Shown here: positions 1 through 64,000 of the stretch, piece after piece | Numbering within the stretch: position 1 is the first letter of the stretch | Layout of the letters: every line of letters starts with the position of its first letter | DNA from: Selaginella moellendorffii | Taxonomy: Eukaryota; Plantae; Lycopodiophyta | Reading direction: 5' to 3' | Assembly: GCF_000143415.4 (NCBI RefSeq) | Contig: NW_003314366.1 | Location: forward strand, 124,001 to 188,000 | DNA length: 64,000 nt | Program-made: the position numbers and the translations under genes | The notes under the pieces: generated by a model | What the model was told of the DNA's origin: nothing | Seen by the model: the letters and a program-made list of their open reading frames with translations, nothing else | Database searches by the model: none

Positions 1-1036
1 TTGGAAGCAGCCTCTGGATTGATTCTCCAGGGAAACTTGAAAGCCGAGCTGGAGCACGTGAACCAGACGTGTTTTTTCACTGAAGGAACGGAGCTTAGCT
101 TCCTCTGCCCCTATCTGCAGGTTGAGGCAAAGAGGCTGCTCTTAGCAAGATACAGGGAGGTGGAAGCCTCTTTAGCCACACTGGATATCAAGAATTGGGT
201 CAACGTGGTTAAACTGGATCTGATAAGGCAGCAGACTCCCCAGCGTACCCCCCGTATAGCCTGGAATGTGGAAGGGCTTCTGATTGACGTAATGCAGTAC
301 CAGGGGCGAGTCTTCATGGGAGATGACACTACTGCCTTCAAACACGTCATGCAGTATCCCAAGGGTGGGGAAAAGCAGACCTGCCTGTGTTTGCAAGGTC
401 AAGATAGGGAGCTTGAAGAAGGCGTACTTCTGGTTCCCATGGCGTACAACGAGAAAGCGATCGATCTCCTGTTGGTGAAGGTGAGAAACGGCACTACACT
501 GATTTTCTACGCCTTGCAGATTTCCGTTGCGAAATGGAAGCTGAAATCTAAGAAGAAGTCGCACCTAGTTTGGAAGTCCGTGGTTCTACCTGCTTGGAAG
601 GAGGCCATGACGGGCTACAGCGAGTACGAGGTTCGGTACTACTATATAATGCCGGAGAACATCAAGCAAACTGACTTGCCGCCTGATGAGCAGGATGAGG
701 AAATCGTCCCCATAGTCGATGTACAGTTCAAGAAGCTCTCTGACGTCCGCGATGATCTCGGCTACTTTGACCAGCGGCTCATGTTGGTAGAACCTACCAT
801 CCTGCAGCCGCGAGTGATGGACTATTGCATGGGCAGAAACCGTGACTACTACAAACCTTGCAGAAACTGGGTTGAAAGGGGTGGCTACTGTAAGCTTCAC
901 GCGCAGTAAGTATGGCGTTTCTTGTGCTTTTTTACACTTAACTTGCTTTGTTTTCACTTGCAGGCAAGACGAAGGGCCCCAGCCCCATTTCAAGAAGCGA
1001 CGGCTCGAGTCAGGTGGGCGCAGTGTGCCTAAGTAG
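1..1036 (+). CDS. 3' part of a Crinkler/RHS (CR)-type protein: REase-fold nuclease domain, C3H zinc knuckle and C-terminal NLS (5' end lies outside the window)
   Basis: ORF 1-909 contains LLVPMAYNEKAIDLLLV...ALQISV, resembling the CR-REase PxxxNxxxID...QxxV motif, then C-x10-C-x9-C-x2-H (CMGRNRDYYKPCRNWVERGGYCKLH). A GT-AG intron at 906-963 joins in frame to QDEGPQPHFKKRRLESGGRSVPK*. Confidence 0.55.
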
Positions 1037-2284
1037 ATGTTTCTGGATTTCAAAACTACCTGCTTCAGACAGGTGTATGCTAATTAGAATGTTCTGGCGA
1101 GTATGATACCGTCGGTTTGAACCACTCAGTCGCCTCGAATTGACCTACACGACGTTTGCAGTTGGCAGAGAAAAGAAAGGTATCAAAGCTGAGTTTCTTC
1201 TGAAGATGGCGGCAAACGATGCAGCAGCAAGGTGCCAGGCAATAGATTTAAGAGATCCATCAGGATATTCCTCTACAGTTTAGGTTGCTATGAAACAACA
1301 AAGTTAAAAAGAAGTGGGTTTCACCCCTTTCTTTGAAGCATTTGAATGTGTTTAACAATATTCTTATAAAAATTACAATGGAGAGTGGTTTTTAGAGAGA
1401 TTTCACAGCTTGCTAATGGTAATATGGTGGCTCTAAGGCTCTAATCTTGTGTCATGATTGGCTTAAATATATGTCTCAAAACAATTAAATTGCCAAAAGG
1501 CTCATACTAAACTAAAGGAATGCATTATAAATAGGAATTTATATTCTAGATGGATTAGTAAATGATGCAATATGAGAATTAAAATATTACACACAATATG
1601 ATATATAAAATTTAATATAGGTAAGAAAATAAAAGAGAGCTGAAATATCAAAACATTATAATTTTAATATATAGACTGAATCTAAATACTAATACAGTTG
1701 TGGGGTAAAAGCCCAAAGTAATCATCTCCCCTGGGGGAGAGGGGCTATAGAGAAAAAAATATAGTAAAGATAATGAGGTTAAAGATTTAATCTTAAATGA
1801 ACTCTCTAATAGTGATTCCAAACCAAATTATGGTTAGAATTACTTAGGGTAGGAATGAGCATACACTCAAGGGTGCCAAAGAGGCTTCCTAAGGAAGTGC
1901 TCAAGAGCAATTTTCACTTCCGGAATAAAAATTGATTATAATGCTCCTGGCTCATATAAAATGGTGCCCCACTTAAACACTATATATCTTTGCTCTTTTC
2001 TAGGGTCTTGGGTCTTTTCTTTAGGATGAAGGTGGGGGAATAAAGGTATTTATATTGGGCTGTTAGGTTACAGTGTTTCTCTTTTAAAGTCCTAAAACAA
2101 GAGATGCACTCAAAACTTAGGATTTAAAAAAACTTGCTTATATATCATTACCAAAAGTACAAGATATAAAGGGATTATATTTAAGTAAACTATTAGAATA
2201 TAAATATATAAAATGTGTAGATAGTATACAAAATGAAATAAAATGATTACAAGATGAACCATTATGGAATCTATAAAATATAAG

Positions 2285-2600
2285 TGTAGCTTATTTCTCA
2301 TAGCTATAACTCATTTCTTACAATTATGGCTCATTTCTCATGGTTGTAACTTAGTTCTTGGGGTTATGGCTCTTTTCTTACAACTTGGAGGTGTAATGTG
2401 CCTTAATGTAAGCACCAACTGATTGTGCATCATATTTCTTGCAGCTTATTTACAACATAGTGCCCTAATCTAGTACAATAGCAATTGCAATCAATTAGAG
2501 TGTGGCAATGAGTGTGATTAGAGTGCAGTGATGAGTGCCATTGGAGTGCGGTATTGATTGTATTGTGGTGGCAAGTTTGATCAATTAGATCGCAGAGGCA
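2285..2600. repeat. Two degenerate minisatellite tracts (~20 bp units like gctcatttctcatag and ~23 bp units like attagagtgtggcaatgagtgtg)
   Basis: Imperfect tandem units visible at ~2285-2390 and ~2495-2600, in AT-rich, CpG-depleted DNA. Confidence 0.5.
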
Positions 2601-3397
2601 AACAAACTTTAAGTGTTTAGGGCATTGAGCATGGTAGTTTTTGGCATTGTAACAATTTGTTATATTACAAATTGATAGTGTATGTCTTGGGTTTTTTCTT
2701 TTAGCTTAAGTTTAATGGGTGTTGTAGTGATTGTGTTGTGGTGCATTACAATGCAACACTTACACTTAAGTAAGTAGTTAATTTATGCCCATTCCTCTCT
2801 AATGCATATGCATTTTTTATTTTACATTTTTCTTTCCATGGTTGAGGAGCTGTAGTGCATGTGATCATGGGATGAGATTTAAATTTATTTTCACTGTGGA
2901 TCTTTGGAATCTTAAGGGAAAAATAGGGATAAAATAACCACTAAAGGCTCTCTCATTAAACAATTACCCCTTTCTAATTAAGAGAAATAGAGTGTACTAT
3001 AAGAGTTAAGAGTTTTACACCAGTATAAACAATGCATATTTGGGTATATGTTTACAATGCGGCAGTTTGCTAACTTGTTAGGCCCAAACACTCGTATCAT
3101 ATCGGTGATGCAAACATACTTCTGAGTCCTACTGATATATTTTGAATTTTGAAATATATATGAATTAGGAAATTAGGCATTGCTATGCTAATTGAGGATA
3201 GTGGAATGGTCTACATATTTATGCTTTTATATGTGTGTGTTTTTTCTTTCTAGGAGAAAGATTGATACTCTATTAGAACAGGCACTAGGACTTCTTATGT
3301 GTAGCTTAGTGGCAGTATTTGTTGAGGTGTAGACTCAAGATTGGAGACTTTGTTGTCCTCCTTTCTCCCGACATAGCAAGTGTGACCCTCATCTATT

Positions 3398-3905
3398 GCA
3401 AGTTATGGAGCCAACAACATAAGTAGAGGATGATGCTATGGAGGAAGGTGAAAAGGGAATGGCAGAAGAGCATCCTATTGTAAAGGAGATTGTAGAAAAA
3501 GTAGTGCTGGATCCTGAGAATGTAGAGAAAGCAATTCTACAAGTGTGAGAAGCCACACTTGACAGAGTTTATGTTGCTACGAATGATGCAATGATCATCT
3601 ATGCTTAGTAGATATCCTTTGTTTCTTTTTAGATTTTTTTTTCTCCTCCTCCATTACAAGTTATGAGGAGAGCAACACAAAGTAGAGCTACAAAGGAAAG
3701 TGAAGAGGGAGTGGCAGAAGAGCATCCTACTATCATGGAGATTGCAAAAGAAGCAGTGTTGGATCCCGAGAATGCAAAGAAAGCAGTTCTACAAGTGCAA
3801 GATACTGCACCTAATGGAGTTTATGTCATTACAAATGGTGTAATAATCATCTATGACATGTAAGTTTAGTAGATATCCTTTGTTTCTTTTTGGAATTTTT
3901 TCTTT
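3398..3905 (+). repeat. Diverged tandem duplication of ~250 bp (acidic coding-like exon plus intron-like tail)
   Basis: ggcagaagagcatccta...ggatcc.gagaatg...ttctacaagtg...atcatctatg...tagtagatatcctttgtttcttttt occurs at ~3398-3645 and again at ~3655-3905. Confidence 0.8.
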
Positions 3906-6359
3906 GCAAAGCACTTCACATGGGTCCAAGGTGATGGTGGAGGAGGCTTTAGTTGAGGTTCCCTCAGCCAGCGAGCTAGTAGCTTCACATGATGAGGAAG
4001 ATGCTTTAGCTAGTGAGGGGAACGCTCCTCACTATGTAATGGTTACAAGTGAGGAGCTGGAGGTGCCATATGACAGTGGCTCCTTGTGACTTACTAGTTC
4101 TAAGTGAGGAGGTAGAGGCACCATGTGACATTTTCCATGAGATGGAGGCTCCATGCTAGCCCCCTTATGAGCATGATGATCTATGAAAGCTTGCTTATAA
4201 GTAAGGAAAAGAGGACTTAAGCAAGACAAAGCTACCAAATTTTTGTATATATACAATCAACTTTATAGTTTATTGTTTTTAGGATTTTTACTGATAACCT
4301 ACAAATCAAGGTGGTGAATGCAAGCTTGAGTAACCTCAACAGTCCACAAATGTATGCAAAGTCTTTGTGCAAATGTATAAATGCTTTATTGCTTTCTTTC
4401 TTGGAAAGATTCATTAGATCTATTAATTTGCCCATACTAACTCACCCCATGAATGGATTGTTGATTAATGTTATGTGGCCCTTTAATTGATCAATAGGCT
4501 GGTGAGATCGATCAATCGATTGCTAAACCCATTGATTGACTCATCATGCAGCAGTGATGGATCCATACCCTAACCACAGTTGCTTGCCATTGGCCTTAGG
4601 TTATCCATTACGACAAGATTTTGTGTGTGCTCAAACCTGAATTTTTTGGAGTGTAATGTGGCTGTTAAAAGTGATCTTGTCTTGTGGGCCATTGCACAAG
4701 TTGTAATCAAGGCCACAAGACAAAACTCTCAAAATCCAATCCAAAAGGCATCAACCCTAAACCTAAAGTACCGGATTGAATGCTCCAGTACGTTTCGCAT
4801 CTCTGCCTGATCGATTAGCCGGATGGTATCGTCTTGAGCTTCAGGAGTTAATCACCTCCACAAAACAAGCGCTCAATGAAACAAGTACACGCAGAGGACT
4901 CTGTTCTTCTCCAGACGATTGCCTCCGTGCTTGCGAGTGTCCATACTGGAATGGAAGGGAAAGTCTTTGTTTCTTTCTTGTATGGACTATCCTTGAGTAG
5001 AATGGAGGGCATTTGAGCTTGTGGAAAGAGAAATTCACATTCCATTTCCCTCTTCATTTTTTCAACTTTTCTCTCATAACCGGAAGTCTCCACCCCTGTG
5101 GAGTTCTCCCATGCAAATTCAACATATATAATACAAAGTCGCTTATCATCAGGTTACATATTGATTACTTGCTTTCTAAAATGTTGGTCAAATCCAACGA
5201 GAGAACGACGCAAAGTCTATTGTTATCCCATGGAAGTTACACGTCACAAGGATGAATTTCCCTCTTTCTGAATCCATACGGCCAATCTTATGATCTATCG
5301 ATCTTTCATGTGTGAGCATGAGACTGACGTATCGTTTTCTCGATTTGGCAATGGGAGCAGCACGGGGTAAGCACTGTGTTTTGTCTCCCGAGACACGAGC
5401 TTCACCACGCGGCTGAGTCTCAGGCGAGAGTGGACCTTAGTCCTGCGAGTGGACTGAATGATGGATCCTCCAAGTAAAGGTTTGCTCCACCGGACACACT
5501 TGTAAGTGCTTTCTCCATCTCATCAGGTAGGCTAGTTTCTACACGTAGATCATTTTTTCTTTTTCTAGAGGCTGCTGGAAGAAACAAGCTTTTCCGAGAA
5601 GAGATGCCCCCCAAGAGAATTTAGAGCTCTCGACGCGTCCTTCGATTCACCATTCCCGGGATTTGATCCAAAGCAAAATAAGTGGTGGCCAAAGGCAGTT
5701 ATAGAGAAAGGGACAAGAGAGGCACCACCCAACAAAGGAAAGCAAAAACGCTTGGAGTCACAGATTCCAGTGATGCAAGAGAAACAAAGAAAGGAGAAGA
5801 GGAAGAAAAAAAAATTTTGCCCTCCATTTTTATAAGCGCGTAGGACCCAAGAAGCACGACGGTGGGCTGTAGGGTTGGAGGAAGCGGTGCTACACAGCGC
5901 ATCGGACTTTTCTTTTTTCTCTCTGGCTCCGGTTGGTTCTTCCTTGTGGTGAGACTAGAAAGGGATCGCCGCCATTGGGTCATTGCTTAGACAGATAGAT
6001 CTTCTTTCTCACAGCAAAAGCCCATCAATCCCTTCACTCTGGCCACTTTTCTAGTCCCAGCGTCTCGGAGCTCCACGCCACAGCTCTTGTGGGAGCGAGA
6101 AGCGAGACTTCTCGAGCAACCATCTTTGGTGGTGGCGGTGGCGGCGTGTAACAAGGGAGCGAGCGAGTCGCAGATTTGGAGGGCGTGTCGCATGGTCCAG
6201 GGAGTCTCTGTGGATTACGGCTAATAGCATCCAACTGGTGGCAGGCACTCAAGTCGCAACTCAAATGTAGCCTTTTCGGCGAGGTTCTTCGTAGTTCCCT
6301 TTTTTTTTTTTTTTCCCTTAGTTTCTTTGTAGTTTTCATAGCTTCATCTTCGATCGATC

Positions 6360-8010
6360 ATGGGGAAGGTCTTTTGCTTGCCAGTTTTTAGCCGCAAGGC
6401 GAACAAGATAAAGGTACGAAAAGTCCAGAGCTTTGCTTCGCTCATTCTTCCCTGTTTTGTTCTTTCAGCTCGAACTTCCAGAAGGTGACGAGTCTTTCAC
6501 TGTTTCCACGACTCCAGCGTCGCAAGCTGCGCCAGCAATCACGTCCCCGGACGTAGAGCTCCAGGCGATCCAAGGGGACACGCAAAGTTGCTTCGAACAC
6601 GCGGCACACGAAGAACAAGTGGCTCTAGAAGTTGGCGACGTTTTCAGTGATCCGGGACTGTATGGACGCGACTTTACCGAGAGCTCTGCTACGTCGGAGG
6701 AGGCTGTTGATGCCACCAACACCAACGCCATCGCCATCAACATCAACGACGCGACTGACGATGCTAGAGCCAATCTTGCTCTTGCTCTTCCAGAGGAACG
6801 TAAGCAGCCTGGCGACGACGATCACAACGAAGATGATCAGTTTGGCGACGAAGAAGATGATCAACAGAGAACAAGAGTCGTTCTCCAATCCAGTGACTTC
6901 CACTCCAACACCACCACGAAGTTCACTACGCAGGACCGAGTGGAAGAATGGGTGAAGAGCATCGACGCATCGTCAACCGAGCCATTGATCGAGCTCCCGG
7001 TTGGAGAGACGCCGACGACGAGTCACGCTGCTCGCAGCAGCAACCACAGCAGCAGGGACGTAGAGCTCGCAAACTCGGTGGCTCGCTCACTGGATTTCCA
7101 CTCGACAACAGTGGCTCATTTCAGTGGCATCGGCCTCACTCTCATACCGTGCCTGTCCACCTTCTCTCATTTGAAAACACTCAAGCTCTCGGGCAACGCT
7201 ATCGGTAAGCTCGAAACTCACCTCGCAATCGCTAGCTCGCTAAGTTTCTGTGCAGTGAGGATCACTCCAGGAGTTCTTCCAAAAGGTTTACATTCTCTCG
7301 ACCTCTCGAGGAACAAAATCAGTGTCATCGAAGGACTCCGGGAGCTCACCAAGCTACGCTCGTTAAACCTCTCGTACAACAGGATCCTGCGAATCGGACA
7401 AGGTAACTCGTTAGTTAGCTTGGAGCTTCTGACCTCTTCTCACCTTGATCTTCCAGGACTGGCAAACTGTACCTCCATACGCGAGCTTTACCTGGCTTGC
7501 AACAAGATCAACGAAGTGGAAGGCCTCCACAGGCTGACGAAGCTCTCGTGCCTGGACCTCAGCTTCAACCGCCTCGCCTCCACAAAATCCTTGGGCCAGA
7601 TTGCCGCGGCTTACACGTCCCTCGTGGCCATCAACCTGGTTGGAAATCCAGTGGTCGTTAATGTTGGCGAAGAACAGCTCAAGAGATTCGTCACTGGCCT
7701 CGCTCCAAATCTCATCTTCCTCAACAAGCAGCCCATCAAGGGAGGCATCTCCAACAGGGACGCTGTGGCGAGATCATTCGCCGCCGGGAGCTCCAGGCAC
7801 TCTCCTCACCACAACGCGTCCTCGAGCAAGAGGAGCAGCAGCGCTTCCACCTCGAGCACCGCTCTGCGAGTTGGAAATCGAGGAGGCCAGCACCAGCACC
7901 ATCACCATCACCATCACGAGCAGCAGCCACTCCGAGACTCCAAGATGGCTCAGCTCAAAAGTATTCACCGCGTCCAGAGTGATGGAGCCCTGCAGAACTC
8001 AGCTGATTGA
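6360..8010 (+). CDS. SDS22-like LRR protein of the MASP1 / 'outer arm dynein light chain 1' plant family
   Basis: Exon 1 encodes MGKVFCLPVFSRKANKIK (ATG 6360, intron 6414-6468). LRRs LPKGLHSLDLSRNKISVIEGLRELTKLRSLNLSYNRI and an LRR cap LNKQPI follow. In-frame introns at 7205-7255 and 7403-7456. Confidence 0.85.
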
Positions 8011-9100
8011 AGAACAAGAGCAAAGAAGAGAGAGACAATAAAAAGCTTACCTTGAGCTTCTTCCTATCATATCTCCTCCCACACTCTCGATTTATGCGAA
8101 GATTTGATGCCTCTTCCCACTCAACCGAGCTTATTTTTTTCTTGTTTATAAAGTTTTGGTGGATTGATGCGTTCTTCCTTGGACTAATCTTCTTATCCCA
8201 ATAGTGTGTAGTGGAGGGGGTGTCCCTTGATTCTTTCTCGTCCGCTTAACGCCTCTTACCAACCGGCTTCCAATCTGGATCGTTGGTTTCCAACTACAAC
8301 GTCCGCCCGCCGACTTGGCCGCGTCTTGACCGTCGGACCTTTACCGTGATCCGTTACGCTTTCTTCCTTGCGTTCCCAAATTTTCTTCCTTCCTTGTTCT
8401 TCCTTCTCTCCCTTTGTCAAGGAAGATCGGCGCTTCTTCCTTCTTTCTTCCCTGTTTTTTTACTCTTGCTCCAAAAACTTCCCTGTTCTTCTCCTCTGTA
8501 TGAGAGGCCGCTGTCCTGTTCTCCCACCTGTTCCTCTCGCAAATGATTTTGGATTCCCGAGACGCAAGCCTCCATTGATTCCTGCCGCGGAGGTGTTTTC
8601 CAACTGTGAACGGGTAGTGCAAGCAAGAATCTGGAGAACATTAGTACACCCACACAAAGAGAATGCCAACTTACTTTTCCCAACTGCTGCTTGACCGCCG
8701 GCAATCCTCGAAAAGAAACACGCACAGCAGCGAGCATCGAGCATCGGGCAGCAGCATCACCACAAGCAGCATCTGAGAGCACAGAATTTTGCTGACAATG
8801 TCGTCGTTACGATTGCGAGCGTGACCACCACCAGCAGCACCACCACCTTGGAGCTTTTTTACTCCATTATTCTTCTCCTTGCTCCCCTTCTCCTCGTCAC
8901 GCCATCCTTCTCCACTGCTCTGCGGGACCAAAGAGAGAAGTAAGCGGGGAATGCAAAGACAGTGACTCTAGACACTTACCGACATGGTATTTATCTTGTG
9001 CAGCAGCCTTTCCAGTTCCTCATGCCCTCGCACGACGACGCTTTGCTCCTCCAAATCCATCGCTTTGCTATAGCTCCAAGCTCTGTGAAAGAGAAGAAAG

Positions 9101-10099
9101 ATGGTTAGAGGAGGAGATCATCATTCCACCACCACCACCACCACGGGGATGGCGATGGTAGCAGCAGCAGAGCATCACCTCTCACTTTGCACGCTCGACT
9201 CGCAGCCTCCCACGCCACAGTCTCACGCCTCCCAGTCTCACACACTCTCACTCTCGTCACTCTCCCACCACCAAGCACTAGCGGCAGTAGCGGCAGTAGC
9301 GGCAGCTCCAGGAGTTCCAGGAGGAGGAGGCGGGGGAGTTCCGGGGCTTCCAATCCTGCTCCACTCGAGCTCGGGCGATCCACTACGCCAGGAGGAAGAC
9401 GGCCACGACACTCACTACTCGCAGCGCTCGCCATGGCTGCGAGCAATGGTGCTAGGAGCAAACGATGGCCTCATCTCCGTCGCCTCCATCATGGTTGGCG
9501 TGAGCGCAGTGAAGTACGACGTTAAAGCATCGCTCCTCTCGGGCATCGCGGGGCTCATCGCGGGAGCTTGCAGCATGGCGATCGGCGAGTTCGTGTCGGT
9601 CTACTCGCAGCGCGACACCGAGCTGGCCGATCTGGAGAAGGAGAAGCAAGAACACATGGCCGGGCCGGAGAGAGAGCTGGAAGAGCTGGCGCAGATCTAC
9701 GTGAGCCGCGGGCTGAGCTACTACCTGGCCAAGCAAGTCGCGGAGGAGCTGTCGAGCCACGCCGATGGAGCGCTCAAAGCTCACGCGCGGGACGAGCTGG
9801 GGATCGATCTGGACGGCCTGTCCAATCCAATGCAGGCCGCCACGGCGTCGGCGCTGGCCTTCTCGGTGGGCGGCGCGGTGCCGCTGCTGGCGGGCGCGTT
9901 TGTGGGGACTTACAAGTACCGCCTCACGGCGCTGCTGGTGTCGTCCACGGCGGCGCTGGCGGCGTTCGGGGCGCTGGGCGCGCGGCTGGGCGGAGCCGCC
10001 ATGGGCAAGGCGGCGCTCCGGGTCACGCTGGGCGGATGGGCGGCCATGCTCGTCACCTATGGATTCCTCTTCTTTGTCAGCCGCTACATCGGGCCCTAA
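9101..10099 (+). CDS. Vacuolar iron transporter-like protein (VIT1/CCC1, nodulin-21/VTL type), single coding exon
   Basis: WLRAMVLGANDGLISVASIMVGV, AGACSMAIGEFVSVYSQRD, ELAQIYVSRGL, HARDELGID and NPMQAATASALAF motifs; His/Ser-rich N-terminal extension. Confidence 0.93.
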   Translation: MVRGGDHHSTTTTTTGMAMVAAAEHHLSLCTLDSQPPTPQSHASQSHTLSLSSLSHHQALAAVAAVAAAPGVPGGGGGGVPGLPILLHSSSGDPLRQEEDGHDTHYSQRSPWLRAMVLGANDGLISVASIMVGVSAVKYDVKASLLSGIAGLIAGACSMAIGEFVSVYSQRDTELADLEKEKQEHMAGPERELEELAQIYVSRGLSYYLAKQVAEELSSHADGALKAHARDELGIDLDGLSNPMQAATASALAFSVGGAVPLLAGAFVGTYKYRLTALLVSSTAALAAFGALGARLGGAAMGKAALRVTLGGWAAMLVTYGFLFFVSRYIGP

Positions 10100-10270
10100 G
10101 TACTCGAGCTCCTCCAGCGATTCAAAGCTCGCTCTAACGTGGTATATGCTTGTTTCAAACATGGTATCTTTTAGTTGTTGTGAATGATTATTCGCTTATA
10201 TAAAACAACCCCGATAGAGAATTTGGCTCAGTGGATGGAACAAAATCGATCCACGAAAAATATGAGCTAC

Positions 10271-12528
<2,258 letters not shown>

Positions 12529-12767
12529 GGAGGGGAGGAGGGAGGCTCTAGAATGAAAGAATGAAACTAAGTGGGGGGCCACTACCGTACCCTCTGGCTT
12601 TATATAGTATATACGAGGCCGTACATAGCAAAAAATGCCGACAATGTATTAATGCCATGAGAAAACCTCCGCCATTCTCGAGACGCCACGTGTATCGTCA
12701 GGTCAAGCGTTGCTTGTAGATCTTCTTTTTAGGGCGATGGAGCTGGGGCTGGGCGCTTGATCTTCCG

Positions 12768-13898
12768 ATGGAGCTCGAATTCGCAGGCATGGATTTTGGC
12801 TGCGCGCTCAATGCGCTCGGCAGCGCCCAATTGCCCGCCAAGGAGTGCATTCTCCCGCTCCTCTCCAAGGTCCTGGGCTACTGCATCATCCTTGCTTCCA
12901 CGATCGTCAAGGTTCCACAGGTAGCGTATGAACTAAAATCCATCTCTTCGATTCGAGCTAGCTCGATTGCATTGACTATCCGATGGATTGGAACTCCTCA
13001 GATTCACGTGATTATGAAGAACAAGAGCATCCAGGGGCTGAGCATTCCATCCTTTGAGTTGGAAGTGGTGGGATTTACCATCGCTCTCGCGTATTGCCTC
13101 TTCAAAGGCTTGGCCTTCTCGGCCTATGGAGAACTAGTGTTTCTTCTCATTCAAAGTAAGTGACCGTGGAAGAGATTTTATTTTTCACTCACATCGAATG
13201 GTTTTCTTCAGCGATTGTCTTGGTGGCACTTTTGTACCAATACTCTCCAAATCGTGGACTTAACGTCTGGGCAAAATCAGCATTGTATCCTTTTCGAGAT
13301 GCCTTTCTTCCTTCGCAGTTCTAAGTTCTAACTTTAACGATAAAAAAAACAGATACTGTGCAATTGCTCCGATGCTGTTGGCAGGAAAGCTGGATGCGAA
13401 TATGTTCGAGGCCCTTTACGTAAGAAGTTCTACAGCAAAAGACCATCTCAGAAACTCTTTTTGTTTTTCAGGCTTGCCAGCATCTCATCTTCTTTTGCTC
13501 GCGATTGCCGCAAATTTTCGAGAATCACAAGGTTTGCAGCTTCTAAGATGACTTCTCTCAACTCTACTGGTTTTGTTCCAGAACAAGAGCACCGGCCAGC
13601 TTAGCTTTCTTACCAATTTCATGAGCTTTGCTGGGTGTTTCGGTAAGTAGTCACTCTTTTATTTGCTTTGAGCCATTGCTTTTGTTTTTGTTTTGCCACA
13701 GTTCGTCTGTTCACAAGCATTCAAGAGAGTGCTCCAACAAGCAGTAAGCCTCGCTCGGTTGTCCGATCGATTTTCGCTCATCAAAGTTTTCTTGGTTTTT
13801 TTTCAGTGATCGTTGGTAGTATTCTCGGGGTTTTGACAAACGGAGTCGTGATGATCCAGTTTTTGCTGTATAACCAGATGAAATTGAGGAGAGACTGA
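12768..13898 (+). CDS. MPDU1: Mannose-P-dolichol utilization defect 1 (PQ-loop) protein
   Basis: SKVLGYCIILASTIVKVPQI, FSAYGELVFLLIQ, and a second PQ loop (SRLPQIFENHK/NKSTGQLSFLT). Confidence 0.92.
13285..13352 (+). other. U12-type (minor spliceosome) GT-AG intron in MPDU1
   Basis: 5' splice site GTATCCTTTT; branch-point-like CTTTAAC ~12 nt before the AG; no polypyrimidine tract. Splicing restores ...KSAL-YCAIAP. Confidence 0.8.
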
Positions 13899-14034
13899 AA
13901 GCTTTGAAGAGCTTTCGCTCTCTAGTGATTTTTTTCTCCCAGTAACTTAACATGAAAACGTATCTCCGCGGACCGTCCGATCCAAAAAGGATCCAACGGC
14001 TACTTGTGCAAGAAGGGGCTAGGGTTCCTGGCGG

Positions 14035-15934
14035 ATGGCATCATCTGCCGTGCTGGGCTTGGCGGGATTCTTTTCTTTCTCCGCGATTTTTATGGCGCTA
14101 TGGCACATCGTGATGCATTTTTTCAACTACACGGAGCCTACATTCCAGCGCTACACTGTGCGAATCGTCTTCATGGTCCCAGTAAGTGGCTCCTTCCCAA
14201 TTTGCCTCCAAATCTCGACAAATTCCCGGCTGCCAGATCTTCGCGTTGATGTCCTTTCTATGCATTTTATATCAAGAGTACGCTGTCTACTTCGATTCTG
14301 TGTGTCAAATGTGGGTAAAAATTCTTCTTTTTTGCGAGACTGAATAGGAAATTTTTCCTTCTTTGTTCTTGGTGGTGTTTCTCTTATGCAGATACGAGGC
14401 CTTTGTCATCTATAATTTTCTTTCTTTGTGCCTTGCTTGGGTTGGCGGGCCTGGCTCTGTCGTCCAGAGCTTGCAGGGACGAATGCTCAAGCCGTCGTGG
14501 CATCTCATGACTTGCTGCATGGATCCTATCCCCCTTGACGGGTTCGTGCTTGGCCTTCTCCTCAAATTCGGACGACTCAAACACTGTAAGGATCAGCACC
14601 GCAAAAGAAAAACAAGAACAAGTTGTTTCCTTTGCTGATGAGTGCGCTTGTGATTGCTTTGCAGGGTGTTTATCCGGAGGTGCAAGCAAGGTGGTATCCA
14701 GTTCGTGATCATCAAGCCGCTGCTGGTCGCCGCCACCTTCATCCTTTATGCGCTCGATCTCTACGACGATGGAAACTTCAGCGTCACGTCGGGCTATCTC
14801 TACATCACGCTCATCTACACCGTTTCCTACTCGGTTGCGCTGTACGTGCTCGTTTTGTTCTACGTTGCCTGTGCTGATCTCTTGAGGCCTTACAAAGCTC
14901 TCCCAAAGTTTATCATCATCAAATCGGTGGTCTTTCTCACGTACTGGCAGGTACTTAATCCTTCCCTTCTCGTTTCATTGTTGTGATGTTCCTCGATTTG
15001 CGTAGGGAGTGGGAGTTTATATTGTCGCGAAGATGGGATATATAAAAACTGCAGACGAGGCCGAGATCGTCCAGAACTTCTTGGTGTGCTTTGAGATGCT
15101 GATAGCGGCAATGGGGCACGTCTACGCGTTTCCATACAAGCAGTACGCCGAAGCCAACGTCGGAGGCTCCGGGAACTTAAGTTTTTGGGCCAGTCTCAGC
15201 CATGCTCTCAGCTTGAACGACGTTGTCCACGACACACTCCATCAGGTAAAAATTCTCAAGGTCTTGTTTTCTCATCGAAAGGCAAAGCTCTTGTCTTGCA
15301 GTTTGCTCCAACTTATCACGACTACGTGCTCTACAGCGATGGAAGCCAAGAGGCTCCAATGAGATACCGAGCACGGACGTTCGTTCCCACAGGCCAAGAG
15401 ATGGACACGCTTCGCAGGCACAGCAAGATGTTTGGAGCTGGAACAATCGATCCAGCCTCGGCCTCCACTCTTGGCCTTGGCGGCGCCTCTTTCGGCAGCG
15501 CCGCCTTCTCTCGCGCGTCCTTCATTAGTCAAGGTGGCTCTTTGAGTGGCGAGGCCGGAAGGAGGAAGACTCAAGCTCGTCCCTCTCCACAGTCGTCACT
15601 CTCGGGCTTTGGAAACTTTCCCAACGATCCACAGCAGCCGCAGCAGCAGCCTCATTCCTTCGAGGCAGCTTTGTTCAAGGCCGCGCTACCGCCGCTTCCC
15701 AACAGGCAGCCATCCATGGGCTCCATTCTCCACATTAGAAGCCCCGTGGAGAGCAGGAACTCCAGCTTAATCGATAGCAGGCGTAGCAGTAGGCGAAGTA
15801 GCGCTGGCGACGATGCGATGGAGACATCGCTCCTCGCTCCTGGGAGGAGAAAATCGTCTCATGGAGCTCTCCTGGACGAGATCGACATCCATGGCGAGGA
15901 GGATCAATACGATGAAGGCTACATCCAGAGGTAG
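14035..15934 (+). CDS. TMEM184/OST-alpha (DUF300) membrane protein, LAZ1-homologue type
   Basis: HFFNYTEPTFQRYTVRIVFMVP, YEAFVIYNFLSLCLAWVGG, KFIIIKSVVFLTYWQ, QNFLVCFEMLIAAMGHVYAFPY and DVVHDTLHQFAPTYHDYVLY. Confidence 0.92.
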
Positions 15935-16086
15935 ACGAAGGCTCCCCGATCGGACGGTCCAGAGCTCGGCCATCGGACGGTCGAGATTTTGTGTTCGGAC
16001 ATACTTTTTCTTTTTCGAATTTGACGGCTGTGGATCCATGTTATGTGCTTGAGGTTTTTTCTTATTCTCGTTTAGCGCTAGGATCT

Positions 16087-18106
16087 ATGGCGTCATCGAT
16101 CGGAGGAAAGGATGCCAGGAAGATCAAGGGCGGCGGCGCTGGCGGCGCCAAGGCCTCATCGTTTGGCACAGTCGCGGGGCATTCGGCGTCCGTAACTTAC
16201 GTCTCGATGCTCGGATTGCTTCTCTTCTGCCCGCCTTTTGTGATCGTTCTGTGAGTATTCCCTTCGCATTGATTCGCGGCCATGAAATCCTCGCTCTGGA
16301 TCAGATGGTACACGCTGGTGCACGGGCATGGCGCTGTGTCGAGCTTCTGGGATCTCGCGCAGGCCAAGGGATTTCAGGCGCTCGTGGAGATCTGGCCGAG
16401 GCCGACGCTCACAGCATGCAAGATCATCGCAGCGTTTGGATTGTTTGAAGCGTTTTTGCTGCTGGCATTGCCTGGCAAGAAGTTTATAGGGCCCGTGTCT
16501 CCATCTGGAAATCGTCCAGTCTACAAGGTACGCTCTCTCTCTACTAGAACAAAGATCTTGAGGACATTGTGAAAACCTTGGCAGGCCAATGGCATGGCGG
16601 CGTATGTGACGACTTTGCTGGTATACACGGCAATGTGGAGGTATGTCGTGCATAGATTTCTTCCTCGTTTTTCCAGACTCTGAGTGAGCTCTTTGTTTAG
16701 ATTTGGATGGTTCAATCCAGCTCTTGTCTACGATCACCTCGGAGAGATCTTTTCTACTCTCATTTTTGGCAGCATAGTTTTTTGTGTTCTTCTCTATATC
16801 AAGGCAAGGCAAGTCTGTGCGACTGACCATACGAACTTTGACGCAATTCTGTGCAGGGTCACGTTGCACCTTCGTCGTCTGACTCTGGATCAACCGGAAA
16901 CTTCATAGCAGACTTTTACTGGGTAAACAAATCGCCAATGCTACTTATCTTATCTTGTTGACACGCTTTGCACAGGGTATGGAACTGTATCCCCGAATCG
17001 GAAGCTCGTTTGACATCAAGACGTTCACAAACTGTCGCTTTGGGATGATGTCGTGGGCTGTTTTGGCCATCACGTACTGCATCAAGCAGCATGAGTTATA
17101 TGGCAAAGTCTCGGACTCAATGCTCGTCAGTACGTGCCTCATGCTGGTGTACATCACAAAGTTTTTCTGGTGGGAATCGGGTTACTGGTGCACCATGGAC
17201 ATCGCACACGATCGCGGTATGATAGTTCACTTCGATAGGAACTTTTTGCGATCCAAGAACTAACGCGCTATACACGATTGTATGCTGTAGCTGGGTTTTA
17301 CATATGCTGGGGGTGTCTCGTCTGGGTTCCATCAGTTTATACTTCTCCAGCTTTGTATCTCGTTCGTCATCCCAATGAGCTTGGTACACAGGTATCGTAT
17401 ATGTGTTTTATGGACTGCTCAAAGGCACTCACGCTGTTTTGTTTGCTATCTAGCTTGCTCTGGCCATTTTGGTTGCAGGCCTTGCCTGTATCTATATAAA
17501 CTACGACTGTGATCGCCAACGCCAGCATTTCCGAAGCACCAACGGAAAATGTACAATATGGGGGAAAGCACCAGGCAAGGTACACTTTGAAACAAAATAA
17601 CAAATCTATCGGGTAGCTTATTAGCTCGGTGGATTTTGTAGATCGAGGCCACTTACGTGACCGAAAAGGGAGAGACAAAGAAGAGCTTGCTTTTAACTTC
17701 CGGCTGGTAAGCATGACACTCTATGAAGAATCGAAATTTTAACTTTGAATTTGCAGGTGGGGGCTCGCACGCCACTTCCACTACGTCCCGGAAATATCCG
17801 CGGCCTTCTTTTGGTCTGTGCCTGCTCTCTTCGAACACGTAAGAACGTTTTCTGATCATATATGCCATGCAAGACTAACCTCGAGGTTTTTGGATTTTCA
17901 GTTCCTTCCATACTTTTATGTTGTTTTTCTCACAATTTTGCTCCTGGACCGAGCCGTCCGCGACGATCAAAGATGCCGGACGAAGTAAGATCTCGCACTT
18001 CATTTCGTTCACGCTCTCACACATTTTTTCTTATCCAAGGTACAAAAAATTCTGGGACCTGTATTGCCGAGAAGTTCCTTACAAGGTACTCCCTGGCGTG
18101 TACTAA
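16087..18106 (+). CDS. DWF5: Sterol delta-7 reductase (7-dehydrocholesterol reductase)
   Basis: ERG4/ERG24-family motifs DFYWGMELYPRIG, TNCRFGMMSW, YWCTMDIAHDRAGFY, LLTSGWWGLARHFHYVPE and YKKFWDLYCREVPYKVLPGVY*. Confidence 0.95.
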
Positions 18107-18161
18107 GTTAAGTTGTTCCATTTCTTCTTGGTTCATGGGGAAAAAACTATTGTCTTGGAGT

Positions 18162-18800
18162 TCATAGCTGATGGTACGCGTGAAACCTTGCACAGAGCTT
18201 CCTAAGAACTCCTTGAGAATGCTGCATGGTGTTGAGCTTTGTGTCTCTCGCCATTGCCTGCGATTAAGAGAAAGAGAGAGAAATGCTAAGTGATCGATCC
18301 AAAGTTGTTCGTTCGATCTCACCTCGAAGTCGTTCCCATACTGTTTGATGAGCCGCGCGATATGGACTCTCTGCATCTTTGTGAGGCGCTGCAAGCCAGC
18401 ATTCTTCCCATCCCTTCGTTTCTTGCCAAGGGCAGAGCGAACATCTATAAAAGAAGCTCTCAAAATCAAATTTTTCTTCTCTTTGGAAGAGGCCCTCACC
18501 GTCGGTCTCGAGCGATTCCATCACAGCATCGGTCAGTGGCAAGTCGTGAGACTGGAGACGATTTGGATCGGCAAGAATGCCCGCCGATTTGTAGCTCGCC
18601 GTCACGGTCTTCTCATCGAGCTTAAGTCTGCGAATCAAAGCAATCGATCCTTCGATCCCAAGGCTGGAAGAAAACAAAACTCACATTTCTTGCGAGCCGG
18701 GGATGGCAACATCCTGCGCTTGCGGCTTCTTGGGCTTCTTTGGCACTCGAACGCGCACTTTGGGCCTGTTCTTCCGGTACTTGGCTCTCGATCTCGCCAT
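18162..18800 (-). CDS. NOP16: Ribosome biogenesis protein Nop16
   Basis: MARSRAKYRKNRPKVRVRVPKK start; LDEKTVTASYKSAGILADPN; LIKQYGNDFE/AMARDTKLNTMQHS; stop at 18162-18164. Confidence 0.88.
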
Positions 18801-18936
18801 AAACCCTAGACGAAGAAGCCGACGTGGCAAGCCCTAAACTTTAATTCTGACGTGGCGGGTAAGCCAAAGTCCACGTGGCAGAAGATACGCCTTGAAATGA
18901 AATATCGCGGCGTGAGTAGGACTAGGGCTAGCGGTG
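18801..18936. promoter_or_regulatory. 136-bp bidirectional promoter between NOP16 and GUN1, with a telo-box and three ACGTGGC (G-box/ABRE) elements
   Basis: AAACCCTA at 18801; GACGTGGC at 18821 and 18849; CCACGTGGC at 18871. Divergent ATGs at 18800 and 18937. Confidence 0.7.
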
Positions 18937-21765
18937 ATGTCAGCATCTTCTTCGTCGCTGAGCACTGCGCAGGGCAGTGCGGCAAATCCCAATGGACCTC
19001 AGCCCTCCTCCTCGCGCGGATCCTGGTCCTCGTCCCATCCACTGGACCGCTCCTCCCCGGCCGCCGGTAAGATCCTCCGCGCCGCCCACGAAGAATTCGC
19101 CCCGCGCCGCCGCAATCGCCTCTCGCTCGCCGGGGGGCGCCACGAGAGCCCCCCCTGGGCGACGAGCGCCATCTCTGGAGCTGGCCTTGATGCCGCCGCG
19201 AGCTGGCGATGCCCTGCGGGCGCCTCCGCCATGACCGCCACCGCCGCCGCCGCCGCCGCCTCTACCGCCGCCGCTCGGCCGCCATCGCTGGGCACGGATT
19301 TCTGCGGCCGCAAATCCACCCGCCTCGTCTCCAAGCTCTCGCATCTGGGCCGACCTAGCAGCGCTCCAGGCAAGCCGATCAAGCCCGTGCTCTCCTCCGC
19401 CGTGAAACACATGATCAAGTCGCCATCGCCATCGCTCATGCCTGCATTGCTGGACCAAGTCTCGGCGCATCTCCTCGGCCCCGACGATCTCCCATTCATC
19501 GTCCGCGAGCTCGGCCACTCGGGGCAGTGGGAGAAGGTGGTCAAGAGCTTCGACTGGATGGTCCTCCAGCAGAATCTCCGCAGCCAGTGGGACAAGGTGA
19601 CGAGCACGATCATCAGCTCGCTCGGGCGGCTTGGGCGGTCCGATTGGGCGCAGTTGATCTTCGATCGGGCAGTCGGCGCTGGGTTTGGCAACAACGTGTT
19701 CGTCTACTCGTCCTTGATCTGCGCCTATGGCCGCAGCGGCAAGCTGGCCAAGGCGGTGGAGATTTTCGAGGCCATGAAAGTGGTTTGCAAGCCCAACCTC
19801 GTCGTCTACAACGCCGTGATCGACGCGTGCAGCAAAGGTGGCGACTACCCGACAGCGCTCCGGATCTTTCGAGAGATGCTGGAGCAGGGAATGTCCCCCG
19901 ACAGGATCACTTTCAACACGCTCATCTCCGCCGCCGGGCGAGCCAATCGCTGGGAGGAATGCGACCGGATCTTCGCGGAGATGGAGGAGCGCGGCATCGC
20001 TCGGGACGACGTGACTTACAACACGCTCATCGCGACGTACTGCCGCGGTGGACAGATGCATCTCGGCGCTGCGCTCATGGAGACCATGGCCAAGAGCTCC
20101 GGCATCGAGCCCAGCGTCATCACTTACAGCACCATGATCGATGGATATGCCAAGCTCGGCCTCGCTCACGAAGCCATCGCGCTCTTTCAAGAGATGCGCA
20201 ACCAAAACGTGGAGCCCGACGGGATTTGCTACAACACCATGGTCGACATCCACGCTCGTCTTGGCAACTTTGACGAGGCCCACAGCATCCGGCGGGCGAT
20301 GGAGGAGGCTGGCTTCGCCAAGGACATCGTCACCTACAACGCGCTGCTCGATTCCTACGGCAAGCAAGGCAAGTTTCGCGAGGCCATGTCGCTGCTCGAG
20401 GAGATGAAGCAGCGCGGGGCCTCTCCAAACATTCTCACGTACTCGGCGCTCATCGATGCCTATTGCAAGCATGGATTCCACCGCGACGCCATGGCTTTGT
20501 TCCAGGACGTGAAGAAGGCCGGGCTCCAGCCCGACGTTGTGCTCTACAGCACGCTCGTCGATGGCTGCTGTAAGAATGGATCGCCGGACGAAGCTCTGGC
20601 TTTGCTCGAGGAGATGGCGGACAATGGCATTCGTCCCAATGTTATTACTTACAACTCGCTGCTGGATGCCTATGGAAGGCAGTGCCTCATGGTACGTAAA
20701 AACTTTCCAAAACTTCGATTTTTTCTTCTTCCAAGAGTGACGATGCTTTTAAAACCCAGTGTTGATTGTGTTTGTAGATGCAAGACGATCAACAGTCTCT
20801 TGTGGATCCCAAACAGAAGCAAGCTCTCGTGCTTGCTGCTGCGAGGGTGTTCCGGGAGATGGCAAAAAACGGTGTCAAGCCCAACGTAGTGACGTTTTCG
20901 TCCATCCTCAACGCTTGCAGGTACTTCAATTCTTTTATACGTACAAAAAATATTCAATTTTTCCTTTTTTTTTTTTTTTTTTTTTGCATGATACAGCCAT
21001 TGTGCATCGGTGGAGGATGCATCCAGTTTATTAGAGGCCATGAGAGTTTTCGACGGTCGAGTGTATGGAGTTACACACGGCTTGCTCATGGGCTTTAGGA
21101 TTCGAGTGTGGAGAGACGCCGAGACGTTGTTTAACGAGCTAACGACGCTAGGACACAACACAGCCGTGGCATTCTACAACGCACTAACAGATGTCTTGTG
21201 GCACTTCGAGCAGGCGAGTTTCTTCTTTGGATTTAAATCCTGAAAGTCACATTTTTTTTTTTTTTTCTTTTGTTCAGAGGAACAGTGCTCAAAGAGTCGT
21301 AGAGGCAGCCAAGGACCGGCATGTTTGGGACAAAGCATGGTGGCATTCCGAGCAGCAGTTTTTTCTCGACTTGCACTTCATGTCGGTTGGCTCGGCACAG
21401 GCCATGCTTCACTTGTGGTTGCTCTACATCCGAAAGTTTTTGTGCCAGAGACGATCGGTGCTGCCAAAGTATATGAGGTAACTTTCAGCGTCCTTTCTTT
21501 CGTGTCATTCAAGATCTAAGCTCTCCTCGGCCGGCCTGGTTTTCATGGCAGCATCCTGACGGGCTGGGGAAAGCACAGCAAAGTTCCTGGCGAGAGCGCC
21601 GTCAAGCGAGCAGTAGAAGCACATCTCTTGGAGATGAATTCGCCGTTTCACGTATGGGGAAACAACGAAGGACGGCTTGTGTGTGCTGGCTACCAAGTCC
21701 AAGGCTGGCTCATGGACACGAGAACTCAGAGACATCTCCGGCTGTGCGACGTCCGAGGCGACTAA
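18937..21765 (+). CDS. GUN1: Plastid P-class PPR-SMR protein, GENOMES UNCOUPLED 1 orthologue
   Basis: About 10 P-type PPR motifs collinear with GUN1 ([10 protein letters not shown]...[20 protein letters not shown]); [13 protein letters not shown]; SMR domain [19 protein letters not shown]...[12 protein letters not shown]. Confidence 0.9.
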
Positions 21766-22069
21766 TCGTTTCTTCTCGTTTTCTAACAAGCCAGATTTTT
21801 ACTCGGCACGCAAGAACCAACCAACACGCAAGGATTGTAAGTAAGTTATGATGTACTTAAATCTCTCTTGGCAGTTTTCTAGGAATGTTAACGAAGCAAA
21901 AAGAGTGATTCCACTCGCGAATCCAAATATTCCAGAGTTTATACTCTTTGGACAATCCCCTCCCACGCAGGAACGACAAATCACAGGTCCAAGTACGTAT
22001 AGGTTCGATCACACTCCACAGTATTTTCCAAAGTAGTCTCGTTGTTTCATCGTTTTCTTTCGTGCTGCA

Positions 22070-22760
22070 ATGGCGTTTGCTTGTGCTGCCTTGCTACTCC
22101 TATCTCTTAAATTCAGCACTTCGGCATTCGGCATCGATCCAACTTCCGGTTTTGTCGAGCGGCCAGTTTCCTACGTGATCCAGAAGCCGTATGATCTCAA
22201 AGTCTCTGATCGCTACAGCTTCAGCAATGGCATCCACAAACTGTGGGTCTACACTTCGGACAAGCCCCACAGCTCTGATAGTGACACGATGCCAAGAACC
22301 GAGCTCCGGTTTCTAGTAAGTTGGTCGACATGATCTTCTCGAATTCTCTCATTGTTTTTCATAGAGACCAGAGTACTTGGACGGGGTCTGGCAATTCGAA
22401 GGGGACTTTTACGTTCCCTCGGGCACAAAGGGTGCCTGTGTGATGCAAGTGTTTGGGGGAAAGAGCGCTGCCACTGCGCTCCAAGTTCGGCTCGACGGGC
22501 ATGGAGATTTAGTTCGAAGTGGAGCCGACTTGCCACACTCGACCTTGGCGACGGATGTCTATAACAGATGGATCCATCTCAATGTTATCCACGACGCGGA
22601 CAATATGATGCTTAGCATCTATCTGGATGGAAAGCTCAAGCACTGGGAAGTGAACGAGAGCCGCAAGACGCACTACTTCAAGTGTGGAGTGTATGCACAG
22701 TCCAACGCTAGCGAGTACATGGAATCCAGGTGGAAGAATATCAAGATCTGGAAGCTATGA
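22070..22760 (+). CDS. Secreted alginate-lyase-2 (PL7-fold) / citrate-binding protein
   Basis: Signal peptide; IQKPYDLKVSDRYSF, PRTELR, MQVFGG, WIHLNVIHD, YFKCGVY and MESRWKNIKIW; one intron. Confidence 0.9.
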
Positions 22761-22947
22761 ACTTTGTTCTAAGTGATAAGGACAAAAGAAACATTCTCTG
22801 ATTGTAAAGTTGCCAATAAAAACATGATCCGTTCTTAGTAAAGTTGCACCGAAGAACACGATCTCAAGTTTATAGGAATTGAATATCAAATCTGGAAACT
22901 TACCCCAATCTAATGTCATATCGAAAAGAATTATCTTAGAATCCTTT

Positions 22948-24043
22948 CTATGTATCTTCGACTTGCGAATGGAATACAAAACTTGGAAACGTAGTCGTAA
23001 TGTCCCTGATCATAACAAAGCGGCATCTTGCGTTGGAAGGGGAGATCATGAGAAAATCATTCTTACTTCAAGTAGAGGAGGCTCATGTTCTTGAGCAAAG
23101 AGGGGTGCTTCTGTACAAGGTTGCTCCACTCCTCTTCGTCAATCATGCCGTCCCTTTTGGTATCCGCTTCCTCGAACGTCTACAACGCTTAAGCCAGGTA
23201 ACGCTATGAGTGTCGAGCATGTAAAGTTTCTGCTCTACAGAGACAAAGAAGCGTGAGGCATTACCTTATCTATTATGTTCTCCACGACCTCGTCCGATAG
23301 ATTCATACCGGACTCCGCTAACGTCGCTACTACCATTCGTTTCACCTGCGAGGCAAACCAAAGAATGGTTTCCAGACTAGAAGAGAAACCATAGAAATAC
23401 TTACCTCGCCCCGATCGATGTAGCCTTGGTGCTTAAAATCGTACAAACGAAACGCAACTATCGGAGTGTTACATGAGAACCTCAGCGACTTTGACGAACT
23501 CAAACTTACATGCGACTTTGTCTTGCATGGGAGCATTTGGATGGAACACAGAGAGAGCCCGTGCAAACTCTCCAAAATCGAGAACATTGTTCTTCTTGAC
23601 GTTGAAAAGATCAAACACCTGGAACGCAAACGTAAGTCAGTCCACAGTCCAGTGGTTCTTTCCTCTGCTTGCCCGATCTGCAAATATGCTTTCTTTCCTG
23701 CTGCTCTTGAATAGAGCAAGCTTGAATTCCTCCTGATTGGAGAAGTATTCTCAGATACCTCGAAGAAGAATTGAGAGAGAGCCTCTTACCCTGTTGATCA
23801 CACCATCGTCTACCACACCGCAGCTTATCTTCTTGAAGAGCTCATACAGCGCTTCCACTTCGCTGACGCTAACTGGAATGGAAGCCCCCGTAAGAATCGA
23901 GCCAAATGCCGGCACTTACAATTGGTATCCCGTGCAATCGACTCGGAATCCTCCCTCTCCACGCGCTTGTGCTCGAAGCATCGCGACAGCAGCGCTAGTA
24001 CGTGCTGAATTCCCGAGTAGAAATGCTCTAGGCATGGCCACAT
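22948..24043 (-). CDS. CBL: Calcineurin B-like Ca2+ sensor (CBL2/3, tonoplast type)
   Basis: [30 protein letters not shown] and [16 protein letters not shown]-hands; C-terminus [18 protein letters not shown]; N-terminus MWPCLEHF. Confidence 0.93.
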
Positions 24044-24138
24044 CGCGACGCAACCTAGCGCCCTCGCCTCGCTCCATCCATAATTCCCTAAAACCCTAGG
24101 CAGAGAGATTAAAGGGATTTCTCTAGACGACCTAGGGC

Positions 24139-24374
24139 ATGGCCTCTCCGCCGCTGCGCAAGGTGCTACTCTACTCCGCCGGGTGAGCTCTCTTTCCCTT
24201 GATCGCGCATTTCCAATCGATGATCGATGCGCACCTGCATTGCACAGGATCGTCGTCCTGGTCGCGACCACTTACGATGTTCACCGCTATGTCAAGGCGA
24301 ATGAGAAGCCGCCGAGCATGGAAGACAAGGCCGCATTTGCCGCAGCGTTAGAGGCGGCGCGGCGCAAAACCTGA
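24139..24374 (+). CDS. Two-exon ~56-aa single-TM microprotein of unknown function
   Basis: Canonical GTGAG..CAG intron at 24183-24248 gives MASPPLRKVLLYSAGIVVLVATTYDVHRYVKANEKPPSMEDKAAFAAALEAARRKT*. Telo-box upstream. Confidence 0.7.
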
Positions 24375-24594
24375 GCTTGAGGCCTCGATTTCTGGGATTT
24401 CTTCCTTACATCCATGGCTGCCAAAATCTTGTGGTAGAGTTTTCTTTCCTTTCTATCTTTCTCATCTATCCTACTGTGTGTGTAGGCTATGTGATCGCAA
24501 GCTGCTCCAATATCTTCGTGGATCGAAGCTCTACCATGCGTGAGTTTTCCGCTATTTCGGCTTGGCATTCTTCAAGCTATAGCTTGAATGGCCA

Positions 24595-27144
24595 ATGCAT
24601 GGCTTGAAGAAGCGGTTCCGATTCTCCGGACCATCGCTCCTTCGGCAGCAGCAGCAGCAGCGGCACTTCCACGAAGATAAAGCATTTACCGGTGGCGAGT
24701 TCAATCTATGGGCTGCGGTAGTGGAAGAGCCTCAAGCACACGACTACGCTCCTCTTGCTCCTCCCACTCTTTCGGACGAAGATGTGAAGCAGAAGCTGGC
24801 AAGCCTTGAAGAGCAAAACCAAAAGTCGGGTTTTGTCGATCCTGCCGCCTACGTTTCCCTGTTGAAACAGTCTGGGGACGTCACCGCCTTGAAGACGATA
24901 CAGGCACACATCTCCCACAGCAAGCGCTTCGCCGGGGATAGATTGCTGCTCAACTGCGTAGTGGAAGCATATGGAAAGTGTGGCTGCGTCAAGGATGCAC
25001 GGCTGGTTTTCAGTTCTATCCGCCACCCCAACGTCTACTCGTGGACGATTCTTCTCGCTGCTTATGCCCAGAACGGGCATCACAAAACGGTGCTCGAGCT
25101 TCTCCGCCAAATGGACCTCTTGGGAGTGTGGCCGAATGCTGTGACTTTGGCGACAGTGATCGGTGCCGTGTCCGAGCTCGGGAACTGGGATGAGGCTCGG
25201 AAAATCCACGCCAGAGCTGCCGCTACTTGTCAACTCACGTACGACGTCGTCCTAGTGACTGCGCTGATCGACATGTATGCGAAGTGTGGCGACATCTTTC
25301 ATGCGGAGGTGGTGTTTGATCAAGCTCGCAACAAGGACTTGGCCTGCTGCAACGCCATGATCTCGGCATACATCCAACTCGGCTACACGGTCGACGCAGT
25401 GTCGACGTTTAACCGCATCCAGCCCAGCGGCCTGCAGCCAAATCAGGTGACTTACGCGCTCCTCTTCCGCGCCTGTGCCACCAACGGCGTCTACTCGGAT
25501 GCTCGCGTAGCACACATGTGTTTCATCCTCAGCAAGCTCCGCCCCGACGTGGTCGTCAACACCGCGCTGGTGAGCATGTACTCGAGGTGTGGGAGTTTGG
25601 AGGACGCGAGGAGAGTTTTCGACCGAATGCCCGGGAAGAATGTGGTGACTTGGAACGTGATGATCGCTGGTTACGCACAGGAGGGATACACAGACGAGGC
25701 TCTCCAACTTTACGTGAGCATGGAGGCTGCCGGCGTCGAGCCCGATGAGATCACCTTCGTAAACGTGCTCGAGTCATGCTCGTTGGCGGAGCATCTAGCA
25801 GCAGGCAGGGACATACACAAGCACGTCGTCGACGCCGGCTATGACTCTAGTCTCACGGTTCTCAGCGCACTCATCACCATGTACTCGGCGTGTGGAAGCT
25901 TGGGTGACGCCGTGGACGTTTTCCACAAGGGAGTAACGACACACAGCAGCGTCATCTCGTGGACAGCCATGCTCACGGCTTTAACAAGAAATGGCGAGGG
26001 GCGGAGTGCTCTGGCTCTATTCAGGAAAATGGATCTCGAGGGTGTCAGGGCCAACGTGGTGACTTTCGTGAGCACCATCGATGCGTGCTCCAGCATTGGA
26101 GCGCTGGTAGAGGGTCATGCTATCTTCGAGCGGGTGATTGTCACCGGCCATCTAATCGACGTGGTGCTCGGAACTTCGCTCATCAACTTGTATGGGAAAT
26201 GCGGCCGCCTCGACTATGCCTTGGAAGTGTTCCACTACCTGAGCTTCAAGAACATTGTTACGTGGAACACAATCCTCGCAGCGAGCTCGCAGAACGGAGA
26301 GGAGACACTGAGTGACGAGCTGCTACAGGAGATGGACCTCGACGGTGCTCAACCCAACGAGATGACGCTACTCAACATGCTCTTCGGATGCAGCCACAAC
26401 GGACTGGTCGCAAAAGCCGTGAGCTACTTCCGGTCGATGGTTTACGGCCACTGCCTCGTCCCGACGAGCGAGCACTACGGCTGCCTAGTGGATCTTCTCG
26501 GTCGCAGTGGACAGCTCGAAGAAGTGGAGGCTTTCATCAGCAGCAAGCCGTTCAGCCTCGACTCGGTGCTGTGGATGTCGCTGCTGGGATCGTGCGTGAT
26601 TCACTCGGACGTGGAGAGGGGCCTGCGAGCTGCGAGGCGTGTTCTCGGACTCGACCCGAAAAACGCGTCACCTTACGTGCTGCTGTCCAACATGTTCGCG
26701 GCCATCGGCATGCTGGACGCGGTGAAGAGCCTGGCAAAATTGGCGGGCGAGAGGGCGATGAAGAAGGAGCAGAGCCGGAGCTACATCGAAGTAAACGGGG
26801 TGGTGCACGAGTTTGGAGTGAGAGCTGGGCTGCACCGGCTGGGCGAGAAGATCGGAGCTCAGCTGCGTGAGTGGAGCGAGGAGATGGAGGAGGCGGGGTT
26901 CGTGCCGCTGCATGACGTGCGGGGGTACCACGACGAGAAGCTGGCGATTGCTTTCGGTGCGATAAGCTCGCCGCCGGGTGTGCCGCTGTTCGTCGTCAAG
27001 AACTTGCGGATGTGCGTGTGCTGCCACGGCGAGATCAAGCACATCTGCAAGATGACCGGGAGAGACATATCCGTCAGGGAAGGCAACCGCGTCCACCACT
27101 TCCGTCCTATGGACGCGAGCTGTTCGTGCGGTGATTACTGGTGA
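24595..27144 (+). CDS. PLS-class PPR protein with E and DYW domains (organellar C-to-U RNA editing factor), intronless
   Basis: P-L-S triplets, EHYGCLVDLLGRSG, PYVLLSNMF, HDEKLAIAFG, KNLRMCVCCH and terminal CSCGDYW. Confidence 0.95.
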   Translation: MHGLKKRFRFSGPSLLRQQQQQRHFHEDKAFTGGEFNLWAAVVEEPQAHDYAPLAPPTLSDEDVKQKLASLEEQNQKSGFVDPAAYVSLLKQSGDVTALKTIQAHISHSKRFAGDRLLLNCVVEAYGKCGCVKDARLVFSSIRHPNVYSWTILLAAYAQNGHHKTVLELLRQMDLLGVWPNAVTLATVIGAVSELGNWDEARKIHARAAATCQLTYDVVLVTALIDMYAKCGDIFHAEVVFDQARNKDLACCNAMISAYIQLGYTVDAVSTFNRIQPSGLQPNQVTYALLFRACATNGVYSDARVAHMCFILSKLRPDVVVNTALVSMYSRCGSLEDARRVFDRMPGKNVVTWNVMIAGYAQEGYTDEALQLYVSMEAAGVEPDEITFVNVLESCSLAEHLAAGRDIHKHVVDAGYDSSLTVLSALITMYSACGSLGDAVDVFHKGVTTHSSVISWTAMLTALTRNGEGRSALALFRKMDLEGVRANVVTFVSTIDACSSIGALVEGHAIFERVIVTGHLIDVVLGTSLINLYGKCGRLDYALEVFHYLSFKNIVTWNTILAASSQNGEETLSDELLQEMDLDGAQPNEMTLLNMLFGCSHNGLVAKAVSYFRSMVYGHCLVPTSEHYGCLVDLLGRSGQLEEVEAFISSKPFSLDSVLWMSLLGSCVIHSDVERGLRAARRVLGLDPKNASPYVLLSNMFAAIGMLDAVKSLAKLAGERAMKKEQSRSYIEVNGVVHEFGVRAGLHRLGEKIGAQLREWSEEMEEAGFVPLHDVRGYHDEKLAIAFGAISSPPGVPLFVVKNLRMCVCCHGEIKHICKMTGRDISVREGNRVHHFRPMDASCSCGDYW

Positions 27145-28554
27145 CACACACGGGACAGATGCAACGAAGTTGACGATCATGGCTCCATCTTGGTTTATTT
27201 ATTGTCTTTCCGGAGGGGCCAGGGGCGTGTTGCTGCTACTGCTGCTGGTGCCATCTTTAATCGGGTACGTCGTGTGCCTTGAATCTGCTCAGGTGAAAGC
27301 TCGCCAAAAGGTACGATGGTGTCTTTCATTATTACGTAGGAGAGTGCTGACTGTGGTATTTATGTCCACCACCAGGTGAAACAAGTCAAGGAGCGGAGTA
27401 AAACTTGAGCAGCCAAGGTGAGGATGGGAAGCTATCAACATTCATTCTTTTATTCGGCTCACTCACGCTCACGAGGCAAGTGACTCTCGCCAGCCACCGT
27501 AGCATTTCTCGCATGAGCTTCTTGGGTTGGGAGTCTTGACTTTCTGTATAGCTCGTCTATTCTATTAAGTGCATCCATTTCGATTCTTGGATTGTTGGCC
27601 CACTGCGTCATGAGAAGCTACAGGGACCTTTGAGAGATGGTGACGAGATGAGATGTGAGAGGACAGGACGCATTCTCCTTTGTTTATTTGTTGCTTTGCT
27701 ATGGAAGTGTAGTGTAGGGCCTCTAGCGAGCAAGTTGGAGAGAGCAAAGCTTTTCCGAGATAGATAGATAGATACTTTTTCTCTTCACTTTGTCACTGGA
27801 TGATGAGACCTGGCAGACATTCACATTCTTTTTCTGCTTTGCATTTGTTGAGAGGCGATGTCAAAAGAACTGTAGTGAGAAGCAGACAAGCAAGTTGGAA
27901 TCTGGCTTTTGGAGGCTTTACATTAACAATCGCCAAGTGTTTTTTCTGTAGGATAAGCAGCAAGGAAGGAAAAAGATATACAAAAACAAAGCTGGCAGCC
28001 AGTCGAATAAAAACAGGACTGCGAAGGCGAGCTCAACACAGGCACAGCTATGGCGGGCGAGAGCGAGCGAGCAAGGTGTCGCTGTTAATGCTCCTCTGCG
28101 AAGGAAAACAACACCAACACCATGTAGGGGCTCGCTCTTTTTTTTTTTTTTTTTTGAGGGGAGCTATAGATACATTGATAGATCCTTGGTGGCGTTGTAA
28201 ATTCCTCCACAAGACGAACAACTGGCTGGCTGCTGCCGCTATACAGTGAGTCACAAGCTCTGAATGCCCAGTGGAGTTAATTTCTTCTGTCGCAGAAACA
28301 ACCATCACCACCGAACGGAGAAGCAAAGCTTATAGCTTAAGTCCTACTCTCTCTCCCTCACACACCCTCTCTCTCTTTAGAGAGACTGGTGCTGCCACAC
28401 AACATTACTGCCAATCACTTTAACTTGGACCAAGTCTCTTTCACGGGACGGAGAAGAGAGAAGAGAGAAGAGAGGGTTCTTCCTTTCCTCTTTTCCTTTG
28501 CCAACCAGTGTGTAAGTATCTTGCTCCTCTGGATCGGCGGACTTTGGGAATACC

Positions 28555-28557
<3 letters not shown>

Positions 28558-28586
<29 letters not shown>
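28558..28586. repeat. (CT)n microsatellite / GAGA element in the RLK 5' leader
   Basis: Perfect CT run. Confidence 0.9.
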
Positions 28587-28588
<2 letters not shown>

Positions 28589-28741
28589 CTCGGGGGTTTT
28601 AGGTTCTTCTCTCACTCTCAGTCTCAGTCTCACTTTGGAATGGAAATGCTGGTCGACCCAAGCAGCAGCAGCAGCTAGATTGGAAGCACTCTTTTTTTCC
28701 GCTCTTTCTCGTTTGGGCTCGGGGGCAGCGACAATGATCAT

Positions 28742-31342
28742 ATGGAGCCTTCTATGAGTTTGTGGAGCTCAGTGGTACTGTTAGGAGCTCTGGCGCTATG
28801 GAATACGGGCACGCTCTCCGTCTTTGCACAGCCTGGAGCTGGTAACTATCGCTACATAGGCTTCTCCTCTTGGATCATCCTTAGTCTCGTTTTTCCAGCG
28901 GATGCCTTGCAGGCTTTCAAGCACGCTCTTGGGGATCCACCGCAACTTCGCAGCTGGATGGGCGATGATCCTTGCTCGGCTTCGTCGTCATGGAGAGGAA
29001 TCAAATGTGGTGGAGATAGCCGCGCCGTTGTCTCGCTGTAAGTAGTTCAACTTCTTTTCTTTCTCCGCGAAGAACAAACAGTGGAAAAAAAATGTTTCCA
29101 AACTCCAGGACGTTGTCAGCTCTGGGGCTTCGCGGATTGCTATCGTCGGAACTGGAGAAGCTGAGCAGCCTGGTTATCCTGTAAGTTTTTGGCCGCCGCT
29201 CTCGTTTGGTTGGATATCATGGATGATAATCACGACAAGGTTTGTGCAGATGGCTAGATGGTAACCATCTCTATGGAACAATCCCCTCTGGTCTTGGTAA
29301 ATTGAAGAACCTAACTTCTCTGTAGGTCCTTCTCTTTTGGATTCACGTTCCTTGAAAAGAATATGTACTGTGTGCTTGTTTTGCTTTAGATTCTTCAAAG
29401 CCTTGTTCTTGGCTCGTTGCTCAAACTTTTGCTACGTTTCCTTTTGCTGGTTTTGTTTGCAGGCGTCTATCTGGAAATCATCTGAGCGGACAAGTCCCAG
29501 CAGCATTCGCAACATTGCCCAACTTGAAAGAGCTGTAAGTTCTACGTAAAGTTGGGATTGTTTTCGTAACTTTTTGTCTTTCTCAGCTTTCTGGATGGCA
29601 ACTCGCTCAACATTTCATGGTCCTCGAAGCTTTCGACGAATGTAAGGTAAGCTCATTTCAGTTCCTAAAGCCGGAGGTCGAGTAACTTCAACTGTGCTTG
29701 ATTCAGGCTGAGCGAAAACCTGGATTCATGTCCAGCATGCTCCCCTTCTCTGGCACCAGCTCTGGTGTTTGGTCCCGGCGAGGGAATGCCTCAAAACCAA
29801 GATGGTGGCCACAAATCTCACGCTGGTGCCATTGCTGGAGCAGTAGTCGGCGCGGTGGTTCTCGTCGCAATCTCAATTGGACTGGTGTCACTGTGCTTGA
29901 TGCGCGTGAGGCACTGGCCGAGTGCTACTTCCGACACCGCCTCCTCAGATCCTTCCGCTCAAGGTAACCATTTGAAGTATGATCATAAGTAGCGTTCTAA
30001 GAGTTCTTTCCTGAGTGCGTAGTGGACTGGGCCAAAGGAAGAGCCGAAAGTTCTCTAACAGAAGGAGCGATCGCCGCAGCCGTGGAAGCCCAGCATGCAA
30101 AGCAGTTTGCGTTTCAAGAGCTCGACCATGCAACCAAGGGATTTAATCCATCCAACCTGATTGGGAGAGGACGCTTTGGTTTAGTCTACAAAGGATTGCT
30201 TGAAGATGGAACTATAGTGGCCATCAAGACGCGAGCTAGCGCTCCTACACAAGAGTTTGTCACGGAGGTAAAGACATAGTTAACAAGATCTCGCACAACC
30301 AACGCTCTTGCTTCTTCATGCAGGTCGTTAATCTGTCCCAGCTTCGCCATAAGAATGTGGTTAGTCTGCTTGGTTTTTGCCAGGAACACGACCACCAAAT
30401 GCTTGTTTATGATTATCTGCCCAATGGGAGTGTTTCAAGTCATTTATGTGGTACGTAGCTGGCCTCCCTTGTCTTGCTGGATCTAACTTTGGGATAGATC
30501 CTAATGGGAATCCAACTGGAGAGCTGGATTTCAAGCAACGCGTAGCAATTGCATTGGGTGCTGCCAGAGGTGCTGATGTGATTCTCTAGGATTGTGTACT
30601 AACTTGCGGCTATGGATCAGGATTGGAATATTTACATTCTGGGAATCCACCCCGCGTGCACCAAGACTTCAAGACAAGCAACGTGCTCCTGGACGAGAAC
30701 TTGGTGGCGAAAGTTACGGATGTAGGCCTGTCCAAGCTGCTGGTGACGAGCCACAACGCAATGCCATCAGCAAATGGCTCCAGCAGCCACTTCGCAGATC
30801 CGGCAGCAGTGTGAGTAGCCATGCATCCATCTCTGGGTTTTTCTTCCTCTCATTCTCTTGTCTCTCTCGTCAGATATAACACGTACCGCGTGGATCCAAA
30901 GAGCGACGTCTACAGCTATGGTGTGTTCCTGCTTGAGCTCATAAGCGGGCGACAAGCAATAAACCGGAGCCGACCAGCACAGCCTTCTCCCGGCATCGTG
31001 GAATGGGTGAGTAGCGTCGCTTTCGCCAATATGGCTCGATCTCCTGGTGGAGCTCACACGCAGTGCGTCGTTTGTGGAACTTAACTTACACAGGCACGGT
31101 CGCTCCAGGAATCGTCGAGTAGTATGGAGGGAATGGTGGACAAGAGCTTGGTAGGGACGGAAGAAGCGGGCACTTTGTTGCTGCTGGGCCTCCACTGTAC
31201 AGCCCAGAGTCCAGAGAAGAGGCCCACGATGAGTCAAGTGTCACAGCAAGTGGAGCGCATTCTGGACAAGGAGAGAGGCGGCATCGTCGCAGCCGGCGAG
31301 GGCGCGACGGTAGTGACTCTGGGAAGCGAGCTCTTCAAGTAA
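28742..31342 (+). CDS. Short-ectodomain LRR receptor-like kinase, non-RD with atypical kinase motifs
   Basis: Signal peptide; LRRNT ([15 protein letters not shown]); 3-4 LRRs encoded one per exon; [26 protein letters not shown]; kinase [26 protein letters not shown]; C-terminus VTLGSELFK*. Confidence 0.88.
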
Positions 31343-31574
31343 ATCCAAAGGTTGACGGACTAAGATCTTATATAACTTGGAGCTTCTCTCCTTGCTTCCT
31401 TTGCTTGCTTCTTTTTTTTTCCAGTCAGAGCGCGGATACAAATCCTGTCACTTACTTTGTCTTGGCCTGAAGCGTTCAAACAATCGACTTTTTTCGCTCT
31501 CAAGAGGACTCCGTCATACCCGTGCACCACTTGAGCATAAAGCAAGAACAAGTTTTTCATGTTTTGTTTTTCGT

Positions 31575-33119
31575 ATGAGCGGCGGCAGGGAGTACGTATC
31601 TGCGGCAGCGCCATCTCCGCTTTCTGCTGGTGGTGATGGCTCCGGATCGCCTGATATGTCCAAGCTCATTGCTGGGATTTGTCTGGTGATCCTCACTTAC
31701 ACTTCCTGCTTGGTCACCATTGTGCTCCTGTGGAGGAAGAGGATGCAAATTCGGCAGGAGCAGGATCAAGAGAGCTACACGGACGCTCGTGGCTCTCGAG
31801 ATCTTTTCCATCATGGTTTATATATGCAGCCATGGTTCCAAAATCTGCTAACTCGTGCTTTTCTATGAAATCCTAGAGAACAGCGGCGACATGGAAAGGA
31901 GATTGGAGCGCTACACGTTTCTGCAGCTACACAAGGCCACCCAAGGCTTTCATCTCAAGAACAAGCTCGGCCAAGGTGGATTTGGAGAAGTCTACAAGGT
32001 ACGTAAAGATACCATAGATCGATCACTCGGACCAGAACTTCTCAATCAGGGAGTGCTGGAAAAGGAGGGGATCGTGGCGATCAAGCAGCTGATGCGAGCG
32101 CCAAACCGTCCACAGCAAGGTGCCGAGTTCATCAACGAGGTCTCCATGATCTCCTTTGTCCAGCACAAAAACTTGGTGAGACTGCTGGGCTTTTGTGCCG
32201 AGGGCGAGAATCGTCTCCTCGTCTACGAGTTTATGGAGAACAACAGCCTCTCGAAAATCTTACTTGGAGGTATCTGGTTCTTCGAAACTACTAAATATTC
32301 ACTTTTCAAGATTTTTTAAAATTGTTGCAAGGTCGCTTATTCGTTGACTGGAGCGATCGATTCAAAATATGCGTTGGAGTGGCTCGTGGACTGGCTTACC
32401 TGCATGAGGAGTCCACAATCAAGATGATCCATCGCGATATCAAAGCGGGCAACGTACTCTTGGACAGGGACTTGAATCCAAAAATTTCGGATTTTGGGCT
32501 GGCAAAGCTCATGGAAGCTGGTTGCTCTCACCTCAGCACTGGAGTTGTCGGAACTTGGTACAATTTCCTCTTCAAAAGCTTGCAACTCTGATGATTCTTT
32601 ACGTGTTTTTTAATACAGTGGCTACGTTGCTCCAGAATATTTGTTCACTAGCCAGCTCACGGAGAAGGCAGATGTCTACGCATTTGGAATCCTTGCTCTC
32701 GAGATTGTAAGTGGGCGACCAAACATGAACCTGGAGCTGCCTGACGAGGAAATCTTCCTTCTCGACCGGGTGAGAAACAAAAACCAAGCTTGATGAACTT
32801 TCTAACGCTGAACTGAAGTTAGCGATCACAGGCATGGACTTTGTTCGAGGGTGGTCGTTTGCTCTCTCTCGTGGACACGAGGCTTGTAATTTCATGCGCG
32901 GCAGCAGAAGTGGAGAGGGTGGTGATGGTTGCTCTCCACTGCACGCAGGCCTCTCCCTCGGCACGGCCATCCATGAGTAGCGTCGTTGGCATGCTCCTGG
33001 GAAACCTCACCGTCACCACGGAAGTCGTCAAGCCAGGATTCATTCGCGATCTCAGGAACTCGCAACGAAGACTTTGCACTAGCAACACAAGTGTTTTGCG
33101 TGTGTGTCCGTCTTCCTAG
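31575..33119 (+). CDS. Membrane-anchored RD receptor-like kinase with essentially no ectodomain (DLSV/LRR-VIII-like kinase)
   Basis: N-terminal [28 protein letters not shown]; [29 protein letters not shown] and GYVAPEY. The 3' end is approximate. Confidence 0.85.
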
Positions 33120-33154
33120 GGCTTTCTTTCTAGGAATGTAATTTCGATGATAGC

Positions 33155-34245
33155 ATGGCGACGGTGACCTTGCTGCTACATTTTGTTCCAAGCTCAAGAA
33201 CAAGTAAGTGATGGTGGCTATCTAGAATTCACTCTAGTTTGCATAGGCATAACAGCGTCAAGGAACCGCCAAAGGTCGAACAAAGTTTCTGGCGATAAGC
33301 CAGCACAAGAAAAGCTTTCAATCCCGGCGCCATCGGAAGCACGAGAAAGCCCAATAGCATCTAAGGCAACGGCAGCACCGGCAAAGCGAGAAGCTGTGCT
33401 CAAAGCTTGTTTCCTCACGTCTGCTGGACTCGCCGCGGCAGGCTTGGCTCTCCGACAGGTAAATGGAATCATTCCAGAAATCTTACCAAAGAGAAAACAA
33501 GCAGGCCTCTCATTCTCTGGAATTTCTGTCGAGGGATTGTACAAGTTTGCTCGGATGTAAGCCTTTCTAGTTTACATATTTATTGTTCTTCGTCTTTTTC
33601 TCGTCTTGTGTATAGATGAGTTTCATCCGTGGCATTTTGGAGCAACTATAGGCCTTGTAGCGTTTATATCTGCGCTACGACTGGGATTGCTGGCGACCTG
33701 GCCAGACTTTGCTCAGTCGACCAAGACTGCGAACGAGCGGGTAAACTTTAATCGCGAGTATAGTAGCATTCCAAATCGTGGCGTCAGCACAGGTTTTGTC
33801 ATCCCTGGGGACGTGGGACTGTGCCGCAGTCGCGTTCTCCTCCGGCGTGGGTGAGGTACTCTAGGCTCCAAACTTTTCTTGTTTTAAGTCTTTCTTTTGT
33901 ATACACAGGAGCTTTTGTTTCGAGGTGCATTGCTACCACTTGTTGGAATGGATGCCAAGGGAGTTTTCGTCTCTGGAATTGTTTTTGGAGCCCTGCATGT
34001 TACAGGTGGTAGAAACATTGCCTTCGCAACATGGTAAGCTTTTTGTGCCAGCAGTTATATTTGATAAGAACTTTCCTGTTGGTTTGTTCTCCAGGGCGTC
34101 TTTCGTTGGGCTGCTTTACGGCTTTGCAGCCGTGTGGACATCGGACTTATGCGTGCCTATGCTTGCTCACTCGTCTGCAAATCTGGTAGCCGCTCTGTAC
34201 TGGAAGTATAATAACGCCCGAGAAAATCGTCGACTTGATGTTTGA
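33155..34245 (+). CDS. CPBP/Abi (type II CAAX protease-like) intramembrane metalloprotease, probably plastid-targeted
   Basis: EELLFRGALLP, FGALHVTGGR and PMLAHSSANLVAA motifs; basic transit-like N-terminus. Confidence 0.85.
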
Positions 34246-36970
34246 CGGGTTTGTCTGAATCCTCGTACTCTTCTCCATCTTTTCAATTTCTTGGTTTGAC
34301 ATCTATAACTGTATAGCCGGAAGCTGACTGAGAGGCATCTATCATGTCCAAGGATGTCATCCGCAAGGCGTTCATATATAGATAGATAAGTATGCGTCAA
34401 AGGAGCTTGCTTTCTTTCTAGCTCTAGCTTTCGGCACAAAGCACAGACGAGGGAACTAAAATTTGGATTCGATCGTGTCTTGCTAGCTACTGGTGGTTGG
34501 ATTGGCAGCCATCCATCCATTCTTTTGGTTTGTTGTTTTGCTCCAGCGAGGTGAGGTGAGTTGAGATGCGGTAGGCCTGGGCCCTTTCCTCCAGACAAAC
34601 CGTGGCTCACACAAACAACTCGTTTTGTTGTGTTGTGTTACTTGCAGAGACGGGATTGCATCGCCCATCAAATCCACTGCGTCCCCACGACAAAGGGGAA
34701 AAGGTGGAAGCTTCTCGTGTCATGGATCGACTCGCACGGATTGGAACTTTAGCAACGCGCTTGAGGGGAAGTTTTTGTATTCGAAGCTCTCGTCCAAAAT
34801 CCCTGCGTGCACACACGGTGTAAAGGTCACTCTTTGTTACAATTCTTTCGGCGACTAGTCTGCTCTTCTCTATAGCCAGGGAACGGACACACTTTCACAC
34901 AAAACTCAAAACTTTCAGAAAAGCCACCACCCTCTCAATCAGGCACACATCTGTAAGCGTTGCAACAGGACCAAAAGAAAGAGAATCCCCGGCATCACAA
35001 GCAGCCGAGCACATGAAAACACGATCCTTTCTCCCCAAGTCAATGCACTGCAAAAGAGACCCAACTTTCCCGTCTTTCAAACACGCTAGTCTCCCCGAAT
35101 ATAAATTTGCCAAAAACCAAACCATGTAGCCATGCAAATGTAGAGACAAAAGCTTCCAATGCCGCGTTGTTTCAGACTGTTCAGACCATTTTATATTTAT
35201 ATTTCCCAACCAAGTTACTTTTAAACCGCCATAGTTAGTCCTTGGTTAGCCCGCGCTCCCGATTCCCATCCATATAACGTAGCGACGGCATTTCAATCTC
35301 TTTATTCTTCCATGCCCGCTGGACACATTACGTATATTTCTTGCAAGTGTCGTCTTGTACAAGTTGCTAGACAGTTTACGACCCCGTATTTGGGAGCAGA
35401 TTCCCACCACCACGTACCGATGATTCATGCATGCATATAAAAGTTTGTAAGTAGCATTTGGGGTCATTCATATGCCGGGAAGTATCTTTGTGTCCGTGTG
35501 GCCACAGCCCTGTCAAAATATGACCGAAACCATGGAAGCTCGAGCCGAAACAATGCATTTTAAACACAATATGCAAATCTAGTGCCGCACACACTTCCAT
35601 GAACGCATGTAGTCTCTCCTTGTATATACGTGGCGAATATATGTGTACGACGTGGGACCTCAAGATCTCACTTCTTATCAACTCAGGGACCCTACAGTAG
35701 TACCTACTAGTTCTAAGCAGTGGAAACATGAAACATTGGCCATCCTTGATATGGTCTACATAATATATATAAATTTGCTCTTGCTTGCCCTCCATGTTGT
35801 ACAAACAAGAGGCCCAATTCTTGTCACCATCACTTACGATGCTACTTTCTCGACAATGTCAAATTTTTATAGGTATGATCCTCCATCTACCTAGATTGCT
35901 TCCACTCCCTCGAGCCAGAAAGAAGCAGTATAGATTGTTACAGCCAGGCTTCCTTCCTTTGTTGGGATGTCTTCCTAAGCTTTCTTTTTCTCGCCTTGAT
36001 CGCTTCAATCGCTGTCAGCATACACCAGCTCAAGAATTTGGACCTACTAACTATTTGTTTTAACTGCTCGAGGCGGTTCCAAGGGGGGATAGTTTGCATT
36101 CTTCCAGGCCTAAAGGCCGGTCAATATGCATACTGGCGAGGTCAATTGAAGCTCCCAAAAGCAAGTCATGATTAGTTAAACGGAAGTCAAGCCAGGATTT
36201 TTACGTTGATTCATGCGAGAGGAAGTTTTCTAAAATTCTCTAGAATTTGCTATGCAAAATCTGCAATCATGAACCTTTCTACGTGTGATGTTTGAGTTTT
36301 TGAGATTCCAGAAGATATACCCATCATCTCAACTGGCCAAAAGTCTTCTTCGAGCAAACTTGTCTTTGTTGGGAAGACCAAAGCGCCATCCTTACACTCA
36401 TGGCATTCTGCCTTTCTACCAGCAGTAGCATATGTCTAATACATGCAGTAGTGAATGAAGATTACATAAAAAAAAAGTCAAGAACATTGTTGTTTTGATT
36501 TGCACTTCGGGCTGTTTACTTATTAGTCTCAGCAGATTACACTCGAAAACAGTTTATTACCGATCATTCTTCGGGTATATTCAAACAAACTTCTGGTCTG
36601 ATGTTAATACCATTTCTGCCTTAAATTCTGCCCCTGAAGTCACATTCGCATTCTGGAAGCAAGCAGCAAAACAGAACGGGGTGAAGTAATAAACAGTTGC
36701 AATTCGCGGGGGAAGGGCTGTCATCGGGTTGCGGCCTTGTTCACGACAACCACAAAATTCTTTTTTATCTGCCCGGGGAAATATGCCCCGCGTACTATTT
36801 TACCTGATCAGCTGTCAAAGTAAATATTTTCGCAGGCTATTTAACGATAACATTCCTTTCAACCTCCTGCACCCCGCATTTGTTTATTCCCCCTGGTTAA
36901 AAACACTCCATACGTACGGAAGGGGCGCCTCTACAAGTACACCTACACAATGGCCATTGTGTGTCATAAT

Positions 36971-37220
36971 ATGCATGCATGGGGGAAGCCACGTGGGCGC
37001 GGTACATGCATGCATGGGGGCCCATGTAAGTCAAGGGCATCGCGACATGCCATGGCTATCACATCGCATGGCCCGGCAGCTTTCCGTACCGTCTGCCCAA
37101 AGCACATGGCCAAAACGCGGACGCGGGACGCCTGACGGAATATTCGCGCGTGGGGCATGGAAAGTTCCACGTCGCCACGTAGGCCACCCCTGGCGATGGC
37201 AACGCAATGCGTGCATGGAA
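36971..37220. promoter_or_regulatory. Cluster of RY (CATGCATG) and G-box/ABRE elements upstream of FAMA
   Basis: ATGCATGCATGGGGG at 36971 and 37006 flanks CCACGTGG (36989); CCACGTC and CCACGTAG at ~37167-37182; many further CATG sites. Confidence 0.55.
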
Positions 37221-39572
37221 GCATCTTGCGGGAATCTCCTCGCCCCACATTCATATAACTTCACCGACAGCAAGGATGCTGCTTGCCGACAGCCACCACC
37301 ACCTTTACGCGTTAGGTTTAATATAACATCGATTCTCAAGTCCCGATTGGTTTGCGGCAGTAAACTTGCATGACGTGCGTAATTAGGTGGCGAATGTTTT
37401 TTAAGTAATAGCGTGTGTAGCTGTGGCATAACTTACAGTTGCCCAATCCGAACAAACAGTGACACCCACATGCAGTGTAGGGTGTCGCAGCAAGCAAGCG
37501 AGGAAAATCACAGCAGTTGCGCGAAAAGTGCGAGCGCGCTTGCAAGCGAGCCAAGAGCGGGTGAACCGAATCCCAGATCGTACAGGCCTGGCCTCTCTCC
37601 AGAGTGGAAGAGCCTGAGCTGCAGTAGAAGTGGCCGGATTGTAGATAGACAAAGAGAGACCAAGGTGTCCCTAGAGATCAACATCGCCGACTCTAGCATT
37701 CTGGCAGTTTAGGCACAGGCCATTTGACTGGCAGGGAAAAACCTTCGTTTTCTGGAAGCTTTCCAGCTAACACGCGCTCTCCCTATCAGTGCTCTCGCTT
37801 GCTTTCTTCCGCTCGTCTTGCAAGCGCACAGCTCTCTATATTATAGATACATTTACATGTGTGAGAGCTTGTACTCACTTCCAAGTTTAAGTCTCAGTAG
37901 ACTGCTCTTAAAAGGATAGTAGTTGTTTTGTACAGAGTATACAAGCAAACAAAACAGATAGCTTTCCTTGTTACCAGCAGCGATCGCGATTTGCTTCGGG
38001 GCCTGACCTGACTCTCACATGCTATAAATCTCATATATCCCTTTCGAACATCCTGACGAGTGTGATGGATATTCGCTTGCCACCCTGGTGGCGCCTCCAG
38101 CAATTTGTTAGACAGTACTCACATCTGCGGAATCGACGGCGGGAAGATGTCAACGAATCATTCATATTCTCTTTTTCTTTTTTCTCTTTTTTATCATTTC
38201 GATTTTCGCTCCATGGATATGGATGCATCTATACATGATCGTTAGGCAATGCATGCCTATCATAGTGTCATCATGGCAGTAGTGTATTTTTTTTTTCTTC
38301 GGCCACTCCCTGCGACTTGCCTGGCAGCGCCAATGGTACTTAATTATCGCTAGTGCTTGGATTACCCGGAGAATCGCATATATGCCACTGCTGAATAAAC
38401 AAACACACAAGGAACAAGAGCACAAGCAAACAAACGAAACCGAAGCGCGGCTCCCTTCCATTTCTACCTCGGATCGAAAAAAGGGGCAAGGAAAAGAAAA
38501 CAACTTAGAAGAGGAGCTTTTAAATTGGCTTTGTTTGAGTCAAAGCGCCAAGCAGTTCTAAGAAGCTTGTACCATTGCACAAAGTTGAGCTTTGCCCAGC
38601 CATGATGATGATGGTGATCATGATACTTGGGGGGAGCTTTACAAGAACATTGAGGGAGGGGAAAAAAAAGGAGCTTGTTGTTTCTCTCCCCTGCTGCGAG
38701 GCTCCATTATATTATTATAACAATGCGATGCACACAAGTTTACAGGAGGCCTTTAAAGTTGCAATAGAGCTGAGCTTTAAAGAACAGGTGGGTCTGTCAA
38801 TCAAGATCTCCATTTCTTTCTCACCCTTTTCTTTGAGCTAGAGAGAGCTGCTTGCTCATTCCTTCACTTGTAGCTTGTGGAAGTGTTAAATGTGCAGTGT
38901 CACTTACTCACACTCACTAGCAGCGAGCGAGCGAGTCACTAAAACTTGCATAAATGCCACTCTGACGCCGTCTATTGCTAACAACGAAGCTTATAACCAA
39001 GCGGCGAGCAAGTGAAGACGAGCGGAGCGGCACTCTCTGTCGTCCGTGGTGGTGGTCGTCATCTCATCGGTTCCTGTCTTGAGCTAGCATCGCTTTTGCA
39101 CTTCTTTCGGTTCTTGTAGACGATTGATCGATCAGTTTGCGGGGTTTTCTGGTTCAGGAACTGATTAGCGGAGACTTTTTTGTTCTTGGGCTGTCTCCAG
39201 AAAAACCGCCTGACTTTTGTTCTCTGAGGGACTGCTTTAATGTTGGAGGAGCACAGGCATTGAATGCGGGAGGAGTTCAGCAGCAAATCCCCAGAAAGGG
39301 TATCCCGGTTCGGGTGCCTGCTGGAGTCATTTAAGTCATGCGGAGGAACCTGTTCCCCGACACAAGGCTGCTCCTGTTATATTACTTCCCCTTTGGCTCT
39401 ACAAGACTGTGATCTTGTAGCTTTTTCGTCTCTGGACCCAATCCAAGCGTATATGTGTCGGTTAGCTCCCTTTTCTTGATCGTTCTCTCGTTTTGTTTTT
39501 CGCCTGACCGCCTTCTATTCTCTCTGGGCAGAATTCTTTCATCTGCATGCACAAGGAACGCACTCAGCTGAA

Positions 39573-41273
39573 ATGGAAGAGGCAGCCACCACTTGTGTTG
39601 TAAGTTGTCTTGTTTGCTCTACATTCACTAGATCAGCAAATTCTTACAAACATTTGCTGCTTCATGAACACACAGATGCCAAGGTTTATGGCCTCAACAA
39701 GCAGCAGCGTCGAATACCAGAATCACTCTCTACTGTTTTCTCCATATCATGCTTCTGCTGCCGACTCCAGCGCCATGGATAGCACCGACGTTTCTCTTAT
39801 GGGTAACTTGCTGACGGACCTGAGCTCGGATTTCCCATATATTGGAGCCACCACCGCGAGCGGGCGGTACTCGGTCCCAGACATACTGCAATTCCCAGCT
39901 GACCAGGCCTCAAAGGTTACACTTCTCCAGATGCTAGAAGAGAGTGACACCAGCTCTCCAAATTCCTATACGCATCACTTGAAGCTTCCTGTTCTGGAGG
40001 AGCCTTGTGACAAGCTCCACAAGCAGCAGCAGCCGCAACTTTTGAGCTGCTCCTCAGAAACGGGTCTCATTCACCAGCCGGATCAGTCGGTCGGGCCTGA
40101 GAAATGCATAGCCGGGCTCGACAGTGTGGATTTCTCAAGTGCTGCTGAATCTCTCCTCAAGCCATGCAAGGTAGAGCCAGAATTCCAAGCCCCTCCCGTC
40201 GTGCTCGCCGAGCACAACAGTGTTATAGCAGTGGATACTTTCAACAGCGCCGCCATATCGGCAAACTCGGACGACATTTCCAATCATCTCGGAGCAGCAG
40301 CCGGAACAGCAGCAACAGCAGGAGTAGCAGCAGCAGTAGCTGGTACGACCAACTCGGCAGGAGGCTGTGCTGGTGGTGGCGTTTCTCAATCCAGCTCCGG
40401 AGCCGAAACGCCGGGAACACAGCACCGACCAAAGCGGAAGAGAATCAAGTCATGCAAGAACAGCGAGGAAGTGGAGAGCCAGAGACAGACTCACATTGCA
40501 GTGGAGAGGAACAGAAGGAAGCAGATGAACGAGCACCTCAATGTTTTGCGGTCACTCATGCCTGGATCTTACGTCCAGAGGGTAAGACCATCCTTCTTTT
40601 TTTCTTTCGGCTACAAGACCCAGTCAATTGCTCATGCAGGGCGATCAAGCATCCATCATAGGTGGTGCCATTGAGTTCGTAAAGGAGCTGGAGCAGCTCC
40701 TGCAATGTCTTCAGGCTCAAAAGAGGAGGAGACTGTATTCCGACGCGTTCAGTCCAAAGCCGAGCCCGAGTGCCGTGAGCTCCATTCCGCTGCCGCCCTT
40801 CCCTCCATATGCTTCCTCTCCCGCTCCTTCTCTCGACAATCCGGATCCCACAGCGGCGGACTCGAGCTCCAAGTTTGTCAACGACAACTTTTACGATTGC
40901 AAGCAGATTGTCGCCGAGGCCAAGTCGGAAGTGGCGGACATCGAGGTAAGGATGGCCGGGAGCGATGCAGTCGTCAAGATCCTCTCCCAGCGGAGGCCCG
41001 GTCAGTTGCTCAAGACGATATCGGCGCTGGAGAGTATGTGCATGAGCATTGTCCATACCAACATTACCACAATCGAGCAGACTGTGCTCTACTCGTTCAC
41101 CGTGAGAGTAAGTTCCAAGTTTTTCATATCATATGTTTGGTTGGGATTGACAAGGTTCTCTTTGAATCTCTCAACAGATTGGCATGGAATCCAGGCTAAG
41201 CGTGGATGAGATTGCTCAAGGTATTCAAAGGATTTTTAGCTGCAATGTTAGTGCAGCTGCAAGTGACTTATAA
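39573..41273 (+). CDS. FAMA: Clade Ia stomatal bHLH transcription factor (FAMA/SMF)
   Basis: 27-nt first exon MEEAATTCV, intron 39600-39675; FAMA-like N-terminal patch [24 protein letters not shown]; [28 protein letters not shown] bHLH; SMF/ACT-like domain [29 protein letters not shown]. Confidence 0.93.
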
Positions 41274-42179
41274 AGGAGAGCTTCCTGACTCCAAAAATAC
41301 TCCTCCAACATATACAAATTCTAGCTAACTAGGTCTACCTAGAATTCACTCACTCTCTCACATACACACAACAACAGTAACATGCTTTTTAACGTTTCAA
41401 ACGAATCAGTGCCTTCCAGCAGCAGAAATGTTTCACAATTCTCACTCATAAAACACTAGCAAAAGAGACGGAAGAAAAAAAAATGATATAACATTCATGG
41501 CTCTGCAGATGGAATTTAAAAGAAAAATTTGAACTTGAAGTTGAGTTTCGAGACGGCTCCCGAAAGTTCCTCGCTAATCTGAACCGAAAGATCAAACAGA
41601 GAAAATGGAATGTATCGATCGGATAATGCGTGCATGGAATCAGCCAGCTAGTGCCACAGAAATAAAAGAAGAAAAAAGAAAGAAGACAAGGATGAGATTT
41701 TGCGCATTGAATTCCAAATAATATGTTTGTGTAGTTGTCTCGGAATGGCCGTGATGACATTAACGCCATGACAATGGAATGCTTCAAAATCGGCACTCAA
41801 GTTGGGCTCTCGCGAGCATTGCTTTCACTCTCAGAATCAAATCACAGAAAAACGGCTCCAAACAGAGGCGGACATCGACAAGTCCTCCAAATTGAAGGAA
41901 CAACCTGAAAAAATGTGAGCCGCACTGCACTGCACTGGGACTCTCAACAATCAAGCGGCAATGAATGGCACCCTCCGAATAATTCCATACCGTTTGGCTT
42001 GGCATAAGCTAAGATTTGTGAGAATTTAGCCAAAACAGGGGACAAAGCTCTCCTAGATCCGCGGCGTCTGTCGGTCGGCCGCATTTTATAAAAGGTTCCG
42101 TAAGTGTGGTGGTATTTTTCCTCGCCTTCGTCCGCGAATTTAGAAGTGGAGATGTACGACGTTGAGATGATGTTTCGAT

Positions 42180-42330
42180 TTACACCAGGTAGTAACTCGC
42201 CATGCAAATCCCCGCCGATCGGTGTCCGGCGATGGCTCTCACCGTACCGCTGGTTTAGTGTGAATGGAAGTACGCCCATGGGTCCAAAGTCATTGCGAGT
42301 ATCCCGGAGTCACGTATCTTTGAGCTGCAC
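42180..42330 (-). pseudogene. Degenerate duplicate of the last exon of the 42576-43414 gene
   Basis: Shares the acceptor gtgcag|ctcaaaga, actcgcaatgactttggacccatg and ggcgagttacta.ctggtgt with exon 42576-42773, but has an in-frame TGA at codon 5 and deletions. Confidence 0.85.
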
Positions 42331-42575
42331 AGACACAGATGGTTTTGCGTTTTACGTTTTGTTGTTTTGCCTGGATAGGTATCCAAGTGTTTTGTGACCA
42401 TCTGATGGTGATAGTGTAGAAACACGACGGTAAAGATGTTATAAATCCCATTATCACAGAAAAAACTGTTTCAAAGAAAAGCGGAAAGAAACTGCGGACT
42501 GCTAGAGCTCTGTGCTCTACTGATCAATACGAGTAGTACTCACCATAGAGCGATGAGACAGTGATCTCGCGATTG

Positions 42576-43414
42576 TCACACCAGATAGTAACTCGCCAGG
42601 CAAATGCCCTCTGATCTTGTGACGTCGGTGGATGAATGAGGGCGGAAGACGTCCCTGGCTCTCACGCGCGTGTCGATGCCCCACCCGTATTGCTGGTTTG
42701 CTGTGAGCGGATATTGTAGTACGTCCATGGGTCCAAAGTCATTGCGAGTGTCCCGACGTCTCCTTTCTTTGAGCTGCACGAACAAGAGCTGGTTAGTTAT
42801 CTTTCCCTGATATGTTTCTGTACCTGGAGATGGGAGTATCTGCCAAATCTCGCCAAGTCTTCACCTGTTTGTTTCACTGGCATCATTTTCACTGGAGAAA
42901 ATGGAATGAGATACTTTACCAGGAGTTTTTGCCCGCTCGGCAAACTGGATCGCGTGGTCTTGCTCGGCTAAGCTCTCGTAAGAAACTCTGTCAACTAAAT
43001 AACACACGAGAAAAAGTGATAGATGATACCGTGAAATTTTTGGAGCCCTCTCCTGAACTCGTCCAGCCTTATGTTGCCAGCTCGAATATCAAAATGCCTG
43101 CATTGAATCTTTCACGAGATCATAAAAGCCAACAGAACGAGCAAACCAGCCAACCTGAGAAACAGCTCTAGCTCCCTGGGATCCAGCTTCCGCCCCACGC
43201 AACGCTCGACAATCTCCGGCAGCTGGACCGCACGAACCGTGTGCGAGAGATTGTGGGAAGCTCTGGTTTCAAAAGCTGCGATGAAGTCGTCGACAGGGAC
43301 GCTGGCAATGGATCTGCGCTTGGGCTTGGGCTTGTTCTCCAGTTCCCTCCGCCTGGAACTCACGTCAAAAAGGTGCCGAGTCCCCAGCTTTGTCATCCCA
43401 AAAAAGCTCGCCAT
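42576..43414 (-). CDS. Putative axonemal microtubule-inner protein (FAP85/TEX49-like) with an EF-hand-like motif
   Basis: Five exons give ~205 aa: MASFFGMTKLG...ELELFLRHFDIRAGNIRLDEF...YSHLQLKERRRRD...GPMDVLQYPLTANQQYGW...SSTDVT. The N-terminal FFG..LG and PLT..Q.YGW motifs recall TEX49/FAP85 (from memory). Confidence 0.65.
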
Positions 43415-43782
43415 TCTTCTCTCGCTGGCTCTTGCGCTCCTCCCGCAAAGCCCTGCGTTTTCCTTGCGCGTGTTCAGTTTGCCACCTGGACGCATCTCAG
43501 CCGCTAGCATTTCGCCACCGAGCTAATCTCCACCGTTAGCGTGGAGAAACGTTCTATTCAGCCATGGCAAACCAGGGAATAATCCAGACATGGAAGATAG
43601 CAAGCTAGAACACGTACCTGGTGGAAATCTTGCCGAGAATTTCGCGATCGGCGTGGCTATGGCAAGGATCGGCCGTTGTGACCATCGCCATGGCTCGAGG
43701 CGGTGGAGCGCACATTATAAATGAGCTAACCCCAAGAACCCTAAAACAAGAAGCGCAATTGGGTAAAGAGCTCTAGCTCAGG

Positions 43783-44924
43783 ATGGCTTGCTGGGTGTGC
43801 GTCGATCAGGCGAGCGTCGGGATTCTGGAGAAGTGGGGAAGGTTTGTGCGCGTGCTGGAGCCCGGATTCAGCTGTATAGTGCCGTGTCTGGGCGAATTCG
43901 TGGCTGGAACTCTGTCTCTCAAGGTCCAGTACTTGGATGTGCGGTGCGAGACCAAGACCAAGGTTTGTGTTCCATCGTAGTCTCTGGTTGCTCTTTTGAT
44001 TTGGCTCTTGGTTGTGTTCTTAGCTTTGCTCCTTGGGTACTTATGTTTGCTTTGGCAGGATAACGTGTTTGTGTCCCTCGATTGCTCCATCCAGTACCGC
44101 GTGGTGCGAGGGAACGCGGACGATGCCTTCTACGAGCTGCAAAATCCCGAGCAACAGATCCGTTCCTACGTTTTCGATGGTGAGTGAGAATTTATTTCCG
44201 GAATCCATTCAATCTTTTCTTCGTTGTCATGGCAGTCATCCGTGCGTCAGTTCCTAAGCTGTCACTGGACGATGTCTTTGAGCAGAAGAGTGAGATCGCC
44301 AAGTCTGTGTCGGAGGAGCTCGAAAAGGTCAGTTTTTGAATCAAATTCTTTTTGCTCGAGCGAGCGAGATGATCATCAAATGACGCGGCACAGGTGATGA
44401 GCGCGTATGGATACAGCATAGAGCAGATACTCATCGTCGACATCCTGCCTGACGCTGCGGTTCGGAGGGCGATGAACGAGATCAACGCAGGTAACAAGAG
44501 CCGAGAGCTTTGATCGATCACTGATGGTAACTTTGAGATTGGATCATACGCAGCTCAGCGGATGAGGATGGCGGCCGTGGAGAAGGGCGAGGCCGAGAAG
44601 ATATTGCAAGTCAAGAGGGCCGAGGGGGATGCCGAGTCCAAATATCTATCAGGGGTTGGGGTGGCGAGGCAGCGGCAGGCCATCACCGACGGTCTGAGGG
44701 AGAGTGTCTTGACATTCTCGCAAGACGTTCCCGGCACGTCCGCCAAGGAGGTGATGGAGATGGTGATGGTCACGCAGTACTTTGACACCCTCAAAGACAT
44801 TGGCGCCAGCTCCAAAACCTCTGCGGTCTTCATCCCTCATGGACCCGCGCATGTCAGTGACATTGCCCAGCAGCTCCGAGACGGAGTCTTGCAGGCAAAC
44901 ACCGCTGTGTCCTTGATGGACTAG
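43783..44924 (+). CDS. HIR: Hypersensitive-induced response protein (band 7/SPFH), HIR4-like
   Basis: [59 protein letters not shown] and VFIPHGP. Confidence 0.93.
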
Positions 44925-44989
44925 ATTGTGGGATTACACTCTTCAAGAAAATACAAAAGATATTATTAGGACAATTACTCGTAAATGTG

Positions 44990-47900
44990 TTGAATCGAAT
45001 GTAATATATCTTACTAAGTTTGCCCAAGTTTGAACAATTTCAACTCTACTTATAAGTATTATGGTAGTGAATATACTAAAATAGGCTTGGATATTCTAGA
45101 ATATTTTATCATCTAACGGTTGTTATTCATTTAGATTAATCTTGCTTTCTAGTATATTCTTTTTTATTCTACTGTTGATATGTTAATCTTGTGTTTATAT
45201 ATTATAAACTTTTATTTGATCAATTTGATTAATAAGTAGGAATAACACTAATATTAAGCAAACCAAATGTTATTACATGCAACGCATAGCAAATTATTTC
45301 AAATTCCATTATAAATCATGATTTACGTAAAATAACTATTTGATCAACTAAAAACCATTATAATTGCTCTAGTATTATTAATCTATCAAATACAACTGCC
45401 AAGCCAGCATATGGATATATGGTATATACATTATAGTGTGATCATTATCCTTGTCATAGCCAACCATCCAATCAGCACTGGAGTTAAATTCTTTTATGCC
45501 TAATTCTTATGATGTTTCTTTTGTAGAAGTTCTAAGGGTGATGTATTTTGTTCTTGTTGGTAGAATTATAATAAACTTATAGCAGCTAGTATCAAATTGC
45601 AAAGAAATTATCTCTTCAACTTGTGCATGCTTGAAAGAATTTGTTTCTCTATGCAAATAAATAAAAGGTTTTAACATCACTCATCAAGTGTTGCAAGATA
45701 TGTAGATTTTTGGGACTTTATAAATGATTTTCAGCTATTTAATCTATATAAAACATAAGCAAATGTTCTTTAAATCCAACATATCCCCAACTGAAATTTA
45801 TATTGTTTTGTTACTATGAAAAAACACTTTTGGAAATTGATGAAACTATATCTAAAACCATATGAAAATGCCAGCAAGAGGTATTAGAATGAGAGAGAAT
45901 GCTCCCTCAATAAGTTCTTGATAGGAAAAATGCATATATGATCAAAACATATAAAACCAAGAACTAGAATGTATTAACAGCTCCATTTCTAGCAAATCCA
46001 TGTGAAGCATATTTATCTGTACTGCAATGCTCCATTTCTACTAAATCCATATAGTCATCCATTTGTACTACAGTTCTATGGTGGATCTTTTTGTTGTGAA
46101 TGACCTATAAAATGAAGAATGTACTAATGAATGCTAAATATATATAATTTAAAGATAAAAATATATCTTACCCAAGGGTATATTATATTTTAAATAACTA
46201 CTAAGTAATGAGAATTGAATCCTTGCCATTTTCTCTAATTAGCACATTTTATATTTTTTGTTGATAATATATCCAAAGCTCATCCCATGATCATATGTGC
46301 TACAACTAGTATAAAATATATATTTCTCGAGAACTGAAAAATATAAAATAAATATTTTATAATTTAATGTTGGATTTACAACCACTAAATTTGTGTTTGC
46401 CTTGAATATAAAGCCATTCACACGATAGTCTTTATATAGTGTGATATGGTATTCAACAAACTCCCGTTTTCTAGACCAAATATAGCTTTTTTGTTTTATA
46501 ATCACTGCATTTCTGGGCATACAATAATTTAAACTTCCATTAGATATGCTTTCCTACAAAAACATCTCTTTGTGTTATTTTTTGTACAACTAAGTAAGAT
46601 TTTAAGATCTTTTGAGCATAAACCACTCTTAAGCTCACAAGTTGAGCTCAAATTTCAAATGTAATTAATATAAACATTACAAAATAGAAAAACTAAAATT
46701 CATGGTGAATCTAACTTTGCACTATATTTAAATATCTCCTTTTATTTTATATAAATTAAAATATTTTGGTAGAGATTTCTTTTTCAAGAATTTAAATATT
46801 TAATACAAGCTAAAATAGAAGTCAGAATTTTAAATAAAATTAGGATTTAAATCTGTACTGTATGCTTTGTAAAAATCATCAAGTTTGATTTAAGATTCTA
46901 TGAGACACATGAATATTATGGGCATTATTATAAAGAGAACACTTCCAAGTATATGAAATGAAAAGCATGTATTTCTAGTAATTATATAAAAATACAAAAT
47001 TTGATATTATTAATAAAGAATAAACATAATCTAATTACCTCCAAAAGTCTTTTACAACTCAACAATAATAATGTTTGTTTGGTGTATATGAATATCCACT
47101 TTAAAATTCTAGTATAAAATGTTGACGAAGATATAATACATATGCTTACAAGGAGTATATACCTTGTCATATTCCTTATGCTTCGTAAAGTTTGGACATA
47201 TGCAATAAAGAAAGTCTTGAATGACAATTGTGTACTTTCCATATTTATTTTTTATAAACTTAGGCCAAATCGTGTTTTTGCAAGCTAAACCAATTTGTAT
47301 TTCAAGTTGTCTAATGATATACTTTATGGAGAGAATTTCACACTTAAGTGTTTGAGCAATGTTTATTTTATTTTACTTTTTCTTGGAGATGGTACCAATA
47401 AATTTAGTTGCTTTACCTTTTTTTGCTAGCCTCCTATACATTTTTTATGGGAATAGTGCTAATTCTGTCACTTATATTTTCAACTCTACTTCTCTCAAGA
47501 TTGAAACTAAATTTCTCAAGATTTTCAATCTCATTTGAGGTGAGTATGACCGCATTAGCAATTGACCATTCTTTAAGTATTGCATCAAGTTTTGTCATTA
47601 TAGTGTCTTCAAGCCACTTCATATAGTTGGTATTGGTGTTGCAACAATATAACCAACACTATCTTGAAAATCTTATTTGTTTTTTGTTCCTTATGGAAAC
47701 ATAGGTTTGAAATACTTGCCCCTCAGAAGCTTTTCAATACTATTTAAATTCAAGGACACTTAACCTTAAGTATTCCAAGACTGTGCACTCTTTTTTGTCC
47801 CCCCACCCTCATGAACAAAACTTATTTACTTAAAAAAATTACAAGAGATAAAAAAATCTATGACAAAGAAATGACTAAAGAAAAATTCTAGTGGCTAGAG
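44990..47900. other. Very AT-rich, CpG-depleted region, probably decayed transposon DNA (family not identified)
   Basis: Abrupt compositional shift after HIR; only short broken ORFs; adjoins the retroelement remnant. Confidence 0.45.
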
Positions 47901-48093
47901 ATGGAAGAAAGCACAAAACCATACAAGCAATACTATCCAAAATGGCGATGCAACACTTGCAAGCAAGCAAAAGTAAGACTCTGAATCAGGGATGAAAATG
48001 CTACAGCGGAAGAGAAAAAAAAACGAGAAGAAATAGCCCAAGAAAATGATACCAAAAAGAGTGACAATAGTTTAGAAAAAAAAAGAGAAACAA

Positions 48094-49113
48094 AGCTTGA
48101 GCGTGGCAACCACAGCAACTAGAAGCTCCCGCACAACTTCCTATAGCAGTACCACGACTCCAACCTAGCAGTGTACACTTGTGAAGGCATTGAGAGCTTC
48201 TGTGAGAAGACATTCATCAAGCCGATGGAACAGCACCTTTCCAAACTTGAGGACAGTTTCAAGCAGCTATTCACAGCCATGGAATTCCAACTCCAAACTC
48301 CTGTAAGGAATCCTTCAACCTTGCACAACAGTTTTAGCAAGAAAATGCAAGGCTCAACAAGGAGCTACTTGCGGCAAAAGAAAGAATCCACGCACTTGAA
48401 GAAGCAGCCCAGACATACGAAGAGGAAAAAGAGGAGGAGGAACCACACGAGGGAAACAACTACCCAAGATGCAGTGATGGAGCAATAACTACGGAATGCA
48501 GCATGAGACAGTTGTGGGAGAGTGGAGAAAGAGGAAAAAAGCAAACTCGGAAGTTCAAGTTTAGGAAAACAAACTTGAGAGCTCAGAGGACGAACCTAAC
48601 CTGGACGTTCTCAAGTTTGTTTTCCTAAACTTGAACTTCCGAATTTGCCTTTTTCCTCTTTCTCCACTCTCCCACAACTATCTTGTGCTACGTCCCACAG
48701 TCACTACTCCATTGCTGCATCCTAGGTAGCCATTCCCTCATGTGGTTCCTCTTCCTCTTCTTCCTCTTTGTAAGTCTAGGCTGCTTCTTTGAGTGTGTGG
48801 ATTCTTTCTTTTGCCGCAAGTAGCTCCTTGTTGAGCTTTGCATTTTCCTGTTGAAACTGCTGTGCAAGGTTGAAGGATTCCTTATAGGATTTTGGAGTCA
48901 GAATTCCATGGCTGCGAATGCTCTTGATCATGGCATTCAGCTGCTTGAAACCGTCCTCGAGTTTGGAAAGGCATTGCTCCGTTAGCTTGACAAACGTCTT
49001 CTCGTAGAAGCTCTCAATGCCTTCACGAGTGTACACTACTAGCTTGGAGTTGTGGTACTATTGCAGGAAGTTGTGCAAGAGCTTCTGGTTGCTGTGGTTG
49101 CCATGCTCGAGCT
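48094..49113. repeat. Long inverted repeat (arms ~48094-48580 and ~48609-49113, ~28-nt spacer)
   Basis: For example ggaagttcaagtttaggaaaacaaacttgaga versus tctcaagtttgttttcctaaacttgaacttcc at the centre. ORFs 48171+ and 48776- encode near-identical YT.EGIESF.EKTF.K..EQ.LSKLED.FKQL. Confidence 0.92.
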
Positions 49114-51115
49114 CCTCTTGTCCTCGTTTATTTAGAGTGTAGTGGCATGGAGGACAATTGTGGAGGTGTTGCTCTGCTCCATCCTACATTCCATGGTTCT
49201 CCATCTCCTTAGCTTCTTTGATTGGTGGGAGCTCTTGACTTGCCTCGTCAAAACCCTTCTCATTGTCTTTGGCTGTTGTAGTTATCACAACTGTTTCGGG
49301 CTCAAGGTGTCGCAGACTCAAGACTGCAAACTAGAGTCTCTAGGAGCTTGTCATTGGTAATCCTTTCCTCTTGATTTTTCTCTGACACTGGGATCTCTTG
49401 TGCGTGATCCATCAGTTTTTCCCCATCATGGGGTGGTTCCTCCTGCGTGTTCTCGTAGTCCTCAACCTCCTGTTCCTTTGGAGTTTCCTTCTTGGCTTTG
49501 TCTTATTCATCCTCAACTTCCACTTGCTTTTCCTTCGTTTCCTCATGGTTGTCTTACTCCTCTTCCTCTGTTTCCTGTGCCTCACTTCCTTCACCAAGGT
49601 CGACTTTCTCCTTCATTGTTTCCACTTGGGCTTGAGGGACAAGCACCAATGCCCTTTCATTGTTCACCAACAAAGCCTCTATGTATGGAAAAAGTGTCGT
49701 AATTTTCTTCTTACTCTCCAGTGCATTGAAATCCTATGAGAGTTCTCTATGGAATTTGATGTAAATGTATGCTCCCAAGTCAACCTGGACTCCATTGTTC
49801 AAGTCCTCATAGATGAAGGTGACATTCTTGCTCACTGATGTCACCATTGGTCAGAACTCCAATGTTGCGAGAAGGAATTTGAAAATCCCTCAGAAATTTT
49901 CTTTCACATTTGAGAACTGCAGAGATGCTGCTGTCTTGTAGTTTGCTACATGCTTCATGATCTGTGGTTTGATGGCTCTACCTTGTGGAGCCATCACTCG
50001 CTTTCCCCTGTTTGGTAGTTGAAGAGCTTTGGCGAAGTCTTCTTCTTCAATCGTGAGTTTCCTGCACGCAAAATTGATAATTTTCCTCTCGAGACCCTGT
50101 GGATCGGAGCTTGCCATAGCCATCATGAGAACCAAGAACACATAGAGCTGATACTTCCACAGCCATGTGTCAAGATTCTTGTCTCGAGACCACTCTGGGT
50201 TTCCCACTTGGAAAACCGAGCATACCTTGTTCTCATCGTCCGAGAGGTCAACCACTTCCTCCTCTTCCCGTGGATGGCGTGGAGCCCTCAAGGTGACTCT
50301 AGTCCTCATTGAAGCTGCACTTTCACCATACCAAGAATCACAGCAGCCTTGACCACTGTTTGCCCCTGGTGGGCTCCCTCTTTCCTCACACACCATCACC
50401 CGTGACTCTTTTCTTCTCTCAACTGCCAAGATTAGGGTTAGGTCACATTCTTGTTGGGGCGAATTTTCTCTAAGTGTTTGCATGCGTTCAAATGTAATTT
50501 CTTTTTCTCTTGAAATTTTTGGTATCACTATAGTGTGAAGCACTTGTGTAAATCTTCAATTTGTTCAAGTTAACTATTTACAATTTTTCATCATCTAAAG
50601 TTGCAAGTTTTGCTGTTCCTGGGATTTGTATACTCGTAATCTTGAATGGTCTTTTCCATTAATGAACTAGTTTTCCTCCAAGTTTATCCACATTGCCATG
50701 ATACCATAAAACAAGTCCTCCTACTTTGTAATGCACTTTAATTTTTTTGACTTGTTTGTGATCATGATAAGCTTTTCTTCTAGCCTGTATTGCTTTGATT
50801 GTCCATATTGCACTCAATCTTTCTTCATCGAGTTTCTCAAGCATTGTGAGTCTTTTCTTGATTGATTCTTTTTTATTAATTTCAATAAGATGGTACCGTG
50901 TACTCGAGTGGTGTTAACGCTTTAAGGCCATAAGCAAGCTTGAATGGTGTAGAATTTGTTGAAACTTTGAAAAAAAAATTGTAAGCCCAAAAAGCATCAT
51001 AAATTTTTTCATCCCAATCTTTAAAGTTTATCTTGACTATTTTCTTGAGTATATTTTTGAGGATTTTGTTTGTTAATTTTTCTTGTCCATTACCTTGTGG
51101 GTAATATAAGATACA
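48609..51115 (-). mobile_element. Ty3/Gypsy (non-chromovirus, Athila/Tat-like) LTR-retrotransposon remnant: integrase C-terminus plus additional 3' ORF
   Basis: YYPQGNGQ.KLTNK.LK.IL.K...DWDEK..DAFWAY...K.STNSTPFKLAYG and GKL...W.RPF.I (GPY/F-like) at 50600-51115, with stops. Broken same-strand ORFs downstream (50543-48776). Confidence 0.85.
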
Positions 51116-51166
51116 TGCTCGGTTAACACAAAAACGGCTCGTCCAGGGTGAAAATTTAGGGCACTC

Positions 51167-52472
51167 ATGGATAGAGCAGAGGCTGTGAAGAAGCTGCGGC
51201 GCGTAGCCGGAGATGATACAGTGGAGGCATCTTGGCAGCAGATCAAGGCAATCCCAACCAGGTGACCATCCTTCCTTACACAGGCACTCGAAGGTCTTTT
51301 CTTTTCGTGGGATCACCAGACTTGCAGAAACTGCTGTGGCATGTCCTGTCTCTTGAACGTGAGCAAGAGTTACTTGTTGTCGGGCCCAAGGGCACCGGGA
51401 AAAGTTGCCAGTTGAGGGCAATTGCGAACATGTTCTATGCGGGTGGTCCAGCGAAGAGTGTGATCGTTTGCATGTGGAACATGGAGAAGGCCAGAGCACC
51501 GCTGCAGCTACTGAAATGGCTGCTTGATGGGCTCCGCTTTGCATACTCCGGTGCAGACGAGCACAAGCCGGTTCGTGACGCGGTTCACAAAATGGAAGAA
51601 GAAATGGAGGAGGACGGGGACTTTAGTGGGTCTGGGAACATAGGAAAATGGATGGAGAGGCTTCAGAAGTTTCTCAAGGAGAGGGCAGCAGCTGGGGACG
51701 ATTTTACTTTTATTGCTGATGGTGAGCAGGCTCTGGACATTCGTGGCATCGAGAGACCGGGCGCTAGAGAACTGGAAAACACCTTCCTGACGCTCAAAGC
51801 CATTGTTGAGCCTTACAAAGTCGTGTGGGGCGTGTCTCCTGCAGCACACCAAGCTGTGGCTGCCAACTTGAGTGACTCGGAGCAAGTAGTAGTCTATCGT
51901 GTCAGGGGTTTTACCAAGGTTTGTGTTTCTATACGTCTCGTGCTCGTCAATTAAATCGTCTTTCGCAGGAACAAAGAGAAGTCTTTCTTCTTCACTCCGT
52001 GCTGGGAGCCGTCGTAACTGGTCATAAGCAGCGGACCAAGGACATGGATTTTTACGCTGGTTTCCATCCCCAGTTTCTGGATGTGCTGGACGAGGCTTGC
52101 ATGGAGATAGCTCGGATTAAGCAGTTAGGCGGATGCGAACCAGGTATTGAGTGGGGGGACGGGAACGACTTCAGACTTGCACCACCAGCTGAGCTGGAGC
52201 CAAAAGAAGTCGCTATACTTTTGGAAGACGAGGAGGATTGGCACAGGGTGCTCCTGCACTTCATTAACGGACGTACCATGTCTTCCATCCGCAATACGGT
52301 TGAAAGTATCGTCAAAAGGCCGGACTCTTCAACAACAACTTGCGACTTCCACCTGCGATCGGAAATGATCAGTCAGGATCCCAGATACGCACTGTCAGAA
52401 GATAAGTTCTGCTCGCCTTTCGTGGAGCAGATCTACGTAGAGGAGTTTCGAAAGGCCTGGAGCTGTTGCTAG
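51167..52472 (+). pseudogene. Crinkler/RHS-type P-loop NTPase gene fragment (frameshifted near the 5' end, truncated at the 3' end)
   Basis: Walker A LLVVGPKGTGKS, Walker B FTFIADGEQALD and STAND-like AGFHPQFL motif; intron ~51919-51968. ATG 51167 is out of frame with the main ORF. Confidence 0.55.
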
Positions 52473-52844
52473 TCCCAGTCTACAGGGATATGAGACTTGA
52501 TAGGAATAGAGAATAATCTTTTTTTCTTCCGAAACAAGCTGGTTTTGGGGATCCAGTAATTTTTCAAAGATGAATTATCTGCACATATGCGGGGAGGTCT
52601 TGAACTCGATAGACATCATCTAGAGACAACTCATGCTCGAGCTGAGAAGATTAAACAAAGGAAAGAAAATAATCTTTCGTTAATCCTACATGGAATTTAT
52701 ACTTGAGCTTAGCGTGAGGAACTGCACCATACCCGAGCAGGGGTACATAGATCAGAGAGGGGATGTGTCCTGGGGTGTTAATAAAATTTATGCAAGATGT
52801 GGCATGCATGCAGTCGTCTCCCTTAGTGTTTTATTGAAATTAAA

Positions 52845-52990
52845 TATCTTCTTGTAGATCTCGTGCAGCAGATCGATGGCAGTCCTGTTGAGACTGAAAG
52901 ACGCTTCCAGGACTTCATCCGGCTGGTTGGGTCCAAACAATGCAGATGATGATATCTGGAAGGAAGGATTCTGGCTGTTGAGCACCATGA
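52845..52990 (-). pseudogene. Germin-like protein C-terminal fragment
   Basis: LNSQNPSFQISSSALFGPNQPDEVLEASFSLNRTAIDLL resembles the GLP tail SSQNPG.....ALF.....DEVL.KAF. Confidence 0.65.
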
Positions 52991-53194
52991 ACATCTTGTG
53001 TGGAATAATCCCAAAATATCTTACATCCTAACACCAAAACCAACAAGAAAAATACCAAATGGATTGGTGGCTTAACAAGAGGATATTATCAGTTAGCATG
53101 GTATGAAGTCAGGGAAGCTAGACACAAAACAAGAATAAATATACAAATGGATCTCTACTATAACTCTTATTTTTGCACCCCCAGCCACAACTTG

Positions 53195-53360
53195 ATCAAA
53201 AGTGCAAGTCACTTCCAAAGACTTGGCACCAACACTGATACAAACACCCTCAATCCTCTCTTCAACTTCACACAAGCCATCTGGCACCACTTTCCCGGTT
53301 CTCAACATCATAGGGCTGTCTGTGGCGCGGATCTATCTCGGGCCCAAGGGTGCTGCCCCG
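53195..53360 (+). pseudogene. Germin-like protein N-terminal fragment (frameshifted)
   Basis: Across frames reads VQVTSKD / NTLNP / FPVLNIIGLSVARIYLGPKGAAP, matching GLP VT.DDF...NTSN...FPGLNTLG.S.ARID..P.G. Confidence 0.65.
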
Positions 53361-53634
53361 GCTCTGGGCGAGTGAGCTTGTTTACGTTGTGGAGGCTGGC
53401 TTCGTGGACACGAACAACAAGCGCTTTGCCAGTTAATCAGAGATATTGATTTTAATCTCTCTAACTTTTGATTTAGTTATTAAAAAATAGCTCTGCCAAA
53501 GCATTTTAATGCATGTGATTGATCAATTGGAGCTGCAGTATGCGAGCTATGGGAACCACGATCAGACGGTATTAGCTGCGTCGATGGCATTGCAATGGAT
53601 CAAGCTCCCAATAATTAAACAATTACGTGACTCT

Positions 53635-55932
53635 TCAGGGATTAGTCGTAGCATACATGTTTGCTAAGAGGATGTAACACGAGCCATTGTCTGGATTGAG
53701 TTGTGCAATCCAATCCACTGCTTGAACTGCTGCTCTCATCCCATTCTCCTCTTGGGTTCTACAGGCACCTAAAACAGAGCCCCACACCACATCATCAGCC
53801 ACAAATGGCATTGCCTTCACAATCTCCTCGGCAATCTCAATTTCTCCCAGTCGTCCCAGCAGATCAACCACACAGCTATACTGCTCTTTGCACTGCTTCA
53901 ATCCATAGTCGGAGCTCACCGACACAAAACACTCCCGGCTCATCTCCAGCAGGCCCTTGTGGCCGCAGGCCGCCAAGACATTCGTGAGGGAGATGTCATT
54001 CGGCGCTGCATCGCCCTCCAGGTTCATCGCACGGAAGGCCCCGATCGCCGAATCGCAATGCCCGTTCTGGGCATATCCTGCAAGAAGTGCGTTCCAGGAG
54101 ATTAGATTGTGTTCCGGCATCTTGTCAAAGAGCTCCTTGGCATCTTCAATGTGCCCGTTTTGGGCATATCCACATACGGCGACGTTGAAAGGAAAGATGC
54201 TCCATTCGGGCATCATCTTGAAAGTTTGAGAAGTCTCAAGGTTATACCCTCTTTGGGCATATGCCGTAAGGATTGCGGTCCAGGCGACAATATCTCTTTC
54301 TTGCATGGTTTCAAACACGGCCTTGGCGGAGCTGAGATTCCCGGCCTGGGAATAAGCCGTCAGAACCGACGTAGATGCGATCCTTCCGTGGTACGGCATT
54401 CTCTCGTGCATGGCTATGGAGTCTTCCGTATTGCCGTCTACGGCGTGAGCCTGGACCATCGATGTCCAGCACGACGAATCTCGTCCGTCCATCCTGTCGA
54501 AGAGCTCGTGTGCGCGCTGGATCTGGCCGTCCTCGATGTACGCCCGGATCATACACGTCCAGAGGATGGAATCTTTTTGCGTGGTGGAGTCGAACATCCG
54601 CTTTGCTTCTTGGAGATGCCCATTCAGCGCATAAGCTTGGAAGATCGCGGTGAGCGAGACAGTGTCGTGATCGGGCATCTGATCGAAAAGAGTCTGGGCA
54701 TCTGTGACGCGATTCGATCGAGCACTGGCGGAGATCATCGCGTTCCAGGAGACGAGAGAGAGGGCGGGCATAAGGAGGAAGAGCTTCTTGGCGCCATCGA
54801 TTCGAGCTGGATTTGAATCTCCACCGTCGATCCTGAAACTCTCCTCTACCGCGCCGATGAGCAGCGTGTTCCAGGAGATGGAATCGCGCTCTGGGAGATC
54901 TTCAAACACGAGCCTGGCAGCCGCGACATCGCCCGCTCGCGAGAGGGAGCTGACGAGCGCGTTTCCAGCCACGAGATTTTGCTTGGGCATTCTTCCAAAC
55001 ACGACCTGGGAGTCATTCGATCGGCCGTGATCCGAGAAGGCGAGCAGCATCGCGGTCCAAGTTACAACGTTTCGATCGGCCATGGAATCGAAGAGGGCCT
55101 TCGAATCATCCAGATGCCCACTCTGGGCAAATGCCTGAATCATGGTGGTCCGCGATACAACGTCGATCTCGGGCGTGGATGTGAACAGCTCCACCGCTGC
55201 TGTGAGATTCTGGTCATCCGAGAATGCCTGGAGCATTGTGTTGCGAGTGATGCTGTTGATCTGGGGAATTCTCTGGTAGACCGAGTGTGCAAGATCAAAC
55301 TGCCTGGTTGTGGCACATACCTGGACGAGGCTCGTCCAAGAGATCACGTCCCTGCGAGGAATCCGATCGAAGAGGCTCTTCGCTGATCCCAGATCGCCAT
55401 CGACGCCGCAGGTGGTGTGAGCCGCAAGCATCGAATTCCACGCGACGGTGTCCCTCTCGGGCATGGAATTGAAAATCTCCCAGGATTGCGCGAGGTCGCC
55501 TCCTCCTCCATTCGCAGCGATCGACGTGAGCATCGAGTTCCAGGAGATGAGGCTGCGATGGGGCATCCGATCGAAGGCCTTGCGGCAAGAGACAGTGTCT
55601 CCCATCCGATCCAAGCAGGAGATCAGCGCGTTCCAGCACACGACGTCTCGCTGCGTCATTCGATCGAAGCAACGCTTGCTCGCGAGGAGATCCCCGTTCT
55701 GCTCGTAGGCCGCCATGAGGATGCTCCACGAGAAGGCATTTGGATCGGGGATCTGATCGAAGACCCGCTGGGCTTCTTCCACGGCGCCGCATTTGCCATA
55801 CATCTGGACGAGGAGATTGGCAAGAAATCTTCCCGGCGCGCTGCCGATTTGCGCGTGGAGTAGCCGCGCTCGAGGAAGATCTTTGGCGCTCGCTAGCGAG
55901 CGGATGCTCCGCACTAGAACCTCATGGTTCAT
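53635..55932 (-). CDS. PLS-class PPR protein made mostly of tandem 31-aa S/SS motifs, E domain, no DYW; intronless
   Basis: Repeated A..FD.MP..D.VSW..M..A units; EQYSCVVDLLGRLG, WGSVLGAC and SCYILLANMY, then stop. Confidence 0.93.
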   Translation of the reverse strand: MNHEVLVRSIRSLASAKDLPRARLLHAQIGSAPGRFLANLLVQMYGKCGAVEEAQRVFDQIPDPNAFSWSILMAAYEQNGDLLASKRCFDRMTQRDVVCWNALISCLDRMGDTVSCRKAFDRMPHRSLISWNSMLTSIAANGGGGDLAQSWEIFNSMPERDTVAWNSMLAAHTTCGVDGDLGSAKSLFDRIPRRDVISWTSLVQVCATTRQFDLAHSVYQRIPQINSITRNTMLQAFSDDQNLTAAVELFTSTPEIDVVSRTTMIQAFAQSGHLDDSKALFDSMADRNVVTWTAMLLAFSDHGRSNDSQVVFGRMPKQNLVAGNALVSSLSRAGDVAAARLVFEDLPERDSISWNTLLIGAVEESFRIDGGDSNPARIDGAKKLFLLMPALSLVSWNAMISASARSNRVTDAQTLFDQMPDHDTVSLTAIFQAYALNGHLQEAKRMFDSTTQKDSILWTCMIRAYIEDGQIQRAHELFDRMDGRDSSCWTSMVQAHAVDGNTEDSIAMHERMPYHGRIASTSVLTAYSQAGNLSSAKAVFETMQERDIVAWTAILTAYAQRGYNLETSQTFKMMPEWSIFPFNVAVCGYAQNGHIEDAKELFDKMPEHNLISWNALLAGYAQNGHCDSAIGAFRAMNLEGDAAPNDISLTNVLAACGHKGLLEMSRECFVSVSSDYGLKQCKEQYSCVVDLLGRLGEIEIAEEIVKAMPFVADDVVWGSVLGACRTQEENGMRAAVQAVDWIAQLNPDNGSCYILLANMYATTNP

Positions 55933-56009
55933 GCCATTGACCCACTCTCTCTACTGTAGAACCCATTCAAAGATAGGGTTAGGGTTTTAGTGGGCGCCGC
56001 GCATTCTCC

Positions 56010-57956
56010 ATGGGGAGCCAGCGTCTTTCTTCTCTCGAGGAAAGCCTTGGCAATGCGTATCCTCACAAGTTCGAGGTGTCGATGACCCTGGCCCAGTTCC
56101 ACGACGAATTCGGGCAGCTGGAAGCTGGGCAGCGCTCCAACACCCTCGTCTCCGTCGCAGGTAGAGCAGGATTTTCACTGCTCGTAGTCTCTGTGACAAA
56201 TGCAAATTGTTCCAGGCAAGGTAATGCACAAACGCCTCGAGCCCGACTCGACGTGCTACGTGCTCGAGTCGGTCGTGGGAAAGCTTCCAGCATTTGTGGA
56301 TCACGCCAGGTTTCTTCTTCTTCTTCTGTGAGTGACTGATGTGATCTTTCTATCTATCCAGAGTGCCGAAACTCGGAGCTGAGATCGAGCGGGGTGATAT
56401 TGTTGGTGTTTCGGGTTTTGCCTCGGCGTGTCATGGCGAGCTGGGGATTTCCGTGGAGAAGTTGTGCTTGTTGGCTCCTTGCCTACGCACTTTGCCAGAA
56501 CGCGAGGGTGATAGCCACACGGAGCAAGAGTCTTGGAGGCCGGGGAAAGCAAGAGATCCAAGCGCATATGTGCTGAGTGATCAGGTTCGTCTTCTCTCGT
56601 ATAGTAGTCAGCCGTCAGTAAAACCAGCTATTCCCTCTTGCAGGAAGAAAGGTACAGGAACCGGGTTCTCGACTTGATTGTCAACCCGGACATCAAGTCC
56701 GTGTTTGCTGCCCGAACCGAGGCCGTGAACTACATTCGGACTTACATGGAAACTAGTGGCGTTACAGAGGTAAGCTTTGATCGGGAGGAGCTTCTTTGCG
56801 GCGTGGTAACGATCGAGATGCAGGTGAACACTGGGGTTCTCGAGCAAAGAAGTGTCGCGAACGGTTTCAAGACGCATCACAACCAACTAAACCTGGACAT
56901 GGTTCTTCGGGTCTCGTCGGATCAGCTGCTGCAGCTGATTGTGTCCAACTTTTTTGGCGTGTACGAGATTGGCAAGCAGTTCCGCAACGAAGAAATGAGC
57001 CGGACACACAACCCCGAGTTCACTACTTGCGAGATGTATAAAGCATATGCCGACTACAAGGACTTGATGGAGATGACCGAGAAGCTGCTTTCAGGTAAAC
57101 ACCCGAGCTCTCTTATTTCGTGATGGACAACTGTTCTGTCTAGGATTGGTTATGAAGATCACTGGCGGATACAAAGTCTATTACCATTCCGACGGCTACG
57201 ACAGCCCTCCTGTTGTGATCGACTTCACTCCTCCATTCAGGTGAGCTCCTCGTCTTTGGCTCGTCTCATTATATGCTTTCTAGGAGGGTGGAGGTGGTGA
57301 AAGGCCTTGAAGAGGCACTGGGCCTCAAGTTTCCAGAGGACCTTGCGTCGGAGCAGGCCAATGAGTTCTTAAGAGAGACTTGCTCGTCCAAAGGCGTCTC
57401 ATGTCCGCCGCCTCTCTCGACAGCGAACCTCTTGTCTTCGGTATTCTAGCATGTCCTGTTTACAAGGCCTAATGTTTGAGTTCGTGTTGCAGCTAGCGGG
57501 CCATTTCCTGGAGGCAACAAGCGTGTCCCCGACTTTCATTGTCGACTACCCCAAGAGGAGCACTCCATTTGCGAAAACGCACAGCTCCACGCCAGTTCTC
57601 GCGGAGCACTTCAAGCTCTTTGTCAGCAAGAGTCAGGTGAGCTTCACTTCACTAAACTCCGAAAATTTGACTTTGTTTTTCGTAGCTGGTGAGTGGATTC
57701 ACCCAGTGCAGGGATCCCGCGGAAGCGCAAGAGAACAGTGAACTACACACACTCTTGGAGTATGGCCTCCCGCCGTGCTCGGGCTGGGCCTGTGGAATCG
57801 ATCGCTTGGTGATGCTGCTAACAGATTCAGTGGACATCAAGGTAGTGTTTTTATTGCTGTTCGTTTTTTTTCCTCCTGGTTCTGTGCTGAATTTCTTGCT
57901 TGCTTGCACAGGAAGTAGTACTCTATCCAGCTCTCAAGCCAGCGGAGGATCTCTAA
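56010..57956 (+). CDS. Divergent lysyl-tRNA-synthetase-like paralogue (candidate pseudoenzyme)
   Basis: Ten exons with canonical GT-AG introns give an uninterrupted frame: [62 protein letters not shown]. Key active-site residues are substituted. Confidence 0.85.
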
Positions 57957-58128
57957 GATCGCTGACCATAAAATTTGCCAAAACGTGGCGAAGGAGAAGA
58001 TCCACATTCTATATAATTTTGACGATCATGTAATGTTTTGATTTGGTATAAAAGCCTCACGTTTCAAACTGTTCTCTTTTAGGGTTTTCCTGTGAAGCTA
58101 GGGTTTAGGCGCTTGCGGCTCGACGGCA

Positions 58129-61067
<2,939 letters not shown>

Positions 61068-61353
61068 GGCAAACGCAGCGCGCTAAACCTAGGCAGTGCT
61101 CGGGTAAGAACCCTAACTCGCGATTACGATACCCGGCATATTCTTCTAGGCCTGGCCAAAGGGGGAGTGGAAATCTTGGGCCGGGAATGGAAGGAAGGGG
61201 CAGCAGCAAATTCGCGATGGATGCTCTCTTGCGCTAGTCCTGTGACACAGCGATCTTGCTCTGCTGCTGGAAATCCCTCGATCCATCGCCTAGGGTTTGG
61301 GTGGATGAGGCATTAGGCTGTTTGGGGGATCTATCAAGTTTGGGCGCCAGGCG

Positions 61354-62708
61354 ATGGCCGAGCTCAGCCCGGCATTGGCAGATCTCGATGGCCAGCTCAA
61401 GGATCTCTTCCGGGCTCTCTCGTAAGTCCCCCTGCTCGCTCGCTCTAGATAATCTCTAGAAATTTCTCACTGGCCAAAATGCAGATCCGGCTTCCAGAAG
61501 ATGGACAAGATCAAGGAGCCTGCCCGGCAGAGCAAGCATCTGGAAGAGCTCACCGCCAAGATGCGCGAGTGCAAGAGGTCGGTCTCGCCTGGCTGTGCTC
61601 GAGACGCTAAAGTTTCAATGCAGGCTCATCAAGGAGTTTGATAGAGAGATCAAGGAGGAGGAGTCGAGGAACCCACCGGATTTGACAAAGCAGCTGAATG
61701 AAAAGAAGCAGTCACTGGTAAGTTCCATGCTAGGAGGCCATGGAGGCTTTTCGAGCGATCGATCTCATCGCTAGGATGGTGTCTCTTGCAGATCAAGGAG
61801 CTCAACTCGTATGTGGCCCTGCGCAAAACGTGAGTTCTTGTGTGTGCATTCCTCCGCCATGCCGGTGTCTCACAAGTTTTTTTTTTTTCTTGGTTTTCAC
61901 CCAGGTACACGAGCTCGCTGGGGAACAAAAAGGCAGAGTTGATGGAAGGTGGCAGTGCCGAAGGTGCTCGCACTGACCTCACGGATCCAAACGTGAAGAT
62001 GGCGTCCAGTAAGTCGCGGCTTGCCTCGCTTGGTTCTCTAAGCTCTTTGCTCTTCGTTTTGCAGCAATGTCAAACCAGCAACTCATGGACGCTGGCAAGA
62101 AAACCATGGACGAGACGGATCAGACGATCGAGCGCTCCAAAAAGGTCCAATAGATGCGTCGCTTTGTGACTCCCTGCGATTTCATATATCTTTCACAGGT
62201 GGTCGAGGACACCATCAACGTCGGCGCTCAAACAGCTCTTACGCTCAAAGGACAAGTAAGCATTTTTCTCTTTCGGGGGCACTTACAGACGAGTGATTGG
62301 TTTTACAGACGGAGCAAATGGGCAGGATCGTGAATGAGCTAGACAACATCCAATTCTCCATCAAGAAGGCGTCTCAACTCGTCAAGGAGATTGGCAGACA
62401 GGTAAACTCTTTCGCTTTGCAGCTAGTATCTTTGCTCCTTACACTGGTGGAGGATCCATTTCTTGTTTTGCAGCTTGCCACAGATAGATGCATACTGTTC
62501 TTCCTGTTCCTCATTGTCGTGGGTGTCATTGCCGTGATCGTCGTCAAGGTAAAGTCCATTCTCTTTGTTTCCAGGAGCGCTCAAACGAGATTTCTTTCGA
62601 TGGCAGGTTGTGGATCCCAAGAACAAGAACATCCGCGATCTTCCCGGATTGACTCCCGTCGCGAACACCAGCCACATTCTTTTCAACCGACGCATGGGTG
62701 GACTTTGA
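61354..62708 (+). CDS. NPSN: Novel plant SNARE (NPSN11/12/13 family, Qb-SNARE)
   Basis: GFQKMDKIKE..RQSKHLEELTAKMRECKRLIKEFDRE, TEQMGRIVNELDNIQFSIKKASQLVKEIGRQLATDRCI plus TM, and IRDLPGLTP. Confidence 0.93.
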
Positions 62709-62808
62709 TGATCTTTCCTCGCATCGCATACCTTAAGAGTTTTGATTGATTGATTAATGTATAGAAATAAGTACTTAATCGCTAGTCCTACACTTGTTAG
62801 GGTTCATC

Positions 62809-63971
62809 ATGGCTGCGTCTGGGTTTCCCAGGGGTGTGAGCGATGACGATGATGACTGGGAGGAGGAGGAGGAGGAATCCACATCCACGCGTGACGCGCA
62901 GCACAAGAAGAGGGGCAAACAAGGCAGCGGGGGTCTGGTTCCATCCAAATCCACCGTGTATGTGAGCAATCTCGATTTCGCGCTCACCAACAGCGATCTC
63001 TACACGATCTTCAGCAAAATGGGCAAAGTAGGCAAGTAAGCAGGTATTTCTTTGCGATCTTGCGAGGGGATTTTGCTCACGAGCTCGCGATCCAGGGTGA
63101 CGGTGATGAAGGACAGGGTAACGCGGCAGAGCAAAGGAGTGGCATTTATCTTGTTCACTGCGCGAGAGGATGCCGAGAAAGCGGTGAGAGCTTGTGAATG
63201 GAGGAGATGGAAGCTCTGCTAACCAGCGCATTGCGTTTCCCAGGTGAAGGCCATGGATGGAGTGGTGCTCAACAAGAGAACCTTGAAAGTTTCCATTGCG
63301 CAAGACAATGGCCGGGCTCGAGAGTTTATCCGTCGCAAGGTAGAACAAAGGAAGACCATCTCTTTCTCGCTCGGGCTTGCTTGGATTGATCATGTCTCCC
63401 GCTTGTTTGCGTCCACCAGGTTTACAAGGACAAGAGCCGGTGCTACGAGTGTGGCGAGGATGGCCATCTATCGTACGAGTGTCCAAAGAACAAGGTGGAG
63501 TTTTGCTCGTAAAGTTTGCTCTGTGACATGCGTTTCATTCACGCAGCTTTTCAGGGAGCGGCCTTGTCCCAAGAAGCAGCGTCGGGGACAAAAGGACGTA
63601 ACGCAACCGGTGGACGATCCAGCTGAGAGGTTTGCAAATCTTTTCTCTGTCACTGCTTGAATGGATTTGTGCAGCGAGGACGAAGAAGGAGAAGAACAAG
63701 AAGAAGCTCCAGCACCTGAAGGCTGGGCATCAATTGTAGACACGAGGTAAAGGTTTGCTTTTGACAAACAGCGTCCCGGAGATGATGATGCTCGTTTGGG
63801 TTTTTGCAGGAATACATTTGATACGCAACACACTCAAAAGCAGCCATCACGAGGACTCAAGGTCTCATTTTTTCTTCTCTTGCTTTCCTACTGACGCTTT
63901 GGTTTGCTTGTGTTTCAAAGGGGCCGAGAAAGAGCAGTGGCTACTTTAGTGATGAAAGCGATCACGATTAG
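62809..63971 (+). CDS. ZCRB1: U11/U12 snRNP 31K protein (RRM plus CCHC zinc knuckle)
   Basis: [69 protein letters not shown] and terminal [10 protein letters not shown]. Confidence 0.93.
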
Positions 63972-64000
63972 ATTTCAAGCAGCATGGCATTCACTGTCTG

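Follow-up and report, generated by a model that had tools for sequence, protein, structure and literature searches.

Two lysyl-tRNA synthetase (LysRS) genes stand in tandem in the genome of Selaginella moellendorffii, an intact one (CAN) and a paralogue that appears to be disabled (DIV), and the locus raises the question of what such a paralogue does beside an active sister. Selected, catalytically dead synthetase paralogues are few, the main examples being SLIMP, HisZ and the HisRS-like domain of Gcn2, and to our knowledge none derives from a full-length LysRS or comes from a land plant. Our literature searches found no dead paralogue of either kind, and no literature on the DIV/CAN locus tags and residue roles. 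We analysed a window of 64,000 nucleotides of contig NW_003314366.1 that carries both genes, in which positions are counted from the first letter of the window.

Gene structure and transcripts of the tandem pair

The gene model of DIV, rebuilt by hand, contains a 487-codon open reading frame with zero internal stops and nine introns of 43-70 nt, all of which (9/9) are GT-AG. Its translation is exactly identical to XP_024519678.1 (P0121), a Selaginella moellendorffii protein named "lysine--tRNA ligase" in RefSeq, so that the ten GT-AG exons with no stop or frameshift described for this gene in an earlier note were reproduced. The features of the locus, all on the forward (+) strand, are as follows.

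55958..56009, +, 5' UTR of DIV, with contig 5' ends at 55958-55968
55980-55987, +, telo-box TAGGGTTT in the 5' UTR of DIV
56010..57956, +, coding region of DIV, ten exons, 487 aa
56010-56160, 56216-56309, 56362-56584, 56644-56769, 56824-57094, +, exons 1-5 of DIV, as in XP_024519678.1
57144-57240, 57284-57440, 57493-57636, 57686-57841, 57912-57956, +, exons 6-10 of DIV, as in XP_024519678.1
56254..56289, +, OB-fold strands of DIV with two altered U35 contacts, Cys64 (LysU F84) at 56254-56256 and Pro75 (LysU Q95) at 56287-56289
56833..56868, +, end of motif 1 (Pro208 replaced by Gly202) and G216 loop of DIV, shortened by three residues
56917..56937, +, SSDQLLQ of DIV in place of APELYLK, with Asp231 aligned to E240 and a one-residue deletion
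56980..57039, +, motif 2 and adjoining residues of DIV, with F-R252-N-E254, H260, N261, F264, E268 and Y270 intact
57607..57636, +, Mg-ligand segment of DIV, with R412H, E414K (57613-57615) and E421Q (57634-57636)
57692..57736, +, lysine-contact segment of DIV, with N424S (57692-57694), E428Q (57704-57706) and the site of an in-frame 19-codon deletion
57788..57805, +, motif 3 of DIV, A-C-G-I-D-R, with G475 replaced by Ala and G477 and R480 unchanged
57957..58068, +, 3' UTR of DIV, terminating at the poly(A) site at 58068
58080-58087 and 58099-58106, +, pair of telo-boxes at the CAN 5' end
58129..60384, +, tandem sister of DIV with an intact catalytic site (CAN), a LysRS of 536 aa in 13 exons whose translation equals XP_002990166.1 (P0391)

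Transcript contigs of DIV were obtained from four runs (X1, X3, X4 and X10), which represent four studies. The GT..AG joints were spliced as modelled at 9/9 positions in the contigs of X1, X3 and X4 and at 8/9 in that of X10, and the loose end of the X3 contig was an A run followed by Illumina adapter, which places the poly(A) site at 58068. At the 5' end of CAN, a contig begins at 58096, about 28 nt past that site, and the contig depths of the two genes were of the same order in 4/4 runs. Telo-boxes, which are typical of plant translation-apparatus genes, are present at the 5' ends of both DIV and CAN.

Alterations in the active site and the tRNA-reading domain

The residues of DIV were mapped on those of E. 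coli LysU in mature-protein numbering, with residue roles that we take to be those given in the LysU structure papers. The map indicated that R262, E264, H270, N271, F274, E278, Y280, F426, G477 and R480 are unchanged in DIV, which upholds the earlier reading that motif 2, E278/Y280 and the motif 3 ATP contacts are kept, and that six residues are substituted (R412H, E414K, E421Q, N424S, E428Q and G475A). The two Mg ligands E414 and E421 are Glu in 23/23 other eukaryotic LysRS, CAN and LysU, and are Lys and Gln in DIV. In the lysine pocket, E278, Y280 and F426 are retained, and the G216 loop, E240, N424 and E428 are altered. The loop itself has changed from GGAAARPF to R-SVANGF, which makes it three residues shorter, and 19 residues are missing from the QRDRF..GDDEAM segment, a deletion that also took out an intron that CAN retains between its exons 11 and 12. 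The two metal-ligand and two lysine-contact substitutions, the changed G216 loop and the largely deleted QRxRF..GDDEAM segment had all been reported in the earlier note and were seen again here. Its entry for E240 was right as to the altered segment (APELYLK to SSD-QLLQ), but the residue is not simply lost, as Asp231 is aligned with it (E240D) next to the one-residue deletion. The replacement of the motif-1 Pro208 by Gly had been overlooked.

The OB domain is altered as well. In DIV, Cys takes the place of F84 (STCY) and Pro that of Q95 (KLPAF), as had been noted from the sequence, and the third U35 contact, an Arg, is retained. The domain has a pI of 5.67 and a net charge of -5, compared with +3 to +9 in the other plant LysRS and +3 to +8 in a set of 20 plant LysRS. 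Precomputed Pfam assignments gave only PF00152 for DIV and additionally the OB-fold family PF01336 for CAN; a beta-barrel is still predicted for the OB domain of DIV in the AF2 model. CAN retains all the catalytic and tRNA-binding residues in the LysU map.

The class II catalytic domain is present in DIV (PF00152, with motifs 2 and 3 and their Arg residues, R252 and R461), and the nearest solved structure is human LysRS (E = 7e-110), which rules out a chance match. DIV thus has the two-domain architecture of canonical cytosolic LysRS, such as human KARS1 (4dpg, 3bju) and CAN, and differs from them at the Mg ligands, which it lacks, in an incomplete lysine pocket, in the absence of the QRxRF..GDDEAM segment and of the Phe and Gln that read U35, and in an OB domain that is no longer basic. 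Otherwise invariant columns were altered at 56/153 positions in DIV and 19/153 in CAN. The fold is retained in the AF2 models (pLDDT of 84.0 for DIV and 85.9 for CAN), and a collapsed active site of DIV was rejected as a reading of these values, because the low-confidence loops lie in the same places in both proteins.

Taken together, neither Mg carboxylate is left in DIV, its lysine pocket is incomplete and two loop segments next to the active site are lost; 2/3 of the anticodon U35 contacts are missing, and the OB domain is no longer positively charged. The fold as a whole is retained, as are most residues of the class II dimer interface. From these alterations in sequence, we infer that DIV can no longer form lysyl-adenylate or charge tRNA-Lys, and it is best read as a pseudoenzyme derived from class IIb LysRS. 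The earlier proposal that it would not lysylate tRNA-Lys normally has thereby been strengthened by the changes in the Mg ligands, three lysine contacts, the loops, two anticodon contacts and the OB charge. Some residual or altered chemistry could nevertheless persist, with the motif 2/3 ATP contacts being retained and Lys414 as a possible substitute for the metal.

Candidate roles elsewhere in the cell were also considered. N-terminal targeting was rejected, as no extension resembling a transit peptide was found by eye, and so was myristoylation, as MGSQRLS is off-pattern by eye. A study on tRNA import into Selaginella plastids (PMC11573648) cites LysRS solely for the yeast co-import model, and a role of DIV in such import was rejected, since its acidic OB domain would make it a poor tRNA carrier.

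Age of the duplication and selection on both copies

DIV and CAN form a clade (UFBoot 99, SH-aLRT 95), share 54% identity with common intron positions, and differ pairwise by a dS of about 1.65 and a dN of 0.36. DIV is best explained as the product of an old tandem duplication that the gene for cytosolic LysRS underwent in the Selaginella lineage. In a word search with full-length proteins, CAN had no relatives above 62% identity; the database therefore holds no other Selaginella LysRS, so the finding that DIV had no relatives above 49% identity outside S. moellendorffii in the same type of search does not mean that orthologues are absent. A stop-free piece of DIV comprising exon 4, the intron and exon 5 matched only LysRS fragments at no more than 47% identity, in a search that the length window makes uninformative. 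DIV was alone in its own 50% cluster in a search of representative proteins, where the only other match below 1e-30 (P0122) was set aside as an artefact in which a canonical motif-2 fragment is repeated.

Comparison of the two haplotypes, which differ by 2.3-2.7% in introns and 0.8-0.9% in exons, showed 10 synonymous and two conservative differences between the DIV alleles, resulting in a pN/pS of 0.06 (binomial test against neutrality, P = 1.8e-5), and 12 synonymous and three nonsynonymous differences between the CAN alleles, resulting in a pN/pS of 0.073. Purifying selection on DIV is thus equal in strength to that on the active CAN. Over the longer term, the DIV protein has changed at about three times the rate of CAN, with about 100 unique residue changes compared with about 33 (P = 1e-8 to 1e-10), and it departs from the consensus in 37% of the invariant and 90% of the variable columns.

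These results bear on the possibility that DIV is a transcribed pseudogene drifting neutrally, for which its threefold faster evolution and the loss of catalytic residues could speak. However, the open reading frame and 18/18 splice sites have stayed intact at this dS, the haplotype pN/pS departs from neutrality, substitutions follow site conservation and all introns are removed from the polyadenylated mRNA, which makes neutral drift hardly credible. A young pseudogene, which the earlier note had named as an outcome that would overturn its view, is excluded because the duplicate is old; transcripts are present and the haplotype pN/pS is well under 1. The view itself, that the protein is preserved by selection, is supported by the spliced, polyadenylated transcripts, the pN/pS and the frame that is intact at such a dS.

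Dimer interface and the proposed role of the disabled copy

We compared changes in 125 gap-free columns that are invariant in 23 other eukaryotic LysRS, 44 of them in the interface and 81 outside it, the interface set being taken from the predicted CAN-DIV complex and not from a solved Selaginella structure. In the predicted interface, nine columns were changed in CAN only, four in DIV only and five in both; outside it, one was changed in CAN only, 32 in DIV only and one in both. The distribution of CAN-only and DIV-only changes between the two sets was strongly unequal (Fisher OR = 72, P = 5.9e-6), and other divergent LysRS lineages had 0-1 of about 44 interface columns altered. The model thus points to a reciprocal pattern, new in this analysis, in which DIV is altered outside the predicted interface and CAN almost only inside it. 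Conservation in DIV appears to be higher at this interface than over the remainder of the protein, and the interface of CAN appears to be remodelled, by which the option of a structural partner, raised in the earlier note, gains support.

The complex of CAN(20-520) with DIV was modelled in three runs along with three controls. The score was 0.89 in the three runs and 0.00 in the best control, with at least 95% contact agreement and a partner pLDDT of 86; the score mark is attained by 51/78 solved complexes and 2/108 mismatched pairs. Because LysRS homodimers have already been solved, the score may reflect family likeness alone and cannot tell a heterodimer from two homodimers. Many of the motif-2 residues retained in DIV fall within the predicted interface, and their conservation therefore needs no catalysis.

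We give an even chance to DIV being a functional pseudo-synthetase that pairs with the active CAN and forms the non-catalytic half of the heterodimer. The gene of an ancestral LysRS homodimer would have been duplicated in tandem, after which one copy (DIV) would have lost its active site and kept the ancestral interface, and the other (CAN) would have remained catalytic, with an interface that either drifted or was adjusted to DIV. DIV would then act through the dimer interface, most likely with CAN, in a heterodimer that has a single active site and binds tRNA on a single side. A stronger form, which we put forward only tentatively, is that cytosolic LysRS of Selaginella may be an obligate alpha/beta heterodimer, in which CAN would provide the sole active site and tRNA-binding domain and DIV would be a dedicated structural or regulatory subunit on which CAN depends because its own interface has diverged. 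Among class IIb synthetases, such an obligate pair would, if true, be the first heterodimer, and plants would thereby have their first case of this kind. Against pairing stands the fact that CAN retains everything needed for a homodimer on its own.

The same interface asymmetry fits a heterodimer and is equally expected if CAN was remodelled to avoid a dead subunit. It is rather unlikely, but conceivable, that the two paralogues are insulated from each other, with DIV forming a homodimer through the ancestral interface and serving some other purpose without catalysis, such as that of a scaffold or a nucleotide-binding regulator, and the CAN interface remodelled against titration into half-dead heterodimers. 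Self-association of DIV should persist with an interface so near the ancestral one, its motif 2/3 ATP contacts are retained, and CAN, with every catalytic and tRNA-binding residue, needs no partner; however, the class II CAN-DIV dimer is modelled confidently, perhaps as a memory of the family, and the tight linkage, similar contig depths and telo-boxes in both genes fit co-expression for a shared complex, although this is not decisive. DIV and CAN make the choice between the transition from homodimer to heteromer and insulation after duplication directly testable with two recombinant proteins.

Catalytic roles seem still less probable. A neofunctionalised ligase, in which DIV would bind ATP with Lys414 in place of the metal, activate another amino acid or acid in its less acidic pocket (E428Q, N424S and E240D) and pass the product to a non-tRNA acceptor, as do EpmA/PoxA, AsnA and amino acid:carrier-protein ligases, is improbable in our judgement. 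In HisRS, an Arg takes the place of the metal, and the retained R262, E264, H270, N271, F274, E278, Y280, G477 and R480, the conservative size of the pocket substitutions and the strong purifying selection would suit such an enzyme. It has nevertheless lost support since the earlier note proposed it, as both universal Mg carboxylates are gone; R412 is His, the two loop segments that adjoin the active site are truncated or missing, many of the retained motif-2 residues lie in the predicted interface, where they are explicable without catalysis, and the finding of no candidate acceptor gene nearby also counts against it. That DIV is a weak but genuine second LysRS, a specialised isoform that slowly charges tRNA-Lys or makes Ap4A, agrees with its annotation and with the retained fold and adenine-binding residues, and is very improbable given the loss of metal ligands, lysine contacts and U35 contacts, the acidic OB domain and the 56/153 altered invariant columns.

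For the heterodimer of CAN and DIV, the closest known likeness is SLIMP/SerRS2-alpha, a heterodimer of animal mitochondria that has been shown biochemically (PMC10570016; review PMC9437257). In both pairs, a class II homodimer has been duplicated, one copy is ablated at the active site yet selected, the other is catalytic and the two have diverged reciprocally. They differ in that SLIMP/SerRS2-alpha belongs to the SerRS family and to animal mitochondria, whereas DIV belongs to class IIb LysRS and the plant cytosol; SLIMP provides its retained tRNA-binding coiled coil in trans, whereas DIV has apparently lost the ability to bind tRNA; and the SLIMP heterodimer is established by biochemistry, whereas that of CAN and DIV is a modelled one. 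An obligate CAN-DIV heterodimer, if real, would repeat the SLIMP route independently, possibly through constructive neutral evolution. EpmA/PoxA/GenX, which beta-lysylates EF-P (review PMC9437257), is, like DIV, a paralogue of LysRS, and its function is not tRNA charging, but it has a complete active site and no anticodon-binding domain, whereas DIV has kept the domain and lost the active site, and the similarity between the two is that of the family core only (E of about 1e-18). HisZ, the HisRS-like regulatory subunit of ATP-phosphoribosyltransferase, and the non-catalytic class II-like fold of PheRS beta are class II folds without adenylation that act as complex partners, as proposed for DIV; these are bacterial or universal and very old, with partners that are non-paralogous or highly diverged, whereas DIV is a lineage-specific full-length paralogue beside its active sister. 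DIV and CAN thus stand side by side with a clean reciprocal divergence, of the active site in one and of the dimer interface, as predicted, in the other. The proteins XP_024519678.1 and XP_002992524.1, both named "lysine--tRNA ligase", are very probably not ligases, and the present result for DIV would correct their annotation.

Expression and constraint of a duplicated LysRS gene

Two lysyl-tRNA synthetase (LysRS) genes lie in tandem in the window:

56010-57956 (+), the divergent paralogue (DIV; XP_024519678.1)
58129-60384 (+), the intact sister directly downstream (CAN; 13 exons, 536 aa, identical to XP_002990166.1)

DIV was rebuilt by hand from the sequence as 10 exons, with an open frame of 487 codons and nine introns of 43-70 nt, all GT-AG, and its translation is exactly XP_024519678.1, a gene model already public under the name "lysine--tRNA ligase [Selaginella moellendorffii]"; the ten canonically spliced, stop-free exons described in the earlier note were thus reproduced. 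Identity between the two proteins is 54%, and their genes share intron positions, except for three introns absent from DIV. Among solved structures, DIV is closest to human cytosolic LysRS (E = 7e-110), and neither protein has the long, basic N-terminal extension seen in other plant LysRS. In database searches with both proteins, identity to seed-plant LysRS was 58-62% for CAN and 41-45% for DIV, and no further cytosolic-type LysRS of S. moellendorffii was found; CAN is, therefore, probably the housekeeping enzyme. A 51-nt in-frame CAN intron (58744-58794), at a position intronless in DIV, is retained in RefSeq isoform X1 (553 aa, P0390), which adds 17 residues to the linker after the OB domain. 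The second-best match of the representative search, P0122 (106 aa), consists of a canonical motif-2 fragment duplicated in tandem (VVGGIDRVYEIGRVFRNEG... twice), and is probably an assembly or gene-call artefact unrelated to DIV.

Maximum-likelihood analysis (LG+C20, 23 rows) joined DIV and CAN as sisters with an ultrafast bootstrap of 99 and an SH-aLRT of 95, with stem lengths of 3.48 for DIV and 0.95 for CAN; a quick tree of 43 rows gave the same grouping. Relative-rate tests with seven outgroups indicated about 100 changes unique to DIV versus about 33 unique to CAN (66 versus 26 with the most distant outgroup; P = 3e-5 to 2e-10 across outgroups), and the two share derived states, among them R253G, I266M and T471C. 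Because of the tree, the relative rates and the shared derived states, the history reads as a lineage-specific tandem duplication followed by an approximately threefold acceleration in DIV.

Public sequencing runs contain about 0.5 of the window's sampled words, as expected for exons alone. Contigs of four runs from four studies (X1, X3, X4 and X10), whose RNA nature is only guessed from the record, splice the DIV introns at the exact modelled GT..AG (9/9 in X1, X3 and X4; 8/9 in X10) and have 5' ends at 55958-55968, and a contig end at 58068, where a run of A is followed by Illumina adapter, is the poly(A) site of DIV. The contigs were taken as transcripts because they are intronless and have this poly(A) end; DIV is thus expressed and spliced as modelled. 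Each of the four runs contains both genes, with contig depths of similar order, such depths not ranking genes. The distance from the DIV poly(A) site to the first CAN contig 5' end is about 28 nt (58068-58096), and none of the listed contigs of the four runs spanned both genes.

The other haplotype (scaffold GL377701.1, L002) carries the same gene pair. Of the 12 coding changes between the DIV alleles, 10 are synonymous and 2 are conservative replacements (S360A and V408L), resulting in a pN/pS of 0.06 (binomial test against the neutral expectation, P = 1.8e-5); the CAN alleles show 12 synonymous changes and 3 non-synonymous ones (pN/pS 0.073), haplotype divergence being 2.3-2.7% in introns and 0.8-0.9% in exons. 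Thus, the constraint on DIV is as tight as that on the housekeeping copy; the dN/dS of plant cytosolic LysRS is 0.09-0.13 (PMC10098043). DIV and CAN are separated by a pairwise dS of about 1.65, near saturation and roughly fifty times the haplotype divergence, with a dN of 0.36, and neutral decay of DIV is ruled out by a frame and 18 splice sites intact over this span. In the column comparison with other LysRS, the substitutions of DIV track site conservation, the share of columns at which it departs from the consensus growing from 37% for invariant to 90% for variable ones. The proposal that the protein is preserved by selection is, therefore, upheld by a haplotype ratio far from 1, the intact frame and the spliced transcripts.

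Loss of catalytic and tRNA-reading features in a kept fold

E. coli lysU (L001) was aligned with DIV and CAN; residues are in mature LysU numbering, with roles following the LysU structure literature. All checked residues are kept in CAN. DIV keeps R262, E264, H270, N271, F274, E278, Y280, F426, G477 and R480, among them the ATP contacts of motif 2, E278/Y280 and motif 3 that had been described as kept. The metal-ligand changes E414K and E421Q, together with N424S and E428Q, agree with the earlier reading, and G475A and R412H are added to them. SSD-QLLQ replaces APELYLK as had been noted; E240, rather than being plainly lost, is matched by an Asp next to a deletion of one residue. The other two reported alterations were also recovered: the GGAAARPF loop is 3 residues shorter, and the QRDRF..GDDEAM segment has lost 19 residues through an in-frame deletion, which at the DNA level also took out an intron still present at this place in CAN. 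Instead of the motif-1 proline, DIV has Gly and CAN has Ala. Loops 215-217 and 444-455 reportedly order on substrate binding, according to the LysU structure papers of Onesti, Desogus et al. from 2000, and, if this is right, both are affected in DIV. Of 153 columns that do not vary among 23 other eukaryotic LysRS, 56 are changed in DIV and 19 in CAN. Judged by its sequence, DIV does not pass the defining tests of an active LysRS.

Of the class IIb U35 contacts of the OB domain, DIV has Cys and Pro in place of Phe and Gln, as claimed previously, and retains Arg. The DIV OB region has a pI of 5.67 and a net charge of -5, compared with +9 in CAN and +3 to +8 in 20 other plant LysRS, and the OB-fold family PF01336 is on the precomputed Pfam list for CAN and absent for DIV; both observations further point to a loss of tRNA binding. 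The fold of DIV is kept (AF2 pLDDT 84.0; CAN 85.9). The view that DIV cannot lysylate tRNA-Lys normally holds for the loss of catalytic and tRNA-reading features, from which we infer that DIV does not aminoacylate.

Preferential conservation of the predicted dimer interface

The predicted complex of CAN(20-520) with DIV was a class II-type dimer scoring 0.89 in three runs (best of three controls, 0.00), with contact agreement between runs of at least 95% and a partner pLDDT of 86; the mark for this score is attained by 51 of 78 complexes with a solved structure and by 2 of 108 mismatched pairs. Because LysRS homodimers have been solved, the score represents likeness and not proof of binding, and the complex served mainly to define interface positions, which are predicted and not solved. 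Changes were compared over 125 gap-free columns, all of them invariant across 23 other eukaryotic LysRS.

Changes in DIV and CAN at otherwise invariant columns
Columns; CAN only; DIV only; both
Predicted interface (44); 9; 4; 5
Non-interface (81); 1; 32; 1

CAN-only and DIV-only changes were distributed differently between the two classes (Fisher OR = 72, P = 5.9e-6). In leave-one-out controls, Closterium changed 0/44 interface columns, and three distant eukaryotic representatives changed 1/45 each, with 9-12 changed non-interface columns; the pattern is, therefore, not general to divergent LysRS. The invariant PYPHKF at the OB-domain start, in the predicted interface, is kept as AYPHKF in DIV and is PYSQMF in CAN. 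On the predicted interface, the dimer surface has thus stayed ancestral in the dead copy and been rewritten in the live one.

CAN itself is unusual, with changes at 14/44 otherwise invariant interface positions, PYSQMF and the motif-1 Ala being examples, and 2/81 elsewhere. Interface-biased changes were also observed in P0387, a Hirschfeldia incana (Brassicaceae) LysRS of 562 aa (5/49 versus 1/82, P = 0.03, leave-one-out), which may reflect either a further divergent paralogue or an error in the gene model.

DIV is best placed among the non-catalytic synthetase paralogues, a known kind, and the literature searched contained no mention of its locus tags or of a disabled plant LysRS paralogue. 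We infer from the interface that its selected function acts via dimerisation. DIV would then function as the non-catalytic subunit of a heterodimer with CAN, a SLIMP-like solution (PMC10570016); we give this pseudoenzyme reading, with the heterodimer as its most likely form, about an even chance. The structural-partner option of the earlier note thus gains from the preferentially kept interface. The present data do not separate the CAN-DIV heterodimer from two insulated homodimers, an arrangement we consider rather improbable, in which the CAN interface would have been altered so as to avoid pairing with the dead copy. The alternative of a ligase with a new substrate is less likely with both metal carboxylates gone, although Lys414 might stand in for a metal in the manner of an Arg in HisRS; DIV does not pass the tests that define EpmA.

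Telo-boxes and neighbouring genes

The telo-box AAACCCTA, an element typical of plant translation-apparatus genes, occurs 6 times in the window versus 1.14 expected from shuffles:

55980-55987, telo-box
58080-58087, telo-box
58099-58106, telo-box
61291-61298, telo-box
18801, telo-box
24091, telo-box

Four are at the 5' ends of + strand genes, three of these at the two LysRS genes, which is consistent with regulation shared with the translation apparatus.

Head to head with DIV is a single-exon pentatricopeptide-repeat ORF of 765 aa (53635-55932, -), whose start codon and the start of the DIV transcript are about 30 nt apart; its product on record in the other haplotype is only 430 aa (L002 3625-5922), and the haplotypes differ by 1.5% across the ORF. 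Downstream genes of the other haplotype correspond to the window from about 60530-61070 onward:

L002 10526-11062 (-), downstream gene
L002 11349-12706 (+), downstream gene
L002 12806-13951 (+), downstream gene

Their recorded Pfam products are small RING-box/ANAPC11-like, Sec20/V-SNARE-like, and RRM plus zinc-knuckle, and the genes are very densely packed.
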